This document shows, piece by piece, positions 1 through 57,753 of a stretch of DNA of 57,753 nt. Source of the stretch: Candidatus Tayloriibacteriota bacterium. GTDB lineage: Bacteria; Patescibacteriota; Minisyncoccia; Phycocordibacterales; PALSA-1337. Positions within the stretch are counted from its first letter, which is position 1; every line of letters begins with the position of its first letter. Position numbers and translations under genes: made by a program. Under the pieces are notes generated by a model. The model was not told where the DNA came from, did not search any database, and worked only from the letters and a program-made list of their open reading frames with translations. Where the stretch lies: positions 1 through 57,753 of the forward strand of contig CAITNV010000008.1 of the NCBI GenBank assembly GCA_903893855.1, written 5' to 3'.

Positions 1-5
1 ACGAA

Positions 6-815
6 GTGGACCTACCGAATTGGAAAAAAGCCACACTCACAGCCGACAATACGAAAATCCCCTGTCTGCCCACAGGATTAACATCGGGAACAATCACGAA
101 CGGTTTTGCCATTACAAGTTCCCTCATTTCCTCTCGATACTTTCTTGACACTCCGCACATTAACTTCAACCCCTGCTGCAGCACAATCTCTCGTGCCAAT
201 TTCTCAAAAGCCCCTTCCATTGCAGTATCGAGAAATTCACTCGCAGCAATATTCAAAGCCCGAAAAGTAAACGCCAAAATCACCGTCACGAAGAAGAAAA
301 CCAAAACCTATCAAATCCTCGTCGGCAATAGAAAAAACCCAAAGGCTATATTGTTTTCACACTTCGATTCAATAGGCACCGGAGCCGTTGACAATGCCAC
401 GGGCACAGCCTTAATGCTTGATAAAATAATCAAAGAACCGACAACTCTCAAGAATAATTTATTCGTCTTTGATGGTAATGAAGAATTATCGTATGATTTT
501 CCAACCTACTGGGGCAAAGGCTATAGGAATTTCGAGCAAAAATATGCGCGGCAATTACGCGCCGCAAACAAAATCGTCGTGGTTGATTGTATCGGCTATG
601 CACCGACCGAGATTTATTCAGCAAAAAACGCTGCATCAATAATCAATCTCGCTTTCCCAATTAAAAACATCGCAGACCTTGCGACAAAAACATACCTCGT
701 AACCTCAGATTACGATTCACTTATGAATGTTTACCACTCAGACAAAGATAATGGCCGTAATATCAAAGAGCTGTTCCTACGACAAGCGTATGAACGACTC
801 AATGATTTCCTTTAA
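6..815 (+). CDS. M28-family metallopeptidase (aminopeptidase-like). The frame is open to the left window edge, so the true start is uncertain.
   Basis: [17 protein letters not shown] and DGNEE match the zinc-ligand blocks of peptidase family M28 (H-x-D, GA-x-DN-x-SG, EE). The start at 6 is a GTG. Confidence 0.6.
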
Positions 816-2026
816 TAATTTCTCAGGCGATTGATCTTATCGTGCTGGCGGATCTTATCATGAGCTTTCGCTTCGATCTGGCGAATTCGCTCGCGAGTGA
901 CGGCGAATTCTTTACCGACCTCTTCAAGGGTATGCGTTACACCATCGAGAAGTCCAGCGCGCATTTCGAGAATCTTTCGTTCCTTTGGCGAAAGGTCGTC
1001 GAGGATTTCTTTAATTTGATCTGAGAGAATTCTTCGTGACGATTCCTGATCTGGTGAAAGAATCTTATCATCAGAGATGAAGTCACCGAGAGTTGATTTA
1101 CCATCATCGTTATCATCACCGACCGGACTTTCGAGTGACACCACATCTTGGTCAATCTTCTCGATATTATAAACCTTATCCACATCAAGTCCCATCTCAG
1201 TTGCAATCTCCTCTGGTAATGGATCACGGCCGAGGTCTTGGGTAAGACGTCGCACTACTTGCTTGTACTTGGCAATTGTCTCCACCATATGCACCGGAAC
1301 ACGAATGGTTCGTGATTGATCGGCGAGTGCTCGAGTAATAGCCTGACGAATCCACCATGTTGCGTAGGTTGAGAATTTGAAACCCTTTGACCAGTCGAAT
1401 TTATCGACAGCTTTAAAGAGACCTAGATTACCCTCTTGAATGAGATCGAGAAGTGTAAGATCCGGTGAGCGACCGACGTATTTCTTAGCGATCGACACTA
1501 CGAGTCGGAGGTTCGCACGAGCGAGAAGATTCTTGGCTTCTTTATCCCCTGCGGCAATTCGCTTCGCCAAATCCTTCTCAGTTCCACCAGAGATAAGTGG
1601 ATACTGTCCAATCTCTTTCAAATACATCTGGATAGAATCGTATGAAGAATCGCCACGTGAAGATCCATAGCTGTACTTCTTCGCAGGAGCATGTTCAGGT
1701 TCCACTTCGAGAAGTCCTCCACCTTCAAGCACGTCAATACCTGCACCCGAGAGCTTGGTATAGAGATCATCAAGATTACTAATGTCCTGTTCGATATCAG
1801 GAAATTCTTTCAAAATCTCATCGAACGTAACGAAACCGCGCTCACGACCCTTAACAAGGAGTCGATTGGCTTTGGTTTGGAATTCTTTTGCAGCACCAGT
1901 GACTACTTTGCCAGTTTTTTTGGCAGCCTTTGGAGACTTGGCAGTTTTAGCCTTTGGAGCTTTAGCTTTTGTTTTGGTTTTTGTTTTCACAGTTATTTTA
2001 TTTTTTTTAATTTTCTTAGTAGGCAT
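812..2026 (-). CDS. rpoD: RNA polymerase primary sigma-70 factor with a Lys/Ala-rich N-terminal tail
   Basis: Region 2 [27 protein letters not shown]. Region 4 [21 protein letters not shown]. Region 1.2 [12 protein letters not shown]. Confidence 0.95.
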
Positions 2027-2063
2027 GTCATTTATTATTAGTTAATAAATATATAAATAGCCT

Positions 2064-4055
2064 TTAACCTCTTCGTTGCTTGACGATATCGGCTATGCGA
2101 ACAGAATATTTTTGACACTGGGCAAGTAATTCTTGCGCTTTATGTCCCTCTTTTTTTCGCTCAAGATCAGAAAGTTGCGCCATTGCGACCGCAAAATCTT
2201 TCCGTAATATATCTTCTTCGAAATTAAGAAGTAATTCGTCGAGTTGTTTTTTGATACGCGTTTGCATGTCTGCATCCTGCGCACCGGAGCCGAAAAATAG
2301 CTCGGCTTCTCCAATAAGTTCGTCTTTCGACGATTCTACTTGCTGTATTAAATTGTTGTACCTCTCCTCACCGGCAATCTTCCTAACGGCAGCAGTATAG
2401 CTGTCAACGTCGAGGGTGATTAAAGAATCCGTGTGGCCCTTCTCTTGGGCAATGTATGCGAGAAGCCCAAATAATTTCCTTGTAATAATATCAAGGTGGG
2501 ACCTCTCTGCATTGGGCAAGATTGTACCATTTGTTGAGTTGGTTTGTCCAGCGTTGCCATCGTTCTTAGCGTCGCCTCTTGGGTCTGTTTTAACGTGTTG
2601 TTTTGAAAGATATTCTCTTTGCGCAACTGCAATATCCTCCCAAATCACCGCTTCATTCTCGGCGTTTCCAAGTGCTCGTTCGCGCACCATTTTTACATAT
2701 TGAGCTTGAGCGCTTCGACTCGCAAGCATAGCAATAAATGGGTAGACTTTAACCTTCAAAAGTGCCGGAACTTTCCTCTGATCGAGCTTATTATCCGCAA
2801 CCTCCGCCATCACACGATCAAGTTGGAATTCTACAACGGGTTTCGCATGACGAAGCGCATCCTTCCAAGACTCGGGGTTCGCAAGAACCATATCAGCTGG
2901 ATCAGCTCCTTCTGGAAGGTCAGCAATCTTCACATCCATTCCAAGAGAAAGGGCAATCTCAGCGGATCGCATAGCAGCCTTTCGTCCTGCTGAGTCAGAA
3001 TCGAAAGCGAGGATAAGATTGTCGGACAAACGTCTCACGATACCCAGATTATTCACCACGCCCTCTTTCGACAAAGTATCTGCAAGAGCGGTACCAGAAA
3101 CTGCCACAGTATTTTTAATCCCCGCTTGATGCGAAAGAACGAGGTCCATTTGTCCTTCCACGAATATCGTATAGCCACGCTCGCGAATGGCTTGCTTGGC
3201 TTTGTCGATACCATAGAGCACCGTGGACTTATTGTAGAGAGGTGTATCTGGGCTGTTTAAATACTTTGCAGCGACAATTGTCGAGGCACTGCTTGATCCG
3301 TTCGCACCGTTTGCCCCATCAGACTTCTTATCATGTAAAATCCTCCCCGAGAAAGCGATGACTCGTCCCGAAGAATCAGATATTGGGAACATTACCCTGT
3401 CACGGAAACGATCGTAGAGCGAAGCCTGAGTCTTACCTTCTGCTGCTTCTGGCCTTTTGGCGAGCCCTGCTTTCTCTATCTCTGCATCGCTATATCCTTT
3501 AGCCTTCAAATGTGTGTACAATAACCGCCACTCCTCTGGTACAAATCCAATACGAAATTCTTTCACTGTAACATCAGTGATGCCACGTTTCGCTACATAT
3601 TCTCGAGCTTCGCGAGACGCAACGCTGTATATAGAATGATCAGATATTCGAGGCACTTGCCCCGCCAAATTCTCTTCAAAAAAGACCGTAGCCTCCTCCA
3701 TGATCGCATACATACGTTCTTTCTCAGTTTTAACCTTCGCATAGTCCGCTTCACGAAAGCCTTCGCGATTCTTTGAAATATCCACTCCCGCGCGCTCAGC
3801 AAGAAGCTTAAGCGCACCCATAAAGTCCAATCCTTCGAACTGTTCGACGAAAGAGAAAATATCGCCTTTCGCTCCACAACCAAAACAAAAATACCCTCCC
3901 CGCTCCGGAGACACGTAGAAGCTCGGCGTCTTCTCATTGTGAAATGGGCAGCGTGCTTTCAAGCTCTTTCCTGAACGCTCGAGCTTAACATATGAGCCAA
4001 TAACGTCTTCGATAGGAAGTCGTTCTTTGATCTGTTCAACGGGTGTATTCGGCAT
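2064..4055 (-). CDS. dnaG: DNA primase
   Basis: Zinc-ribbon CPFHNEKTPSFYVSPERGGYFCFGCGAKGD, and Toprim block VEGQMDLV ... AFDSDSAGRKA. Start moved to the ATG at 4055 (MPNTPVEQIK), because the longer ORF overlaps the upstream pilin gene. Confidence 0.92.
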   Translation of the reverse strand: MPNTPVEQIKERLPIEDVIGSYVKLERSGKSLKARCPFHNEKTPSFYVSPERGGYFCFGCGAKGDIFSFVEQFEGLDFMGALKLLAERAGVDISKNREGFREADYAKVKTEKERMYAIMEEATVFFEENLAGQVPRISDHSIYSVASREAREYVAKRGITDVTVKEFRIGFVPEEWRLLYTHLKAKGYSDAEIEKAGLAKRPEAAEGKTQASLYDRFRDRVMFPISDSSGRVIAFSGRILHDKKSDGANGANGSSSASTIVAAKYLNSPDTPLYNKSTVLYGIDKAKQAIRERGYTIFVEGQMDLVLSHQAGIKNTVAVSGTALADTLSKEGVVNNLGIVRRLSDNLILAFDSDSAGRKAAMRSAEIALSLGMDVKIADLPEGADPADMVLANPESWKDALRHAKPVVEFQLDRVMAEVADNKLDQRKVPALLKVKVYPFIAMLASRSAQAQYVKMVRERALGNAENEAVIWEDIAVAQREYLSKQHVKTDPRGDAKNDGNAGQTNSTNGTILPNAERSHLDIITRKLFGLLAYIAQEKGHTDSLITLDVDSYTAAVRKIAGEERYNNLIQQVESSKDELIGEAELFFGSGAQDADMQTRIKKQLDELLLNFEEDILRKDFAVAMAQLSDLERKKEGHKAQELLAQCQKYSVRIADIVKQRRG

Positions 4056-4089
4056 TAAACCTAGTATAACAGATTCGCTAAATAAAGTA

Positions 4090-4920
4090 TTAAATGGGCT
4101 CGGTATACACCCGCATCGTATCAATAGAACCAAGAATATTGTCCCCATGACAGTCTCCGCCTACACAGAATGCATATAGGGCTGAACCCAAATGCTCTGG
4201 CAGGACATATTCACTCGAGCTCGCTACTTCATGACCATTAATATAAATCCCTACCGTGCCCGTCTCCTGACCTTGTGGAATATTCCACGATACCGCAACA
4301 TGCGTCCACACGCCGAGGTAAATATGCGGATCGATGTCGGTCTGGAGCTGCTTGCCATAACCACCTCCATTCCAGTCGAGTTCAATAAATTTACCTGTTG
4401 TGCCCGTATCGAGAACGCAGAACTGCGCATAGGTATCGAGCTCGCCATTATTACAAAATATTCCACTTCCTGATGGAACCTTAAGGTTAAGCCAAAAAGA
4501 AATGCTCCCCTTATGTGGGTCGAAGGTAGTAAGCGTCGTGCTGGCTGGAACATCAACCGTTCCACCCTTAAGCGTGATGGCTGAATTCCCTTGTCGAGCA
4601 TCCGTCGTAGACGCCCACAAAACTGTTGGATCATTAGCTAAAGCAATTGTACTTCTATTATCCGAACCATCACGAGTCGCCTTACCCATACCTTCATCAA
4701 AATTCCACAAAGCAACCGCTTGATATCCAAAGTTATGATACAAACTCGCTTCAAAAAGCTCCGCTCCTGCATTGACCGCCTTTTGCCTAACGCTCGAAAA
4801 GGTCACCGATACTATCGTCGTCAAAATTCCAATTATTGCCATGGCAACAAGAAGCTCGATGAGGCTGAAGCCTTTTTGCCCTGCATTTTTAAAATATTTT
4901 TTCTGCATTTTACTTTTCAT
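4090..4920 (-). CDS. Type IV pilin/pseudopilin-like protein: prepilin N-terminal methylation motif plus a LamG (concanavalin-A-like) domain
   Basis: KGFSLIELLVAMAIIGILTTIV is a class III signal/N-methylation motif. The C-terminus has a LamG-like pattern (WTHVAVSW ... IYINGHEV ... IDTMRVY). Confidence 0.8.
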   Translation of the reverse strand: MKSKMQKKYFKNAGQKGFSLIELLVAMAIIGILTTIVSVTFSSVRQKAVNAGAELFEASLYHNFGYQAVALWNFDEGMGKATRDGSDNRSTIALANDPTVLWASTTDARQGNSAITLKGGTVDVPASTTLTTFDPHKGSISFWLNLKVPSGSGIFCNNGELDTYAQFCVLDTGTTGKFIELDWNGGGYGKQLQTDIDPHIYLGVWTHVAVSWNIPQGQETGTVGIYINGHEVASSSEYVLPEHLGSALYAFCVGGDCHGDNILGSIDTMRVYTEPI

Positions 4921-5037
4921 ATTTGTTTAGTCATTGTAAACATGCACCGCATATGCGCACAAGAAAAAATGCATAAAAAACTTATATGGATTTTATGCAT
5001 TATTTAATATATTTTTATTTTAATATGCTTACATATA

Positions 5038-5073
5038 TAAAAAGAAGCAGCGTATGAATAAATTCATACGCTG
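5038..5073 (-). terminator. Rho-independent terminator downstream of the 220-aa orphan
   Basis: Perfect 12-bp inverted repeat cagcgtatgaat / attcatacgctg (5048-5073), followed on the minus strand by a U-rich run (cttcttttta). Confidence 0.6.
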
Positions 5074-5122
5074 TGAACCAACACTCAAGATTCTATAGAC
5101 AAAACGCGAACCATGCCAAGAA

Positions 5123-5785
5123 TCAAGGAGTCAACGGCTGAGCAACCTTCTTTCTGACGATCAAAAAAGAATTACTCTTGTGCCATTTCTTGACCCACGG
5201 ATGGAGGTCGACGCATCGCAAACCATGACGTGCGTCGAGGCAGGGTACATACTGGGTTCTATCAATAACTCCGACACTCCCCAACGATACAATCGGATTT
5301 CTTCGTTGATCATCGGGGTGGTATTTCCCGTACGTCAACAAGTGCTCTATCCCAGCCAGTTGCCACGGTCCACCTGTATTGAAGTCTACTAGACTAGACG
5401 AAACTTCTTCCGAAAAAACGTCTTCAGCAAACTGAATTACCCTAAACTCCCATTCATCCGTAGTCACGGAGCTAAACGGAAAATTTTTTTGATTGATCCT
5501 CCGGTCGAATATGCCCAACATGCAACCGTCAATCATGTCAGAGCAAGACAAGGAACCGTCTACAATATGCGTCACAATCGCACAGACAGTTCGACCAACT
5601 TTCGTCACCCAACAAGCATCCTTTCGGAGAAATGCTTTGAGCATCTTCCACCAAACATCCCCATCCTGGGAACTAAGTTTGGCGAACAGATCCCTGAGGA
5701 TACCGATGGTTGGTTTTGCGTCCGCACCAACAATCTGGTCGAGTGACTCGAGCAGATTTGCCAACATTCCGAGCATGATTTTCAT
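5123..5785 (-). CDS. Hypothetical protein (220 aa), orphan
   Basis: ATG start with AAAGGAA 9 nt upstream, TGA stop, and its own promoter and terminator. I recognise no family motif. Confidence 0.6.
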   Translation of the reverse strand: MKIMLGMLANLLESLDQIVGADAKPTIGILRDLFAKLSSQDGDVWWKMLKAFLRKDACWVTKVGRTVCAIVTHIVDGSLSCSDMIDGCMLGIFDRRINQKNFPFSSVTTDEWEFRVIQFAEDVFSEEVSSSLVDFNTGGPWQLAGIEHLLTYGKYHPDDQRRNPIVSLGSVGVIDRTQYVPCLDARHGLRCVDLHPWVKKWHKSNSFLIVRKKVAQPLTP

Positions 5786-5860
5786 GGTCAGATTTCCTTT
5801 CGTTGCCGACTAATTAAAGTCAGCGTGGTTTATTGCACCGAAGCTAGAGGGCTACCTTAT

Positions 5861-5910
5861 CGCCATAGCTTAGAAAATGCCCACATTTGAGCAGCTTTTA
5901 AGCTATGGCG
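5861..5910 (-). promoter_or_regulatory. 12-bp-stem inverted repeat inside the predicted 5' leader of the 220-aa orphan
   Basis: cgccatagctta (5861-5872) pairs perfectly with taagctatggcg (5899-5910), leaving a 26-nt loop. It lies between the predicted promoter and the start codon. Confidence 0.4.
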
Positions 5911-5952
5911 ACGTTCGTAATTAATTGGAAAAGAGCCGGAGTAATTTGTATC

Positions 5953-5980
5953 ATTATATCATATTATACACATATGTCAA
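5953..5980 (-). promoter_or_regulatory. Near-consensus sigma-70 promoter with an extended -10, reading toward the 220-aa orphan
   Basis: The minus strand reads TTGACA (5980-5975), a 16-nt spacer ending in TGA, then TATAAT (5958-5953). Confidence 0.45.
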
Positions 5981-5984
5981 CAAC

Positions 5985-6012
5985 AAAAAACCGCCCTATT
6001 GAGCGGTTTTTT
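5985..6012 (-). terminator. Rho-independent terminator after rpoC (symmetric, potentially bidirectional)
   Basis: aaaaaaccgc (5985-5994) and gcggtttttt (6003-6012) flank an 8-nt loop, 39 nt downstream of the rpoC stop. Confidence 0.7.
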
Positions 6013-6050
6013 GTTGCGATTTCGCAAGCTTTAGATTAGGAATGCTAATC

Positions 6051-9000
6051 TTATCGATCCATCCCATCAAACTCTTCCGCCTGTGGCTTGACCTTCTCGA
6101 TCATATTCCACTTAGGGCTACCCTTGAAACCGGTACCTGCAGGAATAAGTCGTCCGATGATGACATTTTCCATAAGGCCGACCAAGTTGTCTTGGCTACC
6201 TCGAACTGCATTGTTGATAAGAATACGAGTAGTATGCTGGAAGGACGCTGCTGCAAGGAAGCTCTTACGTGAGAGTGACACTTCAGTGATACCCATGGCG
6301 ATAGCTTCTACCTTAGCCTCTGCACCACCTGCCTTTACCGCTGCTTCATTCTCTTCAACGAGATTGCTTTCGCTTACAACTTCACCCTTTGAAAGGCTTG
6401 TTGTACCGCCGTCAACCACTTCGTATCGTGAGAACATTTGCTTTACGATAATCTCGATGTGCTTTCGGGCTACCGTCTCTCCCTGAAGTTCGTAAATCTT
6501 TCCTACTTCAGTAATAACGTATTCCTTTGCCTTCTCCTTTCCACCATACTTGAAGACTTCTTCAATATCAGCAGAACCATCAGTAATGAGATCTCCCTTC
6601 TTTACAATGTCACCAACTTTAACAAGTGGCATACGCTTGTAATGGAAGACGAATTCAATCTCATGTGAAGCACCTTTACCAAGCCCTGCTTCACCCATCG
6701 TAGTTGAATCCGCTCGTTCTAGATCTGCGCTCGCAATAGCTGCAGCCTTCTTGCTAACACGCTTTGCCTTTGGCTTCTCATATGCTTCAGCAAGCATTTT
6801 GATAACCTTCTCCTTTCCAAGATCTCGAACTTCGGTAACAACACCATCGTGTGTTGCAATAACCGCTGGATTCTTTGGACGTCGCTTCTCGAAGACTTCT
6901 TCAACTCGAGGAAGACCTTGTGTAATGTCTCCGCCAACCGAAGCGGCACCTCCAGAGTGGAATGTTCGCATCGTAAGCTGTGTTCCCGGTTCACCGATAG
7001 CCTGTGCTGCCACAGTTCCAACTGCTTCACCGAGTTCTACAAGAGCATTCTTACCTAGGTCGCTACCGTAACATGCTGCACATACACCTCGTACGCTTTC
7101 ACACGCAAGTGGTGAACGAACTGCAATCTCAGTAACACCCGCTTCTTCAATAGAAAGCGCTTCTGCCTTTGTAAGGAGATGTCCTCTCTTAAAGAGCACT
7201 TCGCCCTTAGCGTTGACCACATCAGCTGCGAGGATTCGACCACGAATATTCTTAGAAATTGGAATCTGCATATCAGATGACAATTGCTTCTTAATCGTGA
7301 TTGAAGACTTCGTACCGCAATCATCTTCAACAACCATAACATCCTGCGCTACAACGAAGAGTTTTCGTGTTAGATAACCAGCCTTTGCTGTGTTAAGCGC
7401 TGTGTCAGTAAGACCCTTTCGAGAACCGTGAGTTGTAATGAAGTATTCAATCGGTGTAAGACCCTCTTTAGAACATGAAAGAATTGGGAACTCAATTGTC
7501 TCACCAGATGTTGATGAAATAAGTCCTTTCATACCGGCCATAGCAGTAATCTGTGCGAGGGATCCTCGAGCTCCAGATGTAATCAAGTCGTATACAGATC
7601 CCATTTTATTAAGAGATTCTGGAATGATCTTCTCCACTTCGCTTTTCGCTCGGTGCCAGATCTCAACATTCTTTCGAAGTCGCTCTTCTTCAGTAAGGAG
7701 ACCTTCATTGAACTGTCCCATGACAAGCTCTGATTCAGCCTTCGACTTTGTAACAATAGCAGCTTTACCCTTTGGAATTACGATGTCATCAATACCCCAT
7801 GTAGTTCCAGAAACAGTTGTGTATTTGAAACCGAATTGTTTGATACGATCAAGAATCGGCTGAAGCTTATCAATACCTTCAAGTGTGATGATATCGTCAA
7901 TAATAGCTCCCAAACGATTTCGGTTAATTTCTTTGTTGATAAATGGATAGTTTGCAGGAAGCACATCGTTAAATAGGATACGTCCGACGGTTGTCTCGAA
8001 CAATTTACCCTCAAACTGGCTGTACTTTGCTGTGTATTTACCATCATCGTCATTGGCATGTGGAGGAAGTACTTTAATCTTCGCTCGAAGACCAATAGCA
8101 CCGTAGCTGTTCGCAGTAATAGCTGCAGTAGGATTTTCAAAAATCTTACCTTCGCCTACATCGCCAACAACATTCTTTGTAATCCAGAAACATCCAAGCA
8201 CGATATCAAGAAGCTTTGCGACCACAGTAGGATCTCCGTTTCCAGGCTTGAGAATGTTCTTATCAGAAGCCATGATTTCTCGCGCTTCTGTCTGAGCTTC
8301 AACTCCAAGTGGAACGTGAACAGCCATCTGGTCACCGTCGAAGTCGGCATTGAACGCTGTACATACGAGGGGGTGAACCTGAATAGCATTACCTTCAATA
8401 AGAGTTGGTCGGAAAGCCTGAATACCAAGTCGGTGAAGTGTAGGAGCGCGGTTTAGGAGCACGTATTTATCCTTAATAACTTCTTCGAGAATACTCCAAA
8501 CTTCTGGAGCTCCATCGTCGATAAGTCGGCCTGCTCCACGAATGTTATATGCAAGCTCTCTTTTCAAAAGACCAGAAATAACGAAAGGTCGGAAAAGCTC
8601 AAGTGCCATATGCTTTGGAAGACCGCACTGATGAAGGGCTAGTTCAGGACCTACGACGATAACTGATCGTCCAGAATAGTCTACTCGCTTACCGAGGAGA
8701 TTCTGTCGGAAGAGACCTCGCTTAGACTTCAAGTTATCAGAAAGTGACTTAAGTGCACGCTTCTGAGCCTGAGCTGCTGCAGCACCTGTAGCTGCACCAT
8801 GGCGAATGCTATTGTCGATAAGAGCGTCAACAGCTTCCTGAAGAATTCTTTTTTCGTTTCGTAGAATTACGTCTGGAGCATTAATCTCGCGAAGTTTCAA
8901 GAGACGATTGTTACGATTAATAACTCGTCGGTAAAGATCGTTAACGTCTGATGTTGCGTATCGTCCTCCTTCAAGAGCAACCATCGGTCGAAGCGCTGGA

Positions 9001-9851
9001 GGAATAACTGGAATTCGTGTAAGGAACATCCATTCAGGACGTACACCTGATTTGATCATTGACTTAATGAGTGAAAGTCTTTTGTCGAGCTTCTCGCTAT
9101 CAAGAGCGCTTGATTTCTCAAGTGCTTTCTCAAGCTTCTCTGCAAGCTTTTTCAAATCAGTCTTTTTCAAAACTTCATAGACAGCCTCAGCTCCGATTGA
9201 CGCTTCAAAAAGCGAACCGTATTTCATGCTGTACTTATGGTATGCCACTTCATCCATAACAAGTCCTTCTTCAAGACTTTCGATCTCCTGACGAGCTGCA
9301 GTAACGAGGCCTTTAAGAGCTTCTTTAGTCTTCTCATCGTTAGCACTTTTAACCTTGCTTTTGAATTCGCTATCGAGTTGCTTTAGAATCTTCTCTTTCT
9401 CTTCTTCAAATACCTTTGTAACAAGATATCCAGCGAAATAGACAACCTTCTCAAGGTCTCCTGTTGTCATACCCATAATAAGACCTACACGTGAAGGCAT
9501 AGAACGGAGGAACCAGATGTGAGATACAGGAACTGCAAGTTCAATATGACCCATGCGTTCTCGGCGTACGATTGAGCGAGTGATTTCAACTCCGCACTTC
9601 TCACAAATAATACCCTTATATCGAATACCTCGATATTTACCGCAATAACACTCAAAGTCACGATCTGGACCGAAGATTTTCTCATCGAAAAGACCGCTCT
9701 TCTCTGAACGCTGAGTACGATAGTTAATAGTCTCTGGCTTTGTGATCTCACCGAATGACCAATCGAGAATTCTCTCAGGTGATGCGACGTTTAGAGTAAT
9801 AGCATCAAAGTCCTGTGGATCCATCATTTTTCTAGCTTGTGAATTATTCAT
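6051..9851 (-). CDS. rpoC: DNA-directed RNA polymerase subunit beta'
   Basis: Catalytic NADFDGDQMAVHVPL and zinc-binding CYCGKYRGIRYKGIICEKCGVE. Length is 1266 aa. Confidence 0.97.
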   Translation of the reverse strand: MNNSQARKMMDPQDFDAITLNVASPERILDWSFGEITKPETINYRTQRSEKSGLFDEKIFGPDRDFECYCGKYRGIRYKGIICEKCGVEITRSIVRRERMGHIELAVPVSHIWFLRSMPSRVGLIMGMTTGDLEKVVYFAGYLVTKVFEEEKEKILKQLDSEFKSKVKSANDEKTKEALKGLVTAARQEIESLEEGLVMDEVAYHKYSMKYGSLFEASIGAEAVYEVLKKTDLKKLAEKLEKALEKSSALDSEKLDKRLSLIKSMIKSGVRPEWMFLTRIPVIPPALRPMVALEGGRYATSDVNDLYRRVINRNNRLLKLREINAPDVILRNEKRILQEAVDALIDNSIRHGAATGAAAAQAQKRALKSLSDNLKSKRGLFRQNLLGKRVDYSGRSVIVVGPELALHQCGLPKHMALELFRPFVISGLLKRELAYNIRGAGRLIDDGAPEVWSILEEVIKDKYVLLNRAPTLHRLGIQAFRPTLIEGNAIQVHPLVCTAFNADFDGDQMAVHVPLGVEAQTEAREIMASDKNILKPGNGDPTVVAKLLDIVLGCFWITKNVVGDVGEGKIFENPTAAITANSYGAIGLRAKIKVLPPHANDDDGKYTAKYSQFEGKLFETTVGRILFNDVLPANYPFINKEINRNRLGAIIDDIITLEGIDKLQPILDRIKQFGFKYTTVSGTTWGIDDIVIPKGKAAIVTKSKAESELVMGQFNEGLLTEEERLRKNVEIWHRAKSEVEKIIPESLNKMGSVYDLITSGARGSLAQITAMAGMKGLISSTSGETIEFPILSCSKEGLTPIEYFITTHGSRKGLTDTALNTAKAGYLTRKLFVVAQDVMVVEDDCGTKSSITIKKQLSSDMQIPISKNIRGRILAADVVNAKGEVLFKRGHLLTKAEALSIEEAGVTEIAVRSPLACESVRGVCAACYGSDLGKNALVELGEAVGTVAAQAIGEPGTQLTMRTFHSGGAASVGGDITQGLPRVEEVFEKRRPKNPAVIATHDGVVTEVRDLGKEKVIKMLAEAYEKPKAKRVSKKAAAIASADLERADSTTMGEAGLGKGASHEIEFVFHYKRMPLVKVGDIVKKGDLITDGSADIEEVFKYGGKEKAKEYVITEVGKIYELQGETVARKHIEIIVKQMFSRYEVVDGGTTSLSKGEVVSESNLVEENEAAVKAGGAEAKVEAIAMGITEVSLSRKSFLAAASFQHTTRILINNAVRGSQDNLVGLMENVIIGRLIPAGTGFKGSPKWNMIEKVKPQAEEFDGMDR

Positions 9852-9879
9852 ATATTTTTATTATATTTGATGCTAATAA

Positions 9880-12800
9880 TTACTCATCGCTTCCGCTATT
9901 CTCTGCTGTTCGATCACGGTTGACCAACTCGACATCAAGGGCGAGACCGCGAAGATTCTTAAGAAGCACGTTAAATGAAGCCGGCAAGTTAGGTTGTTTC
10001 AAGCGTTCACCCTTAACGATAGAGTCGAAGGCTGCAGAACGTCCCTGAATATCGTCAGACTTAATCGTGAGGATTTCACGAAGGGTATGAGCGGCTCCAT
10101 GACCCAAGAGTGCCCAGACTTCCATCTCTCCGAATCGCTGTCCTCCACCTTGTGCTTTACCTCCAAGTGGTTGCTGCGTAATGAGAGAGTAGGGACCAAT
10201 AGATCGCATGTGAATCTTATCTTCAACCATGTGGTGAAGTTTCAAGATATACATATACCCAACGGCTACTTTCTGCTCAAATGCTTCACCAGTTCGTCCA
10301 TCGCGGAGCTGCATCTTTCCATCTTCTGCAAATCCTGCTTTCTTAAGCTCTTCTTTAATTTCAATATCAGTTGCTCCTACGAAAGGTGGGACAATAGCCT
10401 GATAGTTAAGTGTGTGTGCAGCAAGACCCAAGTGTAATTCAAGAATCTGTCCGAGGTTCATACGTGATGGCACACCAAGAGGAGTAAGGATAACGTCTAC
10501 TGGAGTACCGTCTTCCATGTATGGCATATCTTCTTCAGGAAGAATTCGTGAAATAACTCCTTTGTTACCGTGTCGTCCAGCAAGCTTGTCACCCACTGAA
10601 ACGTTTCGAACTTCAGCTACTTCAATGTATATCTTCTTGATGATTCCAGATTCGAGCTTGTCGCCCTTCTCTCGAGAGAAGATTTTCACTGACACCACAC
10701 GACCTCGCTTACCTCCTTCCATTCGCTTTGAGGTGTCTTTCACATCACGAGCCTTTTCACCGAAGATAGATCGTAGAAGTCGCTCTTCTGGAGTAAGCTG
10801 AGTCTCGCCTTTTGGAGAAATTTTACCAACGAGAATGTCACCGGGTCGAACTTCTGCACCAACTCGAACAACTCCGTCTTCTGCAAGATTCTTAAGCTTC
10901 GCTTCACCAACGTTTGGAATATCGCATGTTGTAACTTCTGGACCAAGCTTGGTATCTCGAACGTTAACAACGAACTCTTCAATATGAATAGATGTAAACT
11001 TGCTATTCTTAACTACTCGTTCAGATAGAATGATCGCATCCTCGTAGTTAGAACCTGACCATGACATGAAAGCCACGAGCATATTCTGACCAATAGCGAT
11101 CTCTCCACCATCTGATGTAGATGTATCAACAAGTACATCACCTTTCTTTACCTGCTGACCAAGGCTAACTGATGGTCGCTGATGGAAAGCGGTGAAACCA
11201 TTCGTTCGAGAGAAATGAATAAGGTTATATTCATGTGTGTGTTCTTTGCCGGCTTTTTTACCTTGAAGAACCACTTTATTAGCATCAACTGCAACGATCT
11301 CTCCATCTTCTGGGGCAAGGACGATTCGTCCAGTATCAACAACGGCTTTCTTCTCAATACCTGTAGCAACCAAAGGAGCTTCAGGAATAAGACAAGGAGT
11401 AGCCTGCTTCTGCATGTTCGAACCCATGAGCGCTCGGTTGGCATCGTCGTGGTTCAAGAATGGGATAAGTGATGTAGCAATAGAGAAAGCTTGTTCGCTT
11501 GATACGTCGATATAGTCCACCTCGTCTTTCTTTGCAAGACCAGGTTCGCCGTTAATACGAACTTCAACTTCATCAGCTGTGATCATACCAGTCTTACTAT
11601 CGTAGGGAATTGCTGCGTGAGCGATTTTAAAATTCTCTTCTTCGAGAGCATTCATGTACTGGATCTCTGTAGTGATCTTGCCATTCTTTACTTTGGCATA
11701 TGGAGTCTCAATCATACCGAAGTCATTGATACGAGCGAATGTTGCAAGGTGAAGTACGAGACCGATTGAAGGTCCTTCAGGTGTATGGATTGGACAGAGT
11801 CGGCCGTAGTGAGATGGGTGCACGTCGCGCACTTCAAAACCGGCTCGCTCTCGTGTAAGACCTCCTGGGCCTAGAGCTGAGAGAAGGCGAAGATGCTCAA
11901 GTTCTGAGAGCACATTCTCCTGCTGCATGAATTGTGACAACTGGTTAGTCGTGAAGAATTCTTTAATACGAGCCTGTAGTGGTCGTGGGAAGATGAACTG
12001 TACAGGAAGTGTGACGTCTGGATCGACCGTCGACATTTTATCCTGAATATTTCGTTTCATCTGTGTCATACCAACGCGAATCTTCTGCTGGAGAAGTTCT
12101 CCAACGAAACGAACACGTCGTGAACCAAGATGGTCAATATCGTCCTCAACTGCTTCAGGAGTATTGTTCAAGAGTACGATATGCTTGATGATTGATACGA
12201 TATCGTCAACTGTAACTGTTCGACGAGCGAGATCCTTCTCATCCATAGACTTCTCGAAACGCTTATTAAAACGGAAACGACCGACTGGAGACAGGTCGTA
12301 ACGGTTAGATTCAAAGATTCCGCCGATGAATTCTCGAGCATTTTCAGCTGTTGCTAGATCTCCATCACGAAGTCGCTTGTGAATCTCAATGTATGAATCA
12401 TCTGCTGATTTTGCATGATCCTTTGCAAGAGTGATTTCCATGGCTTTTCGAGCTGCTGGATCGCCTGCGAAGAGGTCCATGATAGCGTCATTAGTTGGCG
12501 CGCAATTGGCATTCATCTTTCCTTCAGGAGTCTTCTCTCCGAGGATTCGCATAAGTGTAGAAATAGGGAACTTACGCTTACGATCGATCTTAACATAAAT
12601 TGCACCCTCTGCATCGCTCTCGATCTCCATCCAAACACCTCGCTGAGGGATGATCTTAGCACCGAAATAGTTACGTCCTTTGATCTCATCAACCGTGAAG
12701 AAAATACCGAATGAACGCGCAAGCTGTGGAACGATAACTCGTTCAATACCGTTAACGATAAAAGTTCCATGATTAGTCATCAATGGAATATCTGCAAGGA

Positions 12801-13113
12801 AGATCTCTTGTTCCTTTACAGAATCAAGCATCTTATTCTTCAATTTTACTTTCACCTTTACCTGACCTTCGTATGAAAGCTTATTGGCTTTAGCATAATG
12901 CTCATCATACTTCGGTGCTGATAGTTCGAAGTGGGTGAATGATAGTTCGAATTTCTTCTCAGCGTAATCGCTAATAGGAGAGAACTCCTTCAACACCTCC
13001 TCAATACCAGTCTTAATGAGCCAGTCGAACGATGCCACTTGTGATTCCACAAGGTTTGGCATTGCTGTCAATGACTCCTTGAAACGGCTGAAATATTTTT
13101 TGGTCGTTTTCAT
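9880..13113 (-). CDS. rpoB: DNA-directed RNA polymerase subunit beta (short form, 1077 aa)
   Basis: Conserved blocks GRHGNKGVISRILPEEDMPY, FGEMEVWALLGHGAAHTLREILTIKSDD and QLSQFMQQENVLSELEHLRLLSALGPGGL. Confidence 0.97.
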   Translation of the reverse strand: MKTTKKYFSRFKESLTAMPNLVESQVASFDWLIKTGIEEVLKEFSPISDYAEKKFELSFTHFELSAPKYDEHYAKANKLSYEGQVKVKVKLKNKMLDSVKEQEIFLADIPLMTNHGTFIVNGIERVIVPQLARSFGIFFTVDEIKGRNYFGAKIIPQRGVWMEIESDAEGAIYVKIDRKRKFPISTLMRILGEKTPEGKMNANCAPTNDAIMDLFAGDPAARKAMEITLAKDHAKSADDSYIEIHKRLRDGDLATAENAREFIGGIFESNRYDLSPVGRFRFNKRFEKSMDEKDLARRTVTVDDIVSIIKHIVLLNNTPEAVEDDIDHLGSRRVRFVGELLQQKIRVGMTQMKRNIQDKMSTVDPDVTLPVQFIFPRPLQARIKEFFTTNQLSQFMQQENVLSELEHLRLLSALGPGGLTRERAGFEVRDVHPSHYGRLCPIHTPEGPSIGLVLHLATFARINDFGMIETPYAKVKNGKITTEIQYMNALEEENFKIAHAAIPYDSKTGMITADEVEVRINGEPGLAKKDEVDYIDVSSEQAFSIATSLIPFLNHDDANRALMGSNMQKQATPCLIPEAPLVATGIEKKAVVDTGRIVLAPEDGEIVAVDANKVVLQGKKAGKEHTHEYNLIHFSRTNGFTAFHQRPSVSLGQQVKKGDVLVDTSTSDGGEIAIGQNMLVAFMSWSGSNYEDAIILSERVVKNSKFTSIHIEEFVVNVRDTKLGPEVTTCDIPNVGEAKLKNLAEDGVVRVGAEVRPGDILVGKISPKGETQLTPEERLLRSIFGEKARDVKDTSKRMEGGKRGRVVSVKIFSREKGDKLESGIIKKIYIEVAEVRNVSVGDKLAGRHGNKGVISRILPEEDMPYMEDGTPVDVILTPLGVPSRMNLGQILELHLGLAAHTLNYQAIVPPFVGATDIEIKEELKKAGFAEDGKMQLRDGRTGEAFEQKVAVGYMYILKLHHMVEDKIHMRSIGPYSLITQQPLGGKAQGGGQRFGEMEVWALLGHGAAHTLREILTIKSDDIQGRSAAFDSIVKGERLKQPNLPASFNVLLKNLRGLALDVELVNRDRTAENSGSDE

Positions 13114-13388
13114 GGCAGGGTAGTGCCTTTCGGCAAAATATATAAATTAATAATGCGTACGAAACCATGCGACTAAAAATGTAACAACTAAAACACAAAA
13201 TACGCCCAGAGGACGTAAGTGTACGCTTAGTTGTTAGCGTTTTTTGGTTGCAAGAATGGGATCCAATTTAAAGCCTTGTAATCCTTCGCATAACGGGCAT
13301 AACACAATCTTGCTGAAGTTATCCACAGCCTATCAAATTTGACTTTTTATGTCAATAGCTTTATGTGGACATCTCTGTACATAACGCT

Positions 13389-13802
13389 TTACGCGTGTTT
13401 TTCTCCTTCTTTACCTTCAAATTCAAGGCATACGGAATTGATGCAAAACCGCTTCCCTCCCTGCTCTTGCGGACCGTCGTTAAAGACATGGCCGAGGTGT
13501 GCGCCACATGTCTTACAGACGACTTCTGTACGATGCATACCGTGTTCATTATCTTCTCGTAACTCCACCTTTTCTACTGCGACTGGATCTGTAAATGAAG
13601 GCCAACCAGTTCCAGAATCGAATTTCGCCCCCGAAGCAAAAAGCTGCGTCCCACAAATCGCGCACTTATACATTCCCTCTGCATGATTATCTACATACTT
13701 GCCAGTGAACGGCGCTTCAGTGCCCTTTTCTCGAGCAACTTTATATAATTCCTTTGGTAAATCTTTATCATTTTTTATATCTTTCTTGATTGGTGTTTGC
13801 AT
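13389..13802 (-). CDS. msrB: Peptide-methionine (R)-S-oxide reductase
   Basis: CAICGTQLF ... GWPSF ... CKTCGAHLGHVFNDGP matches the SelR/MsrB signature. Confidence 0.93.
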   Translation of the reverse strand: MQTPIKKDIKNDKDLPKELYKVAREKGTEAPFTGKYVDNHAEGMYKCAICGTQLFASGAKFDSGTGWPSFTDPVAVEKVELREDNEHGMHRTEVVCKTCGAHLGHVFNDGPQEQGGKRFCINSVCLEFEGKEGEKHA

Positions 13803-13824
13803 ATAATTTAGGTATTACTAATAA

Positions 13825-14373
13825 TTACAAATCCTTTATAAGTGACGCATACTTCTGTTCCAACTTCTCTACCTTAGGCCCGATGATGAATGTACAGTAC
13901 GGCGCATCCTTATGGCTCTCAAAATAATTCTTATGATAATCCTCAGCTTCGTAAAATGTGCCGAGTGGTGCGACCTCGGTAACAATAGCAGTGCTGTATG
14001 CTCTATCATCGGTTAATTTCTTAATGAAAGCCTGAGCCACCGTCTTCTGTTCTTCGGTGGTATAGAATATCGCCGAGCGATACTGTGTGCCCACATCATT
14101 ACCCTGTCGATTCAAGGTTGTAGGATCGTGCGTAAAGAAAAAAATCGTCAATAAATCCTCATAACTAATAACACTTTGGTCGAAAACAATTTTGGCACAT
14201 TCAGCATGGCCGGTCTTACCACCGCATACCTGTTCATAGCTAGGATTGGGCACTGCCCCACCCGTGTAACCAGGAACAGCAGAAATAACACCCTTCAAAC
14301 GGGCGAATAACGTCTCAGTACACCAAAAACATCCACCAGCGAGCACTGCAGTCTGTTGTGTATTGTCGGCCAT
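13825..14373 (-). CDS. msrA: Peptide-methionine (S)-S-oxide reductase
   Basis: The active-site motif GGCFWC is near the N-terminus, and YHKNYF is present. Confidence 0.93.
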   Translation of the reverse strand: MADNTQQTAVLAGGCFWCTETLFARLKGVISAVPGYTGGAVPNPSYEQVCGGKTGHAECAKIVFDQSVISYEDLLTIFFFTHDPTTLNRQGNDVGTQYRSAIFYTTEEQKTVAQAFIKKLTDDRAYSTAIVTEVAPLGTFYEAEDYHKNYFESHKDAPYCTFIIGPKVEKLEQKYASLIKDL

Positions 14374-14388
14374 ATATACTATAAAAAA

Positions 14389-15093
14389 TTATTTAGAATT
14401 AATTTCTGCTTTCCACGCTTCAATAAGGGCATGATTCCCTGAGAGTAATACCTTTGGCACGCGATATTTCTTTCCTTTGAACTCCACAACTTCTGGGCGA
14501 GTGTATACGTCCTTTGCTGCTACACGAGTCTCTTCGAGCGAAGTAATATCTCCCAACACTCCGGCAATTTGTCTTGATACAGAATCAATCACGATCATGG
14601 CCGGCAATTCCCCACCAGTAAGAACGAAAGGGCCGACCGATACTTCTTCAACTTTGAAGGCTTTCTTTACCCGTGCATCAATACCCTCATAACGACCGCA
14701 TATAAAAATAATATCCGTGTACTTCTTCGCGGCTACTTTTGCGTATGCAGTATCGAACAATGTGCCCGACGGAGAAAAGAAAATAATCTTTGTTGTTCTC
14801 GTAGACTTCGCTTTACCTTTAGTCTTACTAATGGCTTTCTCGATAGCTCGCATAACAGGTAGCGCTTCGATTACCATACCGGGACCTCCGCCATACGGCT
14901 TATCGTCCACTCTTCGCTCAGAGTAGGTCATTTCATTGGGTGCTTTTTTTGCACCAACTTTAGGCGCAGCAAAATCTCGCGGGTTATAAAAAGAAATTTT
15001 TATCTTCTTATCCTCTTGTGCACGCTTTAATATAGATTCGTTAAGATACGAATCGAGGCTCTGAGGAAATAATGTAACTATATGGAAATGCAC
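14389..15093 (-). CDS. trmD: tRNA (guanine37-N1)-methyltransferase
   Basis: MHFHIVTLFPQ start, GGGPGMV, ICGRYEGIDARV and VLTGGELPAMIVIDSVSR. Confidence 0.92.
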   Translation of the reverse strand: MHFHIVTLFPQSLDSYLNESILKRAQEDKKIKISFYNPRDFAAPKVGAKKAPNEMTYSERRVDDKPYGGGPGMVIEALPVMRAIEKAISKTKGKAKSTRTTKIIFFSPSGTLFDTAYAKVAAKKYTDIIFICGRYEGIDARVKKAFKVEEVSVGPFVLTGGELPAMIVIDSVSRQIAGVLGDITSLEETRVAAKDVYTRPEVVEFKGKKYRVPKVLLSGNHALIEAWKAEINSK

Positions 15094-15407
15094 TAGATCT
15101 TGAGATCGGCCATTGCTTCATCGACAGTCTTTGAAGCCTTCTGCTCATGAGGAAGAGCACCTTCTGGCTCATTAATCTTAAGGTTAACCCGAGAATTATT
15201 CTTCATACCTACTACACGAAGAAGCGTTCGAATAGCTTTAGCGGTATTGCCTGATCGGCCAATAACCTTACCCATATCAGCGGCATTTACCTCAAGTGTC
15301 ATGAGAACACCCATTTCATCAACGGTTCGAACGATCTTTACATCGTTAGGGTTATCTACAAGAGCTTTAATTACATAATCCAAAAACTGTTGGTCCTGAT
15401 TTTGCAT
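15093..15407 (-). CDS. KH-domain RNA-binding protein (UPF0109/YlqC-like)
   Basis: GKVIGRSGNTAKAIRTLL carries the KH GxxG motif. The position between rpsP and trmD is the canonical one. Confidence 0.8.
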   Translation of the reverse strand: MQNQDQQFLDYVIKALVDNPNDVKIVRTVDEMGVLMTLEVNAADMGKVIGRSGNTAKAIRTLLRVVGMKNNSRVNLKINEPEGALPHEQKASKTVDEAMADLKI

Positions 15408-15463
15408 ATCGTTAGATCAATTAAATCTTACTGGTAATATCCGTAATTCTATCGCGAGAATGA

Positions 15464-15832
15464 CTATGCTGCAACAGCTGCTGTTTCCACAGGCTTAGCT
15501 TCGGTAGCGGCTGCTTTAGGTGCTTCGGCTCCTGCTACTTCTGCTTTCTTGATAGGGCTTTTCTTTGGAAGAGCATTAAGCTTCTTACCTTCGATGACTT
15601 TCTTAGTTACGAGGAAGTTATGAACAGTAGTTGAGAGCTTTGCACCCATAGAGATCCAATGCTTTATAGCTGGAACGTCAAACTGCTCAATCTTATTGTC
15701 CTTGCGAGGATCGTATGAACCCAAAACCTTTAGATATCGTCCGCTCTTTGGGCCGTTTTTAGAATCGGTTAAAACAAGCCGGAAAGTTGGCTCGTGTTTT
15801 CGTCCTACTCGCTGTAATCTGATCATTAGCAT
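15464..15832 (-). CDS. rpsP: 30S ribosomal protein S16 with an Ala/Lys-rich C-terminal extension
   Basis: MLMIRLQRVGRKHEPTFRLVL is a typical S16 N-terminus. Start set at the ATG at 15832 rather than the upstream ORF-track start. Confidence 0.9.
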   Translation of the reverse strand: MLMIRLQRVGRKHEPTFRLVLTDSKNGPKSGRYLKVLGSYDPRKDNKIEQFDVPAIKHWISMGAKLSTTVHNFLVTKKVIEGKKLNALPKKSPIKKAEVAGAEAPKAAATEAKPVETAAVAA

Positions 15833-15927
15833 ATGTGGGTGACATACTAACAAAACACCCACAAAAAAGCAAGCTATTAGACTGTCAAATAGACTTTTTC
15901 CCCATGCCTGCTATAGTTATAGCAATA

Positions 15928-17982
15928 ATGAATACTAATAAAATGCAAAATAACACCTCGACAAACATCACCGGAACCGTGACAACTACCGCTAAAGGTA
16001 TGGGTTTTATAGCTGATCCAGCCAATGTAGATAAAGACATCCTCATAGAACCGGGCTTTCTAAACACCGCTCTTAATGGCGATACCGTAGAAGTTACCGT
16101 GACCGGCAGCATGCCACCTCGCAAAGCTGGCGAACCACGCACCAAGACCGCCGAGGTTGTCCGCGTCACTGCACGCGCTAAGAACACTTTCGTAGGAACT
16201 GTCGACACTGAGAACAGTCGCTATTTCGTCATTCCTGATGATAAGAAAATGTACACAGACATTGCGATATCCGAAGACGAAGCTCGCAAGCATAAGCTTG
16301 AGAAGGATCAAAAAGTACAAGTAGTCATTGATTTTAAAACTTGGACTAACCCTGTCAGGAACCCTCTTGGTACTATCACGCGAACTCTTGGTAAAAAAGG
16401 CGACAACGATGTAGAAATGGAATCTATCGTCCTTGAAAAAGGCTTCGAGACAAGCTTCCCGCCCGCAGTCGAAGATGAAGCGAAAGAGATCGGCACTGTC
16501 GAAAAAATAATCACCCCAGAAGAGATTGCGAAGCGCCGAGACATGCGCACCACAATGACGTTCACCATCGATCCATACGATGCGAAGGACTTTGACGATG
16601 CTATTTCATTTAAAAAACTCCCCCAAGAGAATGGACAAAACCGTTATGAGATCGGCGTCCACATTGCGGACGTATCTCACTATGTTCGTGAAGGGACAGC
16701 CCTTGATGCTGAAGCAGTGAAGCGCGGCTGCTCGATTTACCTCGTTGATCGCACCATCCCTATGCTTCCAGAAGTTCTCTCGAACGATGTCTGTAGTCTT
16801 AATCCACACGAAGACAAGCTTTCCTTCTCTGCTATTTTCATACTCGATGACAAAGCGCAGGTTCATGATCGATGGTTCGGCAAGACGGTGATGAATTCTA
16901 CACATCGCTTTACTTATGAGACTGCACAAGCAGCTATAGACGGCGATCCAGAACTCACGGTGAGGTATTCAAGTGGCACACAGACTGCCGACCTCGCTCT
17001 CGCCGGCATGCAGTATCGCGATGAGCTCACGACACTTAATAAGATTGCAAAGATTCTCCAGAAAGAAAAGTTCGCAGCCGGTGCAATAGAATTCGAACAA
17101 GAAGAGATCAAGTTCAAGCTCGACGATAAAGGCTATCCTATCGGCGTTTACAAAAAAGAGCGTATCGATACCCATAAGCTCGTCGAAGAATACATGCTTC
17201 TTGCCAATCGAGAGGTTGCGAAATTTATCTATGATTCCATTCAAAAGAAAGGTAAAAGAGACACTGGCGCTATTTACCGTATTCACGATGTTCCAGATAA
17301 AGAAAAGATTGCGGATCTTGCAAGCTTCGTAAGAGCCCTCGGTTATAATCTCCGCACGACAAAAGACGGCCTTGTTACTGCACGCGATCTCAATCACCTT
17401 CTTGAGCAAATAGAAGGCACCCCTCATGAAGCGCTTATCCGCACAGCAGCGGTTCGCTCAATGCAGAAGGCTATTTACTCTACCAAAAACATCGGCCATT
17501 TCGGTCTTGCATTCGACTTCTACACTCATTTCACTTCCCCAATTCGCCGCTATCCTGACCTTCTTGTGCATCGTGTCCTTGCGAAGCATTTAAATGGCGA
17601 GCCATTCGGTGATCGCGACATTGTCGTATTTCAGCACATTGCTGACTCTTCTACTCGTCGTGAGATCGACGCTTCAGACGCAGAACGCTCAAGCAAAAAG
17701 CTCAAGCAAGTAGAATACATGAGCTCACGTGTAGGTCAGGTCTTTGATGGAACTATCTCTGGCGTTACCGAATGGGGTCTCTACGTTGAAGAGAAAGAAA
17801 GCCGTTCAGAAGGTATGATAAAAATCCGTGACCTCGGTAGCGACTTCTATGAATTTAATAAAAAAACCTATTCAATTACTGGCAAACAATCAGGCGTCAC
17901 CTTCACACTTGGCGACAGCATTCGCTTCAAAGTAAACGGTGCGGATCTTGATAAGAAGACGTTGGATTTCGTTCTCGCATAA
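15928..17982 (+). CDS. rnr: Ribonuclease R (RNB family 3'-5' exoribonuclease)
   Basis: RNB motifs FTIDPYDAKDFDDA, HFGLAFDFYTHFTSPIRRYPDLLVHR, and a C-terminal S1 domain (VFDGTISGVTEWGLYV). Start set at the ATG at 15928 (MNTNKMQ). Confidence 0.9.
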   Translation: MNTNKMQNNTSTNITGTVTTTAKGMGFIADPANVDKDILIEPGFLNTALNGDTVEVTVTGSMPPRKAGEPRTKTAEVVRVTARAKNTFVGTVDTENSRYFVIPDDKKMYTDIAISEDEARKHKLEKDQKVQVVIDFKTWTNPVRNPLGTITRTLGKKGDNDVEMESIVLEKGFETSFPPAVEDEAKEIGTVEKIITPEEIAKRRDMRTTMTFTIDPYDAKDFDDAISFKKLPQENGQNRYEIGVHIADVSHYVREGTALDAEAVKRGCSIYLVDRTIPMLPEVLSNDVCSLNPHEDKLSFSAIFILDDKAQVHDRWFGKTVMNSTHRFTYETAQAAIDGDPELTVRYSSGTQTADLALAGMQYRDELTTLNKIAKILQKEKFAAGAIEFEQEEIKFKLDDKGYPIGVYKKERIDTHKLVEEYMLLANREVAKFIYDSIQKKGKRDTGAIYRIHDVPDKEKIADLASFVRALGYNLRTTKDGLVTARDLNHLLEQIEGTPHEALIRTAAVRSMQKAIYSTKNIGHFGLAFDFYTHFTSPIRRYPDLLVHRVLAKHLNGEPFGDRDIVVFQHIADSSTRREIDASDAERSSKKLKQVEYMSSRVGQVFDGTISGVTEWGLYVEEKESRSEGMIKIRDLGSDFYEFNKKTYSITGKQSGVTFTLGDSIRFKVNGADLDKKTLDFVLA

Positions 17983-18007
17983 TAAAAAGTATTCAAATAA
18001 ATAAAAT

Positions 18008-18033
18008 CTCCTCGATACTTGCGTATCGAGGAG
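18008..18033 (+). terminator. Hairpin downstream of rnr (weak U-tract)
   Basis: ctcctcgatac / gtatcgaggag forms an 11-bp stem with a 4-nt loop, 26 nt after the rnr stop. The trailing T-run is poor. Confidence 0.45.
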
Positions 18034-18060
18034 TGTTCCTTTCGGCTGTTATAACACAGC

Positions 18061-19761
18061 CTATTCAGAGCTACTGTCGGCTGGTTTTCTACCCAGCGGT
18101 GATCGAACTTTATCGCCATTGAGGATCCATGACACAAGTGAGTGGTTCAGTTCATCGATCGCTTGGCGTTGATGGTGACGTTGTGCCACAGGCATCATAT
18201 GAAGTGTTAATGCCTCCATTGTCACACACTCTTGCAACTTCATGAGTGTTGAATCCCTTAGTTCACACGCCATCCAGTGAGGATGTCGAATGTTGAAGGT
18301 TAGGATACCCGCGTCGGCGTCGAGTTTCCACAGCTCAGGTGATCCTTCCATTGCTTCGTGAGCGAACTGCAAGCCGAAACTTGCGTTCTTCACCACCTTT
18401 CGAGGAGAACCTTTTGGGCCACTCCCCGTCTGCGGCTTCTTCACGTGAGACGAATCAGCTCGATTGGGCGATCCTGTTCCAGAAGTCTTTGCACCATCTC
18501 CGGGTTCACCATTACCCGAGTTTGTCGTCTGTTCACTTCCACCGTCGGTACTTTCCGCATCGGCGTGGTCATTACCAGCAACCCCTCGCCCGAACGATTT
18601 AATGACGTCCCTAAGAGGTGCGTGAGCTTGGTCCATGAAGAGATGCTCGAGCACTTTCATTGACCGTAGTCCGAGTTCTTGGAACCGTTGTTCCTGACGT
18701 GAATGCCGTGCCTCATCGAGGTATTTTGATCCGAATCCATCGAACCATTCTTCGATGGCGCAACACAAGCCGACGAATGCATCGTCTTTCTCAAGTGTTT
18801 TGCGATCAGGATGTAGTCTGGATTTCTGCGAGAGAATCTCTCCCTCGAAGAGACCTGATGTGAGTGCAGTGATCACTTCATCCCTGAGGAGTTGAGTGGC
18901 CGATCGGGCAAGGTAGTGAAAAGGAAAACGGAAATCATTTCCCGTCACACCCACCAATACCCGCCCGTTTCGGCCCTTCGCCACCTTTGGAGCAATGAAC
19001 AAGCGAAACGTTGTCTCACCTGAATCACTATTTACAAACTTCTGCACAGGTAGTGCTTGCCCCCGGAATTCTTGAGCTGTGACGTTGAGACGCCGTTCGA
19101 CAGTGCCATCCTTATGAATGACTTCAACTGAGATGATGGTCTTATTACGTCGCATGGTTGTGGCGTAACGGTCTTGAATCCCACCGATAAGCGTGTCTAT
19201 CGGGACGCGGCTGATGTATTCATCGGACGTGAACCCGGTGAGGCTCATTTCCGAGCGCCAGTACACCTTGGTTTTACCTGCGGGCGGTTTATCTTCGAGT
19301 GTCAGGTCAGGCCGTGCACGAAGTGGAATGTTGATATCCATTCTCTGTTTAAGGATGTGAGCGGTTGAGAACGTCCATTCCTGAAACCCATTCTTATGTG
19401 GTGCAGGACAAGAGATGAACGTAAACCGTTCACATTTGCCAAGGGGAGATATGAGCCCAATACCGAACTGACCGAGGCTTCCTTCACCCTTTCGCCCTGG
19501 TTGTGCAACCGACGCCAATGCAGCATTAAACTTCTCCAACGTCGCTCCGTTTCCATTGTCACGTACAGCGAGATGTCGAGTCTTGCGATTGATTGTGATC
19601 CATATCAGATTAGCCTTAACATCCCTATCAAGGGAGTTCTGGACAAGCTCGAGGATAACCTCGAGAAGGGTCGGGTACGTACCAGCCAAGTGCAAGAGGG
19701 TCTGACCATGATTGAACTTGATAGGAGTTTGCGTATCCGTGAGAAGTGCTGATTTTGACAT
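18061..19761 (-). CDS. N-terminal GHKL/Bergerat-fold ATPase (MORC/Hsp90/MutL-like, HATPase_c_3-type), 566 aa; function unknown
   Basis: Motif I LELVQNSLD, motif II VRDNGNGATLEKF and motif III GQFGIGLISPLG all lie within the first ~110 aa. ATG start with AAAGGAA SD, 38 nt after the upstream HTH gene. Confidence 0.75.
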   Translation of the reverse strand: MSKSALLTDTQTPIKFNHGQTLLHLAGTYPTLLEVILELVQNSLDRDVKANLIWITINRKTRHLAVRDNGNGATLEKFNAALASVAQPGRKGEGSLGQFGIGLISPLGKCERFTFISCPAPHKNGFQEWTFSTAHILKQRMDINIPLRARPDLTLEDKPPAGKTKVYWRSEMSLTGFTSDEYISRVPIDTLIGGIQDRYATTMRRNKTIISVEVIHKDGTVERRLNVTAQEFRGQALPVQKFVNSDSGETTFRLFIAPKVAKGRNGRVLVGVTGNDFRFPFHYLARSATQLLRDEVITALTSGLFEGEILSQKSRLHPDRKTLEKDDAFVGLCCAIEEWFDGFGSKYLDEARHSRQEQRFQELGLRSMKVLEHLFMDQAHAPLRDVIKSFGRGVAGNDHADAESTDGGSEQTTNSGNGEPGDGAKTSGTGSPNRADSSHVKKPQTGSGPKGSPRKVVKNASFGLQFAHEAMEGSPELWKLDADAGILTFNIRHPHWMACELRDSTLMKLQECVTMEALTLHMMPVAQRHHQRQAIDELNHSLVSWILNGDKVRSPLGRKPADSSSE

Positions 19762-19799
19762 TGCTTTCCTTTCTTTTGTTACTTTCTTTTGGTTTGTGT

Positions 19800-20552
19800 T
19801 TAAGGTTTGATATCCCTTCGAGCCCGTTCGCTACATAAGCGATTAAGCAGGTTTGAAAGGTCAAAGACACCGTTAGAACGGACGACCTGAGTCAACTGCC
19901 GAAGCAGCTCCCGTTCCTCGGGGGTGAAATCATCCGTGAGGATGAGCTCAGCCAATGGCTTTGCAGTCAAGATCAATTGAGCAAGTGCTTCAATAACCTG
20001 TCTACGCAGGGCTTTGTTGGGCTCATGCTTGGGCAAAGGAAACTCTTGAACTGAAGGGTTCGATTCTTGAACCGAGTCGAAATGTAACTCTTGCAGAGTT
20101 GCCTGCCATTGCTGTTTTTTTTCTTTGGCTTCCGTTGCGTGGAGCTCTAAGAGCTCCAAGAGAGTAACTTCCATCGTAGCAACAGGATTTGATTTCCCTG
20201 CGCACCAACGCATGACGGAGTTTTCAGATACATTCGTGTATTCTGCGGCATCCTTCGGGGATAATGCCTGAATAGCCAGTTGAATGGCAAGCTCATGCAG
20301 TGATTTCGTGAGAGTCTCACGTTCAATGATGGTGTAGCCGATGAGCTCCAGTAAATACTGAAGTTTGAGCAGATTTACGCCTGAGGGCAGAGTCTGCTTG
20401 TTGAACCAGTGATATCCTGTGGTATCCGAAACGCCGATCATTTCGCAGAGCCTGTTACGGGCGCTGCATCGTTCAGCATCGAGCTGTTCTCGTCGGCTTT
20501 CCGAGAAGTGTCTGAGGCACTCCTCGGTTGTGCTTTTGATAGGTTTATTCAT
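19800..20552 (-). CDS. Hypothetical protein with two helix-turn-helix-like segments (250 aa); first gene of the GHKL operon
   Basis: RNRLCEMIGVSDTTGYHWFNKQ and SPKDAAEYTNVSENSVMRWCAGK both look like XRE/Cro-type HTH cores. The C-terminal half is helical with no motif I recognise. Confidence 0.6.
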   Translation of the reverse strand: MNKPIKSTTEECLRHFSESRREQLDAERCSARNRLCEMIGVSDTTGYHWFNKQTLPSGVNLLKLQYLLELIGYTIIERETLTKSLHELAIQLAIQALSPKDAAEYTNVSENSVMRWCAGKSNPVATMEVTLLELLELHATEAKEKKQQWQATLQELHFDSVQESNPSVQEFPLPKHEPNKALRRQVIEALAQLILTAKPLAELILTDDFTPEERELLRQLTQVVRSNGVFDLSNLLNRLCSERARRDIKP

Positions 20553-20616
20553 GTCTTAATTTTGATTTGTTAAAGGACGCTTTTGGCCGGATACACTATC
20601 CAGCCTACCTTTTTTT

Positions 20617-20644
20617 ACTATATCACAATATTCACATTTGTCTA
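20617..20644 (-). promoter_or_regulatory. Putative sigma-70 promoter for the HTH-GHKL operon
   Basis: The minus strand reads TAGACA (20644-20639), a 16-nt spacer, then TATAGT (20622-20617). The spacer contains TATTCACA (20629-20636), identical to the palindrome half-site core. Confidence 0.35.
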
Positions 20645-20672
20645 CATATGACGCTTTCCACGAGCCAAATAC

Positions 20673-20702
20673 TTGACACCACTCAATAAATATGAAGATA
20701 AT
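20673..20702 (+). promoter_or_regulatory. Putative sigma-70 promoter for the divergent 198-aa gene
   Basis: TTGACA (20673-20678), an 18-nt spacer, then GATAAT (20697-20702). The palindrome starts 4 nt downstream. Confidence 0.45.
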
Positions 20703-20705
20703 GCT

Positions 20706-20729
20706 ATTCACAGGAACATTCCTGTGAAT
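20706..20729. promoter_or_regulatory. Perfect 11+11 bp palindrome (candidate operator)
   Basis: ATTCACAGGAA-ca-TTCCTGTGAAT, read directly from the sequence. It sits at the predicted transcription start of the plus-strand promoter and overlaps the first candidate ATG at 20728. Confidence 0.5.
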
Positions 20730-21324
20730 GTCCCGCAAGCACCTTGAAACCTTTAAAAAGGCCGACAAAACCATAAAAATCAACGAAAGTACAACAATGC
20801 GCAACCGCGAACTAATGAAAAAATTGTCTGATCAATTCGAAAGACAATGCCAAGCATTCGAGCAAAAGCGTACCAAATTCCTCGCAGAACTCGATCAGGA
20901 CCTCGCCACCCTCCGAAAAAGTTTTGGAGAAGACCTCATCAACGAGCGACTCGGTGATCTGACTCGTACTGTTACCACAACACCGCCGAAACCTGAATCA
21001 ACTGAAAGCCCAGCCCCAGTCGTCAACAATGTGCGCCCGCAACGCAAGCGTCGGAAAGCAAGCAACTTTAACGATCTGAAACCGCACGTGGTTGAAATCG
21101 TAAAAACCCTTGCTGGTCAACGCTTCACGGTCCGGGACATCAAAGATGCACTGAATCAGAGGGAGGTAAAATTCAACCCGAACAACCTTCATCTTATCCT
21201 GATCAGATATCTAAGCGGCATCAAGGTGGTCGATAAACAGAAGGGTAAAGGTATTAACAAGAACGTGTACGAGGCGGGTGGTGATGTCTCCCTTGTTAAC
21301 TACACCGTAGCGTCCAAAAAGTAG
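20728..21324 (+). CDS. Hypothetical protein: coiled coil, Pro/Thr-rich basic linker and a winged-helix-like C-terminus (up to 198 aa). An alternative start is the ATG at 20797.
   Basis: Heptad-like N-terminus (LMKKLSDQFERQCQAFEQKRTKFLAELDQDLATLRK), linker TTTPPKPESTESPAP..RPQRKRRKAS, then VVEIVKTLAGQRFTVRDIKDALN. A hairpin terminator follows. Confidence 0.55.
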   Translation: MSRKHLETFKKADKTIKINESTTMRNRELMKKLSDQFERQCQAFEQKRTKFLAELDQDLATLRKSFGEDLINERLGDLTRTVTTTPPKPESTESPAPVVNNVRPQRKRRKASNFNDLKPHVVEIVKTLAGQRFTVRDIKDALNQREVKFNPNNLHLILIRYLSGIKVVDKQKGKGINKNVYEAGGDVSLVNYTVASKK

Positions 21325-21350
21325 ACTTCCAGAACATACCGTAACAACAA

Positions 21351-21389
21351 ACACCAGCTTCCATGCATTTGGAACTGGTGTATTTTTTA
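21351..21389. terminator. Hairpin terminator shared by the convergent 198-aa gene and smc
   Basis: caccagcttcca / tggaactggtg (one bulged base) followed by tattttttat on the plus strand. On the minus strand the hairpin is followed by ttgttgtt. Confidence 0.55.
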
Positions 21390-21443
21390 TATTAAAAAGC
21401 TCGCACACAAAACACTAACGTATATAATACCAATTGGTAGCTT

Positions 21444-23696
21444 TTACTTCGCCACCTTCACCGCTTCATCGAAGTTAATTGAGAGAAGTTTTGATGCTCC
21501 ATCGGCGCCAATTGTTACTCCATATATGACCCCCGCTCGAGACATCGTCTCACGATTGTGAGTAATGAGAATGAGCTGCGAATAATTCGACAAGCTAACA
21601 ATCATATCGCCGTATTTTTTAGAATTAGCCTCATCGAGCGCCGCATCAGTCTCATCGAGAATGATAAAAGGCGGAGGATTCACCTGTGAAATTGCAAAGA
21701 GAAGCGCTATAGACGTAAGCGCTCGCTCACCACCTGAGAGCATCATGAGACCTTTCACTTTCTTACGTGGGAGGCTCACATTGATATCAATTCCCTCTGG
21801 ACCCTCTTCCACCATATCATCGCCAGTGTCCATTTCATCCGGCACCGCATCGATAAGCGACAAGTCCGTATCTGACTTGCGCTTTCTTTTTTTCTCACGA
21901 ATGACGCTTAAGCTCGCTGCCCCTCCGCCGAACATAAGATTAAAGAAATACTGGAATTGCGCATTAATCTTCGATATACCAGCCTTGAATTCCACATCGA
22001 GACGATTGTTAAGATCCGCAATGAGAGCGACGAGTGAAGCCTTCGATGTCTCGAGATCAATAATCTCTCGCGCGAGGAAAGCATCTCGCTCTTCTGCTTC
22101 GCGATATTCTTTCATAATATCAGTGGTATTCCCCGCTCCGGAATCTTCAATGCGAAACTTTATTTTCTCTATTGTTCGTCGTCGCTCTTCTTGCACGCCT
22201 CGCGCAGGTACCAAACCCCGCTCAACAACCACGACATAATCAATAGCCTCTCTACCCGCTATCATCCTCGCATCTTCAAGCTCACGCCGAAAAGCCTGCT
22301 CTTCAAGGAGCACTTTATCTTCTTCATTCTTAAGCCTCGTCAATACTGTGCGAATCTCATTTTGTCTTGAAATAATAGTAAATACATTTCGCTCAGCCTC
22401 GCGGTTGGTATCTTGCTCTCGCTCTATTTTCACGCGGAGCTGTGTGTATTCTTCATGCGCTCGAGTAGCTCGATCAGATACAGCTCGAAGCTCATTCTCG
22501 AAGCCCGACTTTTTCTCCCCCAACTCTCGCAATTCTTTATCAAATTCCAAACGCGCCGCAGTATGAAGTGCGTCTCCACTTCGATGACTCGCTACGAACT
22601 CTCTGCAAATGTTGCGAATCTCTTCGAGAGAATCAATAGTAAATATCCGATTAACAATAGCCTCAACATCTCGCAAATACACCGTCTTCGAATCCTCACG
22701 ACTCTGTTTCTCTTTCTCTTTCACAATCGATCGCTCAGTAAGAGCTATAGCTCCTTCAATCTTCCCCAATTCGCGACTTATCCTGTCCTTCTCTTCACGT
22801 GCTAGAGCAAGTGCTCGCTCAAGCGTAATAATCTCCATGCTTTGCGCATCCGCACGCTTCGATTCAGCAAGAATAGTCTTCGCTGCACTGAGGTCAGCAT
22901 CGAGCTTGGCCATTTCATTAGCAGGAGCTAGCCTCTCTTCGGCAATCCGCGCCTTCTCAATACGAATGTATGCATCCTCTGCAGATAAATATTCGCGATA
23001 AAGAGTCACAAGTAGACGCTTCATTTCCTCAACCTTCTCCACCTTTTCAACCTGCTTTTTGAGAAATTTAATATGCGGAGCAATCTCTCTTCGAAGCGAT
23101 TCGACTGACTTCATATTCTCTTCAGTCTTCTCGAGCTTCCTTTCGCTCTCGAGCTTTTTGTATTGATACATTTTAAGGCCAAGCGCATCCTCGATCATTT
23201 CCCTTCGTTCGCGAATATTGGCATTAAGAATCCTGTCCGCTTCACCTTGAGAAATAATGTGATGCCCAGAAGCGCCGATATGCGCGCTTGAGAGAAGCTC
23301 GACAATGTCCTTCAGACGCACCAAAGAGCCATTGATAAAATATTCATTCGAGCTATCGCGATGCACCACGCGCTCAAGTGTCACCTCATCGAAGTCCACC
23401 GAAAGCATTCGCGTACTATTATCGAAAACCACCTTTACCGAAGCGCGATTCGCTCTACCACTCGTCGTTGCCGAAGCGACATTCGCAGCTCCACCGTTAA
23501 AGATGAGATCCTCGCCCTTTTTGCCACGAAGCGACTTGATGGATTGTTCTCCGAGAACGAAACGAAACGCCTCTGCGACGTTTGATTTACCCGAACCATT
23601 TGGTCCCACAATACCCGATATCGGCGAAGTGAAATTAAGCGTCGCTTTTCTCGCGAACGATTTGAAGCCAACAATCTCAAGAGATTTCAGATGCAT
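21444..23696 (-). CDS. smc: SMC-family chromosome condensation ATPase, unusually short (750 aa) with no recognisable hinge
   Basis: N-terminal head MHLKSLEIVGFKSF..GPNGSGKSNV. C-terminal head LSGGERALTSIALLFAISQVNPPPFIILDETDAALD. Heptad-rich middle. Confidence 0.85.
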   Translation of the reverse strand: MHLKSLEIVGFKSFARKATLNFTSPISGIVGPNGSGKSNVAEAFRFVLGEQSIKSLRGKKGEDLIFNGGAANVASATTSGRANRASVKVVFDNSTRMLSVDFDEVTLERVVHRDSSNEYFINGSLVRLKDIVELLSSAHIGASGHHIISQGEADRILNANIRERREMIEDALGLKMYQYKKLESERKLEKTEENMKSVESLRREIAPHIKFLKKQVEKVEKVEEMKRLLVTLYREYLSAEDAYIRIEKARIAEERLAPANEMAKLDADLSAAKTILAESKRADAQSMEIITLERALALAREEKDRISRELGKIEGAIALTERSIVKEKEKQSREDSKTVYLRDVEAIVNRIFTIDSLEEIRNICREFVASHRSGDALHTAARLEFDKELRELGEKKSGFENELRAVSDRATRAHEEYTQLRVKIEREQDTNREAERNVFTIISRQNEIRTVLTRLKNEEDKVLLEEQAFRRELEDARMIAGREAIDYVVVVERGLVPARGVQEERRRTIEKIKFRIEDSGAGNTTDIMKEYREAEERDAFLAREIIDLETSKASLVALIADLNNRLDVEFKAGISKINAQFQYFFNLMFGGGAASLSVIREKKRKRKSDTDLSLIDAVPDEMDTGDDMVEEGPEGIDINVSLPRKKVKGLMMLSGGERALTSIALLFAISQVNPPPFIILDETDAALDEANSKKYGDMIVSLSNYSQLILITHNRETMSRAGVIYGVTIGADGASKLLSINFDEAVKVAK

Positions 23697-23715
23697 TACC
23701 TAATAATAGCATATT

Positions 23716-24423
23716 TTACCAACCCTTCACTTCAAGCGCTTTCTCAGCGGCTTTTTGTTCTGCTTCTTGTTTCGAGGGACCAGTACCGAGAGCTACTTGT
23801 ACAGAACCGAGGAATACCCCGAGCGTGAATTGTTTATCATGATCCGGACCAGTCTCTTTAAGCGTCTTGTATGCAGGAGTAAAATTCGTCATCTCCTGTG
23901 CTCGCTCTTGAAAACGACTCTTAGCATCAAGCCAGAGCTTTTTACTGACGATCTCATCGATATCAATAACCTCAAGAAGATGTCGTGAGACGAAATTCGC
24001 CGCAGCATTATAACCCTGATCGATATAAATCGATCCAATGATAGCCTCAACACTATCCGCAAGAATGATACTTCGAGCACGGCCTTTATCCTTCTCTTCT
24101 CCACGTGAAAGAAGCAAATATTCATTAACTCCGAGACTCTCTGCGACACGCGAAAGAGACACCGTATTGACCAGTGCTGCTCGATATGAAGTCATATCCC
24201 CTTCATTTTTCTTTGGATATTTTTTAAATAGGAAATACGTGATAACGAGCTCAAGAACTGCATCCCCCAAGAATTCCAACCGTTCATTATGCTCCAAACC
24301 TGCGCCTTTATTCTCGTTGAGGTATGAGCGGTGCGTGCACGCAGTACGTAAAAGACCAATGTCGTTAAATACGACACCCATCTTTTGAGCAAACTCTTCA
24401 AACTTTTTCATATCCTGTCCCAT
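23716..24423 (-). CDS. rnc: Ribonuclease III
   Basis: Signature NERLEFLGDAVLE and a C-terminal dsRBD (GPDHDKQFTLGVFLGS..GTGPSKQEAEQKAAEKAL). Start set at the ATG at 24423; the ATG at 24411 is also possible. Confidence 0.9.
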   Translation of the reverse strand: MGQDMKKFEEFAQKMGVVFNDIGLLRTACTHRSYLNENKGAGLEHNERLEFLGDAVLELVITYFLFKKYPKKNEGDMTSYRAALVNTVSLSRVAESLGVNEYLLLSRGEEKDKGRARSIILADSVEAIIGSIYIDQGYNAAANFVSRHLLEVIDIDEIVSKKLWLDAKSRFQERAQEMTNFTPAYKTLKETGPDHDKQFTLGVFLGSVQVALGTGPSKQEAEQKAAEKALEVKGW

Positions 24424-24424
24424 A

Positions 24425-25384
24425 TTATTTTGATTCAGTAGCGTTCTTTGATTCGGTAGCATTCAAAGCATCAGTAGTTCCCACAAGTCCTCCAGCGAGG
24501 ATCTGGAGCGCTTTCGTCACAATCGGCAAAATATCATTATAAAAATTTAATTCGAGAATGTCGGCAAGCTTGAACCATTTCGCATCATCAAGGCCCGGCT
24601 TATCTGCAAGCTTAATATCAACGAAAGCAGATTCAGCGAGGAAATAATGTACTTGCTTTCGGATCTTACCTTTCTCTGGATCGCTTGCAATATATTCATT
24701 ATTACCAAGATCATCGGTAATCTTCACGTCGAGACCCATCTCTTCCTTTACCTTAGCGACGGTTCCTACACGTACATCTCCTTCAGGAATTTTACCCTTA
24801 GACAAAGTCCAATGACCAAAAATATCATGCACGAAACCGAGATAAATCTCCGAACCATCCCGAGCGAAGACTACAGCTCCACCGAGGTTCTGAATTAGCA
24901 TTTTCTCATATGGAACATCTTCGATACGAGCACGCTTCTTAGGGGCGACATCGTCTTTACCCGGTTCACCGAGCTCTTTGTAGACGGAACCGAGTACGCC
25001 GTTGACGAATTTACCGCTATTTTCTCCACCGAAAGTTTTCGCGAGTTCAATAGCTTCGTTAATAGCAACTTTTGCAGGCACTTCTTTACGATCAGCGAAA
25101 ATAAGCTCGTAGAGTCCTACACGCAAAATATTTCTATCAACAATAGAGATTTTATCAATTGGCCAATCAGGAGCAGCCTTCTCGATAATAAGGTCGAGTT
25201 CCTTACGCTTAGCAAGGATATTAACAATAAGTTCTTCAATAAAAGAAATATCACTCACCCCAGGGGCGAATTCTTTAGCATTACGTTCAACAATGTCTTT
25301 TATTTCACTATCCGGAGAGCTTCGAAAATCCCACTCGAAGAGTGATTGCAAGACTACTGAACGTGAGAGATGTCGATTTGCCAT
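24425..25384 (-). CDS. nusB: Transcription antitermination factor NusB fused to a C-terminal Nudix-fold domain
   Basis: The NusB part covers aa 1-140 (RSVVLQSLFEWDF ... PAKVAINEAIELAKTFGGENSGKFVNGVLG). The Nudix-like part covers aa ~165-300 (GGAVVFARDG..HWTLSKGKIPEGDVRVGTVAKVKEEMGL). Confidence 0.8.
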   Translation of the reverse strand: MANRHLSRSVVLQSLFEWDFRSSPDSEIKDIVERNAKEFAPGVSDISFIEELIVNILAKRKELDLIIEKAAPDWPIDKISIVDRNILRVGLYELIFADRKEVPAKVAINEAIELAKTFGGENSGKFVNGVLGSVYKELGEPGKDDVAPKKRARIEDVPYEKMLIQNLGGAVVFARDGSEIYLGFVHDIFGHWTLSKGKIPEGDVRVGTVAKVKEEMGLDVKITDDLGNNEYIASDPEKGKIRKQVHYFLAESAFVDIKLADKPGLDDAKWFKLADILELNFYNDILPIVTKALQILAGGLVGTTDALNATESKNATESK

Positions 25385-25437
25385 AATTTTCTTTAAAGAA
25401 CCTTGAAACTCTGCTAATTAGTAACCCCTTTATTCTA

Positions 25438-25650
25438 CTATACTTTAGCGCCTTTTTCTACAACTGTTGGACGAGTCTCCTTCACTACCACTATCTTCCG
25501 GCCTCGATACATGCCAGTGGCCATATCGGCGCGGTGTCGCTGGTGTAAAGAACCAGTCGTTGTGTCTGTTGTAAGTCGAATAGCATCAAGTGCATGATGT
25601 GATCGTCTGTTGTCCCGATGAGCTCGGGTTGCTCTCATTCTGTTAACCAT
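25438..25650 (-). CDS. rpmF: 50S ribosomal protein L32
   Basis: RAHRDNRRSHHAL ... YRGRKIV matches the L32 pattern (RRSHDAL ... YRGRKV). Confidence 0.8.
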   Translation of the reverse strand: MVNRMRATRAHRDNRRSHHALDAIRLTTDTTTGSLHQRHRADMATGMYRGRKIVVVKETRPTVVEKGAKV

Positions 25651-25698
25651 AGTGGCACTATAATACAGTATACGGCCATTTTTTGCAAGCTTTTATGA

Positions 25699-26337
25699 CT
25701 AAGCGAGCTCGAATGGGTGGAGAAATGACTTACGGTGCACAGGTAATATACCCCGCTTTTCAATGGCATTATAATGAGCTTTCGTCCCATATCCTTTGTG
25801 AATTCCGAAGCCATAATCTGGGTATTTTCGAGCGAGGTTATTCATCTTCCTATCGCGACATACTTTCGCAGCGATAGAGGCCAGAGCAATGACGGACTTC
25901 TTCGCATCGCCTTTGATGATCGTCTTTTGATGGATAAAATCCGCCGGTACTTTTAGTCCTCCATCGAGAAGTACGAGCACGTCCGCAGATTTTATTGCCT
26001 CGCGCGATAGGCTCTTAGCATTTACGAGTTCATTGAGCGCCTTTACGATACAGCTTCGAATACATACTGCTATACCTTTGGTATCAATTGCCTTTTCGCT
26101 TTCAAATGCCACACTAAAGTCGATTAGACCCGACTTTTTCGCTTCGAGTATTTTCGCATACCACATTTCGCGCTTCATTTCGCTTAATTGTTTCGATTCT
26201 TTTACTTTTGGGAAGATTTTCGCGAGTTTTACACGTGCTTCACTTTCTGACTTCGCAGCCACAGCGAAAACACCCACTGCAACCGGCCCTGCTATAGGCC
26301 CGCGCCCTACTTCATCAACACCAAATACGAATTTCAT
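25699..26337 (-). CDS. rnhB: Ribonuclease HII
   Basis: FGVDEVGRGPIAGPV catalytic DE motif, plus DYGFGIHKGYGTKAH. Confidence 0.9.
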   Translation of the reverse strand: MKFVFGVDEVGRGPIAGPVAVGVFAVAAKSESEARVKLAKIFPKVKESKQLSEMKREMWYAKILEAKKSGLIDFSVAFESEKAIDTKGIAVCIRSCIVKALNELVNAKSLSREAIKSADVLVLLDGGLKVPADFIHQKTIIKGDAKKSVIALASIAAKVCRDRKMNNLARKYPDYGFGIHKGYGTKAHYNAIEKRGILPVHRKSFLHPFELA

Positions 26338-26405
26338 GATCTAATTATACTTTTTTAAATTTATTTAAGCGATTTTTATTTCTTTTTGTTATACTTCAAA
26401 TACGA

Positions 26406-29400
26406 ATGTCTAAATTTATCCATCTCCATACACATAGCCACTATTCACTTCTTAATGCCCTTCCTAAGGTTGAAGACCTCGTTGAAGAAGCTAAGAAGTA
26501 CGGCATGCCAGCGCTCGCTCTTACCGATGCGGGTAATATGTATGGCACGATTGAGTTTTATAAAGAGTGCAAAAAGGCTGGAATAAAACCTATCATCGGC
26601 GTAGATACGTACGTTGCCGCACGAAGCCGTACCGATATGCAGGCTGGTATCGACAATCGCCGTTCGCGGCTCATTCTTCTCGCTAAGGATGTCGTGGGCT
26701 ACAAAAATCTTATTAAAATCGTAACGCGCTCATATCTCGAAGGCTTTTACTACAAGCCACGTATCGATCATGAGCTCATTGAAGAATATGCATTACAAGG
26801 CGTCGGAGGTCTCATCGCTATCGCTCCATCTTTCTCGAGCGAGATAACCATGGCGATTAAGAATCACAATATCGTCAAGGCTCGCGAGCATATCGAATTC
26901 TACAAGCATGCTTTTAATGGCACGACCGGCGAAGATAATTTCTACATTGAGATCACTCGCCATCCTGAGATCGAAGGACATGAGCCACTTATGCAAGAGC
27001 TCATTAAGCTCGCTCACGAGACCAATACCCCTATCGTCGCAGGACACGATGTCTACTATATGCATCCTGATGACAAGGCTGCTCGAGATACACTTATGCT
27101 CGTCAATACTTCTGGCGATACGAGCGATCGTGGAACTGGAGGCGCTACTGGTGGAGGGGGCAATACCGGCATGGGTGGAGGAAGTGATGAAGAGGAGGAC
27201 TTCTCTTTCATTTCACCTGAGCGTGCAGAGGAATTATTTAAAGACATACCCGAGGCCATCGAGAATACATCAGTCATCGCCGACAAGTGTAATCTCACCA
27301 TCGAGCTTGGTAAATGGGTCTTCTCTGACTATAAGGTGGCAAGCGGACTCTCATATGATGATGAACTTCGGCGACTCGTATACGAAGGAGTTTTGACGCG
27401 CAAACTCGCTCCGGATCTCAACCATATCCCCAAAGAAGTCACCGAGCGCGCCGAATACGAACTAAAGGTTATTAAAGATAAAGGCTACGCTCCTTACTTC
27501 CTCGTGGTGGCAGACCTGCTTAATTATGCTCACGCCAATGGTATCCTTACTAACATTCGAGGATCCGTTGCGGGTTCGCTTGTGACGTATCTATCGCGCA
27601 TTACGAATGTGAATCCACTTGAGTACAAACTCCCCTTCGAGCGCTTCTTGAATCCCGAGCGACCATCTGCTCCGGACATCGATATGGACTTCGCCGACAA
27701 CCGTCGCGATGAAATGATTACCTATGCTCGCGGTAAATATGGCAATGACAAAGTAGCGCAGATCGGAACATTCGGTACCATGATGGCCCGTGGTGCAGTA
27801 AAGGACGTGGCTCGAGCTCTTGGTTATCCATATGAGCTCGGAGACCGGATATCAAAGCTCATTCCTATGGGTGCGCAAGGCTTCCCTATGACTATCGATC
27901 GAGCACTTGAAGAAGTACCTGACCTGCGCGCTATGTATGAGAAAGAAGAGGATGTTAGCCGTATTATTAATATGGCAAAAAAGATCGAAGGCTGCGCCCG
28001 TCACATCTCGGTGCATGCCGCTGGTGTGGTCATTGCCCCTCGAGCGCTTACTGACTTTACCCCACTACAGTACGATACCAAAGGCGAGAAGAAGATCATT
28101 ACCCAGTACGATATGTACGTCATCGAAGATGCCGGTCTTCTCAAATTCGACTTTCTCGGTATCAAGAACCTCTCCATCCTCGCCGATGCAGTGGATCGTG
28201 TAAAAAAGATTGAGGGTATAACCGTCGACATTGAGAATATCCCTCTCGATGACAAGAAGACCTTCGGCATGCTCGCTCGCGGAGAGACTATCGGACTCTT
28301 CCAACTCAATGGTACTGGTATGACACGCTTCCTTGTGGAGCTTAAGCCTACGAGCATTCACGATATTAACGCTATGGTGGCGCTCTATCGACCGGGACCT
28401 TTGGAATCCATCCCTCAATACATCGAACGTAAATACGATGAGAGTAAGATTACCTATCTTGACCCGCGAATGAAAGATATTCTCGATATGTCATACGGAG
28501 TTATTACCTATCAGGATGACGTTATGATGATTGCTATTAAGCTTGCAGGATATTCTTGGCTCGAGGCCGACAAGCTCCGTAAGGCTATGGGTAAAAAAAT
28601 TCCAAAAGAAATGGAAGAACAGAAAGGTAAACTCCTCGAAGGTTTCGAAAAGCATGGTCTACCGAAACGTAAAGCAATGGAACTATGGAAACTCATCGAA
28701 CCTTTCGCTGCATACGGTTTCAATAAGGCTCACGCTGCGAGCTATGGTCGCGTCGCGTATCAGACTTCGTATATGAAGGCCAATTTCCCTGCTATTTATA
28801 TGTCAGCAGTACTCACCGCCGACTCTGGTGATGTCGAGAAAATTTCCGAAATCGTCACCGAGTGTAAGCGTATGGGAATTCCAATTCTCCCGCCGGATAT
28901 CAATGAAAGCTTTAGTCAGTTTACGGTGATTAAGAGAACTGATAAAAAAGACAGCGAAACCCCAAGCGACAATGCCGACAAGAGCACCGAAGCCGACCGC
29001 ATCCGCTTCGGACTTGTAACGATTAAAAACTTTGGTCAGGGAATCGCTACAGCCATCATCGAAGAGCGTAAAAAATCCGGCCATTTCAAATCTCTCGCAG
29101 ACTTCCTCGACCGAGTGCGCGACCGTAATTTAAATAAAAAATCCCTCGAAGCACTCATCAAATCTGGCGCGCTCGACACTTTCGGCCATGATCGCGGAAC
29201 TCTGCTCGGCAATATCGAGACACTTCTCGCTTACAATAAAGAGCATGAGAATCGCGCAGAGAATCAAGACTCACTCTTCGGTCTTATGAGCGATACATCG
29301 AGCATCCCTACGCTCAAGCTCGCTGAGGTTCCCTTCGCCACGCCTATGGAGAAGCTCGTTTGGGAGAAGGAGCTCTTAGGTCTCTACATCTCCGGTCACC

Positions 29401-29855
29401 CTCTGGATCGTTATCGTGCGAATATCGACAAGGTTGGCATGACAATAGCGAAAGCTAAAACCATCGTACTTCCAAGTGAGAAGGCAGCCCAAGCTGAAGC
29501 GGCCGCCGCAGCCAAGCTCGCTGAAGCTACCGCTCGTGCTCTCGCAGAGGGTCGCAAGCCGCCTACCCCTCCTGTAGCACCAAAGAAGCCCTACAAACGC
29601 CCCGAAGACCCAGCAGTCGTAATCGCCGTCATCATCGATGAAGTGCGCCCCGTCATGACCAAGAACAATGAAATGATGCTCTTCATCAAAGTAACCGACT
29701 TCACCGGCACCATCGATGCGGTGGTTTTCCCTCGAACCTATCTTGAATTTAAAGGTGCTTTCGTCGCTGAACAATGCGTCGCGATAAAAGCCCGCATCAC
29801 TGAACGTCGCGGAGAGAAAAGCCTCATTATCGAACGCGTAAAGAAGCTTGCGTAA
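26406..29855 (+). CDS. dnaE: DNA polymerase III alpha subunit
   Basis: PHP domain FIHLHTHSHYSLL, palm PDIDMDF, FNKAHAASYG, and a C-terminal OB fold. Confidence 0.95.
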   Translation: MSKFIHLHTHSHYSLLNALPKVEDLVEEAKKYGMPALALTDAGNMYGTIEFYKECKKAGIKPIIGVDTYVAARSRTDMQAGIDNRRSRLILLAKDVVGYKNLIKIVTRSYLEGFYYKPRIDHELIEEYALQGVGGLIAIAPSFSSEITMAIKNHNIVKAREHIEFYKHAFNGTTGEDNFYIEITRHPEIEGHEPLMQELIKLAHETNTPIVAGHDVYYMHPDDKAARDTLMLVNTSGDTSDRGTGGATGGGGNTGMGGGSDEEEDFSFISPERAEELFKDIPEAIENTSVIADKCNLTIELGKWVFSDYKVASGLSYDDELRRLVYEGVLTRKLAPDLNHIPKEVTERAEYELKVIKDKGYAPYFLVVADLLNYAHANGILTNIRGSVAGSLVTYLSRITNVNPLEYKLPFERFLNPERPSAPDIDMDFADNRRDEMITYARGKYGNDKVAQIGTFGTMMARGAVKDVARALGYPYELGDRISKLIPMGAQGFPMTIDRALEEVPDLRAMYEKEEDVSRIINMAKKIEGCARHISVHAAGVVIAPRALTDFTPLQYDTKGEKKIITQYDMYVIEDAGLLKFDFLGIKNLSILADAVDRVKKIEGITVDIENIPLDDKKTFGMLARGETIGLFQLNGTGMTRFLVELKPTSIHDINAMVALYRPGPLESIPQYIERKYDESKITYLDPRMKDILDMSYGVITYQDDVMMIAIKLAGYSWLEADKLRKAMGKKIPKEMEEQKGKLLEGFEKHGLPKRKAMELWKLIEPFAAYGFNKAHAASYGRVAYQTSYMKANFPAIYMSAVLTADSGDVEKISEIVTECKRMGIPILPPDINESFSQFTVIKRTDKKDSETPSDNADKSTEADRIRFGLVTIKNFGQGIATAIIEERKKSGHFKSLADFLDRVRDRNLNKKSLEALIKSGALDTFGHDRGTLLGNIETLLAYNKEHENRAENQDSLFGLMSDTSSIPTLKLAEVPFATPMEKLVWEKELLGLYISGHPLDRYRANIDKVGMTIAKAKTIVLPSEKAAQAEAAAAAKLAEATARALAEGRKPPTPPVAPKKPYKRPEDPAVVIAVIIDEVRPVMTKNNEMMLFIKVTDFTGTIDAVVFPRTYLEFKGAFVAEQCVAIKARITERRGEKSLIIERVKKLA

Positions 29856-29882
29856 GGGCTCCAAAAAAGCTACTATTTCAGC

Positions 29883-31673
29883 ATGAATAATGAAAAAATC
29901 GCCCATATACGGCATTCACTTGCCCATTTATTAGCAGCTGCAGTCATGGAACTCTATCCAGAGACCTTGAACACCATTGGCCCAGCTGTTGATAATGGTT
30001 TCTATTATGATTTCGATTTTTCAAGACCGGCTGATAGCGCTATTTCTATTTCTGATAAAGAGCTCACCACGATCGAGAAGAAGATGCGAGCAATTGTTAA
30101 AGACTGGAAGAGCTTCGAACATAAGACCGTCACTGCAGATGAAGCTCGAGCAATATACAAGAACAATCCTTACAAGCTCGAACTTATCGAAGAGATCATC
30201 GCTAAAGGCGAGCTTATTACTCTCTATACGGTAGGTGCAGGGACAAAGAATGCTTTTACTGACCTTTGCCGTGGAGGACATAGCGAACATCCTGATAAAG
30301 ACCTAACTGAAGCTGGCTGGAGACTTACTCGCACAGCTGGTGCGTATTGGCGTGGTGTTGCTACAAATAAAATGCTCACTCGTATTTATGGCTTCGCTTT
30401 TGAGAATAAGCTTGCTCTCAACGACTATGACACTATGCTCTCTGAAGCCGAGAAGCGCGATCATAAGAAGCTTGGCCGCGAGCTTGATCTATTTACCTTC
30501 TCGGACCTTGTCGGTTCTGGTCTTCCACTATGGACTCCACGCGGAACAATGATGCGCAATCTCCTCGATGCATATGTCTGGGAACTTCGTGGCAAGCACG
30601 GTTATGAGAAAGTCGAGATTCCACACATTACAAAGAAGGAACTTTATGAGAAAAGCGGTCATTGGGACAAATTCAAAGACGAATTATTTAAAATCACTAC
30701 TCGTGAAGGTCATCTCTTCGCTATGAAGCCGATGAATTGCCCTCACCACACACAGATTTATGCTCGTAAGAAATGGAGCTATCGTGAACTTCCACAACGC
30801 TATGCGAACACTACGGTCTGTTATCGTGATGAACAATCAGGTGAACTTTCTGGCCTCTCACGCGTGCGCGCTTTCGCTCAGGATGATGCCCATGTATTTT
30901 GCCGACCGAGTCAGGTGAAAGAAGAACTCCTCCGTGTATGGGATATCGTGCACGCCTTTTATGGAACTTTTGGTTTCGTTTTGAAGCTCCGTCTCTCTCT
31001 TCACGACCCTCTCGAACCCGAGAAATACCTCGGTGATCCAGCTCGTTGGCTACAAACAGAAAATATCCTTCGCGAGATTGCAAAGGAGAAAGGCGCTGAC
31101 TACTTCGAAGGCATTGGCGAAGCGGCTTTCTATGGACCGAAGCTCGACTTCATGGCGAATGATTCTCTTGGCCGACAATGGCAAGTAGCTACGATCCAGC
31201 TTGATATGAATATGCCTGAGCGATTCGAACTTGAATGCACCAATGAAGAAGGTACTTCAGAACGTATCGTTATGATTCATGCTGCTATTATGGGCTCTAT
31301 TGAGCGCTTCTTCTCTATTCTTATCGAACACTATGGAGGTAATTTCCCTCTCTGGCTCGCTCCTGAACAAGTAGTCATCATTCCTGTGGGCGCAGGCGAC
31401 AATGCCGACCGTCACCATAAAGAAGCCGCACTCCTCTACGAGCACCTTCATGGACTTGGTATCCGTGTTCGTGTCGACTTGTCTGACGCAGGCTTCGGCA
31501 AAAAGATTCGCACAGCTAAGACTTCTCGAGCGCCGTATTTCGTTATCATCGGAGACAAAGATCTCGAAGCTGGCAAGATCACTCTCGAGTCTCGTGACCA
31601 TGGTCAAGTGGGCCAAATATCAAAAGACGAGCTCGTCGCTCGCCTTTTGAAAGAAACTGTAGAGAAAAAATAG
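29883..31673 (+). CDS. thrS: Threonine--tRNA ligase lacking the N-terminal TGS domain
   Basis: It starts directly in the editing domain (IRHSLAHLLAAAV..GPAVDNGFYYDF). Class II motifs include FAMKPMNCPHH, RVRAFAQDDAHVF and FYGPKLD. Confidence 0.95.
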   Translation: MNNEKIAHIRHSLAHLLAAAVMELYPETLNTIGPAVDNGFYYDFDFSRPADSAISISDKELTTIEKKMRAIVKDWKSFEHKTVTADEARAIYKNNPYKLELIEEIIAKGELITLYTVGAGTKNAFTDLCRGGHSEHPDKDLTEAGWRLTRTAGAYWRGVATNKMLTRIYGFAFENKLALNDYDTMLSEAEKRDHKKLGRELDLFTFSDLVGSGLPLWTPRGTMMRNLLDAYVWELRGKHGYEKVEIPHITKKELYEKSGHWDKFKDELFKITTREGHLFAMKPMNCPHHTQIYARKKWSYRELPQRYANTTVCYRDEQSGELSGLSRVRAFAQDDAHVFCRPSQVKEELLRVWDIVHAFYGTFGFVLKLRLSLHDPLEPEKYLGDPARWLQTENILREIAKEKGADYFEGIGEAAFYGPKLDFMANDSLGRQWQVATIQLDMNMPERFELECTNEEGTSERIVMIHAAIMGSIERFFSILIEHYGGNFPLWLAPEQVVIIPVGAGDNADRHHKEAALLYEHLHGLGIRVRVDLSDAGFGKKIRTAKTSRAPYFVIIGDKDLEAGKITLESRDHGQVGQISKDELVARLLKETVEKK

Positions 31674-31710
31674 CTGCTATTTATTTCTCATTTTCTCACC
31701 TCTACTTCTA

Positions 31711-32907
31711 TTAAATCTTACTTTTGTTAAAGAGTAGATAGAGTACCGTTGCCGCAAGGACAAGGATGATGAGGAGCGCTACCCAACCCCAAGGAATATT
31801 CGCAAGTGAGAAGAGAGCGTTCGCAGTCTGGCTATTAGTTGATGAAGTCTTAGCAATTCCGGTCGACGAAGTATTTCGTCCAAGCGTATTGTTAAGTGAT
31901 TGTCCTGCTGGGACTACATTGACTGCACTACCGCAAGCTGCTGTAGCTGAAGCACCTCCAGAGGTTACTGTCACGCTAGCATTCTTCGAACCTGTAGACG
32001 TATAGCTTGTGGCAATTGATGTCTGAGATCCAGTAAGACCATCACTACCTGTCCATGAGTATGCGTATTGACCATTACCGCCAGTACTTTCTACTGACCA
32101 TGTAACTGGAGTACCTACATTAACTGTTCGAGCATCCGCAGCACACGCTACGATAAGACCGCCTGAATTTGTAGTATTCTGATAATTGGTATTTGAAGTG
32201 TTTGTATACTGCTGATTGTTGTACTGTTGTGTTGCGTATCCACCAGTCACGTTAATAGAATTAGTACAGCCCTGTGTTATTGTCTGACCATTTGAGTAGA
32301 CTGTTAGTGACGCGTATTTTTGTCCGGGTGTATTGTATGACGCTACGAGTGATGAGTTGGAACCATAAACCTGATCGGTACCACTCCACTGATATGTATA
32401 TGAACCTGTACCACCTGAGACATTGGCATTCCAATACACTGTAGTACCTACAGTTGTGTATGAAGTATTCGCTGTACAAGTCACACTGAGCGGACTGTAG
32501 CTATTCTGATAATTGTAATTATACGGAACAGTGTTGTAATTGTTCTGATAATAGGTAGGCTGCTGATACACAGGCTGGTACACGGGATAGGTAGTTGGAG
32601 GAACATAGTATACCGGTGTAGGCGCTGGTGCAGATGGGTGATACGGCTCTTGATAGTATGATGGTCGGTACGAAAAAGCCGGTGCAGATGGGTAATAATC
32701 ATAGTCATGATCTCGATCGTGACTACCCCCGTAATTGTAGTTATTATAAGAACCGCCGGCAAAAGCCACAGAAGGCGTAGCCACGGTCACGACTGCAGCA
32801 AGCATGAAAACAAGCCCGCACAGCGCAGTAAATGCTATTTTAGCCTTATTTTGTATAGTATATATCATATGGTTTTTGGGCAGTGCCTTAATTGACACAC
32901 GCTTCAA
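31711..32907 (-). CDS. Membrane-anchored surface protein with a Tyr/Asn/Pro-rich segment and two PKD-like repeats
   Basis: N-terminal hydrophobic signal/anchor and C-terminal TM (WGWVALLIILVLAATVLYLLF). The repeats are VYWNANVSGGTGSYTYQWSGTD.. and VTWSVESTGGNGQYAYSWTGSD.. Confidence 0.6.
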   Translation of the reverse strand: MKRVSIKALPKNHMIYTIQNKAKIAFTALCGLVFMLAAVVTVATPSVAFAGGSYNNYNYGGSHDRDHDYDYYPSAPAFSYRPSYYQEPYHPSAPAPTPVYYVPPTTYPVYQPVYQQPTYYQNNYNTVPYNYNYQNSYSPLSVTCTANTSYTTVGTTVYWNANVSGGTGSYTYQWSGTDQVYGSNSSLVASYNTPGQKYASLTVYSNGQTITQGCTNSINVTGGYATQQYNNQQYTNTSNTNYQNTTNSGGLIVACAADARTVNVGTPVTWSVESTGGNGQYAYSWTGSDGLTGSQTSIATSYTSTGSKNASVTVTSGGASATAACGSAVNVVPAGQSLNNTLGRNTSSTGIAKTSSTNSQTANALFSLANIPWGWVALLIILVLAATVLYLLFNKSKI

Positions 32908-32983
32908 TACCCAACATTGTATACTATATTGATATAAAAGTCAAGCTCTATGATAAACCGCCAAAATAGCTCGTTTTTGGCAT

Positions 32984-33013
32984 AAAAAAAAGACGCGTAA
33001 ATTAATACGCGTC
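32984..33013 (-). terminator. Rho-independent terminator of the 408-aa orphan
   Basis: gacgcgta (32992-32999) pairs with tacgcgtc (33006-33013). The plus-strand A8 run at 32984-32991 becomes a U-tract on the minus strand. It lies 8 nt after the stop. Confidence 0.6.
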
Positions 33014-33020
33014 GTTGAGT

Positions 33021-34247
33021 TCAAACATCTAGTTGCCCGAGCTGAGCTCGAACTGCAGCGAGAAGTTTGAGTCTTTCCGCCAATTTTGGATTATTAACTT
33101 GTGCCCTCAAACCTTCAACCCTGGCTCTGCAGTCGGTGATCAGTTGTTGCTGCCCTTGTGCTTCAATGTGCAACAAAGCAACTGCAGCTTCCAACTCTCT
33201 GATCTGACGTTCCTTGCTCTCGATCTCAGCAGTTATTGCATCATAGCTTCCTGATCCTTCGAGCGTAGCCAGCTCAGCTTCCGCCGCAGCGAACCGAGTT
33301 TTGAGTGAGCTATAACTTGAACCAATTTTTAACAGTTCCCCAACAACCGCAGCGTAGTCTGGTTCGTCAGGCTCTGACACCGATTTAGATGCCACACCGG
33401 CTTCGGCAGTTTTCTTTGTGCCTTTTCTGTAGGTCCACGCATGGTCGGTTTTTTCGGCATACTCCAAAGCTTCCGCAGTAAGTGAATACAGCGCAGGCCT
33501 TTGATCTGGGTTAACACGCGACACAAGCCCTTGGTGTAGGAACGTCTTCATCAAGACCATGGGGAGTGCGGTACCAACTGGGACACCTTCCTCTACGAGC
33601 GTTTTCCCAAATGAATTGAGGTCGAATGTCGTAGCAGGATCTGTTCCGAACTTCAGAACTAAGGCAATTGTTCCTTTGTGGAGGTTCCTGGGATCCAACA
33701 GATTCCCTTGCTGCGAAGGTGCTTCATCAGCGTCATTCGGAGGTGGGTCTTGTTCGCCAGCTTCTTCATTGCCCTTGCCCTCAGGGTCTACCTCTTCACC
33801 ACCTGATGCTGCAGACCCTTTGTCAAGGTCGGGACTAACTAAACCCTTAGCGGTGGCAGAGCGATCGGCCCTTCTCTTGCTTTTCTCATACTCTGCAAGG
33901 AAAAAGAATGTGCCATCATTTCTTTTCCGGAGATCATTAAACAGGTCAACAGCTGGGACACTCTTATTACTGCCCGGTAACTTATGATAGACATGTAATC
34001 CCACAGCATTGCTATTGTCGTAATTGAGCACCAGTCTTACCCAATGATGCTCATGCTTCTGGATTTTTATACCAGGTTTATTGAGCTCAAAAAGCCGTCC
34101 AGAATCCCAGACTGTTACCTCGAACTCATCGGCAGGTCCATACCCGCACTTTTCAAAAAATGGCTCGAGGACATGATTCATTTCTGGAATGGTTGGAGCC
34201 CCCTTAACTTGATGAGGACCCTGCGTTCGCGAATTGTGTGTAATCAA
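33021..34247 (-). CDS. Hypothetical protein (408 aa): unknown N-domain, acidic disordered linker, winged-helix-like segment and C-terminal coiled coil
   Basis: TTG start with AAAGGAA 5 nt upstream (the first ATG is at 34181), and a TGA stop. Linker GGEEVDPEGKGNEEAGEQDPPPNDADEAP. wHTH-like LHQGLVSRVNPDQRPALYSLTAEALEY. Heptad-rich tail. Confidence 0.6.
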   Translation of the reverse strand: MITHNSRTQGPHQVKGAPTIPEMNHVLEPFFEKCGYGPADEFEVTVWDSGRLFELNKPGIKIQKHEHHWVRLVLNYDNSNAVGLHVYHKLPGSNKSVPAVDLFNDLRKRNDGTFFFLAEYEKSKRRADRSATAKGLVSPDLDKGSAASGGEEVDPEGKGNEEAGEQDPPPNDADEAPSQQGNLLDPRNLHKGTIALVLKFGTDPATTFDLNSFGKTLVEEGVPVGTALPMVLMKTFLHQGLVSRVNPDQRPALYSLTAEALEYAEKTDHAWTYRKGTKKTAEAGVASKSVSEPDEPDYAAVVGELLKIGSSYSSLKTRFAAAEAELATLEGSGSYDAITAEIESKERQIRELEAAVALLHIEAQGQQQLITDCRARVEGLRAQVNNPKLAERLKLLAAVRAQLGQLDV

Positions 34248-34389
34248 TTTTATTCCTTTGTTTTATATTGTTATTTTGTTGTTAACGATCAAAAGATCAA
34301 CACAAAAGGTACTGTATTTATAACAAAAAGTCAAGGGAAGCTAAGGTTTAGCTACCCCCTTTCTTTTGACCAATAAACCCACTCTCTAC

Positions 34390-36588
<2,199 letters not shown>

Positions 36589-36686
36589 CTACAAAGGTTT
36601 TTGACCCTAGAATTATATCAAATTTCAATAGTCACTGCACCTTGACTTATATTCAAATTATATAGTCTAATTTACAGCGTAACGAA

Positions 36687-38666
36687 TTATCGCACTTGCC
36701 AACCCCGTCCGGCGATCTTTGAATTTATCTTATCCATTACAGAATTGATCTCGATATCAGTAAGCGTGCGCTCCATTGATTGGAACACGAGACGGAAAGC
36801 GTATGAAGTCTTGGTGTCTTTTTTAAATGTATCGAAGAGTGACTGTCGAGCAAGCAATTTATCTGCTCCAGCTTCAAAAATCCCCTTCTCTATCTCGGTC
36901 CAGACTTCGTCTTGTGAGATAGCTCCATCAACAAAAACCGCAATATCTCGAACGATAAAAGGATACAGCGAGAACTGCCGGTAACTAACAGGCATAGCCT
37001 TAGGTGCAGGAACAGCGATCTTCGTAATCGAGCCATTCGCAACGAGCGCTTCAACAATGTGATCAAGTTCGATTTCGCACACAGCAAGAGGGCCGGTTGA
37101 AAGCAACGTTTTAATTGGGAAATCAATACCAAAAGCGCTCTTCAATTTCTCAACAGCCTCATTGATGCGAGACTTTCCATCAATTCCCTTTACTTTCTTC
37201 ACTTGCGTCGCACCAATAGCAAGCACGAGTGATTCAGTAAAAGTCCCTAGAGATCCAGCGGATCCACCCGCACCAACTTTTTTAAATGTCTTACCAATCT
37301 CGAAAACCGTCACTGCTTCAACACCAAGAAGCTCGGCATTGTGAGCATTCATTTCGAGACATTTACTAACGCCGGGAGCAAGCGTCGTCCGAAGTGCGGA
37401 TTTATCAGATGCCAGAGGGTATGCCACTTCGATATCACCCTTCGCCGCGAGAGTATAAAGATACACCTCAGAAAATCCTGCACCAACGAGTACATTGCGA
37501 ATATTTTCCACGACGGTGAATACGGGATTAAGAGCCGGAGCTTTCGCAAATGCTGGAGGTACTTGGCCGACTACATGTTCGTATCCATAGATACGACCAA
37601 CTTCTTCAGCTACATCCTCAGGAATAACCACATCAAGTCGATCATAAGGAATGGTTAATTGCCAGCTATCTTTCGAATTCACCACAACGTCGATGCCGAA
37701 ACGATTTAAAATATCCTTCACCGTCGCTTCAGAAATAACTACACCCAAACGCTCACCAACATAATCAGGTCGAAAATCAATCACTCTCATACTAACTGGC
37801 TTAGGGTACATGTCGACAATAGGACTAAAAACCGCCTGTGGAGTGATAGTTTGCAGACATGCAGAAAGAGCAACCATTCCTCGCAAAGCCAGTTCTGGTG
37901 TGATCTCATTCTCGAAACGCTTCGAAGCTTCATTGCGAAGATTCAATCGAGTCGATGTTCGACGGACGAAAGTGGGGTCAAAATTAGCAGAAGTAAGAAG
38001 GACATTCTTAGTCGTCGCTGACACTTCTGCTCGCTTTCCACCCTTCACTCCAGCGATATCGAGAGGCCCCGTCGCATCAGCAATAACATGATCCTCAGCG
38101 GTGAGTATATACTCTTTACCATCGAGAAGTGTAATCTTCTCTCCAGTGACTGCTTTACGAACTACGATATCCCCTTCGATCTTATCCGCATCGAAAGCAT
38201 GAAGAGGTTGACCCATATCGAACATCACGACATTTGTCGCATCGACAATAGGGCTAATACTTCGTGAACCGACATCAGTGAGGAATTTCGTTGCCCACTT
38301 TGGGGTTCTCGTTGTTGCAATATTTTCAACATATCGCGCAGTAAAGCGTCGACAGAAATCATTTGCAATAACAGTAACCTTCGGCATACGTGTTCCCGTA
38401 ACAGGAACACTGAGAGCGAAATTCACACCATAACGTAGCTCACTTTCCGCTTTACATGGAATACCGAGCAGAACCGAAGCTTCAAGAGCAATGCCCTTTT
38501 GCGACAAACAATAGTGCGCTCGATCAGGAAGAATTTTGACATCTATCACATCGCCTTCTATTCCTTCAATTTCAAAAGAATGAAATGTGAAAGCGTCCGC
38601 CAATTTTTCAATTGATGGCAATGGAGTCTCAAAATAACTTTGTAGCCATGTATACGGAACTTTCAT
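36687..38666 (-). CDS. pheT: Phenylalanine--tRNA ligase beta subunit (short, apparently without the OB tRNA-binding insert)
   Basis: MKVPYTWLQSYF start, B3/4 domain (MFDMGQPLHAFDADKI), B5 domain, and a C-terminal FDX-ACB-like domain. Confidence 0.92.
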   Translation of the reverse strand: MKVPYTWLQSYFETPLPSIEKLADAFTFHSFEIEGIEGDVIDVKILPDRAHYCLSQKGIALEASVLLGIPCKAESELRYGVNFALSVPVTGTRMPKVTVIANDFCRRFTARYVENIATTRTPKWATKFLTDVGSRSISPIVDATNVVMFDMGQPLHAFDADKIEGDIVVRKAVTGEKITLLDGKEYILTAEDHVIADATGPLDIAGVKGGKRAEVSATTKNVLLTSANFDPTFVRRTSTRLNLRNEASKRFENEITPELALRGMVALSACLQTITPQAVFSPIVDMYPKPVSMRVIDFRPDYVGERLGVVISEATVKDILNRFGIDVVVNSKDSWQLTIPYDRLDVVIPEDVAEEVGRIYGYEHVVGQVPPAFAKAPALNPVFTVVENIRNVLVGAGFSEVYLYTLAAKGDIEVAYPLASDKSALRTTLAPGVSKCLEMNAHNAELLGVEAVTVFEIGKTFKKVGAGGSAGSLGTFTESLVLAIGATQVKKVKGIDGKSRINEAVEKLKSAFGIDFPIKTLLSTGPLAVCEIELDHIVEALVANGSITKIAVPAPKAMPVSYRQFSLYPFIVRDIAVFVDGAISQDEVWTEIEKGIFEAGADKLLARQSLFDTFKKDTKTSYAFRLVFQSMERTLTDIEINSVMDKINSKIAGRGWQVR

Positions 38667-38671
38667 GAACT

Positions 38672-39115
38672 TTATTTCTTAAAGCTTGCGATATCGTCTG
38701 CATCGAGGAAGTCGAAAAGGGTTGCATCTTTTGCAAGACCGACTTTAGCATTCTCTCCTTCAAGCCAAGCCTTCTTCTCTGGCTGACCTGAATAATTATT
38801 CGCAATGACACTCGCTGTCCAAGCTGAAACTTCCTCTGGAGTCTTTGTGGTGCCATGTGAGACGACCCAACCAAGAATCTCTTCATCAGTATGTCCTTCT
38901 GCTACATAGGCTTTGAATTCCTCTGCAACGATATTCTTAAAACCAAAAAACTGCTTATCAAGTGGACAATCGAAATGGTATTCTCCAATAGTTCCAGCAA
39001 TCGATGCACGGCACTTATCAATAGTTCGTAAGAGGATAGCGTACCCTCCCGCAGTAAGCTTCGGGCTTCGCGGTGCTACTTTCGTAAGATCTTTAGCTGT
39101 TGTATCTGGTGTCAT
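38672..39115 (-). CDS. Conserved hypothetical protein, DUF5069-like (assignment from memory only)
   Basis: PRSPKLTAGGYAILLRTIDKCRASIAGTIGEYHFDCPLD resembles my recollection of the DUF5069 N-terminal pattern. It is inserted between pheS and pheT. Confidence 0.5.
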   Translation of the reverse strand: MTPDTTAKDLTKVAPRSPKLTAGGYAILLRTIDKCRASIAGTIGEYHFDCPLDKQFFGFKNIVAEEFKAYVAEGHTDEEILGWVVSHGTTKTPEEVSAWTASVIANNYSGQPEKKAWLEGENAKVGLAKDATLFDFLDADDIASFKK

Positions 39116-39183
39116 GTTTTTATAAATTATTAACTGATGAATAATTACTATTGTATGTAGTACTGCTACGCTTCATATATATT

Positions 39184-39960
39184 TCAAAACTGATTCACGA
39201 AACGAAGATCTCCATTATACAGGAGTCGGATATCATTGATACCGTACTTAAGCATCACAATTCGATCGATACCGAAAGCAAAAGCAAAACCTTGCCATTC
39301 ATTCGAATCGATCCCTACTGAAGCGAAAACATTTGGATGCACAAGTCCAGCACCTAAGACTTCAAGCCAACGTGGATCCTCTCCCTCCTTAACCCATTTT
39401 ACATCCACCTCTACTGCCGGTTCAACGAACGGAAAGTAACTGGGTCGGAAACGAATCTCGCTCTTCTCGCCGAAAATCTTTTTAAAAACTTTCTCAAGAG
39501 TTCCTTTTAGTTCAGCGAGCGACACTTTCTTGTCGACGAAAAGTCCTTCAAGCTGATAGAACTGCGCTTCATGTGTAGCGTCGGTCGCTTCATTTCGAAA
39601 CACTCTCCCTGGTGCCACAATACGAAATGGAGGCTTAAGCCCAGCCTTTATTTTCTCTTCCATATAACGAATCTGTATTGCTGAAGTCTGTGTCGTAAGA
39701 AGTCTTCGGCCTTTTGAGTCCACCGCGTCTTTCGTGGCTTTGTCATGTCCGCCTGTTTTATCAGCCTTGATCCAAAACGTATCCTGCATATCGCGCGAAG
39801 GGTGATCTTTTGGAACGTTGAGCGCATCGAAATTGTAAAATTCACTTTCAAGCTCGGGACCGAGCGCTACCTCATAGCCTAATTCAGCCAAAATGCCGCT
39901 TATTTCACGAATTGTTTGAGTAATTGGGTGTAGATGACCTTGTGGAACTGTCTGACTCAT
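39184..39960 (-). CDS. pheS: Phenylalanine--tRNA ligase alpha subunit (catalytic core only, 258 aa)
   Basis: HPITQTIREI, DHPSRDMQDTFWI, and class II motifs RVFRNE and GFAFAFGIDRIVM. Confidence 0.93.
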   Translation of the reverse strand: MSQTVPQGHLHPITQTIREISGILAELGYEVALGPELESEFYNFDALNVPKDHPSRDMQDTFWIKADKTGGHDKATKDAVDSKGRRLLTTQTSAIQIRYMEEKIKAGLKPPFRIVAPGRVFRNEATDATHEAQFYQLEGLFVDKKVSLAELKGTLEKVFKKIFGEKSEIRFRPSYFPFVEPAVEVDVKWVKEGEDPRWLEVLGAGLVHPNVFASVGIDSNEWQGFAFAFGIDRIVMLKYGINDIRLLYNGDLRFVNQF

Positions 39961-39961
39961 G

Positions 39962-40034
39962 AGCCACCTCTCAGACTTGAACTGAGGACCTTCGCTTTAC
40001 AAAAGCGTTGCTCTACCAACTGAGCTAAGGTGGC
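39962..40034 (-). tRNA. tRNA-Thr (anticodon UGU); CCA not encoded
   Basis: Hand-folded cloverleaf: acceptor GCCACCU/AGGUGGC, D arm GCUC-AGUUGGUA-GAGC, anticodon loop UU-UGU-AA, T arm CUCAG-UUCAAGU-CUGAG. Confidence 0.85.
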
Positions 40035-40098
40035 GTATTTTTCGTTGTTACCTACCAAAACAGCTAACGTGGCATTATTCAATTATTACTTAAGACCT

Positions 40099-40485
40099 CT
40101 ATTTCTTCGTCTCCTCGGCAATCTGCTTCAGATAAAAGGAGGCTGCCCCGTTTGGGCGAATCTCACCTTTACCTGTCACCATATCAATAACTTTCTTTGA
40201 ATGCGGGTGACGATGTGCCAATTCCCGCACGTACAAGTATATAGCACGGAAAAAAGAAAGTACATGGAATGCCACCCACTGAACCACCGCGATGGCATTG
40301 TGCTTATTGATATGTGAAGCTACAAACCGTACTTTACTATAAACCGCCTGAAAAATATAGTCCGTCCGATCAGCTAAACGAGAAAGAAAAGACTTTCGAT
40401 TTCTTTTGATTTCAACGTATTTAAGCGTTAGCATACCAAGTATTCCTACGAACGCTATATAGAATGTGATTGTCGCGAAATACAT
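40099..40485 (-). CDS. Hypothetical membrane-anchored protein (128 aa)
   Basis: N-terminal TM helix (FATITFYIAFVGILGMLTL) and a second hydrophobic segment. No recognisable motif. Confidence 0.5.
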   Translation of the reverse strand: MYFATITFYIAFVGILGMLTLKYVEIKRNRKSFLSRLADRTDYIFQAVYSKVRFVASHINKHNAIAVVQWVAFHVLSFFRAIYLYVRELAHRHPHSKKVIDMVTGKGEIRPNGAASFYLKQIAEETKK

Positions 40486-40516
40486 AGATTATTTTTGCAA
40501 TACGCGAGCGCACCGG

Positions 40517-41167
40517 TTAGTTGCCCTGACCGACTGCCATTCGTGAGAACTGCGTGATCGCGATCTTTTCGCCGAATTTCTGCATCGCATTGTCAATGAG
40601 GGCCGCAATCGTAACATCAGGATTCTTGATGAAAGGCTGATCTACAAGAACCTGTTCTGCGAAGTATGCATTAAGCTTTCCTTCGAGAATTGAAGCCTTG
40701 ATCTCTGCAGGCTTAGCCTTGAAAACCTTACCTGCAGCCTTTGCCTTCTCCATATCCTCTTCTTCGGCTTTTTTCATCTCATTCTCAAAGACTTCCTTCG
40801 CTGCATTTCGTTCAGCTTCGGTGATAGCATCACGAGTACCGTACTTTGGGTTAGTTGCGGTGACATGCATCGCAATGTCTCGAACTAATACCTTAAACTC
40901 TTCGTTATTAGCAACGAAGTCTGTCTCACACATAAGTGTGACCATTGATCCAACACTACCAGTAGCATGAACATATGCGCCTACTACGCCTGCACCGAAA
41001 GTTCGGTCAGCCTTCTTTGCAGAAAGCTCACCGCTCTTCTTACGAAGAATGATAAGAGCCTTCTCAGTGTCGCCACCCGCTTCTTCGAGGGCTTTACGGC
41101 ACTGCATAACAGATATACCTGTTTTATCGCGCAAATCCTTTACTTGTTCAGTGGTAATAGTTGCCAT
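40517..41167 (-). CDS. tsf: Elongation factor Ts
   Basis: N-terminal UBA-like ITTEQVKDLRDKTGISVMQCRKALEEAGGDTEKA, and the adjacent rpsB. Confidence 0.93.
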   Translation of the reverse strand: MATITTEQVKDLRDKTGISVMQCRKALEEAGGDTEKALIILRKKSGELSAKKADRTFGAGVVGAYVHATGSVGSMVTLMCETDFVANNEEFKVLVRDIAMHVTATNPKYGTRDAITEAERNAAKEVFENEMKKAEEEDMEKAKAAGKVFKAKPAEIKASILEGKLNAYFAEQVLVDQPFIKNPDVTIAALIDNAMQKFGEKIAITQFSRMAVGQGN

Positions 41168-41231
41168 GGTAATATTAAATAATTAAAACAATAAACAATA
41201 CAGACTAACCTTTATAGCCTAGCATAATTAG

Positions 41232-41996
41232 CTAGATTTTTCGAGGGCTTGTCTCTGAAGTAGCAGCTGGTGCTACTGGAGCAGTTGGAGCTGCTTTTGC
41301 AAGTAATTTACCTGCTTTGTAGGCATTCACAACCTCGCCGAGGAAGAATTCGATGCTAGACTTTGATGAATCATTACCAACGATAGGATATTCAACCGTG
41401 CTAATGTCACAGTCAGATCCGGCAATAGCGATAACTGGAATACCGAGGTCATGAGCTTCTTTAACCGCTGTGTATTCTTTCTTAGGGTCAACGATGAGGA
41501 TAGCTTGAGGCAAATCCTTCATAGAAACGATACCCGAGAAGAATCGGTCAAGGTTAGCAATCTCACGGTCGATAAGGAGTCGCTCCTTCTTGGTGTATTT
41601 TGCAAGCTCACCCTTCTCTCGTTCTGCAGTAAGTCGCTCGAATTTCTCGACACGCTTCTTGATCTGAGTAAAGTTAGTCATTGTTCCTCCAATCCATCGT
41701 CCATCTACGAACGGCATACCAATAGCTTCAGCAGATACTCGAACAGCGGCTCGAGCTTCGCTCTTACCTCCAACGATAAGAAGTTGTTTACCTTCTTTAG
41801 CTAAATTCTCGACGAAAACACAAGCAGCCTTCAATAGTTCCTGAGTCTTCTCAAGATCGAAGATTTCTACCTTGTTTTTTGCACCGAAAATATACTGAGA
41901 AACTGTTGGGTGTCGACGAGCCTTTCCAAAAGCAAAGTGCGCACCTGCTTTGAACATGCTATCGATGGTTCCGTTATGTGTCTTTGATTCAGTCAT
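41232..41996 (-). CDS. rpsB: 30S ribosomal protein S2
   Basis: MFKAGAHFAFGKARRHPTVSQYIFG and LLIVGGK. Start set at the ATG at 41996, because the longer track ORF begins at a TTG. Confidence 0.92.
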   Translation of the reverse strand: MTESKTHNGTIDSMFKAGAHFAFGKARRHPTVSQYIFGAKNKVEIFDLEKTQELLKAACVFVENLAKEGKQLLIVGGKSEARAAVRVSAEAIGMPFVDGRWIGGTMTNFTQIKKRVEKFERLTAEREKGELAKYTKKERLLIDREIANLDRFFSGIVSMKDLPQAILIVDPKKEYTAVKEAHDLGIPVIAIAGSDCDISTVEYPIVGNDSSKSSIEFFLGEVVNAYKAGKLLAKAAPTAPVAPAATSETSPRKI

Positions 41997-42063
41997 ATGT
42001 CGTGAGAGTCTATCAAATAAGCCTTTTTTTTGCAAATGGGCTTATCTTTTAGGCCGTTTTTAG

Positions 42064-43506
42064 TTAAATTGTCTCAACAAGGACCATATTAGTATCAGAA
42101 TGCTTTCCAAATGGCATTCCAGCGACAATGACGACCTTATCGCCCTTCTTTACGAATTTATGATCAACTGACACCTTACGAACCATGCTCATAATGTCAG
42201 CGACGCTATCAAACTGAGGCACTACAACTGGGTGACAACCGAATGATAGAACGAGGCGATTCGCTTCAGACTGGTTTGAAGTGAAGCCGAGGATAATCTG
42301 GCTTGGGCGATATCGCGCAATCATACGTGCAGTTCGGCCGTACTTGGTAAGAGCGACAATATACTTGGCACCAACATCATGAGCGAGCTTTACCGCTGAT
42401 TCACATACAACGTCTGTAATAGGCTGTGAGAGAGCGTGTTTATGATCGTATGAAGGCATTCGCTTTTCGAAAAATGTCTCTCCTTCTACTTTAAGTGCAA
42501 TCTTTGTCATCATTGAAACAGCTTCAACTGGGAACTGTCCGAGTGTTGTCTCTTCTGAAAGCATGATTGCATCAGTACCATCAATAATAGCGTTTGCAAC
42601 GTCTGATACTTCAGCTCGTGTAGGTACTGGAGACTTAATCATAGACTCAAGCATCTGTGTAGCGGTAATGATAGGCTTTCCAAGAGCATTACACTTAGCG
42701 ATGAGCATTTTCTGAGCAAGAGGAACATCCTCAGCAGGAATCTCAATAGCGAGATCTCCTCGAGCTACCATCACAGCATCAGTAAGAGCGAGGATAGCGT
42801 CGATATTCTCAAGCGCTTCTGGAGTCTCAATCTTAGCGATAATACGAGCCTTTGACTTTGCTTTATCTAGAATGTCTCGCAATTCCTTAATGTCCTCTGG
42901 TCGTCGAACGAAAGAAAGCGCTACGAAATCTACCTTATTCTTAATACCAAAAAGCACATCTACTCGATCCTTATCAGTAATAGAGCTGATTGAAAGGTAA
43001 GCACCTGGGAGGTTAACACCTCGACGGCTCTTGATCTCTCCACCAACAAGTACTTTACCAACTACTTCTTTGCCCTGAATCTTAGTAATAACAATTCGAA
43101 TCTTTCCATCATGAATGAGGATATGACCACCAACTTTAACTTCTTTTGGAAGGAGAGGATAATTTACATGAACAATATTCTCATCTCCCATAATCTTCTC
43201 TGTTGTAAGGGTAAATGTCTGACCAACCTTAAGAACGATAGAGCCGTTCTTGAATTCCCCTGTTCGAATCTTAGGACCTGAGAGGTCCTGCATAACAGCC
43301 ACAGTCTTACCAGTCGCTGCAACAGCCTTCTTAAGGTTCTCAAGGCGCTGCTGGTGTTCAGCTGCATCACCGTGTGAGAAGTTAAGTCGCATCACATTCA
43401 TACCAGCATTAACAAGGTCAGATAATTTCTCAACGGTTTCGGTTGCTGGACCTATCGTACAGACGATTTTGGTCTTTTTCTCAGGGGCTGTCAGTGTATT
43501 TTTCAT
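42064..43506 (-). CDS. pyk: Pyruvate kinase
   Basis: KTKIVCTIGPA, MNVMRLNFSHG, IIAKIETPEALENID, VMVARGDLAIEIP and MLESM. Confidence 0.93.
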   Translation of the reverse strand: MKNTLTAPEKKTKIVCTIGPATETVEKLSDLVNAGMNVMRLNFSHGDAAEHQQRLENLKKAVAATGKTVAVMQDLSGPKIRTGEFKNGSIVLKVGQTFTLTTEKIMGDENIVHVNYPLLPKEVKVGGHILIHDGKIRIVITKIQGKEVVGKVLVGGEIKSRRGVNLPGAYLSISSITDKDRVDVLFGIKNKVDFVALSFVRRPEDIKELRDILDKAKSKARIIAKIETPEALENIDAILALTDAVMVARGDLAIEIPAEDVPLAQKMLIAKCNALGKPIITATQMLESMIKSPVPTRAEVSDVANAIIDGTDAIMLSEETTLGQFPVEAVSMMTKIALKVEGETFFEKRMPSYDHKHALSQPITDVVCESAVKLAHDVGAKYIVALTKYGRTARMIARYRPSQIILGFTSNQSEANRLVLSFGCHPVVVPQFDSVADIMSMVRKVSVDHKFVKKGDKVVIVAGMPFGKHSDTNMVLVETI

Positions 43507-43596
43507 GTAATTTGTAAATTATTGTTATTTTTAAATCGGGGATCATTTTAGCACATTTTTATAAAAAATCCATATTTTGCTTAACGAAGTGACTTT

Positions 43597-44574
43597 TTAA
43601 TCCGCACTATCGTCACTACCTGCATCACTACCCGTTTCATTACCTGCTATGCCGGTCTCTCGATACTTCTGCACCGCTTCAATGATCGGATCGAGCTCAC
43701 CTGCGAATATCGTCTCGATATTATGCCACGATTGCTTTATGCGGTGATCGGTCACACGGTCTTGAAGAATGTTGTAGGTTCTTATCTTCTCCGATCGATC
43801 TCCAGTACCCACCTGTCCCTTACGATTGGCACTGAACTTCTTCGCTTCGCGTTCTTCTTCAAGCGCTTCGAGCTTTGCCCGAAGGATGCTCATTGCAGTC
43901 TCACGGTTCTTCGACTGGCTTCGCTCTGCTGTGGCTCGAACCCAGAGGCCTGAGGGCTTGTGAATGACACGCACTGCAGTCTCCACTTTGTTAACGTTCT
44001 GCCCTCCTTTACCTCCAGCACGAGAGAATTCAATCTCAAGGTCAGCAGGGTTAATCTCGAATGTAGACTTCTTTCTAATAGGCAAAATAGCGACCGATGC
44101 AGTCGATGTATGCACTCGGCCCATTTTCTCAGTTACAGGGATTCGCTGAATGCGGTGCACACCTGTCTCATAGCGAAGCGCATCGTATGCCCCTTTGCCT
44201 TTAATTTCCATCGAAGCACCTTCTTCGAGCACTCGTGTGCCCCACCCTTTAGCGATAGAATATTTCTCATACATTTCAAGAAGCTCACGCGCAAAAATCG
44301 CCGCTTCATCCCCTCCAGCAGCTGCGCGTACTTCCAACACGAGTTCATTAGGAATCTCATCCTCTTCTTTCTCACGGTCGATGATTCCTTGAATCTGTAC
44401 CTCAATTGTCTTCTTCTGCTCACGAATGCCAGCAAGATCAGCTTCCGCCAAATCCTTCATCGAAGGGTCAGCAGCCATAGTTAAAAGCTCCTTTTCTTCA
44501 AGGTCAAGCTTCTCATACATTTCGGCAAGGTATGCCGTCTTGTGGTCTTTTTTGTACTCTTCGAGATTGATCAT
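43597..44574 (-). CDS. prfA: Peptide chain release factor 1
   Basis: GGQ motif (RAGGKGGQNVNKVETAVR) and the RF1-type tripeptide PVT in GVHRIQRIPVTE. Confidence 0.88.
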   Translation of the reverse strand: MINLEEYKKDHKTAYLAEMYEKLDLEEKELLTMAADPSMKDLAEADLAGIREQKKTIEVQIQGIIDREKEEDEIPNELVLEVRAAAGGDEAAIFARELLEMYEKYSIAKGWGTRVLEEGASMEIKGKGAYDALRYETGVHRIQRIPVTEKMGRVHTSTASVAILPIRKKSTFEINPADLEIEFSRAGGKGGQNVNKVETAVRVIHKPSGLWVRATAERSQSKNRETAMSILRAKLEALEEEREAKKFSANRKGQVGTGDRSEKIRTYNILQDRVTDHRIKQSWHNIETIFAGELDPIIEAVQKYRETGIAGNETGSDAGSDDSAD

Positions 44575-44856
44575 CTATCCCTGCTTTGCTGCAGATTTGG
44601 TAGATTTTGTAGCCTTTGACTGACGAGTCTTGAACTTCTCAACACGACCAGCTGCATCGAGTGTCTTCTCTTGATTAGTATAGAAAGGGTGTGAAGCGCT
44701 AGAGATTTCTACGCTGTAGAGTGGGTATTCTTTACCATCAGTAAATGTGCCCTTTTCCTTGGTAGCAATAGTAGAACTAATAAGGAACATAGCCCCGTTT
44801 GAATTATCGAGGAAAATAACCTGTCGGTAGTCCTTTGGATGGATTTCTTTTTTCAT
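44575..44856 (-). CDS. rpmE: 50S ribosomal protein L31 (type B-like)
   Basis: MKKEIHPKDYRQV ... HPFYTN. Confidence 0.9.
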   Translation of the reverse strand: MKKEIHPKDYRQVIFLDNSNGAMFLISSTIATKEKGTFTDGKEYPLYSVEISSASHPFYTNQEKTLDAAGRVEKFKTRQSKATKSTKSAAKQG

Positions 44857-44914
44857 GTCGCTACTATAGCAGAACTCATTAATTATGGCAAATATTGCTC
44901 GAAATCAAGCCTAA

Positions 44915-46141
44915 TTAACCAAAAGTAAACGTAAAAGCTTCCAAACCTGGACCCTCTGTATCAATCTCGAGTGTATGAGCTCCATAATCAGAACCCTCGA
45001 TTAATGTGTATAGTTTATTCTGCTGTATAGTCATTTTTTTAACAAAGACCCCATCGCGCTTAATGTCCACCATCACTCCGGCTGGTGTGCTCGAGCTGGC
45101 AGCGGCGACAAAATATACATTTTTTGCATTATATCGGTATATGATTTTCGCCTGCTTGGACACTGTCTCTGCCCATTCTGGTTTAAAGTTCCAACTACCT
45201 TCAAGATATAGAGAACTTAACGCTGGGTTCGCTTCGATATTACCGGGGATTACGAGCTGTTGTGTTCCAACAACTTGCGAATCTCCGTTAGCGAAGAATT
45301 CATTACGAGCCGCTCCAAAATACGTCTCAGGACTCTGTACACCCCTCGGGTCCATATTAATAGCATCTGTTGGATTCACGATTCCCGTCGGCACGGCATT
45401 CGTGAGACCAAGAACAGTATTTCGCTCCGCCAAAGCACTCTGAATTGCTTTCTCAGTAACATCATAATCTCCCTCTCCGATATGATCATGGGCAATGTAT
45501 CCATCAATGTCGATAAGAAGTTCGTGTGGCCAATACCGATTATTATATGCATTCCACGTGCCGTTATTGCTATCGAGAACCACAGGATATTTAATACCGA
45601 ACTGCGCAACTGCCGTCGTAACGTTACTATAATCTTTTTCGAATTCAAATTCTGGCGTGTGCACTCCGACAATCACGAGACCTTGGTCTTTGTATTTTTG
45701 ATAGAGAGCATTAAGGTAAGGAATGGTTCGCTCGCAATTGATGCAACTGTATGTCCAAAAATCTAGCAATATTACTTTCTTCCCCACGAACTGCGACAAG
45801 GTAAATGGAGCTCCTCCAACAACTTTACCATTATCGCCATTTGGACTATTGATAAAGCCTTGTGGATCTGCGAGCTCTTTAGCTTTAGCATACTTTGCAA
45901 TCTTTGGTGCTATACGATCGATTGTAGCTGCGGTAGTGGCGGCCTTAGTGGTCGTTGTAGTTGTCGTCGCAGTAGCAGCCACGCCGTTTTGAGTTTGCTT
46001 TTGAGTCTGATTTGGGATACCAACTGCAATATCTTGCGAAACTTGTATTGGAACCGAGGGTTTGCTCGTCTCGATATATACGATTACACCGATGATTACG
46101 CATACGGCAACTATTTGAATTAAGCGACGTTTATTTTGCAT
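44915..46141 (-). CDS. Membrane-anchored thioredoxin-fold protein (TlpA/DipZ-like) with a C-terminal beta-rich domain
   Basis: N-terminal TM and a Thr-rich linker. Redox motif in VILLDFWTYSCINCERTIPYL (CxxC). It is adjacent to ccdA. Confidence 0.75.
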   Translation of the reverse strand: MQNKRRLIQIVAVCVIIGVIVYIETSKPSVPIQVSQDIAVGIPNQTQKQTQNGVAATATTTTTTTKAATTAATIDRIAPKIAKYAKAKELADPQGFINSPNGDNGKVVGGAPFTLSQFVGKKVILLDFWTYSCINCERTIPYLNALYQKYKDQGLVIVGVHTPEFEFEKDYSNVTTAVAQFGIKYPVVLDSNNGTWNAYNNRYWPHELLIDIDGYIAHDHIGEGDYDVTEKAIQSALAERNTVLGLTNAVPTGIVNPTDAINMDPRGVQSPETYFGAARNEFFANGDSQVVGTQQLVIPGNIEANPALSSLYLEGSWNFKPEWAETVSKQAKIIYRYNAKNVYFVAAASSSTPAGVMVDIKRDGVFVKKMTIQQNKLYTLIEGSDYGAHTLEIDTEGPGLEAFTFTFG

Positions 46142-46897
46142 TTATTTTTTGGTTATTGCTGTTGAGGCAAGATATGATAAAAACCCAGGGATAATCGGCA
46201 AAATACATGGACTTAAAAATGAACCGAGTCCTGCAAGGAAAGCAATGCCAATATTAATAACTGAAAGTGAATTAATACTTCCCCCGACCGATGTCCCGAT
46301 TTGGAGCGAGTCTAAAAGACCAACCAATAATTGAAAATTTGCGACCTTACTCAATTCTCCGGTGAAAATAAGAATGCCGATGACAACAAGTAATGCTCCG
46401 AATACATATTCAAAATACGCGACCCACGGCCCCGCTTTATTGATCAAAGCTTCAGCTTGATTGGTGAAAAGTCCCACCAAAAGAAATGGAATACCGATGC
46501 CGAGCGTATATGCGAATAACAAAACGAAAGCGCTCGTCGCTTCGGTTGCAGCGAGAGCAAGTATCGCTCCGAGTGCAGCAGTCACGCACGGTGTCCAGCC
46601 CACAGCAAAAGCCGCACCAAAAACAAACGAAGTCATATAATACGAATTGAATCGTTTCTTGACAGCAATGGTGTGTGTCTTCTCTAAGAACTTTGGTTTA
46701 AAAAGTCCGAGTAAGAATAAACCAAACATAATAATAATTAATCCCCCAATATACCCGAGCCATGCTTCTACTCCTTTTGAAGCGTGAGACAAAACAGTCT
46801 GAAGTAGTATTCCGACAATTGAAAATACCACCGAGAAGCCGAGGACAAAAAATACGCTACTCAAAAAAATGCTCCAGTTTCTTTTTGTTTGTACCAT
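46142..46897 (-). CDS. ccdA: Cytochrome c biogenesis/thiol:disulfide electron-transfer membrane protein CcdA (DsbD family)
   Basis: Polytopic membrane protein with conserved Cys-Pro-containing helices (GWTPCVTA, FLSPCILPIIP). Confidence 0.8.
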   Translation of the reverse strand: MVQTKRNWSIFLSSVFFVLGFSVVFSIVGILLQTVLSHASKGVEAWLGYIGGLIIIMFGLFLLGLFKPKFLEKTHTIAVKKRFNSYYMTSFVFGAAFAVGWTPCVTAALGAILALAATEATSAFVLLFAYTLGIGIPFLLVGLFTNQAEALINKAGPWVAYFEYVFGALLVVIGILIFTGELSKVANFQLLVGLLDSLQIGTSVGGSINSLSVINIGIAFLAGLGSFLSPCILPIIPGFLSYLASTAITKK

Positions 46898-46923
46898 ACA
46901 ATTATATTATTTTTAAGCTGATA

Positions 46924-47172
46924 TTAAAAACTTAGTTTGAGAAAATCGCCGAATCTTTCCATCTCTTTTTGCGCTTCTCTAATCTTACTTTTTAATTCGT
47001 CCTGTGACAATGTCTCCCTCCATTTTCTCTCATCCTCATCAGGTATATTAATAAGACACCCTGGATATATATCACCTAATGCAATTCTCACAACTGGGCC
47101 ACCTACTCTCTGGGCATAGTATTCTTTAATGTATTGGCCAACTTTATTTTTTAAAGGCAGATTTCTCTTATC
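46924..47172 (-). other. 82 sense codons continuing in frame directly after the TAG stop of the 319-aa ORF. Possible remnant of a longer gene or a readthrough extension.
   Basis: Hand translation: DKRNLPLKNKVGQYIKEYYAQRVGGPVVRIALGDIYPGCLINIPDEDERKWRETLSQDELKSKIREAQKEMERFGDFLKLSF, then TAA at 46924-46926. The only ATG is 12 codons before that stop. Confidence 0.5.
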
Positions 47173-48132
47173 CTATTCTATATATTCATCAGTCTCTGGT
47201 GCGTTTCTCGTCATTTCATAATAGTCCTTCTGAGCGGAATCATTTTCGACATTAAAAATATCTGTGGCCAGAATACTGTATTTTTGAGCAATGGCATTTT
47301 TTATATTTTCTTCATCTTTAAACCTAAACTCTGGCTGATCGGAAGCTGCACAACAGACCCATGGAAAAGCGAGCCTATCGCCATCAGTGTGTCCGCCACA
47401 AGATGAAACCGTGTTGATACCATTTGCGCGTAAACCGACAACTACTTCTTTTATTTCTTCGTCAACTGGCATGCCGAGCCGGTCAGTGATAGTGTCGACT
47501 TGACGACGTATCTCGTTCCAAGCGATATCTTGCTCATTAGGAATATGTTCGTTAATGATACGATTGTATAGATTTGGAAATACGCTTTTTACGATATCAG
47601 TATGTCTCTTAAATTCCTCGAGTTCTGTATTCCAGTTGTCTCTTGATAAGCGATGCCCGATTAATTTGAATATGGTTGATTTTTTGACTTCAATGGGCAA
47701 TTCGTTGTCATGTATATTCTGATTATTGACATAAGCTTCCACAGCAGTTTTTTGATAGCCAAGCAGAAGTCCACGTTCCTTATCTTTATTTTTAATGACC
47801 TCTTTAGAATCACCTTCTGTATATTCTGTATGTATCAGTTTTTCTAAAATCTCTTCATTTCTTGCACAATAAAATCTGCACCACACACTCTGGTTTTCGG
47901 TAGTAAAAAAACTTCGAACATTACAATTATTTTCAATCAATAACTGCTCGAGCTCATGAGATTCATTGTGGATTTGGTCTTTCTTAGTAAGTGGCTCTTG
48001 CCAATCCATAAAGAAAGAGGGTTTTAGACCAAGAAGTGTCAGTGCGATCTCCACTTTGTTGTGATCGCCGATAAAAGATAAATTCTTTTCATTCTCTAAC
48101 TGCTCTATATGCTTTGGTAATAAGTTTTGCAT
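47173..48132 (-). CDS. Hypothetical protein (319 aa), AT-rich orphan, possibly truncated by a premature TAG
   Basis: ATG start at 48132 and TAG at 47173-47175. A hand-counted 100-nt sample is 36% GC against ~46% in the rnr and smc samples. The Cys-rich patch SSCGGHTDGD..WVCCAAS belongs to no family I recognise. Confidence 0.55.
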   Translation of the reverse strand: MQNLLPKHIEQLENEKNLSFIGDHNKVEIALTLLGLKPSFFMDWQEPLTKKDQIHNESHELEQLLIENNCNVRSFFTTENQSVWCRFYCARNEEILEKLIHTEYTEGDSKEVIKNKDKERGLLLGYQKTAVEAYVNNQNIHDNELPIEVKKSTIFKLIGHRLSRDNWNTELEEFKRHTDIVKSVFPNLYNRIINEHIPNEQDIAWNEIRRQVDTITDRLGMPVDEEIKEVVVGLRANGINTVSSCGGHTDGDRLAFPWVCCAASDQPEFRFKDEENIKNAIAQKYSILATDIFNVENDSAQKDYYEMTRNAPETDEYIE

Positions 48133-48165
48133 TATCGCTTTTTACAAAAATAGTATTACTCCTCG

Positions 48166-49332
48166 CTAATTAAAATTAATAACAACAATCTCCGACTTTG
48201 TCCCAATTCGTACCGGAGGACCCCAAGTTCCGACTCCACTCGATGTATATACATGCAAAGGCTCGGCATTATTTCGCTTATACGTCGCGAGTCCATATCC
48301 AAAGCCACGGAATATCATATTCGTAAGGATGTTCACAGGGAAAACCTGCCCATGATGGGTATGTCCTGACAATTGCACCGACACTCCAGCATCCGCTGCA
48401 ACATGAATATCTCGTGGTTCATGCTTTAGCAATATGCTTGGTCTATTGCGGTCAAAAATAATATTTTTCATAACCGTACGGAATTTCTCAGTCGTATCAG
48501 TGTGTCCATGATCCACACCGATGATTTGCATTCCTTCAACCTCAACTATTTCGTCTTCAAGTACGGTGATACCGAGAGCCTTCACCGCTTCGATATACTT
48601 CGGTGGATCATTTGGATTAAATTCTTCATGATTCCCCATGATAAAAAATGTTGGGCAAATCTTTGGTAAAGCTCGAAACGGTTCGACAATAGCGTGCATA
48701 TCTACCTTCACACCATCATAAAGATCACCACCAATAAAAACCACGTCGGGTTTACATGCAGCTATAGCGGCAGTAACTTTGGCAGCGAAATGCTTTCCGC
48801 GGATATGCCCTAAATGAACATCACTAACCCAGACCGCTTTCATCCATCGCCATGCTTGGGGCAAGCCATCTATTTTAATTGTGACATTCGTAGTTCGAAT
48901 CACACTGGCATTATATAAACCATACGCCACACTCACACAAGCCAGACAGACAAGAACAAGGCCGACCTTCGCAAGACTATCTTGATGAAAATTGCCTAAT
49001 TCTGCCACGTCCAGAGCAACTACAACTCCATACAGAGCTACCGCACCAAAAACATACATCATAAGACCGGTCCATATTGCAGTAATACGATAATATAAAT
49101 GCACGAGCCAATTATTTACTTTCATCGAGAGTGCAATAGCGATTGCAAAGCTCAACCATAAAAACACAAAAATTCCTTTAACAATAGCTGTTGAAAAAAA
49201 TACCAAAAAAGCAGAACTTGGAAATAGTAGACTCGCAATCGTAATAATCGCTTCATATACTACATAGTGTGCGATTCCCAAAATACCGAGGATTATAAGA
49301 ATCCCAAGACTCACAAGTGAAAATATACGCAT
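48166..49332 (-). CDS. Membrane-bound metallophosphoesterase (calcineurin-like)
   Basis: About 5 N-terminal TM helices followed by VSDVHLG, GGDLYDG, GNHE and SGHTHHGQ. Confidence 0.8.
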   Translation of the reverse strand: MRIFSLVSLGILIILGILGIAHYVVYEAIITIASLLFPSSAFLVFFSTAIVKGIFVFLWLSFAIAIALSMKVNNWLVHLYYRITAIWTGLMMYVFGAVALYGVVVALDVAELGNFHQDSLAKVGLVLVCLACVSVAYGLYNASVIRTTNVTIKIDGLPQAWRWMKAVWVSDVHLGHIRGKHFAAKVTAAIAACKPDVVFIGGDLYDGVKVDMHAIVEPFRALPKICPTFFIMGNHEEFNPNDPPKYIEAVKALGITVLEDEIVEVEGMQIIGVDHGHTDTTEKFRTVMKNIIFDRNRPSILLKHEPRDIHVAADAGVSVQLSGHTHHGQVFPVNILTNMIFRGFGYGLATYKRNNAEPLHVYTSSGVGTWGPPVRIGTKSEIVVINFN

Positions 49333-49342
49333 AAATAAATAA

Positions 49343-50746
49343 TTAATAACCTTGTAACTGATCGATCTCCGATGTCTGAATATAATTGGCTTTTGCTAAT
49401 ACCTGCGTAGCATATGTCGTATTGCCATATACGAGACCGCACGCTTGTCCTGAGAAATATTTACACGCTGCAGTTCGCTCGCTCGTGTAGCTGCCCACTC
49501 GAGCTCCAAGATCTGCAAGATAGAGTGCAGAAGCAGTGAAAGCATCTTGTGGGTTCCATGGATTAACCGTCGAAAGACTCTGTCCTAGAGCATCAGCAAT
49601 TCGCTGCTGAAGCAATACCCATGTCGAAGGAATAAACTGCGCCGGCCCCATAGCACCTCCCCAACCAACAGCTTGCGGACACGACACGAGAGTTTTATAT
49701 GGATCGAAACCAAGTGAAGCGGTCAGTGTCTGGAATATTGGAGTGTCGCGCCGTGGGTTCATAACTTTATAAACCGTTGCTCCGGTCTTTGCAGATATTC
49801 CGGCACCAGTCTGCATATCGGTTACGTAACAATTGCCGACGTTAGCACCAAGTGAAGACTCTTGTGTAAGAATAGCAAGGAGGAAAGCGGTTCGAACACC
49901 TGTCGCACGGCTTGCGGCCTGAGCGTACTGAAGCGCTTGTCCGAAAGGAATTGCTTGCGAACCTCCAGCAAGGCTAAACAAAGCACTGCGAATAGCTGCA
50001 GCTTGTGATGATTTTTGTGCGAGGATCTGACCATATGTGGCTTCATTGCCTTTACTAACATTAAGCAAAGTCTGTTTCGTAGCTTCATCACGCTTAATAT
50101 TTGCTTGATCTTGTACAATAGCTTGTCGAGCATCGATCTGCTGGTTTTGTTGCACAGTTAATTGGTCCTTCTCGGTTTGTGTCTGGCTTTTATTAGCATC
50201 AATCTGATCGAGTGTGGCCTGAAGCGAATTTTCAACGGCACCAAAGGTATCGAGATCTGAGAAAACTTCGGTGATATTTTTATACGAAAGAAGAACTTCG
50301 GGCAACGTCACCGAATCAAGTTCATTGGTCTTACGTAATATCTCAGCAAGACTATCTTGTCCTTGTTGGATCTGACCAGAGAGATTGGTGATAGTCTGTG
50401 CTTTATCTGAAATGTTTTTACCGAGTGTTGCAATAAGAAGATTCTTTGCCTGAATATTAAGCTGCGCCACTTTAATTTTGGCATTAAGAACTGCAATAGC
50501 TTGCTTAAGTGAAGTAGATTGATTCTGCGCTTGTGTAAGTGTGGCTTGGGCTGCTGCTTGCTCAATCTGGCATTGATTGAGATCTGCGGTTAGGCGAACA
50601 TTCTTCTGTGTAGGCGTTTCATTAGGCAGGCTCGATGTATCGTCAGTACAAACAGCCCCCGTCGAAGCCACTTGAGCGTGTGCCACCGTTACGGACCCTG
50701 CCATCATAAAAAATACAATACAAAAAGCGAAAGCCTTCAATTTCAT
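49343..50746 (-). CDS. Secreted coiled-coil protein with a C-terminal lytic transglycosylase (SLT_2/MltB-like) domain
   Basis: Signal peptide MKLKAFAFCIVFFMMAGSVTVAHA, a Gln-rich coiled coil, then ILTQESS..GAMGPAQFIPSTW. Start set at the ATG at 50746. Confidence 0.7.
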   Translation of the reverse strand: MKLKAFAFCIVFFMMAGSVTVAHAQVASTGAVCTDDTSSLPNETPTQKNVRLTADLNQCQIEQAAAQATLTQAQNQSTSLKQAIAVLNAKIKVAQLNIQAKNLLIATLGKNISDKAQTITNLSGQIQQGQDSLAEILRKTNELDSVTLPEVLLSYKNITEVFSDLDTFGAVENSLQATLDQIDANKSQTQTEKDQLTVQQNQQIDARQAIVQDQANIKRDEATKQTLLNVSKGNEATYGQILAQKSSQAAAIRSALFSLAGGSQAIPFGQALQYAQAASRATGVRTAFLLAILTQESSLGANVGNCYVTDMQTGAGISAKTGATVYKVMNPRRDTPIFQTLTASLGFDPYKTLVSCPQAVGWGGAMGPAQFIPSTWVLLQQRIADALGQSLSTVNPWNPQDAFTASALYLADLGARVGSYTSERTAACKYFSGQACGLVYGNTTYATQVLAKANYIQTSEIDQLQGY

Positions 50747-50810
50747 AACCCAAGTATAACACAAAAGCCGGTCTCCCGGCTTTGTGAATTTAAAATATTT
50801 TAAAACTAGA

Positions 50811-51503
50811 TTATTTCTTTGCGTCTGCCTTCTTATCGTCTTTAGCGTCAGCTTCGCCCTCTTCACCTTCTTTAGCTTCTTTACCTTTCTTCGCAACTTC
50901 AATAGCTGTCATATCAACTGCTGTTGGAGCTTCTTCTAGTTCTTCTTTAGCTTCTGCAATCGAAGCGACGATCTCTTCCGGGTTATTTACAAGAGTAACA
51001 CCTACTGGAAGCTTAATATCAGATGCACGAATAACGCTTGTGAGTTCACTAAGAGCGGCGATGTCTATTCGGAGCTCGTGAGGAAGATCCTTTGGAGCAG
51101 CCTCGATCTCAACTTCTCGAAGAACCTTAACGAGAATACCACCAAGATCCTTTACTGCAGCAGATACACCTTCGAAAGCGAGCTGAACATGCACTTTGAT
51201 CTTTTTACCCTTCTCTACAACATAGAAATCTACATGACGTGGAGTGCCTGTAACTGGATGAACATCAACTTCGTGAATAAGTGCTTCGTGCTCGTCATCA
51301 GAAGCCTTAGTTCCTGCACCTTTCAAGATAATAACTGATGATTCACCGGCTTTTTTCCAAGTCTTTACGAAATCGATATATGAAATAACGATTGGAGTAG
51401 ACTTCTCCTTTGGACCATAAAAGACAGCAGGAAGCTGGCCGTTTTCGCGGATTTTCTCTGGGCTTACCGCCATTGCCCGCTTCTCGAAGTTTAATGTAAT
51501 CAT
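50811..51503 (-). CDS. rplY: 50S ribosomal protein L25/Ctc with an acidic/Lys-rich tail
   Basis: RENGQLPAVFYGPKEKSTPI ... HEVDVHPVTGTPRHVDF. Start set at the ATG at 51503. Confidence 0.85.
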   Translation of the reverse strand: MITLNFEKRAMAVSPEKIRENGQLPAVFYGPKEKSTPIVISYIDFVKTWKKAGESSVIILKGAGTKASDDEHEALIHEVDVHPVTGTPRHVDFYVVEKGKKIKVHVQLAFEGVSAAVKDLGGILVKVLREVEIEAAPKDLPHELRIDIAALSELTSVIRASDIKLPVGVTLVNNPEEIVASIAEAKEELEEAPTAVDMTAIEVAKKGKEAKEGEEGEADAKDDKKADAKK

Positions 51504-51574
51504 AGACCGACAGTATATATGAATTAGTAAAAAAATCAAGCAAAAGGGTTGATTTCACCCCTTTGCACCCAAAT

Positions 51575-51829
51575 TTACTTCAAAATATATTTATAAACAA
51601 CAAAACCGGTCAAAATAAGGTTAAGGAAAACTATTCCAAAAAGAATAGCCTTCCCTTGTGTCTCATTGCTAATAATATGATGCCGAATAAGCCAACCCGT
51701 CATACCTGTAGCTTGGCTTTGTCCATAACCACCATAACCAGTTGCTGCGCTAGTACTTCCACGATACGCGGCATTTATTGGTGAATAATTCTGTTGATCA
51801 GTATCAAATTGTACTTCTCCGTCTGACAT
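51575..51829 (-). CDS. Small hypothetical membrane protein (84 aa)
   Basis: Gly/Tyr/Ser-rich N-terminus and a single C-terminal TM (AILFGIVFLNLILTGFVVY). Support is ORF-only. Confidence 0.4.
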   Translation of the reverse strand: MSDGEVQFDTDQQNYSPINAAYRGSTSAATGYGGYGQSQATGMTGWLIRHHIISNETQGKAILFGIVFLNLILTGFVVYKYILK

Positions 51830-51843
51830 ATATGCTTATTATA

Positions 51844-52743
51844 CTAGATTTTATTAAAGATAGAGAGCTTCTTTTCCACAACAGCTTGCATCGCCAACAA
51901 TGCTGGTTTCAAATAACGATATGGCGCAACTTCATCAGGACTCTCTTGAAGTGACATACGAAGGCCATTACGATATGCAACACGAAGCTCGGTATTAACG
52001 TGAACTATTGCCACTCCAGAATCAATCGCTTGTATAAGATCACTTTCAGAATCTCCTGAACCTCCGTGCAAAACAAGTGGAATACCGAGAGCTTTTGATA
52101 TCTCTCCAATTCGGGGAATGTTAAGTGCGGGCTTTGGCATATTCTTAAGTAGCCCGTGCATGTTGCCGATTGCAGGGGCGAGCATATCTGCGCCGGTAGC
52201 GTCGACGAATGCTTTGGCCATATCAACCTTAGTAAGTGCTTCTTCACCGAAGCTTACTCCTGCAGGAATAGCATCGAGGACTTTCGATGATTTACCAATG
52301 AAACCAAGTTCAGCCTCAAGAATAATGTCTCGGCCGGTCTTCTTTGACACCTCGCGAGCATAATCAACACACTTCTTCGTTGTGGCGACATTATCATCGT
52401 ATGACAATTCAGTTCCATCAAATATGGCTGAATCATAACCAGCATCAATCACTTCTTTCACTCGATCATATGAATATGTATGATCAGCGTTAAGGTAAAT
52501 TGGTGGGTATCCGCCCGCAGCGTTCACACTGTCGACAAGAGCGCGAGCCTGTGCGACACCTACGAAGTCTCGCTCACCTTCTGATACACCAATAATGACG
52601 GGAATTTCTCGGCCAGACTTTGCAGTGAGAGACTGCGCAGCACGAACCACAGCCCAGAAGCCTTCGAGATTGGAAATATTAAAATGACCCACGGCTACTT
52701 TCGCTTTCCGTGCTTCATCTACCGCTTGTCGTAATGTTTTCAT
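51844..52743 (-). CDS. fba: Class II fructose/ketose-bisphosphate aldolase
   Basis: AVGHFNISNLE, NADHT, LVLHGGSG and HVNTELR. Confidence 0.88.
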   Translation of the reverse strand: MKTLRQAVDEARKAKVAVGHFNISNLEGFWAVVRAAQSLTAKSGREIPVIIGVSEGERDFVGVAQARALVDSVNAAGGYPPIYLNADHTYSYDRVKEVIDAGYDSAIFDGTELSYDDNVATTKKCVDYAREVSKKTGRDIILEAELGFIGKSSKVLDAIPAGVSFGEEALTKVDMAKAFVDATGADMLAPAIGNMHGLLKNMPKPALNIPRIGEISKALGIPLVLHGGSGDSESDLIQAIDSGVAIVHVNTELRVAYRNGLRMSLQESPDEVAPYRYLKPALLAMQAVVEKKLSIFNKI

Positions 52744-52782
52744 ACAGCAAGTATATCACATATTAATTGTAGATTTCTGGCT

Positions 52783-53871
52783 ATGGTACAATATGTGCAT
52801 ATGTTTAAAAAACAACTTGATTTTCTTGCAATTGGAGATATTACCATCGATGCTTTTATTCACATACCCGGTGCGGCGGCTGGAATGCATGAGGAAAGTG
52901 GCGCTCATGTCACTTGTAAAGATGCTGAGAAGGAGCATTGTGTGCTTTCTCTACCCTTCCCAGATAAAATTCCTTTTGATTCTGTAGAGGAGATCGCCGG
53001 TGTAGGTAATTCTGCTAATGCCGCTGTATCAGCAGCACGCCTTGGTCTTCGCTCGGCGCTTGTAACAAATATTGGTTCAGATGAACGTGGTAGACAATGT
53101 GTTGTCGAATTAAAAAAGAATAAAGTTGAAACAGATTTTGTAACTATACAAAAAAACGAATCGACCAACTATCACTATGCGCTTTGGTTCAATACTGATC
53201 GCACTATCCTCATCAAGCATCATGAATACAATTATCATTTCCCGAAGAACGCTACGAAGCCTGATCCGAATGCTCCGCGCTGGATTTATCTAAGTTCTCT
53301 TAGTAGCAACTCGTATGACTATCATGTTGAGATAGCGACGTATCTTAAAGCAAACCCTAGCGTGAAGCTTGCTTTCCAACCGGGGACTTTCCAGATGAAG
53401 CTCGGTATTGAGAAGATGTCAAAATTCTATAAGCGTAGCGATGTCTTCATTGTGAATGTTGAAGAATCACAACTCATATTAAATAACGAGACAGAAAACA
53501 TCGAAGAGCTCCTTCATGCAGTGTACAAGCTTGGCCCAAAGATCGTTCTCATAACTGATGGACCGAATGGTGCATACATGTTCGACGGCACGACCACGTA
53601 CTTTATGCCAATTTATCCTGATGTAAAGCCTCCGTATGAACGAACAGGTTGCGGCGATGCTTTCGCCTCTACATACGTCTCTGCACTTATTCTCGGAAAG
53701 AGTCCACTTGAAGCACTTGCATGGGCTCCGATCAATTCAATGTCAGTAGTGGAATATGTTGGTGCACAACGAGGTCTTCTCTCAAGAACAGCTCTCGAAG
53801 ATCTTCTTGCTCAAGCTCCAATGAGCTATAAACCGACCGTCTATAATAACCATCTCGAACAGCAAAAATAG
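52783..53871 (+). CDS. PfkB-family carbohydrate kinase (ribokinase fold)
   Basis: LAIGDITIDAF and GGVGNSANAAV-like blocks, plus the C-terminal anion-hole motif TGCGDAFASTYV. The start could instead be the ATG at 52801. Confidence 0.8.
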   Translation: MVQYVHMFKKQLDFLAIGDITIDAFIHIPGAAAGMHEESGAHVTCKDAEKEHCVLSLPFPDKIPFDSVEEIAGVGNSANAAVSAARLGLRSALVTNIGSDERGRQCVVELKKNKVETDFVTIQKNESTNYHYALWFNTDRTILIKHHEYNYHFPKNATKPDPNAPRWIYLSSLSSNSYDYHVEIATYLKANPSVKLAFQPGTFQMKLGIEKMSKFYKRSDVFIVNVEESQLILNNETENIEELLHAVYKLGPKIVLITDGPNGAYMFDGTTTYFMPIYPDVKPPYERTGCGDAFASTYVSALILGKSPLEALAWAPINSMSVVEYVGAQRGLLSRTALEDLLAQAPMSYKPTVYNNHLEQQK

Positions 53872-53912
53872 CCAATACGGACGACTTTATTTGGTAAATT
53901 TAAAAAGAGTAA

Positions 53913-55196
53913 TTAGTTCCCACCAACATATCTCGCGAGGAATTCTTTTTTAAAATTATCGAAAGTGTCATCGATGAGTGATTGACGAATATTTCGCACG
54001 AGATGCACGATAAAGTGTAGATTGTGCACTGAAGCTAATGTAGCGGCGAGCATTTCTTTCGATCGGAATAAATGTGAAAGGTAGGCCGGCGTATAATGCG
54101 TGCACGTATAGCAAGCGCACTTGTTACCATCTGAACCGTAAGCAATATAACCGAAGTCTTCTTTGAACTTCGCATTATTCATATTAATTCGTCCATACGC
54201 TCCGTAAAGATTCCCTGTTCGAGCCAAGCGTGTTGGGGCCACACAGTCAAATAAATCCGCACCATTCTCAATCGCTCCAAAAAGATCCGCAGGCTCACCG
54301 ATACCGAGTAGATGTCGCGGTTTATCTTGTGGCAAAATATCATTTACCCAACCAACCACACTGTACATATCTTCTTTATCAAATGAACCACCAATACCGA
54401 AACCATCGAAACCTTGCCCATCTGACGCTTTCATTGAGCCGATTACCGTTGCGCTTTCTTTACGCAGATCCATATGACGACCTCCCTGCACAATACCAAA
54501 AAGCGCGTGATCACTATGTGCGCGATGGTATTCAAGTGAACGCTTCGCCCAACGATGCGTCCGATCCATTGCTTCACGTTGATATTCATACGGAGCGTGC
54601 GGAGACGTACATTCATCAAAAGCAAATATCATATCCGCTCCAATAGCGTGCTGTATTTCCATCGATCGTTCTGGAGTGAAGCGATGAGCACTACCGTCGA
54701 TCACTGATTTAAATGACACACCGTCTTCATCAATCTTCGCAAGTGCTTCGTGCGGAGATGTTGTTTCGTCATTCTCATTTGTGTGCGCTACTTCACTTAC
54801 TACCACATTGACACCCTCGCGAGCGGTATCGTGCCGATCTGCAATCTTACTGGCTTTATTGCCAAACGCTACGCCAAGTGAGAACACTTGAAATCCTCCT
54901 GAATCAGTCATGGTGGGGCCTGCCCAATTCATAAACTTCCCCAACCCTCCAGCTTGTTTGAGAATCTTCTCCCCCGGTTCGAGATAGAGATGATAGGTAT
55001 TCGCGAGCACCACCTGCGCATCAATAAGACCACCAGCAAGTGCGCTACTGCCAACCTGTTCCGGCGTGAGAGCCTTTACCGTGGCTTTAGTTCCGACCGT
55101 CACAAAAGCTGGCGTCTCGATGATGCCGTGTGGAGTAGTAAGAGTACCCACTCGTGCACGTCCTTTAGCCTTATTTATTTTGAATGAAATTGCCAT
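53913..55196 (-). CDS. tgt: Queuine/tRNA-guanine transglycosylase
   Basis: TPHGIIETPAFVTVGT, TDSGGFQVFS, FGIVQGG, LLGIGEP and zinc site CACYTCTHY. Confidence 0.93.
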   Translation of the reverse strand: MAISFKINKAKGRARVGTLTTPHGIIETPAFVTVGTKATVKALTPEQVGSSALAGGLIDAQVVLANTYHLYLEPGEKILKQAGGLGKFMNWAGPTMTDSGGFQVFSLGVAFGNKASKIADRHDTAREGVNVVVSEVAHTNENDETTSPHEALAKIDEDGVSFKSVIDGSAHRFTPERSMEIQHAIGADMIFAFDECTSPHAPYEYQREAMDRTHRWAKRSLEYHRAHSDHALFGIVQGGRHMDLRKESATVIGSMKASDGQGFDGFGIGGSFDKEDMYSVVGWVNDILPQDKPRHLLGIGEPADLFGAIENGADLFDCVAPTRLARTGNLYGAYGRINMNNAKFKEDFGYIAYGSDGNKCACYTCTHYTPAYLSHLFRSKEMLAATLASVHNLHFIVHLVRNIRQSLIDDTFDNFKKEFLARYVGGN

Positions 55197-55231
55197 ACAT
55201 GCTATAATAGCCGAAAACTACAAAAAAACAT

Positions 55232-55912
55232 ATGCAACCCCTTCACCTAACACGAGACGAGCTCGTAAAAAATATTGATGAACAAGTAAATACTGCGACG
55301 AGAGAGTTTCGAGCTGGTTTTGAATTTATCCAAAAATACCCGAAGCGCGTGACCTTCTTCGGTTCTGCTCGTGCTCTTCCTGAAAGTGTTCATTATCAAC
55401 AAGCTGAAGACCTTGCCAATCGCGTCGCAAAAGAGCTCGGTTATGTCGTAGTAACTGGTGCGGGTCCTGGTATTATGCAAGCAGCGAATAAAGGCGCTCG
55501 AGAAGCGCGTGTAAAGACTATTGGTATTGCTATTGGTCTTCCTCGTGAACAACGTATTAATGAATTCGTCGATGATGTAGTGTGTTTCGAACATTTCTAT
55601 GCTCGTAAGACCATGCTTACCTTTGCTCCAAAGGCTTATGTCTTTTTCCCCGGTGGTTATGGTACTTTCGATGAACTCTTCAGCATCCTCACTCTCGTTC
55701 AGAACCGTAAAATTCCTTCAGTGCCAATTATTTTAGTTGGCGCAGACTTCTGGAAACCACTTGAAAGCTACATGACTACAAACATGTATGAATCACACGC
55801 CACCATTAGTAAGAACGATCTCGATCTATTTACCATTACTGATAGCATTGAAGAAGCCTTTACTATAATTAAAGACGCCCCTGCCGCCGATTGGTGGACT
55901 GATGCTGATTGA
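55232..55912 (+). CDS. LOG-family (TIGR00730) Rossmann-fold nucleotide-binding protein
   Basis: VTGAGPGIMQAANKGA and FPGGYGTFDELFS. TGA stop at 55910-55912. Confidence 0.8.
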   Translation: MQPLHLTRDELVKNIDEQVNTATREFRAGFEFIQKYPKRVTFFGSARALPESVHYQQAEDLANRVAKELGYVVVTGAGPGIMQAANKGAREARVKTIGIAIGLPREQRINEFVDDVVCFEHFYARKTMLTFAPKAYVFFPGGYGTFDELFSILTLVQNRKIPSVPIILVGADFWKPLESYMTTNMYESHATISKNDLDLFTITDSIEEAFTIIKDAPAADWWTDAD

Positions 55913-55928
55913 TTCTGTAAAAATTACT

Positions 55929-56951
55929 CTAGCTATTTGACGTCTCCTTCGCTCGACACTCTCTGCAATATGATTTATTTGTTTTGTCTGTTCGAGGGCA
56001 ATTTTCGCATACGATGAACTTGAGGTAACAATCGTCATTGCCACAATTGGTATATTGCTCACTTGGAGCATTACAAAATTCACATACGCCGATTACAGAT
56101 CGCTTATCCTTCGAAGCGAAAGCCATGGTAGTGCGTTCATCGAATACATAGAGTGAGCCAAGGAAATTATTTGCGGGCACCGTTAAAGTTGTGGCGGCAG
56201 TTGCAGTTGTGGCTGAAGTCGCTGCATCTGCATCAGCTGATACTCCCACATTCTCAAATTTCTCCATATAGGTCACGATACCACCGTTCAATTGATACAC
56301 ATCTTTAAAACCATTCTTCACAAGATAGCCCGAAGCTTTCTCGCAGCGAATTCCTCCAGTACAGACAGTCACCACGGTCTTATCTTTTAAATGCTCAAGC
56401 GTAGGTAATACTTTTGGTAAATCACGAAAATTACGAAGTGGCGGGAGTACCGACCCTTTAAAATGTCCCGACTGATGCTCATAGTCATTACGCATATCAA
56501 CAATGACAAAATCATCTGGATTCTTTTTTGTAAACCATGCGTGCAATTCCTCTGGGCTCAAATATTTTCCAGTCGTCTCACGTGGATTGAAATCTTCTTC
56601 TGGAGGAAGACCAAGTGTTACGACTTCTTTTCTTACTTTCACTACGAGACGTCGAAATGCACTGCCATCAGCCGTCCCTGCACTTCTTTTAATGTGAGTA
56701 TCTTTAAAGCGTGAGTCTGCAAGAAGCGCGGTGCAATACGCATCAATATTAGCATTGAGTCCTTCGAGCGTTGCATTCATGCCTTCATGAGCAATGAGGA
56801 CTCGACCCTTAAGACCGAGCGATGTGCAAAGAGCTCGCTGTTCATTGACAAAAGCCTGCGGATCTTCGATGTGCGTATAGTTATAGAATAAAATAACTGT
56901 ATATGCAGGTGCGGATGTTTTCTTGTGTATTTGTCCAGTCGCTGTTTCCAT
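55929..56951 (-). CDS. trhO: Rhodanese-domain protein of the UPF0176/TrhO family (tRNA U34 hydroxylase-like)
   Basis: ILFYNYTHIEDP..LGLKGRVLIAHEGMNATLEG, rhodanese active site VCTGGIRCEKA, and a Cys-rich C-terminus. Start set at the ATG at 56951. Confidence 0.78.
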   Translation of the reverse strand: METATGQIHKKTSAPAYTVILFYNYTHIEDPQAFVNEQRALCTSLGLKGRVLIAHEGMNATLEGLNANIDAYCTALLADSRFKDTHIKRSAGTADGSAFRRLVVKVRKEVVTLGLPPEEDFNPRETTGKYLSPEELHAWFTKKNPDDFVIVDMRNDYEHQSGHFKGSVLPPLRNFRDLPKVLPTLEHLKDKTVVTVCTGGIRCEKASGYLVKNGFKDVYQLNGGIVTYMEKFENVGVSADADAATSATTATAATTLTVPANNFLGSLYVFDERTTMAFASKDKRSVIGVCEFCNAPSEQYTNCGNDDCYLKFIVCENCPRTDKTNKSYCRECRAKETSNS

Positions 56952-56995
56952 ATTGCACACTATAGCACGCACCTCACGAAATGCGCAAAACAAAA

Positions 56996-57019
56996 AACCA
57001 CACTTTCGTGTGGTTTTTT
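56996..57019 (-). terminator. Rho-independent terminator after the RRM gene (symmetric)
   Basis: aaccacac-tttc-gtgtggtt is flanked by an A-run on one side and a T-run on the other. Confidence 0.6.
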
Positions 57020-57053
57020 GTATAAAGGATAGTCCTTTATAAGACGGGTGGTA

Positions 57054-57368
57054 TTACCAGTTGCTTCGTCCTGCGCCTGCATCACCTCCGCGATTGAAAT
57101 CACGTCGTGGTGCTCGTGGCTCCATTGGGCGAGCTTCGTTAACTGTTAGCTTTCGTCCTTCGAGCTCTGCGCCGTTGAACATGCTAATAGCCTTATCAGC
57201 ATCTGCATCATTTGCGAACTGAACGAATCCGAAGCCTTTTGAGCGACCGGTCATCTTGTCCATGATAATGCTAGCTGATTCGACTGCACCGGCCTGAGCG
57301 AAATGATTCTTAAGTGTATCTTCGCTAGTTCCGTATGCAATACCTCCTACATATAGCTTCTTTGCCAT
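57054..57368 (-). CDS. RRM-type RNA-binding protein with an Arg/Gly-rich tail
   Basis: RNP-2 KLYVGG and RNP-1 KGFGFVQF. Confidence 0.85.
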   Translation of the reverse strand: MAKKLYVGGIAYGTSEDTLKNHFAQAGAVESASIIMDKMTGRSKGFGFVQFANDADADKAISMFNGAELEGRKLTVNEARPMEPRAPRRDFNRGGDAGAGRSNW

Positions 57369-57502
57369 TTTCTATTTTACTTCCCGTCTTTAACAAATAA
57401 ATGCGTAAGCGACTGAGAAAACTTACTACCCCACTATCCTAGCAGATATGAAGCGAAAAGTCAAGCCTTTCCAAGTGGCTATATAGAGCCGTATATTGCG
57501 CA

Positions 57503-57753
57503 TCATTTACCGAGATTGTAAATCGCTCTGACTTCTGCTGCTGATATTGCGCGGTTATATACACGGATATCATCTGCATAACCATTCATAGCTGCATCAC
57601 CGGGTATACCTGACACCGAAAAAGCTTGGCTATTTGGAAATACCGAAGCCGTTGCAGAGCTCGTAGCAATTAAGACCGAGTTAATATAAACCGACATTAC
57701 CGTTCCAGTTGAAACGCAGAACACATGATACCACCGATTCGCTAATACAACGA
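57503..57753 (-). CDS. C-terminal part of a LamG-domain (probably pilin-like) protein. The frame is open to the right window edge.
   Basis: The frame continues upstream of the track start (..NRWYHVFCVSTGTVMSVYINSVL..). The ending IRVYNRAISAAEVRAIYNLGK is typical of LamG_3 domains. Confidence 0.5.
   Translation of the reverse strand, partial: VVLANRWYHVFCVSTGTVMSVYINSVLIATSSATASVFPNSQAFSVSGIPGDAAMNGYADDIRVYNRAISAAEVRAIYNLGK

What the first reader, a model, noticed from the sequence alone, without database searches (positions are those of the whole stretch)
18061..21389. Self-contained orphan cassette between rnr and smc: tandem-HTH protein + N-terminal GHKL ATPase operon with a divergent coiled-coil/wHTH gene (candidate undescribed defence or DNA-surveillance module)
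Two core genes bracket three genes that have no housekeeping identity. rnr ends at 17982 with its own hairpin, and smc ends at 21444.

On the minus strand, a 250-aa protein with two HTH-like cores is followed 38 nt later (SD AAAGGAA) by a 566-aa protein. Its first ~110 residues carry all three Bergerat/GHKL motifs: ELVQNSLD, VRDNGNG and GQFGIGL.

Divergently, a 198-aa protein is expressed from a 175-nt control region that contains a perfect palindrome, and it ends in a hairpin terminator. It consists of a coiled coil, a basic linker and a winged-helix-like end.

The GHKL protein does not fit the housekeeping GHKL classes:
- The ATPase is N-terminal with no DHp/H-box, so it is not a sensor kinase.
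- It has no Toprim domain, and the real gyrB is at 34390.
- It has no MutL C-terminal DQHA..E endonuclease motif.
- I see no Hsp90-type NxSRE middle-domain motif.

Prokaryotic MORC/paraMORC-type GHKL ATPases were described by Iyer, Abhiman and Aravind as components of restriction/defence-type operons. They are normally coupled to nucleases, methylases or helicases. Here the only partners are putative DNA-binding proteins, which is an architecture I cannot map to a named system.

A hand-counted 100-nt sample in the GHKL gene is 55% GC, against 46% in samples from rnr and smc. This suggests foreign origin only weakly, and an HTH-gene sample gave 47%.
Basis: partly seen in the sequence, partly recalled or inferred. 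Interest (0 to 1): 0.8.

Follow-up and report, generated by a model that had tools for sequence, protein, structure and literature searches.

The report
Mobile HTH–ATPase gene cassette in CPR bacteria
A 3.4-kb, self-contained gene cassette encoding a DNA-binding protein and an Hsp90/MutL-like ATPase has been inserted between two housekeeping genes; it belongs to an undescribed, horizontally moving family found almost only in ultra-small CPR bacteria, and its function (possibly defence or addiction) is still unknown.

Summary
Three genes (GHKL ATPase 566 aa, tandem-HTH 250 aa, divergent 198/175 aa) form a cassette with its own promoters and terminators between rnr and smc.

- The HTH–GHKL pair recurs in every one of 29 non-redundant loci that have upstream sequence. 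The family has about 445 clusters at 50% identity, nearly all from CPR/Patescibacteria.
- None of 80 related genomes carries the cassette at the smc–rnr junction, which is often only 13–43 nt wide.
- The ATPase gene is more GC-rich than its flanks in 23 of 26 relatives.

- The ATPase is not a MORC or paraMORC member. The signature motif and the helicase/nuclease/methylase partners are absent.
- Its fold is closest to Hsp90 N-terminal plus middle domains, and sequence similarity to named families is limited to the first ~100 residues.
- No defence HMM fits, and the neighbours are housekeeping genes.

New findings: an optional ~100-aa protein missing from the window, a conserved leader motif and hairpin, and cassette-borne terminators.

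Most likely this is a horizontally mobile, autoregulated module of a DNA-binding adaptor plus an ATP-driven clamp, serving genetic conflict. A toxin–antitoxin-like addiction module is the main rival.

The parts
17995..21390 (.). Whole accessory cassette (approximate limits), bounded by outward-facing terminators
   Evidence: Similarity to cassettes in L007, L008, L009, L010 and L003 stops just after the T-runs at both ends. The cassette is absent from the smc-rnr junction in 80 relatives. GC3 is 0.50-0.53 against 0.41 for the window.
18061..19761 (-). GHL-type (GHKL plus transducer-like) ATPase, 566 aa. Domains: ATPase ~18-145, alpha/beta middle ~146-325, long helices 327-389, disordered linker 393-460, conserved C-terminal alpha/beta domain 461-553
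   Evidence: HATPase_c_3 at E=1.4e-9. All ATP-binding motifs are invariant. AF2 model has pLDDT 83 and pTM 0.70. The Foldseek top 50 are all Hsp90 family, at E down to 7e-14. The family has 445 clusters at E<=1e-30.
19800..20552 (-). Tandem XRE-type HTH protein, 250 aa. HTH units at ~9-71 and ~83-137, disordered 161-177, strongly conserved C-terminal 4-helix domain 180-247
   Evidence: Pfam HTH_17, HTH_23 and HTH_3 hits. AF2 model has pLDDT 85. Foldseek gives probability 0.9-0.99 for P22 c2, C.BclI, HigA2, DdrO and ImmR. A homologue lies immediately upstream of the GHKL gene in 29/29 loci. Pairwise divergence correlates with that of GHKL, r=0.69.
19766..19772 (-). Shine-Dalgarno AAAGGAA of the GHKL gene, inside the 38-nt spacer
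   Evidence: Read directly from the sequence.
20797..21324 (+). Divergent gene, probably 175 aa from Met24 (the ORF opens at 20728). Helical N-terminus, basic RKRRK linker, conserved C-terminal domain
   Evidence: Homologues are divergently placed in L007, L008, L010, L014 and L019 (E from 1e-12 to 1e-45), and alignments start at residue 24. No Pfam or PDB match.
20617..20644 (-). Promoter-like site of the HTH-GHKL operon (TAGACA-16-TG-TATAGT)
   Evidence: The same block is conserved in L007 and L014.
20585..20605 (-). Leader hairpin (9 bp, 3-nt loop) in the operon 5' UTR
   Evidence: It folds with z=-2.6 for the leader. L007, L008 and L014 have different sequences at this position but keep the pairing, with G-U wobbles on the sense strand.
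20567..20578 (-). Conserved leader motif GTCCTTTAACAA (family consensus nGTYCTTTRAMA), 28 nt upstream of the HTH start codon. Candidate operator or RNA element
   Evidence: A Gibbs motif search over 27 leaders gave 9.45 bits against 6.78 +/- 0.26 for shuffled leaders. Position confirmed.
20673..20702 (+). Promoter-like site of the divergent gene (TTGACA-18-GATAAT, 11 of 12 matches)
20706..20729 (.). Perfect 11+11 palindrome directly downstream of the + strand -10 element. Candidate operator or 5' stem-loop. Specific to this window
   Evidence: It is not present in the L007 leader.
21351..21389 (+). Intrinsic terminator of the divergent gene (bulged 12-bp stem plus T-run)
   Evidence: Folds at -17.4 kcal/mol, z=-4.9. 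Homologous terminators occur in L007, L008 and L010.
17995..18033 (-). Intrinsic, bidirectional terminator of the GHKL gene (11-bp stem at 18008-18033 plus T-run)
   Evidence: z=-7.1. It is conserved with the cassette in L007, L008, L009 and L003.
18044..18061 (-). Small hairpin abutting the GHKL stop codon
   Evidence: It folds. L007 has nearly the same sequence with one change in the loop; L009 has a different 6-bp hairpin at the same position.

Best explanation
The region is a horizontally acquired, self-contained accessory cassette of an undescribed family found almost only in CPR/Patescibacteria.

Core and accessories: the invariant core is a two-gene operon. The first gene encodes a tandem XRE-type HTH protein with a conserved C-terminal helical domain. 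The second encodes an Hsp90/MutL-type (GHL) ATPase with intact ATP-binding motifs. Lineage-specific accessories are one or two small ~100-aa proteins (absent here) and a divergently transcribed ~175-aa basic protein (present here).

Proposed mechanism:
1. The HTH protein binds the conserved leader motif and so autoregulates the operon.
2. Through its C-terminal domain it docks onto the ATPase.
3. The ATPase, like other GHL enzymes, dimerises through its N-terminal domains on ATP binding and works as a clamp or conformational switch on the DNA-bound partner.
4. The output is a genetic-conflict function: silencing or exclusion of invading DNA, or maintenance of the cassette itself. It works without a dedicated nuclease.

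Shown: gene content and order, strict co-occurrence and co-divergence of the two core genes, intact catalytic motifs, the fold, own promoters and terminators, the conserved leader element, accessory and foreign status.

Inferred: physical HTH-ATPase interaction, operator binding, clamp action, and any defence or conflict role.
For: - Pairing: the HTH gene lies immediately upstream of the GHKL gene in 29/29 non-redundant loci. No other neighbour recurs except the small protein (13/30 loci) and the divergent protein (6/30). Pairwise identities of HTH and GHKL correlate, r=0.69.
- ATPase competence: E38, N42, D45, D68, G70, G72, G97 and G102 are invariant.
- Fold: confident AF2 model. Foldseek gives Hsp90 N-terminal plus middle domains at E=7e-14 over 400-450 aligned columns.
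- HTH protein: XRE-type domains. The C-terminal domain is its best conserved part.
- Autonomy: own promoters, own terminators at both ends conserved across loci, and a conserved leader motif and hairpin.
- Accessory, horizontally transferred status: 0/80 related smc loci carry it. The ancestral smc-rnr gap is as small as 13 nt. The same junction holds unrelated accessory genes in relatives, including an MNT/HEPN-type toxin-antitoxin pair. One genome carries the cassette on a different contig. The flanks differ in every locus. GHKL GC exceeds flank GC in 23/26 loci, by 7.6 points on average.
- Family size: about 445 clusters at 50% identity, all 445-632 aa, so it is patchy rather than universal.
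Against: - No experiment or multimer prediction supports an HTH-ATPase complex.
- There is no effector (nuclease, protease, membrane protein) in the cassette, which is unusual for defence systems.
- Neighbours are housekeeping genes with no defence-island enrichment.
- No PADLOC model fits beyond about 70 residues.
- No integrase, transposase or terminal repeats explain mobility.
- The conserved leader motif could be an RNA element rather than an operator.
- A toxin-antitoxin-like or purely regulatory role fits many of the same facts.
Confidence: 0.4

Rival explanations
1. Toxin-antitoxin-like addiction or abortive-infection module, analogous to HipB-HipA. The XRE-HTH protein is the antitoxin and autorepressor. 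The downstream ATPase is a growth-arresting toxin that is released when the labile HTH protein is lost.
For: - The gene order, with the XRE HTH gene first and the larger enzyme second, tightly spaced, is that of many type II toxin-antitoxin operons.
- The unit is small, autonomous and probably autoregulated, with a conserved leader element.
- It is patchy, compositionally foreign, and inserted between housekeeping genes without scars.
- The same junction hosts an MNT/HEPN toxin-antitoxin pair in L041.
- Foldseek hits for the HTH protein include the antitoxins HigA2 and HipB.
Against: - No GHL-type ATPase toxin is known to me.
- The ATPase has a full Hsp90-like N-terminal plus middle architecture, a long linker and a C-terminal domain, typical of clamps and remodellers rather than toxins.
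- The HTH protein (250 aa, two HTH units plus an extra domain) is large for an antitoxin.
- No toxin-antitoxin HMM matches significantly.
Confidence: 0.2
2. Stress- or signal-responsive transcription switch, analogous to CapK-CapS, ImmR-ImmA or DdrO-IrrE. The ATPase senses a signal and modifies or remodels the HTH repressor. This de-represses the cassette's own accessory genes (the small proteins and the divergent gene) or distant targets.
For: - Pairs of an XRE repressor and a partner enzyme that control adjacent operons are established; CapK is a GHKL-fold kinase (PMC13373217).
- DdrO and ImmR are among the Foldseek hits.
- The cassette has divergent promoters, a palindrome at the divergent gene's promoter and a conserved leader motif.
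Against: - There is no conserved downstream effector operon, and the flanks differ in every locus.
- The ATPase has a transducer-like middle domain typical of GHL ATPases, not of GHKL protein kinases.
- The HTH protein has no STAS domain.
- The accessory genes that would be the regulated cargo are missing from about half of the loci.
Confidence: 0.15
3. Maintenance or mobility machinery of a small, unrecognised CPR mobile element. The HTH protein resembles the DNA-binding modules of excisionases, transposases and small terminases. Together with the ATPase it would promote the cassette's own transfer, integration or partition.
For: - The HTH protein hits HTH_17 (excisionase-type), HTH_23 and HTH_Tnp_ISL3 in Pfam, IS1 transposase weakly in NCBIfam, and terminase-small-subunit PHROGs.
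- The cassette sits at different intergenic sites with clean boundaries.
- The GC excess over the host is consistent across loci.
Against: - No recombinase, nuclease or replication domain was detected.
- There are no terminal inverted or direct repeats.
- No relative was found in viral contigs.
- All the HTH hits are short, generic HTH matches.
Confidence: 0.1
4. One reading: a prokaryotic MORC/paraMORC-type GHKL ATPase of a restriction- or defence-type operon.
For: - The ATPase belongs to the HATPase_c_3 clan.
- There are weak sequence hits to MORC2 and MORC3.
- The architecture is a GHKL domain plus a second alpha/beta domain, like GHKL+S5.
- The distribution is sporadic and horizontally transferred, as for paraMORCs (PMC2292703).
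Against: - The MORC-defining GhXhhpXXRhl motif is absent.
- No SFII helicase, nuclease or methylase lies in any of 30 loci.
- MutL (E=1.7e-7) scores better than MORC (E=1.6e-3), and all matches stop at about residue 100.
- The structural neighbours are Hsp90, not MORC.
Confidence: 0.05
5. Lineage-specific housekeeping chaperone: an HtpG substitute in CPR bacteria, with the HTH protein as cofactor.
For: - The closest solved structures are Hsp90, HtpG, TRAP1 and GRP94.
- There are weak NCBIfam hits to an HSP90-family model and to the sacsin ATP-binding domain.
- Pfam SACS matches 7 of 45 members.
Against: - The HtpG model scores 12 bits against a cut-off of 371, and there is no NxSRE loop.
- The distribution is patchy: 1 of 80 related species was detected with the cassette.
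- The location is variable and the composition foreign.
- The obligate partner is a DNA-binding protein.
Confidence: 0.05

Closest known systems
Hsp90 / HtpG / TRAP1 (and sacsin repeat regions)
   Same: The closest solved folds over N-terminal GHKL plus middle domain (Foldseek E=7e-14, 400-450 aligned columns). There are weak profile hits to the sacsin ATP-binding domain and to an HSP90-family model.
   Different: Sequence similarity is confined to the Bergerat motifs. There is no NxSRE catalytic loop. The long disordered linker lies after the middle region, not after the N-domain. The gene is accessory, horizontally transferred, and always paired with an HTH protein.
MutL N-terminal ATPase
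   Same: The best sequence-profile match (E=1.7e-7, residues 32-85). The overall layout is the same: ATPase module, flexible linker, small C-terminal domain.
   Different: It is far below the MutL model cut-offs (17.6 against 180 bits). It has no DQHA...E or CPHGRP endonuclease motifs, and it has no mismatch-repair context.
Prokaryotic MORC / paraMORC1-5 (Iyer, Abhiman & Aravind 2008, PMC2292703)
   Same: GHKL plus a second alpha/beta domain with family-specific C-terminal extensions, and a sporadic, laterally mobile distribution.
   Different: The MORC signature motif is absent. There are no helicase, nuclease or methylase partners in any locus. The partner is instead a tandem-HTH protein.
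Tiamat (TmtA) and Mza (MzaB) defence ATPases
   Same: The ATPase domain is of the same HATPase_c_3 type. 40 of 45 family members hit a TmtA model and 16 of 45 hit MzaB.
   Different: The matches cover only about 70 residues of models up to 1486 positions long. The lengths, architectures and operons are different.
CapK-CapS, HipB-HipA, ImmR-ImmA, DdrO-IrrE (repressor plus partner enzyme pairs)
   Same: A two-gene logic of a DNA-binding HTH regulator encoded next to an enzyme that controls it. CapK has a GHKL fold (PMC13373217). The XRE HTH fold is shared with HipB, ImmR and DdrO.
   Different: There is no homology of the enzyme partner: CapK is a small SpoIIAB-like kinase, HipA a Ser/Thr kinase, and ImmA and IrrE are metalloproteases. 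The HTH protein has no STAS domain, and no conserved regulated operon lies downstream.

Membership tests
GHKL (Bergerat-fold) ATPase superfamily, HATPase_c_3 clan | Motifs I (ExxxNxxD), II (DxGxG) and III (GxxGxG), and a Pfam match above the gathering score | tested here: met
   PF13589 scores 38.5 bits against a cut-off of 25. All 45 aligned members match it. The motif residues are invariant.
GHL subclass (GyrB/Hsp90/MutL/MORC-type) | A second alpha/beta (transducer, S5-like) domain directly after the GHKL domain | tested here: inconclusive
   The AF2 model has an alpha/beta domain at 146-325, and Foldseek aligns 400-450 columns to Hsp90 N-terminal plus middle domains. No residue-level alignment was available to identify the catalytic Lys/Arg.
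MORC | MORC-specific GhXhhpXXRhl motif (PMC2292703) | tested here: not met
   A regular-expression search of the 566-aa protein found no match.
MORC / paraMORC1-5 | Operon association with SFII helicase, restriction-fold/HNH nuclease or DNA methylase | tested here: not met
   Clustering the neighbours of 30 loci yields only the HTH, small and divergent proteins. A Pfam scan of 138 flanking proteins shows housekeeping genes.
paraMORC3/4/5 | C-terminal RecB-like nuclease, TIR or HxH domain | tested here: not met
   No Pfam domain beyond the HATPase models was found in 45 members. The C-terminal domain carries conserved D481, N490, H493 and E511 but matches no known family by sequence. It was not searched on its own by structure.
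HtpG / Hsp90 | Score above the NCBIfam HtpG cut-off, and an NxSRE catalytic loop | tested here: not met
   NF003555 scores 12.2 bits against a cut-off of 371. No N.SRE was found. Fold similarity alone is met.
MutL | Score above the TIGR00585 cut-off, and C-terminal DQHA(X)2E(X)4E / CPHGRP motifs | tested here: not met
   The score is 17.6 bits against a cut-off of 180. Both motifs are absent.
Sensor histidine kinase | HisKA/DHp domain with a phospho-acceptor His, N-terminal to the ATPase | tested here: not met
   The ATPase domain starts at residue ~18, and there is no HisKA hit.
Tiamat TmtA / Mza MzaB (PADLOC) | Match over most of the family model | tested here: not met
   The matches cover protein residues ~25-103, corresponding to model positions 71-144 of 1486.
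Sacsin-type ATP-binding domain | NF047352 above its cut-off, or a Pfam SACS match | tested here: inconclusive
   NF047352 scores 33.6 bits against a cut-off of 50. Pfam SACS matches 7 of 45 members, with a best E-value of 7e-4.
XRE/Cro-C1 HTH regulators | Helix-turn-helix domain of the lambda-repressor-like fold | tested here: met
   HTH_17 (29.2 against 27 bits) and HTH_23 (26.6 against 24.6 bits) are above their cut-offs. HTH_3 is just below its cut-off (21.7 against 23 bits). Foldseek gives probability 0.9-0.99 for P22 c2, C.BclI and DdrO. Weak profile hits fall on both HTH units.
Type II toxin-antitoxin module | The toxin arrests growth, the cognate antitoxin neutralises it and autorepresses the operon | not testable with these tools
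   Only the gene order, the autonomy and the mobility fit.
Anti-phage defence system (operational definition) | Enrichment next to known defence genes, and protection on phage challenge | tested here: not met
   No enrichment was found: among 138 neighbours, one reverse transcriptase and one Cas1-like protein, and the rest generic ATPase hits. Protection cannot be tested here.

The most novel reading that the evidence does not exclude
The HTH-GHL ATPase pair is a new, nuclease-free class of genome-defence or silencing system of CPR bacteria. A sequence-reading HTH adaptor loads an Hsp90/MORC-like ATP-driven clamp onto invading DNA (or onto its own locus) to block that DNA's expression or replication. 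This would be a prokaryotic counterpart of MORC-mediated silencing, and it spreads as a minimal 2-4 gene cassette without any recognisable recombinase.
Probability: 0.2. Interest if true: 0.8.

Novelty: new variant of a known kind. Interest (0 to 1): 0.6.

Why it matters
CPR/Patescibacteria make up a large share of bacterial diversity. They have tiny genomes and carry few recognised defence systems per genome. Authors of a groundwater defensome survey suggest that unknown systems may exist in them (PMC12259885).

This is a discrete, well-conserved family of about 445 clusters at 50% identity. Its members are autonomous, move horizontally between CPR genomes, and combine a DNA-binding adaptor with an Hsp90/MutL-like ATPase and no known effector. 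The family is annotated only as 'ATP-binding protein' or 'hypothetical', and my literature searches found no description of it.

If it proves to be an immunity, silencing or addiction module, it would add a new mechanism class and a handle on gene flow in CPR. Even if it is only regulatory, it defines a new GHL ATPase family with an obligate HTH partner, a conserved cis-element and clean cassette boundaries, so direct biochemical tests are straightforward.

Tried and rejected
1. The search for related loci with the 45-sequence alignment failed because no stretch was conserved enough. It was repeated with 10 closer sequences. That scan depends on two peptide patterns, so the 26 species found are a lower bound.
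2. The viral-contig scan found no relative, so there is no evidence for a phage origin.
3. Rfam returned only sub-threshold chance hits on the terminators.
4. PDB sequence-profile searches for the small protein, the divergent protein and the HTH protein gave nothing significant. Pfam on the small and divergent proteins of relatives also gave nothing.
5. tblastn for the ~100-aa protein in the window was negative. The 82-aa ORF at 20556-20804 (-) overlies the promoter and leader region and has no homologue, so I rejected it as a gene.
6. A search for flanking direct or inverted repeats that would mark a transposon or integration site was negative.
7. The PADLOC control set was swamped by SMC proteins matching ABC-ATPase defence models. 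It only shows that such hits are non-specific and gives no quantitative enrichment estimate.
8. CapK-CapS was considered as a homologous system and rejected: CapK is a small SpoIIAB-like kinase and CapS a STAS protein.
9. The last homology search, on the divergent protein, found only one relative because of word-index limits.
10. The odd taxon labels on some MAG contigs (Gammaproteobacteria, Thermotogae, Acidobacteriaceae, 'Saccharibacteria') were not verified and may be mislabelled or misbinned. I therefore state restriction to CPR as 'almost only'.

Full report
**1. What is in the sequence**

- a 566-aa protein at 18061-19761 (-);
- a 250-aa protein at 19800-20552 (-), separated from it by 38 nt that contain AAAGGAA;
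- a 198-aa ORF at 20728-21324 (+).

rnr ends at 17982 and smc ends at 21444. The 566-aa protein matches Pfam HATPase_c_3 above its cut-off (E=1.4e-9, residues 34-143). It carries ELVQNSLD, VRDNGNG and GQFGIGL. In an alignment of 45 homologues, E38, N42, D45, D68, G70, G72, G97 and G102 are invariant, so an active ATP site is likely.

The 250-aa protein matches several HTH families on two separate stretches. The palindrome ATTCACAGGAA-CA-TTCCTGTGAAT at 20706-20729 is perfect and unique in the window, with no match in 100 shuffles. It lies directly after a TTGACA-18-GATAAT promoter-like site on the + strand. A TAGACA-16-TATAGT site faces the other way.

**2. Corrections to the observation**

- Homologues of the third protein align from its Met24. 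The DNA around the first ATG is conserved in locus L007 as non-coding leader, with a stop after six codons. The gene therefore probably starts at 20797 (175 aa), and the intergenic control region is about 244 nt.
- The hairpin at 18008-18033 is not rnr's own. Closely similar hairpins with T-runs follow the ATPase gene in L007, L008, L009 and L003, and similarity between loci stops right after them. The same holds for the terminator after the divergent gene at 21351-21389. The cassette thus spans roughly 17995-21390 and carries its own promoters and terminators.
- The ATPase gene is 50.6% GC, not 55%.

**3. Recurrence**

The ATPase has full-length homologues of 445-632 aa. The word-indexed search returned 197. 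The exhaustive search found 445 clusters at 50% identity with E<=1e-30. Source names are Paceibacterota, Parcubacteria, Sungbacteria, Magasanikbacteria, Portnoybacteria, Vogelbacteria and Microgenomatus, plus a few doubtful MAG labels.

I examined 30 non-redundant loci:
- A homologue of the 250-aa protein sits immediately upstream on the same strand in all 29 loci that have upstream sequence.
- All-against-all clustering of neighbouring ORFs found only two further recurrent families.
- The first is a ~100-aa protein (core motif ITFSL..W.G...P..GQVV.L....F..GWRA) in 13 loci, at the head of the operon.
- The second is the homologue of the window's divergent protein, in 6 loci, all in the subclade closest to the window.
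- In L007, L014 and L019 a paralogue of the small protein also heads the divergent transcription unit.
- The window has no trace of the small gene.
- Pairwise identities of HTH and ATPase correlate, r=0.69 over 377 pairs, so the two genes travel together.

**4. Accessory and foreign status**

The genes flanking the cassette differ in every locus and are mostly housekeeping: RNase Y, purD, leuS, hisS/mreB, ribosomal protein L25 and others.

I fetched the smc loci of 80 related species, with SMC 54-73% identical to the window's:
- None has the cassette.
- In 34 of them rnr lies convergent downstream of smc, with gaps as small as 13-43 nt.
- Where the gap is larger it holds unrelated accessory genes: an NTase_sub_bind/Polbeta-NTase (HEPN/MNT-type) pair, ORF6N proteins, a DUF559 protein and a 1,294-aa LamG/fn3 protein.
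- One genome (JAXLZT01) has the cassette on another contig while its smc-rnr junction lacks it (L014 against L112).

All three window genes have GC3 of 0.50-0.53, against 0.41 +/- 0.06 for the window's long ORFs. In 23 of 26 relatives the ATPase gene is more GC-rich than its flanks, by 7.6 points on average and by as much as 18.7. The arrangement is stable within the window's own population, where four further contigs show the same order. I found no flanking repeats, integrase or transposase, and no relative in viral contigs.

**5. What the proteins look like**

The AF2 model of the ATPase is good: pLDDT 83, pTM 0.70. Its parts are a GHKL domain, an alpha/beta domain at ~146-325, long helices at 327-389, a disordered G/S/P/K-rich linker at 393-460, and a confident C-terminal alpha/beta domain at 461-553. 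That last domain has conserved R454, D481, N490, H493, W496 and Q510-E511.

- The 50 best PDB matches are all Hsp90-family chains (HSP90B, HtpG, TRAP1, GRP94), with E down to 7e-14 and 400-450 aligned columns.
- The viral library returns generic GHL ATPases: topoisomerase II, RIIA and Hsp90-like proteins.
- By sequence profile only residues ~30-100 match anything. MutL is best (E=1.7e-7), followed by PMS2, GyrB, MORC2 and HtpG.
- All curated models fall far below their cut-offs.
- The MORC signature motif, the MutL endonuclease motifs and the Hsp90 NxSRE loop are all absent.
- PADLOC TmtA and MzaB models match only about 70 residues of the Bergerat fold.

The HTH protein model (pLDDT 85) shows two XRE-like HTH units, a disordered stretch and a 4-helix C-terminal domain. 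That domain is the best conserved part of the protein. Foldseek matches P22 c2, R-M controller proteins, HigA2, HipB, DdrO and ImmR with high probability but weak E-values, and only for the HTH units.

**6. Cis-elements**

The operon leader is conserved at the DNA level between the window and L007, L008 and L014. It comprises a promoter block, then a 9-bp hairpin whose sequence differs between loci while pairing is kept, with G-U wobbles on the sense strand, then a short motif.

A motif sampler over 27 leaders recovers nGTYCTTTRAMA at 9.45 bits, against 6.78 +/- 0.26 for shuffled leaders. In most loci it lies 11-58 nt upstream of the first start codon, even where the proteins are only about 37-40% identical. 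The window copy is GTCCTTTAACAA at 20567-20578.

The motif is often part of a small inverted repeat, which fits an operator. It also resembles an anti-Shine-Dalgarno sequence, and in the window it pairs with an upstream AAAGG in the minimum-energy fold. I cannot decide between these two readings.

**7. Function**

Nothing here shows function directly.

- For a conflict or mobile role: patchy distribution, foreign composition, autonomy, and an ATPase clan that recurs in defence proteins.
- Against a canonical defence system: no effector, no defence-island neighbourhood and no matching model.
- Against a kinase-type regulator such as CapK: the ATPase has a transducer-like second domain, as clamp-type GHL ATPases do.

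My best reading (confidence 0.4) is an autoregulated adaptor-plus-clamp module that serves genetic conflict. A HipBA-like addiction module (0.2) and a stress-responsive regulatory pair (0.15) explain many of the same facts. Mobile-element machinery (0.1), paraMORC membership (0.05) and a housekeeping chaperone (0.05) are less likely.

**8. Novelty**

Public sources name the ATPase only 'ATP-binding protein' or 'hypothetical'. The HTH, small and divergent proteins have no precomputed Pfam family. Literature searches found no description.

The kind of thing, a GHKL-clan ATPase in a small mobile operon, is known (PMC2292703). The family, its obligate tandem-HTH partner, the lack of any effector, the near-restriction to CPR and the conserved leader element are new. 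I rate it a new variant of a known kind, with interest 0.6.

Noticed in passing
L037-L116 (region downstream of smc); window 17983-21443: The convergent smc/rnr junction is a hot spot for accessory genes in Taylorbacteria-like relatives. Gaps range from 13 nt to 3.9 kb. The larger gaps hold unrelated cargo: an NTase_sub_bind + Polbeta-NTase (HEPN/MNT-type) pair in L041, ORF6N proteins in L054 and L057, a DUF559 protein in L104, and a 1,294-aa LamG/fn3/InlB-repeat protein in L055.
   Followed up: partly
L007 2141-2410 (-), L014 4369-4674 (-), L019 4490-4765 (-), and the + strand small genes in 13 loci: A ~85-105-aa protein family (invariant T, F, W, G, R, A in ..ITFSL..W...GWRA..) occurs in two paralogous subtypes. 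One heads the HTH-ATPase operon and the other heads the divergent operon. It has no Pfam or PDB match and is absent from the window.
   Followed up: partly
window 20567-20605 (-); leaders of L001-L036: The 5' leader is conserved. It has a hairpin whose sequence differs between loci while pairing is kept, and the motif nGTYCTTTRAMA, which persists across proteins that are only about 37-40% identical. It could be an operator or an anti-SD-like RNA element. Rfam has no match.
   Followed up: partly
window 18044-18061 (-): A small hairpin abuts the ATPase stop codon, upstream of the terminator. L007 has nearly the same sequence with one change in the loop, and L009 has a different 6-bp hairpin at the same position. 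Its purpose is unknown.
   Followed up: no
window 19800-20552 (-): Public gene calls give this protein as 213 aa, starting at an internal Met. The conserved N-terminus (..ECLxHF..) across homologues supports the 250-aa form.
   Followed up: yes
window 24425-25384 (-): A NusB domain is fused to a C-terminal NUDIX domain in one 319-aa protein (Pfam NusB at 1.2e-34 and NUDIX at 1.1e-6).
   Followed up: partly
window 33021-34247 (-): A 408-aa ORF next to gyrB has an acidic low-complexity middle and a coiled-coil-like C-terminus. It has no Pfam family.
   Followed up: no
window 21444-23696 (-): SMC is only 750 aa here and in all 80 relatives, much shorter than the ~1,200-aa SMC typical of bacteria (the typical length is from my own knowledge, not tested here).
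   Followed up: no
L003 9813-16945: In one relative the cassette sits beside a GIY-YIG protein, a reverse transcriptase (RVT_1) and a PLD-family protein. This is the only defence-like neighbourhood among 30 loci.
   Followed up: no
L022, L027, L029, L031, L033, L036: Some contigs that carry the cassette are labelled Gammaproteobacteria, Thermotogae or Acidobacteriaceae in their MAG records. The flank GC (33-50%) and the gene content suggest mislabelled or misbinned CPR contigs, but this was not verified.
   Followed up: no
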